DNA from: a virus
Lineage: Duplodnaviria > Heunggongvirae > Uroviricota > Caudoviricetes
DNA length: 13,421 bases
Direction: 5' to 3' (one strand)
Virus record (IMG/VR): IMGVR_UViG_3300034196_000017
Coordinates: 1 to 13,421 of that record
Part shown: in pieces, positions 1-13,421 of the stretch
Position numbering within the stretch: position 1 is the first letter of the stretch
How the letters are laid out: every line of letters starts with the position of its first letter
Position numbers and translations under genes: made by a program
Notes under the pieces: generated by a model
What the model was told of the DNA's origin: nothing
The model's database searches: none
What the model saw: only the letters and a program-made list of their open reading frames with translations

Positions 1-300
1 CTTGCCGACCGCAAGAAGCGATTCAGGATTGACCCTACAAAGGGTATGGGTGACTGGCGGTTCATGCTAACACCCAAGGGACTGATCACCGTAGAGGAGC
101 TTCCTGAGGGTTGGGGGCTCCTTGAAACAGACGGTCGTCGAGTATACAAGACTTATGGGTTCCCACCTAACACGATGTGGTGTGAATCACCGCTCGTCGG
201 ATGCAAAACCGCTGAGCTTGGAATGATGTATAGTGCCCTACGACGAATGGTGATACGAGGACACTTCAATGAAATCTATGAGGGAATGCCGAATGTATGA
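1..300 (+). CDS. C-terminal part of a conserved phage/prophage protein (FRIDP-GMGDWRF...WGLL...SALRR family, possibly PD-(D/E)XK/MmcB-like); 5' end lies upstream of the window
   Basis: Frame 1 is open from base 1 (LADRKKRFRIDPTKG) into the tracked 46..300 ORF. The motifs GMGDWRF, LPEGWGLL and YSALRRM-IRGH-NEIY match a family I recall from lambdoid prophages. Confidence 0.7.
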   Translation, partial: LADRKKRFRIDPTKGMGDWRFMLTPKGLITVEELPEGWGLLETDGRRVYKTYGFPPNTMWCESPLVGCKTAELGMMYSALRRMVIRGHFNEIYEGMPNV

Positions 301-493
301 AAATCTTGAAATGAATGGCTATCCAGTGATCTTTTCACTTCGTCTGGTCACAGAACCGGGAGAAGGTTGGAAAGGTACTCAGTATATTGGATCATACAAA
401 ACTTTGGCAGAGCTTAATGCCGCTGTTAATGAACTGAAAGTACCATTGTACTGGATGATCGAAATTGACCTTGAGGAAAAACCAAATGAGTAA
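293..493 (+). CDS. hypothetical protein (66 aa)
   Basis: ATG at 293 follows GAGGGA (280-285) and overlaps the end of the previous gene, a better start than 269. Confidence 0.75.
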   Translation: MYENLEMNGYPVIFSLRLVTEPGEGWKGTQYIGSYKTLAELNAAVNELKVPLYWMIEIDLEEKPNE

Positions 494-731
494 CATAGTA
501 GCAGTATGGCTGAAAACAGACTCGGGCGACAGTTATCTATTCCTTGAGAAAGATGTTATAGATTGTCAAGATGTGGTGCATCGCATTCACAATGGAATGA
601 ACGATGAATTCGCATATGTATATGACTGGGAAATCGAAGTGATTGGTGATTTAGACCGTGCATCACTAAGTAGCCAAATACGTTACTTTAAAGATGACCT
701 TTTCGAAAAACTTGACGCGGATGCAGACTAG
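486..731 (+). CDS. hypothetical acidic protein (81 aa)
   Basis: ATG at 486 follows GAGGA (473-477) and overlaps the previous gene's end. Confidence 0.8.
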   Translation: MSNIVAVWLKTDSGDSYLFLEKDVIDCQDVVHRIHNGMNDEFAYVYDWEIEVIGDLDRASLSSQIRYFKDDLFEKLDADAD

Positions 732-734
732 ATC

Positions 735-929
735 ATGAAAAGATTCAGGGTGATCAAAATAGAAACAATTCATGGTCCGTTATTCACCGTGCAGGAGAAG
801 GTATTCTATCTGTTTTGGATTGATCACCGTACTCATTGCACATTGAAAGATGCACTAAGGCAAATAGAAAGGATTAAGACTGAAAACAGCTTACCAAGAC
901 CAACGGTAGTGCATCGTGAAGAGGGTTGA
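735..929 (+). CDS. hypothetical protein (64 aa)
   Basis: Starts 3 nt after the previous stop; the MKRFR/K start resembles that of ORF 1344..1562. Confidence 0.75.
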   Translation: MKRFRVIKIETIHGPLFTVQEKVFYLFWIDHRTHCTLKDALRQIERIKTENSLPRPTVVHREEG

Positions 930-1170
930 TACTAAAAAACTAAACCCTCATAATGTCAAACCGCACTATACATACTTCAAATGGACAAATTGTCAAAAGT
1001 GTGGTCTAGACTTTCGTCGAGAAAATGGCGTCAAATGGTATTGGTTTCAGGTCAAAGAAATGTACCTTTGTCAAGACTGCTCATATAACGGCAGTGTGCA
1101 ATGGTCAAACGAATATGTGCAGTGGCTTTACGATGTGAATCACTTTAAACGACCACCCGGCGGGAGATAA
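916..1170 (+). CDS. putative zinc-binding protein (CxxC...CxxC)
   Basis: Contains CQKC and CQDC pairs; GTG start overlaps the previous gene. Confidence 0.7.
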   Translation: MKRVDTKKLNPHNVKPHYTYFKWTNCQKCGLDFRRENGVKWYWFQVKEMYLCQDCSYNGSVQWSNEYVQWLYDVNHFKRPPGGR

Positions 1171-1172
1171 AT

Positions 1173-1340
1173 ATGAATATTCGAAAACTAATTAACCACC
1201 TTGAGTCAGTTGCAATCATGTGCGGCGAGGATCAAGTCGTTCAAACATTTGATCCTGACCTATTGGAATGGCACCCTGTTACCGGAATAACTTACGGTGG
1301 CGGTGATAACGTTATTAAATTATACACCGATGAGGATTGA
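1173..1340 (+). CDS. hypothetical protein (55 aa, MNIRKLINHLESVAIMCGEDQVVQTF...LYTDED), missing from the ORF track
   Basis: Translated by hand; GGGAG lies upstream and the ORF exactly fills the gap between its neighbours. Confidence 0.75.
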   Translation: MNIRKLINHLESVAIMCGEDQVVQTFDPDLLEWHPVTGITYGGGDNVIKLYTDED

Positions 1341-1343
1341 TCA

Positions 1344-1562
1344 ATGAAGAGATTCAAAATTACCAAAAAGTACTACTCATCTGACCCAAATGACTACTTG
1401 TATCGAGTATATGAGCGAAGCTTCCTATTCATGTGGGACTGTCTGTCAAGCCACAAATCACTTGAACGGGCAGAACATCACATCGCGTCAATCCTAGAGA
1501 GTGAGGAACGCGAAAGACTTACAAGACCGATCAAGTCTGAAGAAGTTGTGTCGTATGTATGA
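1344..1562 (+). CDS. hypothetical protein (72 aa)
   Basis: GAGGA upstream; ATGA overlap with the next gene. Confidence 0.8.
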   Translation: MKRFKITKKYYSSDPNDYLYRVYERSFLFMWDCLSSHKSLERAEHHIASILESEERERLTRPIKSEEVVSYV

Positions 1563-1861
1563 CCCAACGCCTGTACTTGATGGAGAACAACGCACAACTG
1601 AATAAGATCGGTATAGCAAAAAATCCCTCGAAACGCAAGCGTCAATTGGAACTAGCTTCTGGTCTGAATATTAAGATCATTAAATGCTGGGTTACCCTTG
1701 ACGCCACTGCTCGTTCTGTGGAACAATACCTACATCGACTATTCGCACGACGAAGGGTGCAGGGAGAGTGGTTCACACACATCTCAATACCCGACATCGA
1801 ATACGCTGGATACGAATTAACCGAATGTAACCACGATGGAACAATAAAGAGAGGAAAATGA
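1559..1861 (+). CDS. T5orf172/MUG113-type GIY-YIG-like domain protein
   Basis: LYLM...KIGIAKNPSKRKRQL...S...VEQYLHRLF...R..GEWF is the typical T5orf172 motif order. Confidence 0.8.
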   Translation: MTQRLYLMENNAQLNKIGIAKNPSKRKRQLELASGLNIKIIKCWVTLDATARSVEQYLHRLFARRRVQGEWFTHISIPDIEYAGYELTECNHDGTIKRGK

Positions 1862-2322
1862 TGGCAAAGGTTGAGGCAAGGTACTGGTATTTCATTACAC
1901 AGAATGATATGGGTGACACAATGAGTCTGTCACCACGTTGTCCTATCAATAAATGCGACGAAGAACCAACACTCGCTCGTATTTGCGTTGCCCCAACCGC
2001 TGCACACTGCATGACCGCTATCACTCTTTACTCCCACTCGGATATATACGTCTATCGAACTCGACGCAAGGTGAAAGCAACCAAACCATGGGATGTGTAC
2101 GACTCACACATTACTCAGGAACACTGGCTGACATCAAAGACAAGATTTACCAAAGTAGAAACACTTGACATTTCTAAATTCTCAAATTATCATGGGTGGT
2201 TCTACGTGGGTGACGTAAAAGAGCAATACAAAGCAAAAGTAGCAATCAGGTCATGGTGTCGCAGACGTGACCCACGGCTTAGCACAGTTAGTAAGGCTAA
2301 TCAACTATGGAGAAAGAAATGA
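1858..2322 (+). CDS. conserved phage hypothetical protein (RICVAP...DSHITQEHW), possibly with an ADP-ribosyltransferase-like fold
   Basis: ATGA-coupled with AGAGGA upstream; the fold suggestion is inference from motif spacing only. Confidence 0.75.
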   Translation: MMAKVEARYWYFITQNDMGDTMSLSPRCPINKCDEEPTLARICVAPTAAHCMTAITLYSHSDIYVYRTRRKVKATKPWDVYDSHITQEHWLTSKTRFTKVETLDISKFSNYHGWFYVGDVKEQYKAKVAIRSWCRRRDPRLSTVSKANQLWRKK

Positions 2323-2567
2323 AACACATCGAGAGACACACATATGTACTTAAATACTGTACGGATAAAATGAATCTCTTCAGCCTCATCCGTGAGATTG
2401 AACTGTTCAAAAAGACATGGCCCAATGCCACCGCTGATTGGTGGTCAAATCAAGGTGAAGTCCACATCTGGTATGAAGGGTGGACGTTAGGGCGAGAGCT
2501 TGCTGAGGGTGCCGCATCTGATTTTCAACAAGCTATCAAACGTCATGAGTGGTGGGAAGAGAAATGA
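2319..2567 (+). CDS. hypothetical protein (82 aa)
   Basis: ATG at 2319 gives an ATGA overlap with the previous stop; GGAGA upstream. Confidence 0.75.
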   Translation: MKHIERHTYVLKYCTDKMNLFSLIREIELFKKTWPNATADWWSNQGEVHIWYEGWTLGRELAEGAASDFQQAIKRHEWWEEK

Positions 2568-2684
2568 ATAAGATGAAAGATTACGAAAAGACACTCGCGG
2601 TCATCAAATCCTGCAAAACACAAAGCAAAAATGATGAAAGAACGTGACCGACTAACCAAAATTTATAAGGCGAATGAACAATGA
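2564..2684 (+). pseudogene. small gene split by a frameshift (27 aa MNKMKDYEKTLAVIKSCKT... plus 17 aa MMKERDRL...)
   Basis: ORF 2564-2647 begins with an ATGA overlap; ORF 2631-2684, in another frame, ends with an ATGA overlap on the next gene; the 121 nt span is not a multiple of 3. Confidence 0.45.
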
Positions 2685-3055
2685 AAAGCACTATTCAAGA
2701 ACTGATCGAAGAAATCCGTGACTGGGAAATGGAGGCAGGTGAAAGCTATTGCGACTACTTCTTTGACCGCTACTCATATGACGGTCGTTGGATGGCATTT
2801 CTCGAAAGCAAAGAATTCCACGCTGTAGTAGACGAAATCAAAGAAGACGTTTATATCTGTACTGACGGAACCGTACTTGGTTGCACTGACCAACAACTGA
2901 AATTCGAACCATACTCAACTTGGCATGAGGAAAAAGGTGGAAAGTGGGATGAGGATGTTTACCGCAAAGACGTAGCACTATGGGCTGAGTTCCTTCTGCT
3001 TCATGACGACATCTATCAAGACCACAAAGGATTCCTAGTAGAGTACTTCGAATGA
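2681..3055 (+). CDS. hypothetical acidic protein (124 aa)
   Basis: Full ORF, coupled at both ends, rich in D/E/W/Y. Confidence 0.85.
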   Translation: MKSTIQELIEEIRDWEMEAGESYCDYFFDRYSYDGRWMAFLESKEFHAVVDEIKEDVYICTDGTVLGCTDQQLKFEPYSTWHEEKGGKWDEDVYRKDVALWAEFLLLHDDIYQDHKGFLVEYFE

Positions 3056-3186
3056 CTGACTGGAAAGAACTTGATGACGTAGAGAAACCCTGTAGCAATA
3101 CCAACGGATGGTGTGGTTGGTGCGGTAACTGCCGAGAACACTCAGAAGAACTGATCGAACGTGAATCATGGGGAGACGATGAGTGA
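3052..3186 (+). CDS. small Cys-rich acidic protein (44 aa, MTDWKELDDVEKPCSNTNGWCGWCGNCREH...), missing from the ORF track
   Basis: Translated by hand; ATGA overlap upstream and GTGA overlap downstream. Confidence 0.75.
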   Translation: MTDWKELDDVEKPCSNTNGWCGWCGNCREHSEELIERESWGDDE

Positions 3187-3416
3187 GAGGATTCCATCAA
3201 GGTAAGTGGTATGCTGAAGTCTACCAGTCAACACGACATGTAGGCACAGAAACTCTAAGCGTAAAGCAGTTCGATACAGAGGAAGAACGTGATGCCTTCA
3301 TCACCGACTACAATCAGATCCTACTTACACACATCGGTACACCAAGGGTCTACACAATTGCTACAGAACCATCAACCTATGTCATCTATGATTTCCTAAG
3401 AGGAAAATACCAATGA
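3183..3416 (+). CDS. hypothetical protein (77 aa)
   Basis: GTG start in a GTGA overlap; GGGGAG upstream. Confidence 0.75.
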   Translation: MRGFHQGKWYAEVYQSTRHVGTETLSVKQFDTEEERDAFITDYNQILLTHIGTPRVYTIATEPSTYVIYDFLRGKYQ

Positions 3417-3607
3417 ACATCAATTTAGGAATGCTCGGTAAAGTAACACTAGACGAAATCAACCCACCGTGGGTGTCAGCTGACGGTTTCTTCATCACTC
3501 ACGATGGATACACCGAATCAGGTATCCGTGTACATGCCGTCATCGACAACAGACAATACGTCACTCACCCAAGATGCTGGAATGATGCTATCCTCATCCA
3601 GATCTAA
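3413..3607 (+). CDS. hypothetical protein (64 aa)
   Basis: ATGA overlap; AGAGGA upstream. Confidence 0.75.
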   Translation: MNINLGMLGKVTLDEINPPWVSADGFFITHDGYTESGIRVHAVIDNRQYVTHPRCWNDAILIQI

Positions 3608-3619
3608 GAGGAAATACAA

Positions 3620-3841
3620 ATGAAATATACAATACGATATGACTACAACTCTTGGACTCTTGGTTGTGAGTGTTGCACCGACTGTAGTTCTGAGATTACA
3701 ATCTTCAATGGTGGTACGCTGATCAAACTAATTGAGCATTCCGACTTGATGGAGAACGCTGAAGAGCTTACACAATACATCAATGAAAACCACCCAGAAT
3801 ACTCTAGCTTCACCATTGATCCTGATTCAACTTGGTGGTGA
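3620..3841 (+). CDS. hypothetical protein (73 aa) with a CxCCxxC cluster
   Basis: AAGAGGA upstream; contains GCECCTDC. Confidence 0.8.
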   Translation: MKYTIRYDYNSWTLGCECCTDCSSEITIFNGGTLIKLIEHSDLMENAEELTQYINENHPEYSSFTIDPDSTWW

Positions 3842-3842
3842 T

Positions 3843-3953
3843 ATGACGAAAATAGAAGCTCTACAATTTGCTCTACAACACGTAAGGAACTACAACGATA
3901 GGTGTTACATTCAATTCCTAATCAGCAGAGAGCTATGGACACCAAAGCCATAA
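3843..3953 (+). CDS. small hypothetical protein (36 aa, MTKIEALQFALQHVRNY...), missing from the ORF track
   Basis: Translated by hand; GGTGGTG upstream; stops just before the terminator. Confidence 0.55.
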   Translation: MTKIEALQFALQHVRNYNDRCYIQFLISRELWTPKP

Positions 3954-3963
3954 CTGATATTTT

Positions 3964-3987
3964 ACCCGCTTCGGAGGGTTTTCTTTT
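3964..3987 (+). terminator. intrinsic terminator of the + strand cluster
   Basis: ACCCGC-TTCG-GAGGGT (C-UUCG-G tetraloop) followed by TTTCTTTT. Confidence 0.85.
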
Positions 3988-3993
3988 GCCCAC

Positions 3994-4024
3994 AAAAAAG
4001 CCCCGCTCATCCGTGAACAGGGCT
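3994..4024 (-). terminator. intrinsic terminator for ORF 4029..4463
   Basis: On the minus strand, AGCCCTGTTCA-CGGA-TGAGCGGGGCT (11 bp, 2 G-U pairs) followed by TTTTT. Confidence 0.9.
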
Positions 4025-4028
4025 GACA

Positions 4029-4463
4029 TCAAACTACTAAACCATCTACCATCATAACCGTAGGCTTGAACTCCTCAGCACGTATTGCAATACGCTGATC
4101 AAATGCAGGTACATCACCCTCAGCAAATGGATCAAACCACAAAGTAGAAAACCGAATACGGAAAGAACTTCCAGTGTTAGACACAATCTTCGTATTGTAA
4201 ATCAACAAACTAGAAGGGTCTAGAACCAATACCTCAATGAAAGAAGGATTCAACCTCGGCTCAACATACGTGTAATCCAAATACCCAACACCCGGTGGAC
4301 TATCATTATCCTGAACAACATGCACCTCAATCATCAACGCACTACTACCCCCAGTACCACCACCATAAGGCAATTCATGGAAATAACCCAACTTAGCAGC
4401 TACAGCAGGACCAACATTCTGAATAGCCTCATACAACTGATCACGTGTAACACTCATTATCAT
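4029..4463 (-). CDS. isolated hypothetical protein (142-144 aa) with a Gly-rich linker and a beta-rich C-terminal part
   Basis: GGGGGT precedes ATG ATA ATG; it has its own terminator 4 nt downstream. Confidence 0.8.
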   Translation of the reverse strand: MIMSVTRDQLYEAIQNVGPAVAAKLGYFHELPYGGGTGGSSALMIEVHVVQDNDSPPGVGYLDYTYVEPRLNPSFIEVLVLDPSSLLIYNTKIVSNTGSSFRIRFSTLWFDPFAEGDVPAFDQRIAIRAEEFKPTVMMVDGLVV

Positions 4464-4464
4464 A

Positions 4465-4615
4465 CCCCCAAAACTTTATCAAACCAACATGGCCCAATTT
4501 CAAAGAAGTATAACAGCTTTACCCCAAAAACACAATACCCCCAAATTCCAATTCCCCCCTATTTTCAACTCCCCAAACTACAACTCTTCCCAAATCCCTA
4601 TCCCCAGAAATCCCC
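4465..4615 (-). repeat. G-tract array with a canonical G-quadruplex motif at 4589-4615
   Basis: Ten runs of 3-6 C on the + strand; the minus strand reads GGGG-ATTTCT-GGGG-ATA-GGG-ATTT-GGG. Confidence 0.7.
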
Positions 4616-4972
4616 AGATATTGGTCTGAAGTGTTTAACGCCCCGGCACCTGCCAGCCTACCGCCCGTCTAGGAATCTCAAAATCCCTGCGAGTTGGCAC
4701 CCTTCTTGCTTACCCAATCCATGGGCTAGGCACTTCCATGAGCATTGAATGCTTCTCATTCATCATGCATTTAACATAATACTGATTATACGAAGTGCGC
4801 ATCCCTTGCCCCATTGGTCACCAACAGGCTGATATAACTAGATATGTGGTATATGTGGTGGATAGGCTATATACATGCACGTTGCGTGCACTCTCCACCA
4901 TTAACACAATAATACACCCTTTCGGGCTGCATGTATAGCTTTTTCTGCTGATAATCAGCGAATATGCGCAAT

Positions 4973-4991
4973 GCAAATGATTATCACTAAC
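4973..4991. promoter_or_regulatory. Fur-box-like site
   Basis: The reverse complement GTTAGTGATAATCATTTGC matches GATAATGATAATCATTATC at 15/19. Confidence 0.5.
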
Positions 4992-5452
4992 TATTTCTCC
5001 CACTGCATGGCAGTGAAAAGGGATCGCTAGAGAGGGATGCTTAACCCTATCGCCGATAGTGTACGCATATCCCACAATAGGTAATTCTGAGAATAGTCAA
5101 TATTATGTCGTATTAACGACATATGCGTCTAATGCTTGTGGCTTAAAGCCACGGTCTACAAGGCTTTGAGAGGAACGCTATTTCTATGCTATGCATAGGG
5201 TAGGGTAGGTGCATTGCTATGCAATGAGTGAGCTTGTAGGAGCTTAGAGACGCCATTATGGGCTAGTGATAGGAGAGGGAACAGGGGTTATCACCCTGTT
5301 ATATAACCTGTTTAGTGAATAGCTATACTCTTATGTTATACATAAGAATAGTTAACTCTAAGACTATATCTCTCTAGTGGGAGTGTTTCCCACTCCTCTT
5401 CTCTTAATGCTCTCTAAACGCGCCCTCCCGTTAATACGGGAGAATCTAGAGC

Positions 5453-5491
5453 AGTATACTGGCAATCAGTCGATTTAGTCAAGACCTATTC
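5453..5491 (-). promoter_or_regulatory. sigma70 promoter pointing into the non-coding block
   Basis: GAATAGGTC-TTGACT(5482-5477)-18 nt-TATACT(5458-5453), with the same AATAG upstream element as most of the other promoters. Confidence 0.7.
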
Positions 5492-5540
5492 AGGTAATAG
5501 GTTGCTTCTGCTAACACTTTGTGGTAGGAGGGTGATTCCT

Positions 5541-5559
5541 GCTAATGATTCTCATTTGG
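5541..5559. promoter_or_regulatory. Fur-box-like site
   Basis: The reverse complement CCAAATGAGAATCATTAGC matches the Fur consensus at 14/19, with the AATGAGAATCATT core. Confidence 0.5.
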
Positions 5560-5580
5560 GTAGTGATTTATTGCTGACAT

Positions 5581-5604
5581 AAGAAAGCCCCCGTTAGGAG
5601 GCTT
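5581..5604 (-). terminator. intrinsic terminator at the end of the - strand early region
   Basis: On the minus strand, AAGCCTCC-TAAC-GGGGGCTT followed by TCTT. Confidence 0.8.
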
Positions 5605-5606
5605 CT

Positions 5607-5622
5607 TGTTCCACGTGGAACA
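5607..5622. other. parS: chromosomal-type parS site (ParB/Spo0J binding), perfect 16-bp palindrome
   Basis: TGTTCCACGTGGAACA, compared with the bacterial consensus TGTTNCACGTGAAACA; intergenic, between a stop codon and a terminator. Confidence 0.85.
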
Positions 5623-5623
5623 T

Positions 5624-5992
5624 TTAATAATCTGAATAATCCCAATCATCCATCATTTCACACATTTCCTCATGCCGTGCATGGTCGGCAATAAAACCTT
5701 TATCGGTTGCCCATTTATCCATCCATGCCTGAGCGTGTTTTAGTTTGAAGAATGTGCGACGTCCATTGTAAGAGTTTCCCGGTGACACACCCATATCACA
5801 AAGGCTTGACGTTCCCACATACTGACCTTGTGAATAAATCAAGATACATGGAACAAATAGACCAATATTACTTTCCATGTAGGGGCGGCCTGTAATGACA
5901 CGTTTGTCGATACCGTATACAGGGTGTGCAGTATAAACGGTTACACCGGCTTTCATGTCTTTGACACAGGCTTTCACGTTTGCCGTTTTCAT
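5624..5992 (-). CDS. hypothetical protein (122 aa)
   Basis: ATGA overlap with the upstream gene; followed by parS and a terminator. Confidence 0.85.
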   Translation of the reverse strand: MKTANVKACVKDMKAGVTVYTAHPVYGIDKRVITGRPYMESNIGLFVPCILIYSQGQYVGTSSLCDMGVSPGNSYNGRRTFFKLKHAQAWMDKWATDKGFIADHARHEEMCEMMDDWDYSDY

Positions 5993-6255
5993 TTGTTCAC
6001 CAATGAGGTTAGTGTTTTGAGTTCGAATTCTGGTAGATAGAACAGAGTGTTAACCCCGCTGCTGTCTATCAGAACATCATCAATATACAGGTGCCATTGA
6101 TCATGCATCAATTTGTATTTCCCTATTGTCTTACCTTGTTTGAGGTCGATAAGGTTGGCGTTACTGTCAACCCTGTATGACGGTTCCTTTTCACCGTAAA
6201 CGGTGTATGTAAAGGAGTCATCTTTGCAGTTCAATTCTTGATAAAGATATTTCAT
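5989..6255 (-). CDS. hypothetical protein (88 aa)
   Basis: AAAAGGT upstream; coupled to the next gene. Confidence 0.85.
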   Translation of the reverse strand: MKYLYQELNCKDDSFTYTVYGEKEPSYRVDSNANLIDLKQGKTIGKYKLMHDQWHLYIDDVLIDSSGVNTLFYLPEFELKTLTSLVNK

Positions 6256-6266
6256 GGTGAAACCTT

Positions 6267-6509
6267 TTAATTGTAATCGTTTTCTTCAATGAACCCGCAA
6301 GCTATAGCCCTCTTTCTAGCTTCCAACATTTGAGGGTTTGTAGTTTTGTGACCACCTGAACAATAGTCACCATGCTTACCGTATCGGCTAATAAGCGTCC
6401 AACCACTAATAGCCTCATTGCCACAGAAGTACAAGTCTTGCCCATTGTGACAACCTAGGAAATAGCAACTTTCACAATCATGCTCATGAATAGGTTTGCG
6501 ATTAGTCAT
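6267..6509 (-). CDS. conserved phage protein with a H-D-C-x-x-C motif, likely metal-binding
   Basis: HEHDCESCYFLG...DLYFC...GDY.SG pattern. Confidence 0.8.
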   Translation of the reverse strand: MTNRKPIHEHDCESCYFLGCHNGQDLYFCGNEAISGWTLISRYGKHGDYCSGGHKTTNPQMLEARKRAIACGFIEENDYN

Positions 6510-6788
6510 TTACAGGTTACTCAATGCATAGTCATATTCATGGCTGTCTATATCGTCTCGGTAAACTTTACCAAGTACCCCAATTTCAAAATCTTTGCTA
6601 CGGTACTGGCGTTTCATCACTTTGATATCAAGCCATGGTTTCAGTGGTCTATATACATTGTCTGGTCTGAATTCTTTGTGCAGTTGCTCAAACAATGAGT
6701 CAAGGCATTCAAAACCAACAGTGTGGGCAATGAGTGAACCCAATGCGTGACGTTGTTCTTCTGTCAATTTAATAGCTTTGGTTGTCAT
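6510..6788 (-). CDS. hypothetical protein (92 aa)
   Basis: Abuts its neighbours; AGGA upstream. Confidence 0.8.
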   Translation of the reverse strand: MTTKAIKLTEEQRHALGSLIAHTVGFECLDSLFEQLHKEFRPDNVYRPLKPWLDIKVMKRQYRSKDFEIGVLGKVYRDDIDSHEYDYALSNL

Positions 6789-6790
6789 GA

Positions 6791-7042
6791 TCAGTTCAGT
6801 CCTAAGGCGATTTTTTCGGCGGGTGTGAGTTTGGCAAGCGCTTGGCGTTTCAGTTCACCACTATTCCAGTGCTGAAGGTCTGCAATGCTTTCGTGAACTA
6901 CAAAGTCACGCTTTACATAGTGACCATGTTCGCCGGCTACCTCTTTAGCGTCTTTTTCATTAGACATAAAGCAATAGTGGTTAGTACGGTCGCCGCCGTC
7001 CCAACGGGAAACATCGTAAGCTTCAATGATACGAGTAGTCAT
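6791..7042 (-). CDS. hypothetical protein (83 aa) ending in ALAKLTPAEK-ALGL
   Basis: AAGGTG upstream; the C-terminal motif is common in small phage proteins. Confidence 0.85.
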   Translation of the reverse strand: MTTRIIEAYDVSRWDGGDRTNHYCFMSNEKDAKEVAGEHGHYVKRDFVVHESIADLQHWNSGELKRQALAKLTPAEKIALGLN

Positions 7043-7052
7043 GTGTCACACC

Positions 7053-7592
7053 TTAAATCATTTTGAACGATTGTACTTCAGTAGTTACAACTTCAAACCG
7101 GGTATGTAACCCTTGGGCAAGATCATCAATCAAGGTTTGAGCATTGTAGCGAATTTGATCCTCTGTACCCTCGATACCCCAAATACTATCGGATATCTCT
7201 GTTTTGTTACCTTCAGAGTCGAGTAGTGTAACTTCGATACCAACATATGACCACTCGTTATTGCACCACGAACGCAAGTACTCAAAGTCGGCACGGGCGG
7301 CAATGGCTGCTTTCTGACGTTTGCTTTCTGTACCATCTAGTGCATCACAACCCCAACCGTCACGCAATGCGATAGCACATGCTTCTTTGAAGTTGTAGTA
7401 CCGATATTCACCATTCGCGCTATTCAAAATCAACTCATCAGGACGTTTGTTGCGACGTACCCAACCTGTTACTGGACCATGCCCTTCGCAGTCTTCCCAA
7501 GGGGCGCCACTGTCATGATCTATATGTACTTCGACAGCAAAGGTCATATCAACGTCAGCAACGGTCATTTCGATATTGTTCATGGTACTCAT
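7053..7592 (-). CDS. conserved phage hypothetical protein (179 aa; PWEDCEGHGPV...RDGWG...DFEYLRSWCNNEW)
   Basis: Long ORF directly behind a promoter and hairpin module; the motifs match a widespread phage family of unknown function as I recall it. Confidence 0.9.
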   Translation of the reverse strand: MSTMNNIEMTVADVDMTFAVEVHIDHDSGAPWEDCEGHGPVTGWVRRNKRPDELILNSANGEYRYYNFKEACAIALRDGWGCDALDGTESKRQKAAIAARADFEYLRSWCNNEWSYVGIEVTLLDSEGNKTEISDSIWGIEGTEDQIRYNAQTLIDDLAQGLHTRFEVVTTEVQSFKMI

Positions 7593-7604
7593 CTCTTTAT
7601 GGTG

Positions 7605-7670
7605 AGAGGGGCTTTCCCCCTCTCTGTGACTACGATTGTACAGGGTTTAGAAAACGTTGCAAGTTTTATT
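7605..7670 (-). promoter_or_regulatory. early sigma70 promoter with a 5' leader hairpin
   Basis: TTGCAA(7662-7657)-16 nt-TACAAT(7640-7635), then GAGAGGGG-GAAAG-CCCCTCTC. Confidence 0.85.
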
Positions 7671-7920
7671 TAAACACTTTCAACCATTCTTTACCATCCC
7701 AATAAAACTCAACCTTTGCAGCGTTTGCAGGCTCATCTACGCAATAGGTACGCTTGGCATTAAGGCACAGTTCATACGCTTTCATCATTGACGGTTGATC
7801 GACAACTGTTTTAGTTGTTCCGACTGGAATTGCGGGTAATGGAATATGACTTGACCCGAACAAAAAGCAGAAGAACAAGAAAGTGAGAACCATAATGATT
7901 TTCATGGTTGATCTAGACAT
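7666..7920 (-). CDS. putative membrane-anchored or exported protein (84 aa)
   Basis: N-terminal hydrophobic stretch IIMVLTFLFFCFLFG; AAGGA upstream. Confidence 0.8.
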   Translation of the reverse strand: MSRSTMKIIMVLTFLFFCFLFGSSHIPLPAIPVGTTKTVVDQPSMMKAYELCLNAKRTYCVDEPANAAKVEFYWDGKEWLKVFK

Positions 7921-7947
7921 GCGCTTAATCCTTTATCTCGTTGGGTA

Positions 7948-7983
7948 TGGGAGTATTGTATTAAATACTCCCAAGCCTTGCAA
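7948..7983 (-). promoter_or_regulatory. sigma70 promoter overlapped by a 10-bp inverted repeat
   Basis: TTGCAA(7983-7978)-17 nt-TACAAT(7960-7955); the inverted repeat TGGGAGTATT/AATACTCCCA spans 7948-7973. Confidence 0.65.
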
Positions 7984-7986
7984 TCT

Positions 7987-8376
7987 TTATCGTACAATTT
8001 TGAAAGATTCTTTTACGTCTTCCAAGCCCCAAACACAAGCGTACAGGTCGATGTTAGTAAAACCATTGGTATGGTTGAAGTACCAGTCGGCAGAAGCTTG
8101 GACACTGAGAGTACCGCCCGATTCTTGAACACGAACTTGATAACCTTCGCTGTCCGTTGCTGTACCTTCAAGGCTGAACCATGATGCATCTTTGTCAGCT
8201 TCAAGGGTGGAACCAATCAAAGAAAGTTTGATAGTCTTTTGAGCCTGCATAGCTTTGAACTCTTTATGAGCGGTTACAAGGTTTTCTTTCAAGATACTAG
8301 CATAGGACATTTTAGAAGATGGTACACGTTGAAAGAACTCTTTAGTGGCTTTGTGTGCTTCTTTCATTACGTTCAT
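7987..8376 (-). CDS. hypothetical protein (129 aa; MNVMKEAHKATK N-terminus)
   Basis: Lies behind a promoter and hairpin module; AGAGAG upstream. Confidence 0.85.
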   Translation of the reverse strand: MNVMKEAHKATKEFFQRVPSSKMSYASILKENLVTAHKEFKAMQAQKTIKLSLIGSTLEADKDASWFSLEGTATDSEGYQVRVQESGGTLSVQASADWYFNHTNGFTNIDLYACVWGLEDVKESFKIVR

Positions 8377-8394
8377 GTTCGTTACTCTCTGTGA

Positions 8395-8462
8395 TGAGAG
8401 GGGCTTTCCCCTTTCTTGATACCAATTCTACAGCCTTTAGAAAACAGTGCAACAACTATTTC
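8395..8462 (-). promoter_or_regulatory. early sigma70 promoter with a 5' leader hairpin
   Basis: AAATAGTTG-TTGCAC(8452-8447)-16 nt-TAGAAT(8430-8425), then GAAAGGGG-AAAG-CCCCTCTC. Confidence 0.85.
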
Positions 8463-8569
8463 GATCTAATAAAAGGTTTCCTTATAACCTTCTGAGAATA
8501 ACAGGCACCATCCCTTCTTGTAGTCCGGTATCATTGTTCCCGCTAGATAATGATATACTAACTAAAACC

Positions 8570-9094
8570 TCAGTCAAGAGGTTTATAGTAATAACCTGAC
8601 TTCTTACCTAACCATCTGTGTAATGTTGCATGTGAAATATTACAAGCATTGGCGCCTTGACGTATCGTCTCAAACTCGCCATTTGGTGTACAAATAATAC
8701 CCTTTGACTTGTAATGCTTTTGTCCTTTGCAACTTTCATATGAACCATGATTTTCAGATAAAGTCAATAATTTACAGCTTTCTATCTGTTCTAACATGTT
8801 TTCATGATTTGTTATAAATCGGCAATTACCTAGAGTGTAGTGTCCTAAGTCTTTATACCTAGCCAAACAATAGTCATGTTCACCAGTGCCAATCTGATTC
8901 GGTTGAATACCAGCGTCAACCATCAAATCTTTATATTGATCGTATGTAATATTTACGCTCAAACCTCTTAGCTCGCTAGTTCTTAGCTTTGTTCGCCACT
9001 TCCGTCTAGCTACTCTATCCAAGTTGTCAGTAGCTATAAAATCATCCCGCGACCATTTATCAATATTTGATTGATCATAAAACTTACCTATCAT
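8570..9094 (-). mobile_element. free-standing HNH-type homing endonuclease with a C-terminal NUMOD1/HTH-like DNA-binding module (174 aa)
   Basis: YCLARYKDLGHYTLGNCRFITNHEN (beta-beta-alpha-metal-like) and TPNGEFETIRQGANACNISHATLHRWL. True start is ATG 9094 after AAAGGAGG, with TATAAT at 9151-9146. Confidence 0.75.
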
Positions 9095-9165
9095 TTTTCC
9101 TCCTTTCCTGTTTGTCTCGTGCCATACCTCACACCGTGTACCGTCATTATACACGAATTAAAGAC

Positions 9166-9192
9166 AAAAGAAAGCCCGTCTTTCGACAGGCT
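9166..9192 (-). terminator. intrinsic terminator
   Basis: On the minus strand, AGCCTGTC-GAAA-GACGGGCT followed by TTCTTTT. Confidence 0.9.
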
Positions 9193-9193
9193 A

Positions 9194-9209
9194 TGTTCCA
9201 CGTGAAACT
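9194..9209. other. parS: chromosomal-type parS site
   Basis: TGTTCCACGTGAAACT matches TGTTNCACGTGAAACA at 15/16; intergenic, between a stop codon and a terminator. Confidence 0.8.
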
Positions 9210-9212
9210 ATT

Positions 9213-9461
9213 TTATTCATTATCATCCGTAAACTGACTTACAAATGATTGAACGCGAGAGTCTAGGCATTTGTAAGCGGATTCAATATCACGCAAACGA
9301 TTTTGATAATAGCTTAACGCTTCGACAAATGCCGATTGTTCAGTCTTTGCACGCATCGCGAGATTAAACCCGCGAGTGGTATCATACAACCAGTATCCGT
9401 CCGTACACTCTGTGATTGCAAGGGTATCTGTCAATTCTGTGTGTTTGATAGTGCTAGCCAT
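9213..9461 (-). CDS. conserved phage hypothetical protein with a C-terminal coiled coil (82 aa)
   Basis: TECTDGYWLYD.TRG.NLAMRAKTE..AF.EAL.YYQ pattern; AAGGAAG upstream. Confidence 0.85.
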   Translation of the reverse strand: MASTIKHTELTDTLAITECTDGYWLYDTTRGFNLAMRAKTEQSAFVEALSYYQNRLRDIESAYKCLDSRVQSFVSQFTDDNE

Positions 9462-9470
9462 GATACTTCC

Positions 9471-9692
9471 TTAATTTGAATTCGCGGTGCAATCAACACC
9501 TTTGTAGTAAAGTACTACGCCAGTTTGACCTTTTGCACAAGCTTCTGACAAGCGCTTATCGCTTTCTTCTTTTTGTGTCTTGTAGCGTTCGGCACTGGCG
9601 ATACGGGCTTGCTCAGTTAAATGCATATCGAGGAATTGCGAAGCTGTGTAGACAACAAAAGCAGAAACAACAATGGCGAATGCGATTTTCAT
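9471..9692 (-). CDS. putative membrane-anchored protein (73 aa)
   Basis: N-terminal MKIAFAIVVSAFVVY; first gene after a promoter module. Confidence 0.8.
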   Translation of the reverse strand: MKIAFAIVVSAFVVYTASQFLDMHLTEQARIASAERYKTQKEESDKRLSEACAKGQTGVVLYYKGVDCTANSN

Positions 9693-9709
9693 TTTCTAAG
9701 TCTCTTTTA

Positions 9710-9779
9710 TGAAAGAGGCTTTTCCTCTTTCTTGACGCCTATTCTACACCTAAAGGATACAGAGTCAACAACTATTTTC
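9710..9779 (-). promoter_or_regulatory. early sigma70 promoter with a 5' leader hairpin
   Basis: AAATAGTTG-TTGACT(9768-9763)-16 nt-TAGAAT(9746-9741), then GAAAGAGG-AAAAG-CCTCTTTC. Confidence 0.85.
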
Positions 9780-9790
9780 ATAAAAATACG

Positions 9791-9816
9791 AAAAAGCCCA
9801 TCGGGTTAGGATGGGC
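9791..9816 (-). terminator. intrinsic terminator
   Basis: On the minus strand, GCCCATC-CTAACCC-GATGGGC followed by TTTTT. Confidence 0.85.
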
Positions 9817-9866
9817 CATGGTGTGTTATTTGCAGATATAGACCTTTTCTTTAATGGTCCCGTTCT

Positions 9867-10229
9867 TTAGTTGTTCACGTTCCAATGCAATATTGGCCCG
9901 CTCAACTTCAAAAATGCCTCTTCCTGTACCTTTCGAATTTGCAAGTTAAATTCAGCTTCTTGCAATTCCGTATAACGTTTCTCCCATAAAGCCTTTTGTT
10001 CAAAGTCAGTGGTATTAGGGCGTTCGGATGCTCGTTTATAAATTTCACTCATTTCTTGATGAAAGGTAGCCTCTGATTCCCATTTGATAGATTTAGCGAG
10101 AAACATCGTACACGCTACCATTAAGACCAAAATGACCGCAAGCGCAATAATGCTTAGCTTGTCATGATTCTTTACCAGCGTTTCAAGTTCTGCATAGGTT
10201 GGCTTGTCATTACAGATAACGTTTCGCAT
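9867..10229 (-). CDS. single-pass membrane protein with a coiled-coil region (120 aa)
   Basis: Transmembrane segment LSIIALAVILVLMVACTMFLA followed by a helical E/K-rich region. Confidence 0.85.
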   Translation of the reverse strand: MRNVICNDKPTYAELETLVKNHDKLSIIALAVILVLMVACTMFLAKSIKWESEATFHQEMSEIYKRASERPNTTDFEQKALWEKRYTELQEAEFNLQIRKVQEEAFLKLSGPILHWNVNN

Positions 10230-10230
10230 T

Positions 10231-10545
10231 CTATTTATTCCTTAGACCGTTGATCTTTTGTGTCATTACTACAGCGCTTTGTTTACCGCCATGTTTATCA
10301 GGGTGAACCAATTGCAACAGGCTGCGCAATTCATCATCATTGAATTGGTGAATAGTCTTAGGTGCATTACGGTCAATTTTACCATGCAAAAGAAAGTCAC
10401 GCCCTCCTTTGTCATTGATTTGTTCAACTAATTCAGTCCAACGAGCTTCTAATGACTGGTATTTGACTTTCCATTTAATAGCCAACCATTGTTCATTGTT
10501 ACGATCTTCTATTGCTTTGTCATAAGTAGACTGACGTACAAACAT
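10231..10545 (-). CDS. coiled-coil protein with a C-terminal HPD (J-domain-like) motif (104 aa)
   Basis: DDELRSLLQLVHPDKHGG...MTQKINGLR. Confidence 0.75.
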   Translation of the reverse strand: MFVRQSTYDKAIEDRNNEQWLAIKWKVKYQSLEARWTELVEQINDKGGRDFLLHGKIDRNAPKTIHQFNDDELRSLLQLVHPDKHGGKQSAVVMTQKINGLRNK

Positions 10546-10704
10546 TTAAACCACCTGAATTAAGTTGTGCAATTTAACTAAGTTAATAACAGTAAGTATA
10601 AGCAATAATAACCGTAATACAAACGCCAACTTCGTGACAGTCTTAACTGTAAGTAGCGTTATAATGCTTACAACTACAGAGAATAAAACGATATATAGTG
10701 TCAT
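10546..10704 (-). CDS. small two-transmembrane-helix protein (52 aa, MTLYIVLFSVVVSIITLLTVK...), missing from the ORF track
   Basis: Translated by hand; ATGA overlap upstream; the stop abuts the next start. Confidence 0.7.
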   Translation of the reverse strand: MTLYIVLFSVVVSIITLLTVKTVTKLAFVLRLLLLILTVINLVKLHNLIQVV

Positions 10705-10892
10705 ACGATTCTCTGTACCATCTTAGCCTTGCTTAGTTCAACACCGTCCAATGTACACGCCCACACGGTGCCGTCATATGCGACGATAGCTACATGATCG
10801 TTTGTAATGTCGGCATAATCCTTACCTGTTTCAAGAAGATACAAAGCGGTTGCAATGTTGAAAACATTAAGGAAAGTTGCTTTAGTAGCCAT
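10701..10892 (-). CDS. hypothetical protein (63 aa, MATKATF...)
   Basis: ATG 10892 follows GAGAG; the tracked 11000 start would overlap a better ORF. Confidence 0.75.
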   Translation of the reverse strand: MATKATFLNVFNIATALYLLETGKDYADITNDHVAIVAYDGTVWACTLDGVELSKAKMVQRIV

Positions 10893-10893
10893 G

Positions 10894-11040
10894 TTAGTTA
10901 CTCTCAATTGTTTTAACAGTATAACGATAGCCACCATATTGGTTATCGAGTTTATCAACACGTTTTCTTGCACGTGATTTACTAGTGTAAGGTTTACCAA
11001 CTTGTAAGCCTGTCATACGATCAATTATTAAGTATGACAT
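10894..11040 (-). CDS. small basic conserved phage protein (48 aa, MSYLIIDRMTGLQVGKPYTSKSRARKRVDKLDNQYGGYRY...), missing from the ORF track
   Basis: Translated by hand; the AR...D.LDN.YG.YRY pattern recurs in small phage proteins as I recall. Confidence 0.75.
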   Translation of the reverse strand: MSYLIIDRMTGLQVGKPYTSKSRARKRVDKLDNQYGGYRYTVKTIESN

Positions 11041-11043
11041 TAT

Positions 11044-11076
11044 TTAAAGACCTACATATCTGATAAACTTTTTCAT
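11044..11076 (-). CDS. 10-aa leader micro-ORF MKKFIRYVGL
   Basis: Strong AAAAGGTG Shine-Dalgarno sequence right after a promoter; stops 3 nt before the next ATG. Confidence 0.4.
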   Translation of the reverse strand: MKKFIRYVGL

Positions 11077-11111
11077 GTTACACCTTTTAGTATTTCCCGT
11101 TGTTGGTACTG

Positions 11112-11150
11112 ATTTTACACCCTTTAGAAAAGGAGTCAAGAACTATTTTC
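11112..11150 (-). promoter_or_regulatory. early sigma70 promoter
   Basis: AAATAGTTC-TTGACT(11139-11134)-16 nt-TAAAAT(11117-11112). Confidence 0.85.
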
Positions 11151-11403
11151 AAGGAATTTCGTTTTCCTGTAGCTCTTTAGATTCGATGTCGATGGAAACA
11201 ATCTCGAATACCGTTTCACCGATCTGATATTTATTGAGCCAGTTTGTCAAGCCTTTTTCATCTTGCCATACGGCTTGGTATTCATCATTGTGCTGGCTTG
11301 TGTTGAGGGTGCTGTCAGCCTTGTCTGTAGTTGTATCAATGACATAATCGCTACAAGCTGACATTGTGCATACTACAGCAACAGTTGCAAATAGGACGGA
11401 CAT
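11149..11403 (-). CDS. putative exported or membrane protein with an N-terminal Cys pair (loosely YebW/DUF1482-like)
   Basis: MSVLFATVAVVCTMSACSDYVID; the family resemblance is from memory only. Confidence 0.75.
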   Translation of the reverse strand: MSVLFATVAVVCTMSACSDYVIDTTTDKADSTLNTSQHNDEYQAVWQDEKGLTNWLNKYQIGETVFEIVSIDIESKELQENEIP

Positions 11404-11637
11404 TTAAACACCCTCAAATGATTTAAGAAGTTGGTTCAATGGAACGTTATCAATTGGTAAAAAGTAGTCACACTCTTTATCACTAATTGGAAAGTCAAAA
11501 GCTTTAAATTTTGCATTTGTTCCAGAAGATGCATTTTCTAAATCTTTGATGTTTTCGCAAGCAACCCATAAAACCCGGTCATCTGTACTGTCTGTATTTG
11601 CATCAAAACCATTTGCAATTACTTCAAATTTTAACAT
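11404..11637 (-). CDS. hypothetical protein (77 aa)
   Basis: AAAGAGGT upstream; abuts the next gene. Confidence 0.85.
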   Translation of the reverse strand: MLKFEVIANGFDANTDSTDDRVLWVACENIKDLENASSGTNAKFKAFDFPISDKECDYFLPIDNVPLNQLLKSFEGV

Positions 11638-11649
11638 TTTAAACCTCTT

Positions 11650-11889
11650 TTACGGAATGTATTTAACTAGTAATTTCACATTAACAAGTTGGCGCGCTTG
11701 TTCAATAATTGATGTTAGACTATGACCAAAAATAAGTTTGTCTTTGATCATTTTACCAACTGACACCACTTCAGAATCATAATCTTTGGTCATGTATTCT
11801 GCTACTTTATGAAGTGCTTGTCTATCGGTGTCTCGGATGGAATCCCACTCTCTGTCACCATGAATTGCAATAACCTGATATCCTGACAT
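11650..11889 (-). CDS. hypothetical protein (79 aa, MSGYQVIAIHG...)
   Basis: ATG 11889 follows GAGGT; the tracked 12030 start overlaps ORF 11891..12100. Confidence 0.8.
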   Translation of the reverse strand: MSGYQVIAIHGDREWDSIRDTDRQALHKVAEYMTKDYDSEVVSVGKMIKDKLIFGHSLTSIIEQARQLVNVKLLVKYIP

Positions 11890-11890
11890 T

Positions 11891-12100
11891 TTAAACAACC
11901 TCATAAGTGAAAAGAGTTTCGCCATGGCCACCACGGAAAACCGAACCGTCAGAAACGTTGAACCAGCTGTTAAAGTCTGAAACCTGAAGAACTCCAGCAC
12001 ATACACGCACTTCAAAATACCTACCGTCAATGTAGATTCCGTTACCCTTGTTCAAATGGGATTGGATTTTAACAGCCGCTTGCTTTGGTGTTAGTTTCAT
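11891..12100 (-). CDS. hypothetical protein (69 aa)
   Basis: TAAGGTG upstream. Confidence 0.85.
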   Translation of the reverse strand: MKLTPKQAAVKIQSHLNKGNGIYIDGRYFEVRVCAGVLQVSDFNSWFNVSDGSVFRGGHGETLFTYEVV

Positions 12101-12175
12101 ACGTCACCTTATAAATTGGGTTGGTTGTACTGGTAAAGCCCCAGTCAAGGGGCTTGAGAAGTGGCTAGAACTAGT

Positions 12176-12379
12176 CTACTTGTACTGCTTAGCTAGAAAT
12201 TCTTTCTCGGCATAGCCGAACAGCTTATTCCCGTACATAGGATGATTTGGGTTTCCTTCATCTTCCCAACCTTTAGGTTTTTCCTTCAAAACCCAATTTT
12301 GCGGCTCATCTAATTCAGCGATGTTAGAGAAGATGAAACCTTTAGGACATTGAGCTTTCATCAGTTCGCGGCTGTTCAT
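12176..12379 (-). CDS. hypothetical protein (67 aa; LFGY...EFLAKQYK C-terminus)
   Basis: First gene after the 12414-12452 promoter; GGAGA upstream. Confidence 0.85.
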   Translation of the reverse strand: MNSRELMKAQCPKGFIFSNIAELDEPQNWVLKEKPKGWEDEGNPNHPMYGNKLFGYAEKEFLAKQYK

Positions 12380-12413
12380 CTCGTCTTTCTCCGTTGTTTG
12401 TTTCGATAGAGCT

Positions 12414-12452
12414 ATAGTCTCACACCATTACCGACTGTGCAAGCACTATTTT
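12414..12452 (-). promoter_or_regulatory. early sigma70 promoter with an extended -10
   Basis: AAATAGTGC-TTGCAC(12442-12437)-17 nt ending TGTGA-GACTAT(12419-12414). Confidence 0.7.
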
Positions 12453-12733
12453 CTAAAGATCATATTCTTTCTGTAAGCTCGTGGGGTGCGTCCTACGCCA
12501 CTGCCATGCACACCCTTTATACCTTTGCGACTTAGTAGCTTGTGTGCCGTCTCAAGCCTTACCAGCTCGTTAGAGACTGATTTACAGATACAGGGTAACT
12601 CACTTAGTCCCTCATGCTTTCGCTCAAGTTCTGGGACGATATCAGATACTGAAAACTCTAACAGAGTTGTTGACGCAAGCCAGAGGTTTACACACGAACG
12701 TACATACGGCGTAATTTCGTTAGGTGCTGGCAT
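12446..12733 (-). CDS. hypothetical basic protein, possibly winged-HTH (95 aa)
   Basis: FSVSDIVPEL...KSVSNELVRLE..HKL...G..GVGRTPRAY resembles wHTH helix and wing spacing; inference only. Confidence 0.7.
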   Translation of the reverse strand: MPAPNEITPYVRSCVNLWLASTTLLEFSVSDIVPELERKHEGLSELPCICKSVSNELVRLETAHKLLSRKGIKGVHGSGVGRTPRAYRKNMIFRK

Positions 12734-12978
12734 TAAAAATCACCACAGTCGTAATCATAATAGGGGTCATCATATGGATAATTATCATATGGATAATCGC
12801 CTTCATCATACCAATCGTCTCTGGCGTCATGATATTCAGGTAACTCTAGTTCTGACTGCCAGTCGTCTTTTTCGAATTCATCTAATTCGCGGCATTGTTC
12901 ATCAAATGACAATTCGTATTCAAGTGTATTGAACTCATCAAGTGCATTTTGGATTGTATTACGGTCTACCTTAGCCAT
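12733..12978 (-). CDS. highly acidic, Tyr-rich protein (81 aa from MAKVDRN)
   Basis: 28 D/E, 5 K/R and 10 Y; ATG 12978 follows GAGAA. Confidence 0.8.
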   Translation of the reverse strand: MAKVDRNTIQNALDEFNTLEYELSFDEQCRELDEFEKDDWQSELELPEYHDARDDWYDEGDYPYDNYPYDDPYYDYDCGDF

Positions 12979-13056
12979 TTTGTGATTCTCACAGTCTTGG
13001 GTTTCAGTTGATTTACTAAAGGCGTCCACCTATGTGACGCCTCTATAAACCTACTG

Positions 13057-13421
13057 TTATTCGTCGTCGCTTTCTTCTTCCTCATCTTCGTCTGTCAAAT
13101 CATATTCATCACCGTCGATAAATTCGATATCATCGGAATCTTCCCGGCTTAGTTGGTCCTCAAGTCCTGACTGTATTTCACTTTCATAGTCACCTTTACC
13201 GCAACGAAACGCAGTCGGGTCGATTGCTTCAAGTGTACTACCAGCGCCGTAGGTCATACCACACACTTGCACGTCACCGTAAATCTCATCTAGATAATCT
13301 GAGTATTCCGAATCGCTCAAGCTTACTTCCCCGTTGCGAATGTCGAAGCCACGGAAAGTAGAAACGTTGTCGGCATAATCTGCCATATCGGGCATCAGAG
13401 ATTGAATGATTGAATCAACTA
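13057..13421 (-). CDS. highly acidic protein, DNA-mimic candidate; probably 5'-truncated by the window edge
   Basis: 37 D/E and 5 K/R in the 112 aa from 13395; the frame stays open (VDSIIQSL) to the edge and no RBS precedes 13395. Confidence 0.8.
   Translation of the reverse strand, partial: VDSIIQSLMPDMADYADNVSTFRGFDIRNGEVSLSDSEYSDYLDEIYGDVQVCGMTYGAGSTLEAIDPTAFRCGKGDYESEIQSGLEDQLSREDSDDIEFIDGDEYDLTDEDEEEESDDE

Follow-up and report, generated by a model that had tools for sequence, protein, structure and literature searches.

A selectively maintained field of perfect mini-hairpins in the predicted genome-end region of a 99.4-kb myovirus genome

In phage N4, the early promoters of the virion RNA polymerase are DNA hairpins that are extruded from supercoiled DNA. 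These hairpins, with a stem of 5-7 bp and a 3-nt loop, lie near a genome end and act as DNA structure; there are three such promoters, which share a sequence, and the virion polymerase is a giant protein. The injection-stop signal of phage T5 is a non-coding cis element, rich in palindromes and repeats, of the left terminal repeat, in a phage with repeats of roughly 10 kb, a two-step DNA transfer and the dedicated proteins A1 and A2. The Pakpunavirus PaP1 is said in its genome paper to have a direct terminal repeat (DTR) of 1190 bp, and the related phage C11 has one of 1173 bp; according to the PaP1 genome papers, complicated secondary structures are absent from that genome. The right end of T7 holds five hairpins with a stem of at least 6 bp in 800 bp, compared with 12 in 627 bp in the field reported here, and three mini-hairpins (stems of 5-7 bp, CCCCC-ATA-GGGGG and GTCAACC-TTC-GGTTGAC among them) fall within its 160-bp repeat, downstream of the promoter phiOR. 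A hairpin-form end intermediate is part of a published T7 end-duplication model, as described in PMC4281155, which cites Chung and Hinkle (1990). Outside T7 and T3, the recognition, cutting and duplication of short exact terminal repeats are poorly understood. Our full-text literature searches found no published description of a hairpin field such as the present one, and the sections of the papers on vB_PseuGesM_254, phiPsa374 and UNO-G1W1 that report the repeats make no mention of hairpins. We class the feature tentatively with the cis-acting structured DNA at phage termini.

The window (the whole analysed stretch of 13,421 nucleotides) represents the first 13.4 kb of a 99.4-kb Pseudomonas phage genome, the assembly of which is circular with a 127-bp k-mer overlap. 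The genome contains 16 tRNA genes, none of which ARAGORN located in the window, and its largest ORF encodes 1263 aa. Plus-strand genes extend to ~4057, and those on the minus strand from 13419 to 5624; at the convergence of these two gene arms lies a gene-free gap of 1.16 kb (4464-5623), which holds the hairpin field. The gap is flanked by a phrog_36221 gene, as in vB_PseuGesM_254, VCM, Psxphi15 and ventosus. Among deposited phages this gene is found only in these four and in Boevelstad, and in all five it adjoins a gene-free gap of 1.0-1.3 kb between convergent arms. The copy in the window, 4463-4029, has its own terminator at 4024-3999, and its homologues are confined to this phage lineage. 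An ORF on the plus strand that overlaps the left of the gap (4320-4748) was rejected as a gene, having no family match and six frames equally conserved with respect to the homologous region of Pseudomonas phage phiPto-bp6g (bp6g). Small ORFs called in this region of the Psxphi15 and phiPto-bp6g records are spurious.

The bp6g region is ~72% identical to that of the window, without frame preference, and has 12 hairpins of its own. Three more homologues with 76-78% identity (L019, L020/L021 and L016) come from metagenome assemblies and were found via homologues of the neighbouring protein and the contigs encoding them. A 41-nt exact scan of IMG/VR yielded no match, nor did scans of IMG/VR and the metagenome collection seeded with the phrog_36221 protein; at the IMG/VR locus L003, which encodes a relative of gene 5624-5992, there is no field beside that relative. 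The gap and its neighbouring gene contain the following features, listed in minus-strand order and with the strand where one applies.

5607..5622: perfect 16-bp palindrome TGTTCCACGTGGAACA, unique in the genome and bounding the gap; also in bp6g, L020 and ventosus, partial in phiPsa374; probably a protein site.
5585..5606, minus strand: intrinsic terminator (stem and T-rich tail) ending the right-arm gene block, the last gene of which stops at 5624; kept in bp6g and L020.
5540..5556: Fur-box-like motif, copy 1, AATGATTCTCATT, invariant in the four homologues.
5484..5502: hairpin ACCTATT-CAGGT-AATAGGT, upstream of the promoter, weakly conserved.
5453..5482, minus strand: sigma-70-type promoter TTGACT-18-TATACT (10/12 matches), reading leftward into the field.
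5425..5442: core hairpin 1, 7 bp, ~10 nt past the -10 hexamer; 28/28 cells paired, 4/7 pairs covary, three stem versions.
5376..5396: core hairpin 2, alternative registers of 7 bp and 6 bp; 25/28 cells paired, one covarying pair.
5329..5347: core hairpin 3, 8 bp, TAT loop; 28/28 cells paired, two covarying pairs.
5280..5300: core hairpin 4, 7 bp, 7-nt loop; 26/28 cells paired.
5212..5226: core hairpin 5, 6 bp, TAT loop; relatives have a different hairpin of 5-6 bp at the same place.
5184..5198: core hairpin 6, 6 bp, TAT loop; 24/24 cells paired, 3/6 pairs covary.
5138..5152: core hairpin 7, 6 bp, stem invariant, loop variable; 24/24 cells paired.
5104..5123: core hairpin 8, 8 bp; 30/32 cells paired, loops TAAT, AATA, AATA and TATT.
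5047..5059: 5-bp hairpin; two covarying pairs between the window and L019.
5001..5015: core hairpin 9, 6 bp in the window, lengthened to 7 bp in relatives; 26/28 cells paired, one covarying pair.
4972..4988: Fur-box-like motif, copy 2, AATGATTATCA; the two copies are the only ones in the genome, and both are within the gap.
4876..4890: core hairpin 10, 6 bp in the window, 7 bp in relatives; 33/35 cells paired.
4769..4792: 24-nt block identical in the window and bp6g; its minus strand includes the 9-mer TTATGTTAA, which ends on the left DTR boundary of vB_PseuGesM_254.
4631..4645, minus strand: predicted DTR boundary GGGGCGTT/AAACAC (the slash marks the boundary), between 4637 and 4636; the repeat would run toward higher coordinates.
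4464..4620, minus strand: G-tract array of TTTGGGG-type units that separates the predicted boundary from the next gene.
4507..4535, minus strand: proximal promoter TTGTGT-17-TATACT of gene 4463-4029; hexamers kept in vB_PseuGesM_254, spacer different.
4029..4463, minus strand: gene of unassigned function, phrog_36221 (E 9e-33), the inward-facing first gene beside the end region.

The preliminary description of this DNA had reported 14 perfect inverted repeats in 627 bp, 11 of them with a stem of at least 6 bp. Our recount of 4876-5502 bears this out, with 15 perfect inverted repeats (stem of at least 5, loop 3-8; 13 distinct and two overlapping alternatives) and 12 with a stem of at least 6, 11 of these being distinct. 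The hairpins that had been named (TGCACG-TTG, CACTGC-ATG, GTGGCT-TAA, CTATGC-TAT, CATTGC-TAT and TCTTATGT-TAT) are all present. As that description had supposed, their density exceeds the shuffled background: in 2000 dinucleotide-preserving shuffles, hairpins with a stem of at least 6 numbered 0.87 +/- 0.93, with a maximum of 5 and no shuffle reaching the observed 12, and for stems of at least 7 the observed 6 compare with 0.23, again with no shuffle reaching the observed value. A density scan of the whole genome returned the field as the single outlier, at 11 hairpins per 600 bp, the runner-up window having 6 and most windows 0 or 1. The hairpin cluster is thus real and unique in the 99-kb genome. 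Its loops are mostly of 3 nt, AT-rich (mainly TAT/ATA) and unconserved, and can flip strand; six hairpins combine a 3-nt loop with a stem of 6-8 bp, and across eight relatives triloops are in excess, accounting for 34 of 77 hairpins. Stem and loop sequences vary from hairpin to hairpin, no common motif was found in their flanks, and no repeat family, whether REP-like, CRISPR-like or of iterons, links them within the field.

The comparison with relatives corroborates the earlier claim that structure rather than sequence is maintained. Ten core helices with 66 pairs were defined on the window and scored in bp6g, L019 and L020, where Watson-Crick pairing was kept in 165 of 183 stem cells (90%). 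The identity of 0.68-0.72 at non-stem positions in these sequences would neutrally leave a fraction of ~0.5 of the pairs, and a control in which the 3' partner was slid by 1-3 columns kept 24-35%. Double compensatory changes occurred in 10 of the 66 core pairs. The stem at 5425-5442 exists in the versions CTCCCGT, CTGTGCT and CTGGGGT, each perfectly paired, and the stem at 5184-5198 reads CTATGC in the window versus ATGGGC in the other homologues. Three loops are exactly reverse-complemented between relatives, namely TTG (window) and CAA (bp6g) at 4876, AATA and TATT at 5104, and TAC and GTA between VCM and Psxphi15. The stems of 4876-5502 are under selection that keeps them foldable while their letters change. 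A multiple alignment of otagoviruses, at 40-50% identity, gave kept pairs of 0.41-0.54 versus 0.30-0.33, a modest gain in a test that is limited by alignment noise; in the same noisy alignment, hairpins with different stems occupy conserved positions.

Genome ends have been mapped in relatives. According to the passages on terminal repeats in the respective papers, vB_PseuGesM_254 has a DTR of 628 bp (PhageTerm; PMC11512268), phiPsa374 one of 526 bp (PhageTerm; PMC9796965) and UNO-G1W1 one of 544 bp (nanopore DTR-phage-pipeline); that of phiPsa374 is also annotated in its record. When the concatemer junctions of vB_PseuGesM_254 and phiPsa374 were rebuilt from the record ends, GTT/AAACACC was found to be one DTR boundary in both, and the DTR of both sits in the gap equivalent to 4464-5623. 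This boundary motif and an upstream ACGGGCGG element are kept in VCM, Psxphi15, ventosus, UNO-G1W1, the window and all window homologues, GTT/AAACAC being present in all six aligned sequences and falling at 4637/4636 on the minus strand of the window. We therefore predict, on the basis of this shared motif, that the present phage has a DTR with a boundary at 4637/4636. The second otagovirus boundary motif, TA/AGCGAAGCGATC, has no clear counterpart in the window; candidate left boundaries are 4772, 4903, 5042 and 5245, the last of which would give a repeat of 608 bp. With these candidates and a boundary at 4637/4636, the field would be inside the repeat, just outside it on the right-arm side, or both.

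Hairpins with a stem of at least 6 were counted in the 1000 bp before the boundary motif in eight phages, the window included, with 500 shuffles for each. The window has 14, bp6g 12, VCM 12, Psxphi15 9, phiPsa374 8, ventosus 6, vB_PseuGesM_254 5 and UNO-G1W1 4, compared with a shuffled expectation of 1.0-1.4 per phage; at most 11 of 500 shuffles reached the observed value in any of the eight. Seven of the phiPsa374 hairpins occupy the 400 bp immediately adjoining the annotated DTR and one is within it, VCM has about seven outside and five inside its predicted repeat, and in vB_PseuGesM_254 most are inside. The Boevelstad genome has the gap and is almost devoid of hairpins. The right end of PaP1 has 17 such hairpins in 1.6 kb, and there is no field at the left end of its record. 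A hairpin field at the genome-end region is thus characteristic of the lineage.

Our preferred reading, to which we assign a probability of about one half, is that the field is a cis-acting DNA hairpin array in the concatemer-junction region of a myovirus with T7-style DTRs. The hairpins would act in DNA and serve a step of end processing. On the minus strand, the proposed order of parts would run from the right-arm terminator via the 16-bp palindrome, the early-type promoter pointing endward and the ~12 mini-hairpins to the DTR boundary motif at 4637/4636, and from there via the G-tract array to the promoter and coding sequence of the first left-arm gene. Packaging would yield unit genomes bounded by short exact DTRs, as in T7. 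Short stable stem-loops could be extruded from one or both strands when the region is unwound by replication, by terminase or in the wake of RNA polymerase coming from the 5482 promoter, and these may be structure-specific signals for end formation, either for terminase loading or for cutting. Alternatively, the hairpins may assist in duplicating the terminal repeat, as has been suggested for T7. The synteny of the field with the mapped ends of relatives makes a terminase or end-processing signal, which the preliminary description had listed among several roles, a reasonable reading; for the other roles listed there, an injection stop, a primase site and nucleoid-protein binding, no specific evidence was found. 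Against this reading speak the stems, which at 6-8 bp are short for a stable cruciform, and the hairpin density, which varies among relatives, with almost none in Boevelstad and only ~5 in vB_PseuGesM_254.

Selection on single-stranded or cruciform DNA more than on RNA, as originally proposed, is partly supported. Maintained structure, missing G-U pairs and the position in the end region speak for it, while the promoter and the leader hairpins discussed here speak for the main, though less probable, rival. In that reading, transcription from the promoter at 5482-5453 would yield an early non-coding RNA with the field as its body, or a long structured leader that continues to gene 4463-4029. 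Local hairpins would then stabilize an untranslated RNA, block Rho loading or bind a protein. The minus-strand promoter occurs in all four homologues with conserved hexamers (kept in bp6g, L019 and L020) and a variable spacer, and it is built like the early promoters at ~7660 and ~9765, where a first hairpin also begins ~10 nt past the -10 hexamer. Because this conserved promoter fires into the field, the field is probably transcribed, and its hairpins would also exist in RNA. VCM and Psxphi15 carry an equivalent promoter, TTGACG-17-TACAAT, ahead of their fields, whereas the clusters of phiPsa374 and ventosus have no recognizable promoter of the same sense.

The pairing itself points toward DNA. 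As the preliminary description had noted, the field hairpins differ from the terminators in lacking G-U pairs. Even a search that allowed G-U found none in the 66 pairs of the core stems on either strand, as opposed to 12 in 97 pairs (12%) in the twelve strong intrinsic terminators of the same genome, six of which have at least one. The core hairpins were picked by a Watson-Crick-only search, an ascertainment bias that the G-U-allowing search lessens and does not remove. The argument is further weakened by the 5' leader RNA hairpins at ~7660 and ~9765, which are perfectly Watson-Crick too. Wobble-type mismatches of the core stems in homologues are rare and without strand bias (5 G-T versus 8 A-C). 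Other details of pairing favour RNA: in weaker flanking helices, G-U is somewhat more frequent on the promoter-sense strand than on the other (40 cells versus 24, the cells not being independent), and a small helix with a GNRA-type loop, CCC-GAAA/GCAA-GGG, contains G-U on the sense strand in 4 of 5 sequences.

Folding of single strands relative to shuffles gave z = -6.4 for DNA, -5.2 for plus-strand RNA and -2.7 for promoter-sense RNA; RNA of both strands is thus more stable than shuffles, as an RNA element would be, yet the promoter-sense strand folds least well. Against an RNA also stand loops that are unconserved and can flip strand, the lack of conserved long-range helices, the lack of a terminator between the field and the next gene, and an Rfam scan of the window without a match at E <= 1. 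A 10-nt long-range pairing, 4870-4879/4928-4937, was discarded, as it is not kept in bp6g. Intrinsic terminators were likewise rejected as the identity of the field hairpins, none of which is followed by a real T-tract; the two that were listed (5376 and 5379) have tails of mixed C and T.

A replication origin or priming region, in which hairpins in unwound DNA would be entry signals for primosome or primase, is an unlikely identity for the field. The gene-free region with its hairpins and short repeats would suit such a function, and the maximum of cumulative GC skew is near, at ~3.3 kb. However, the skew changes where the genes switch strand and is therefore not specific for an origin. The T7 right end joins the promoter phiOR with end-processing signals and also holds a secondary origin. 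In the present genome, the hairpins share no iteron family and no replication gene is adjacent, and the origin of vB_PseuGesM_254 was placed elsewhere, at 70.5 kb, in the authors' prediction, made by software only (PMC11512268).

Duplex operators for dimeric DNA-binding proteins, which would make the palindromes something other than hairpins, are highly improbable. The 16-bp palindrome at 5607-5622 and the two Fur-box-like motifs in the gap do resemble duplex protein sites, but the stems differ from each other, their centres are mostly of 3-4 nt and not self-complementary, and arm complementarity is kept through paired substitutions between relatives, where a sequence-specific protein would conserve the letters instead. 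An origin by chance, or as a neutral consequence of mutation by template switching in non-coding DNA, is strongly disfavoured: the loop inversions do show template switching at these palindromes, but none of 2000 shuffles reaches the observed count, 90% of stem cells are kept at a background identity of ~70% with 10 compensated pairs, and the feature recurs in relatives that cannot be aligned.

A broader form of the preferred DNA reading can be offered tentatively. The approximately one dozen sequence-independent DNA mini-hairpins might be the recognition or working structure for genome ends across a Pseudomonas myovirus lineage that comprises the otagoviruses, the vB_PseuGesM_254-like phages, the clade of the present phage and Pakpunavirus. 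Extrusion would take place beside and inside the short repeat, and terminase or the repeat-duplication machinery would read structure and not sequence.

Compact, strongly constrained and easily mutated, the structural element occurs in a large group of Pseudomonas phages, several of them under study for use in biocontrol or therapy. Should its hairpins act in DNA, the field would represent a rare natural case of selection on extruded DNA secondary structure, and provide a handle for the engineering of packaging signals and for the prediction of genome ends from sequence alone. Should they act in RNA, it would be a new multi-hairpin early phage RNA.

Among the known systems, N4 provides the hairpin geometry that recurs here, in the six hairpins with a 3-nt loop and a stem of 6-8 bp. 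Unlike N4, however, the present phage has ~12 hairpins without a shared sequence, with AT-rich and variable loops, and no giant virion RNA polymerase, 1263 aa being the length of its largest ORF. A search of its genome with PF00940 gave no match, with an uninformative control; searches for the T7-type RNA polymerase and endonuclease VII families gave none either, and carry no weight as their controls were negative too. The T5 signal is likewise a non-coding, palindrome-rich cis element in or beside a terminal repeat, but nothing here points to a two-step injection. The abundant non-coding RNAs of PAK_P3 were rejected as an analogue, since they are located in the tRNA/terminase region. PaP1 shares the small, crowded hairpins at its right end, of the form xAGC-N3/4-GCTx, a stem form common to otagoviruses; it belongs to a different genus, with a longer DTR, no alignable sequence, and GNA-type loops where those of the present field are mainly TAT/ATA. 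T7 differs in having its own RNA polymerase and a defined pause site, whereas the present phage is an unrelated myovirus with host-type promoters, and there is no sequence homology between T7 and this field. What the T7 right end has in common with this lineage is short exact DTRs, a promoter reading endward, and mini-hairpins both before and inside the repeat.

The 127 bp recorded as a direct terminal repeat (positions 1-127 = 99289-99415 of the whole-genome record) are the k-mer overlap of a circular assembly and do not represent the biological repeat; the start point of the record is arbitrary. The predicted boundary of the direct terminal repeat (DTR) lies at 4637|4636, in the gene-free gap (4464-5623) that holds the hairpin field, and the following features were found in this gap and in the right gene arm.

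4464-4620, minus strand: array of about nine G-tracts, with TTTGGGG- and CTGGGGA-type units
4635, 4771, 4901 and 5041, also 5113 and 5352: TTAAC pentamers, reading GTTAA on the minus strand
4972-4988 and 5540-5556: pair of Fur-box-like direct repeats, AATGATTATCA and AATGATTCTCA, at a distance of 568 bp
5607-5622: perfect 16-bp palindrome, TGTTCCACGTGGAACA, occurring once in the genome
7604-7624, minus strand: early sigma-70-type promoter TTGCAA-17-TACAAT with leader hairpin
9711-9731, minus strand: early sigma-70-type promoter TTGACT-17-TAGAAT with leader hairpin

The DTR boundary motif has the pentamer TTAAC/GTTAA at its core. Six copies of this pentamer occur within 720 bp, where about 0.85 would be expected; the first four fall within blocks conserved in Pseudomonas phage phiPto-bp6g, at a spacing of 130-140 bp. 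The Fur-box-like motifs have no other copy across the 99-kb genome, and both are kept in all homologues. The palindrome, probably a protein-binding site, was also found in phiPto-bp6g, ventosus and one further relative (locus L020), with a partial copy within the phiPsa374 DTR; its place inside the gap differs among relatives.

A perfect 8-bp leader hairpin whose loop is purine-rich begins no more than about 10 nt downstream of each of the two early promoters, an architecture shared by the promoter at 5482. At some hairpins the stems are unchanged between relatives while the loops are exact reverse complements (window 4876-4890 and 5104-5123; 1146-1164 of L008 versus 3940-3954 of L007, the VCM/Psxphi15 pair), a trace left by template switching or by inversion at these small palindromes. 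The deposited annotations of L001 (JN175269) and L007 (PP203289) place small ORFs within such non-coding hairpin regions, and these are very likely spurious; in phiPto-bp6g, one of 120 nt is labelled 'major virion structural protein'.

The G-tract array is flanked by the predicted DTR boundary and the start of the phrog_36221 gene (4463-4029), whose promoter falls within it. Some of its units form tandem repeats of 10 and 17 nt, and part of the array is kept in all homologues; it could consist of iterons or be capable of forming G-quadruplexes. Between the boundary motif and this promoter, a single insertion point (window ~4540) carries different genes among relatives (440-1055 in L016, 2307-2923 in L019, 1681-2688 in L017 and 839-1843 in L004). 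The insert is a gene of 150-166 aa with its own terminator in L016 and L019, and a CapR/endonuclease-type gene in L017 and vB_PseuGesM_254. The point looks like a mobile-insertion hotspot adjoining the genome end.

Follow-up and report, generated by a model that had tools for sequence, protein, structure and literature searches.

Two host-type parS sites in the early region of a lytic-looking phiPMW-like Pseudomonas phage

Why would a phage that encodes no partition proteins carry copies of a bacterial chromosomal centromere? The question is raised by two 16-mers in the window, a 13,421-nucleotide stretch of a phage genome, and both lie where the first-pass annotation had placed them. Site 1, TGTTCCACGTGGAACA, at 5607-5622, is a perfect 16-bp palindrome and is the same as parS2 and parS3 of P. 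aeruginosa. Site 2, TGTTCCACGTGAAACT, at 9194-9209, has a perfect 14-bp core and a mismatched outer base, a T in place of the A or C of the consensus; on the minus strand, which is the sense strand here, it reads AGTTTCACGTGGAACA. When compared with the parS inverted repeat TGTTNCACGTGNAACA, site 1 matches at 16/16 positions and site 2 at 15/16 with the core intact, in agreement with the proposal that they are canonical host-type parS sites. The search pattern GTTYCACGTGRAAC is expected approximately 2e-4 times per window and approximately 0.0015 times in the whole genome of 99,415 bp, where it occurs exactly twice. No further 16-mer site was found in this genome at up to three mismatches. The reversed pattern gave no match in the phage genome and 17 IMG/VR relatives; in vB_PseuGesM_254, it occurs three times per strand at two mismatches, which is the chance level.

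The 99.4-kb genome is that of an uncultured, phiPMW-like Pseudomonas phage. Its TerL is 81.5% identical to that of the P. putida phage phiPMW and 72% identical to that of vB_PpS_SYP, and parts of its early region match DNA of phages infecting P. gessardii, P. tolaasii, and P. poae. These relatives suggest that the host belongs to the genus Pseudomonas. The absence of parA and parB, originally noted for the window, extends to the whole genome: Pfam searches of the 99 kb returned no ParB_N, no HTH_ParB, no ParA (AAA_31), and no tyrosine integrase, so a phage-encoded ParB or ParA was rejected. No lysogeny annotation was seen in the regions viewed of the cultured relatives, which we take to be lytic. 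Plasmid-prophages P1, P7, and N15 and the extrachromosomal actinophages are temperate, carry ParA and ParB genes themselves, and rely on private, unrelated parS sites. The phage studied here resembles them in having a centromere on phage DNA, which in those phages is used for inheritance, but it has no par genes, no integrase, and the parS spelling of the host. A self-encoded ParA/ParB pair serving a private centromere, as in P1 and N15, was not found by Pfam in the 99-kb genome. The combination known from phi29, namely multiple host-type parS sites on a virulent phage without parA, parB, or integrase, is present.

With regard to the host, site 1 is identical, letter for letter over its 16 bp, to TGTTCCACGTGGAACM, the in-vivo parS consensus of P. 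aeruginosa (Lagage et al. 2016, PMC5098823; Kawalek et al. 2017, PMC5521831). This spelling, TGTTCCACGTGGAAC, is present on all 12 Pseudomonas chromosomes scanned (putida, fluorescens, mandelii, helleri, and others), which carry 2-5 parS sites per chromosome of 5-9 Mb; the density of parS on the phage is approximately 30 times the chromosomal one. The core spelling of site 2, GTTTCACGTGGAAC, stands next to other parS sites on two of the 12 chromosomes, and TGTTTCACGTGGAAC is present besides TGTTCCACGTGGAAC on two of the 12. One ParB is encoded by each of the five Pseudomonas genomes tested, the host genus being read from the relatives of the phage, so that this genus has both the protein and the spelling that the proposal assumed. 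When compared with the strict P. aeruginosa consensus, site 2 shows two differences (G12A and the outer base), and sites with two mismatches are not bound in PAO1 (PMC5098823; PMC5521831). Chromosomal and phage sites are also alike in being few and clustered within kilobases. On the chromosome, intergenic sites adjoin ParB-repressible promoters, and P. aeruginosa ParB represses the promoters adjacent to the intergenic parS3 and parS4 (PMC5098823; PMC5521831). In contrast to the chromosomal sites, which are near oriC, those studied here are on a phage with no parAB operon nearby.

Both sites are surrounded by genes of the minus strand and are, as first described, intergenic, 1-3 nt past a TAA, and followed by a terminator. 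Site 1 lies 1 nt past the TAA (5624-5626) of the last gene of a leftward early operon (5624-5992, minus strand), which encodes a Phage_g100-like protein of 122 aa (PF23772, phrog_2978). After a gap of 1 nt comes the hairpin (approximately 5584-5605) of intrinsic terminator 1 (5577-5605, minus strand), which was found in a terminator scan and has a GC-rich 9-bp stem, a U-rich tail, and a predicted RNA folding energy of -21 kcal/mol (z -4.0). Site 2 lies 3 nt past the TAA (9213-9215) of an early gene (9213-9461, minus strand; 82 aa, phrog_19040) and 1 nt before the hairpin (9173-9192) of intrinsic terminator 2 (9164-9192, minus strand), for which the terminator scan and RNA folding indicate an 8-bp stem, a GAAA loop, and a U-run. 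Terminator 2 is identical in vB_PseuGesM_254, where it accompanies the same parS core.

Just downstream of terminator 2, a promoter and leader cassette (9099-9177, minus strand; TATAAT at 9151-9146) matches intergenic stretches of phiPMW and vB_PpS_SYP, and its counterpart in phiPMW has annotated promoter and terminator features. This cassette is a predicted promoter that would restart transcription of the next early unit. A sigma-70-like promoter, TTGACT-18-TATACT (5453-5482, minus strand), is located approximately 100 nt downstream of terminator 1, in a block homologous to phiPto-bp6g, and is directed into a 1.16-kb stretch (4464-5623) with no convincing gene. Most early genes of the window are without known function in Pfam and PHROGs. 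The ORF just downstream of site 2 shows weak similarity to HNH endonucleases. GC skew was rejected as a pointer to an origin near site 1: its cumulative maximum at 2-5 kb and minimum at approximately 82 kb merely track the direction of transcription.

The sites recur in related phages. In 17 whole related genomes (1.66 Mb), 28 perfect 14-mer cores were found, distributed over 12 genomes, against 0.025 expected, and a chance origin was rejected on these numbers; 12 other Pseudomonas phages (1.37 Mb) have no site. Six sites are present in vB_PpS_SYP. Within the 17 genomes, one-mismatch sites are restricted to phiPMW, and two-mismatch sites are at the chance level of approximately one per genome. 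In genomes with both early markers, all sites but two lie between the homologues of window ORFs 3620-3841 and 11149-11403; the site of vB_PseuGesM_254 and part of the vB_PpS_SYP cluster are just outside this interval. Site 1 has orthologues in G001, G007, and phiPto-bp6g, and their alignment shows an invariant core, an adjacent terminator stem that varies by substitutions and indels, and an unrelated upstream gene. Across the clade, at least 10 different terminator sequences flank the invariant core, and the spelling varies only at two positions that are also variable among chromosomal parS sites. A terminator within 8 nt was found for 12 of 30 clade sites, compared with 1.9% of random intergenic positions, so the stop-parS-terminator layout is real and is repeated in relatives. 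The early region is a hypervariable mosaic, and homology with relatives ends exactly at parS at both window sites, with the megablast match stopping at site 2. As four near-complete relatives have no site at all, including G004, the closest by TerL, the sites are dispensable. The only traces in site-less genomes are isolated half-site-like relics (G009, 10649; G004, 20208), which are non-syntenic and chance-like. With the sites conserved in relatives and no parB in the phage genome, the first-pass proposal is not refuted on these points.

The hexamer at the centre of parS, CACGTG, is, judging from its counts, avoided as a restriction target in some of these lineages. It is absent from phiPMW (20 expected) and G009 (14 expected), and occurs once in G012, twice in G004 and vB_PseuGesM_254, and three times in G010. 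All 10 genomes with at least eight CACGTG carry parS, compared with 2/7 depleted ones (Fisher one-sided p approximately 0.003, the 17 related genomes being phylogenetically non-independent). Two of the three hexamers surviving in G010, and one of the two in vB_PseuGesM_254, are parS sites, and phiPMW has three full-length sites that all show the same single core transition, CACATG. According to the phiPMW literature, its DNA is cut by ordinary enzymes and is without PvuII sites, which indicates that this phage avoids sites rather than modifying bases. In depleted lineages, parS has therefore been lost, is among the last CACGTG copies, or has undergone the same core change, and this points to selection for the sites despite restriction-site avoidance. 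The conflict is a rare instance in which genomes directly show what a phage pays for retaining a DNA site that mimics that of its host.

Based on these observations, both 16-mers are probably functional copies of the parS used on Pseudomonas chromosomes, which selection has retained in the early region of a virulent phage without partition genes. Three other explanations were weighed against this one. The 16-mers could be operators for a phage DNA-binding protein outside the ParB family, which would compete with ParB at the host origin or autoregulate early genes and make host ParB irrelevant or a competitor. The many early genes of unassigned function leave room for such a protein, and the deviant core common to the three phiPMW sites could reflect co-evolution with it; however, the absence of CACGTG from phiPMW accounts for this core change without a new protein. 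In addition, neither an HTH nor an N-domain of the ParB type is encoded in the genome, and the spelling varies only where chromosomal parS also varies. A phyletic profile, in which all G000 ORFs were compared by tblastn with 16 genomes (12 parS-bearing, four without), yielded no DNA-binding candidate. Nine ORFs were shared by at least eight of the 12 genomes with parS and absent from all four without. Eight of these nine were examined in Pfam/PHROGs: six correspond to the exonuclease subunit of DNA polymerase, the NAD-salvage enzymes PRPP synthetase and NAMPT, an SPFH lipoprotein, cpYpsA, and a protein resembling cysteine dioxygenase, and two have no assignment. No plausible parS binder is among them, the signal is confounded by phylogeny, and a phage-encoded parS partner was rejected on this basis. 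We regard the operator explanation as improbable.

It is slightly less probable still that the sites are functionless passengers, either remnants of captured host DNA or a parS-terminator cassette spread by recombination with the conserved sequence as crossover point. The mosaic early region, the break of homology exactly at both window sites, and the HNH-endonuclease-like ORF downstream of site 2 would fit such a history. Nevertheless, no host-derived flanking sequence was seen, and there are no decaying intermediates: sites are perfect or absent, with two-mismatch sites at the chance level. The core also stays invariant next to at least 10 different terminators, and where genomes purge CACGTG, parS sites persist as its last copies. 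Finally, the palindrome could act in RNA, as a small hairpin upstream of the terminator that stabilises the 3' end or aids termination, its likeness to parS being coincidental. The window sites do lie in a transcribed 3' UTR and fold at -7.1 and -3.3 kcal/mol beside the terminator, but the commonest terminator-adjacent sense spelling in relatives, UGUUCCACGUGAAACA, contains a C-A clash and reaches only -0.2 kcal/mol. The palindrome is invariant, without covariation, whereas true terminator stems vary; more than half of the clade sites are not beside a terminator; and a coincidental 16/16 match to host parS, 28 times over, is not credible. With the Rfam search empty and the hairpin failing for the commonest spelling, an RNA element was rejected as very improbable.

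The phage and most of its relatives, which carry exact copies of host parS among their early genes but no matching protein, most likely borrow host ParB. Upon DNA entry, host ParB dimers would recognise the phage sites, form clamps in a CTP-dependent manner, and spread across roughly 10 kb of early region; both the binding and its effect are predicted from the sequence. Given binding, the purpose can be proposed with less assurance. Perhaps the phage genome is tethered to the region of the host origin or positioned with it, and a stalled or slow infection (pseudolysogeny, carrier state) is inherited in this way; by analogy, this would be the non-sporulating counterpart of spore entrapment in phi29. 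A lytic cycle of tens of minutes has little obvious use for a segregation device, which counts against the parS explanation as a whole. Damping or timing of neighbouring early promoters, comparable to the action of P. aeruginosa parS3 and parS4, would be a less likely purpose. Slightly less likely again is that the host origin is stripped of ParB by titration or that SMC is redirected away from it. Another purpose, such as protection from a defence system, seems the least likely. Clamps could also serve as switch and anchor at once, damping early promoters and tying the genome to the segregating host origin, so that the infection of a starved cell is inherited as a silent episome and later resumes. 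This combined scheme is doubtful; if true, it would provide a ParB-based molecular basis for pseudolysogeny, with a benefit that outweighs carrying an otherwise purged restriction target.

In the virulent Bacillus phages phi29 and Nf, Spo0J binds host-type parS sites on the phage DNA (Meijer et al. 2005, EMBO J 24:3647, as cited in PMC2731898). As that source presents them, they have several host parS copies and no ParB of their own, as here, and exploit the host segregation machinery through Spo0J, the counterpart of the host ParB whose role we infer. However, phi29 is a 19-kb protein-primed podovirus, whereas this phage is an unrelated 99-kb Felix-O1/phiPMW-type myovirus with sites confined to one early region, often between stop codon and terminator, and no Spo0A-like second host factor is known here. 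In phi29, according to the same account, the sites serve entrapment in the endospore. Pseudomonas, a Gram-negative host, forms no endospores, so this purpose is excluded here and the sites must serve another, although the working mode, the borrowing of host ParB, may by analogy be the same. A possible model for ParB on phage early promoters is KorB-OB of plasmid RK2, a ParB-family CTP clamp that is loaded at a palindrome and silences distant promoters (PMC11790492). KorB is plasmid-encoded and works with KorA, whereas no element-encoded ParB-family protein is present here.

Literature searches yielded no case of host-type parS on a lytic phage with a Gram-negative host, and the phiPMW paper does not mention parS. 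As far as that source on phi29 and Nf goes, carriage of host parS by virulent phages is already known, and what seems new is its presence in a lytic-looking phage of a non-sporulating Gram-negative host. If host ParB loads, the hijacked chromosomal centromere would no longer be a sporulation trick confined to phi29 but would also be found in lytic phages of Gram-negative bacteria. Another payoff would then have to exist, for example positioning of the genome, inheritance in a carrier state, silencing of early genes, or interference with segregation in the host. The phage would then also offer ParB research a natural, multicopy, short-lived parS substrate, and cultured relatives with tractable hosts are available in vB_PpS_SYP, with its six sites, and phiPMW, with its three core-mutated ones.

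Between stop codon and terminator, a ParB site probably occupies the only intergenic position that overlaps neither a promoter nor a ribosome-binding site. At least 120 perfect 16-mers are present IMG/VR-wide; among the matches listed, a loose terminator detector was positive for 16%, compared with 15% of controls, which is no enrichment, and several clear stop-parS-terminator cases are visible by eye among those matches.

The two parS 16-mers of the window are site 1, TGTTCCACGTGGAACA, at positions 5607-5622, and site 2, TGTTCCACGTGAAACT, at positions 9194-9209. From about 5.6 kb onward, the window ORFs lie on the minus strand. On this strand, site 1 is located 1 nt past the TAA of the ORF at 5624-5992 and 1 nt ahead of a GC-rich, U-tailed hairpin; site 2 is located 3 nt past the TAA of the ORF at 9213-9461 and is separated by 1 nt from the hairpin at 9173-9192 and its U-run. 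Each 16-mer is therefore found between a stop codon and a terminator, as the first-pass annotation had described. The 99,415-bp genome contains these two matches and no others, compared to about 0.0015 expected per genome, and no further 16-mer site was observed at up to three mismatches in the whole genome.

In Pseudomonas aeruginosa, the parS bound in vivo, as determined by ChIP-seq, is TGTTCCACGTGGAACM, and sites with two mismatches are unbound (PMC5098823). Site 1 is identical to parS2 and parS3 of this species. In a scan of 12 Pseudomonas chromosomes, including those of P. putida, P. fluorescens, P. mandelii, P. helleri, and P. haemolytica, TGTTCCACGTGGAAC was present in 2-5 copies in every chromosome, accompanied in two of them by the site 2 core, TGTTTCACGTGGAAC. 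Judged by these matches, the 16-mers of the window are host-type chromosomal centromere sequences and very probably act as loading sites for host ParB. One ParB is encoded in each of the five Pseudomonas genomes tested.

The virus record (99,415 bp, 43% GC, with an end overlap of 127 bp), whose first 13.4 kb form the window, encodes a large terminase with 81.5% identity to that of the Pseudomonas putida phage phiPMW (Plaisancevirus), 72% to that of vB_PpS_SYP, 65% to that of vB_PsaM_M1, and 41% to those of the PAK_P1 group. Its early region has DNA in common with phages of P. gessardii (vB_PseuGesM_254), P. tolaasii (phiPto-bp6g), and P. poae. These similarities indicate that the host is a Pseudomonas, probably from the fluorescens/putida group. 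Domain searches of the phage genome detected no ParB N-domain, ParB HTH, ParA-type ATPase, or tyrosine integrase, so the reported absence of parA and parB from the window extends to all 99,415 bp. The genes flanking both sites are small early genes to which Pfam/PHROGs-type searches assigned no function. Outside the window, at 85641-88350, a PRPP-synthetase-like protein adjoins a nicotinamide/nicotinate phosphoribosyltransferase, a pair which, by similarity, looks like an NAD-salvage module.

The sites proved to be conserved in relatives. Among 17 whole genomes (14 IMG/VR relatives retrieved via the large terminase, including phiPMW, together with vB_PpS_SYP, vB_PseuGesM_254, and the window's own genome), 28 perfect GTTYCACGTGRAAC cores are present in 12 genomes, compared to 0.025 expected. 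One-mismatch sites number three, all of them in phiPMW, and two-mismatch sites are at chance level (about one per genome); parS sites in this clade are thus either perfect or absent. In genomes with both markers, nearly all sites lie between the homologues of the window ORFs 3620-3841 and 11149-11403, in an early region that is syntenic between these markers and otherwise hypervariable; exceptions are the vB_PseuGesM_254 site and some of the vB_PpS_SYP cluster, slightly beyond this interval. No perfect site was found in 12 other Pseudomonas phages totalling 1.37 Mb (phiKZ, PB1, LUZ24, LUZ19, gh-1, Lu11, OBP, tf, phiIBB-PF7A, YuA, PAK_P1, and M1). The trait is that of a single clade and of the phages that share genes with it, and is not general among Pseudomonas phages.

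Site 1 is kept in phiPto-bp6g and in two IMG/VR relatives (G001 and G007), with an invariant core, a terminator stem exhibiting substitutions and indels, and unrelated upstream genes. Site 2 is kept in vB_PseuGesM_254 with an identical terminator and a different upstream gene, and a megablast match stops precisely at parS. Homology to related phages is lost right at the outer edges of the two parS (5622/5623 and 9208/9209), with conservation on the terminator side and unrelated sequence on the gene side. The sites thus coincide with mosaic joints within the hypervariable early region.

Many 6-bp palindromes are purged in the 17 genomes, the purged set varying by lineage. In the window's own genome, AGGCCT, CCCGGG, CGATCG, CGCGCG, CGGCCG, and CTCGAG are each absent (10-17 expected); CACGTG is not avoided there (32 compared to 17 expected). 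In some lineages, the purged set includes CACGTG, the parS core: it is found 0 times in phiPMW (20 expected), 0 in G009 (14), 1 in G012 (14), 2 in G004 (17), 2 in vB_PseuGesM_254 (17.5), 3 in G010 (11.5), and 6 in G011 (14), the remaining ten genomes having 8-32 copies each. parS is present in 10 of 10 undepleted genomes compared to 2 of 7 depleted ones (one-sided Fisher p ~0.003, the genomes not being independent). Two of the three surviving CACGTG in G010 and one of the two in vB_PseuGesM_254 are parS. phiPMW exhibits three full-length 16-mers whose arms are intact and whose cores share one transition, TGTTCCACATGGAACA. According to a paper in which parS goes unmentioned (PMC5587285), ordinary enzymes cut the DNA of phiPMW, which has no PvuII sites; this phage therefore avoids sites and does not modify its bases. 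We take the CACGTG pattern as direct evidence that the sites are costly yet retained, and as an explanation of the patchy distribution of parS.

Neutral passengers or a recombination joint, which could be proposed for elements at mosaic boundaries, do not fit, since decaying parS copies are absent and parS survives CACGTG purging. An RNA hairpin fails as well, as the most frequent sense-strand spelling contains a C-A clash, with a folding energy of only -0.2 kcal/mol, the sequence is invariant and not covarying, and more than half of the clade sites are away from terminators. The sites could, less probably, be bound by a phage-encoded protein outside the ParB family, although neither domain searches nor the phyletic profile yielded a candidate binder. 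The parS sites are a real, strongly selected feature, and host ParB remains their predicted ligand.

With a strict terminator detector, a terminator was found within 8 nt of 12 of 30 clade sites, compared to 1.9% of random intergenic positions. In these cases, parS is always upstream of the hairpin and 0-6 nt past the stop codon, and at least 10 different terminator sequences are represented among the clade sites. The rest lie in AT-rich, promoter-like spacers, a few being possibly coding. ParB bound to parS between genes represses neighbouring promoters in P. aeruginosa (PMC5521831). The simplest reading is that the stop-terminator slot is the sole intergenic position clear of promoter and ribosome-binding site; a ParB roadblock may also be functionally tied to termination. 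In the relative G005, the parS at 94620-94633 (~1480-1535 of locus L167) lies in the middle of a perfect ~38-nt palindrome, …GGAAGCGTAAAGGTTCCACGTGGAACCTTTACGCTTCC…, which takes in the upstream gene's stop codon, and no separate terminator follows. Two sites have an additional CACGTG that overlaps their left arm (CACGTGTTCCACGTGGAACA) and creates a partial third half-site: vB_PpS_SYP 295 (locus L132, ~283-310) and G003 5422 (locus L175, ~1489-1516).

According to a summary of Meijer 2005 (PMC2731898), parS sites, five of them in phi29, are present in the virulent Bacillus phages phi29 and Nf; host Spo0J binds these sites, and they help to trap the phage genome in the spore. This purpose cannot be that of the Pseudomonas phage sites. 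Literature searches found no paper on host-type parS in lytic phages whose hosts are Gram-negative and do not sporulate. New with respect to the precedent are the conflict with restriction avoidance and the placement linked to terminators. Direct tests of the sites can draw on cultured relatives.

Other elements of the early region adjoin the two sites. The 1.16 kb at 4464-5623, with site 1 at its right edge, exhibits only weak ORFs (4818-5075, for instance) and no convincing gene. It is the meeting point of rightward and leftward transcription, many short hairpins are present, and a near-consensus promoter (5482-5453, minus strand) is directed into it. Part of this stretch is homologous to phiPto-bp6g 17.5-18.0 kb, and it may represent a non-coding RNA or cis-acting DNA region. 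Downstream of terminator 2, a predicted promoter and leader cassette of ~70 nt (9099-9177) is followed by a 194-aa ORF (8570-9154, minus strand) that is weakly similar to HNH endonucleases (phrog_3377, E 7e-5), has no homologue among the 16 related genomes, and may be a homing endonuclease insertion. The cassette recurs at several early intergenic positions in phiPMW (16981-17058 and 18200-18248) and in vB_PpS_SYP (2286-2334 and 3719-3787).
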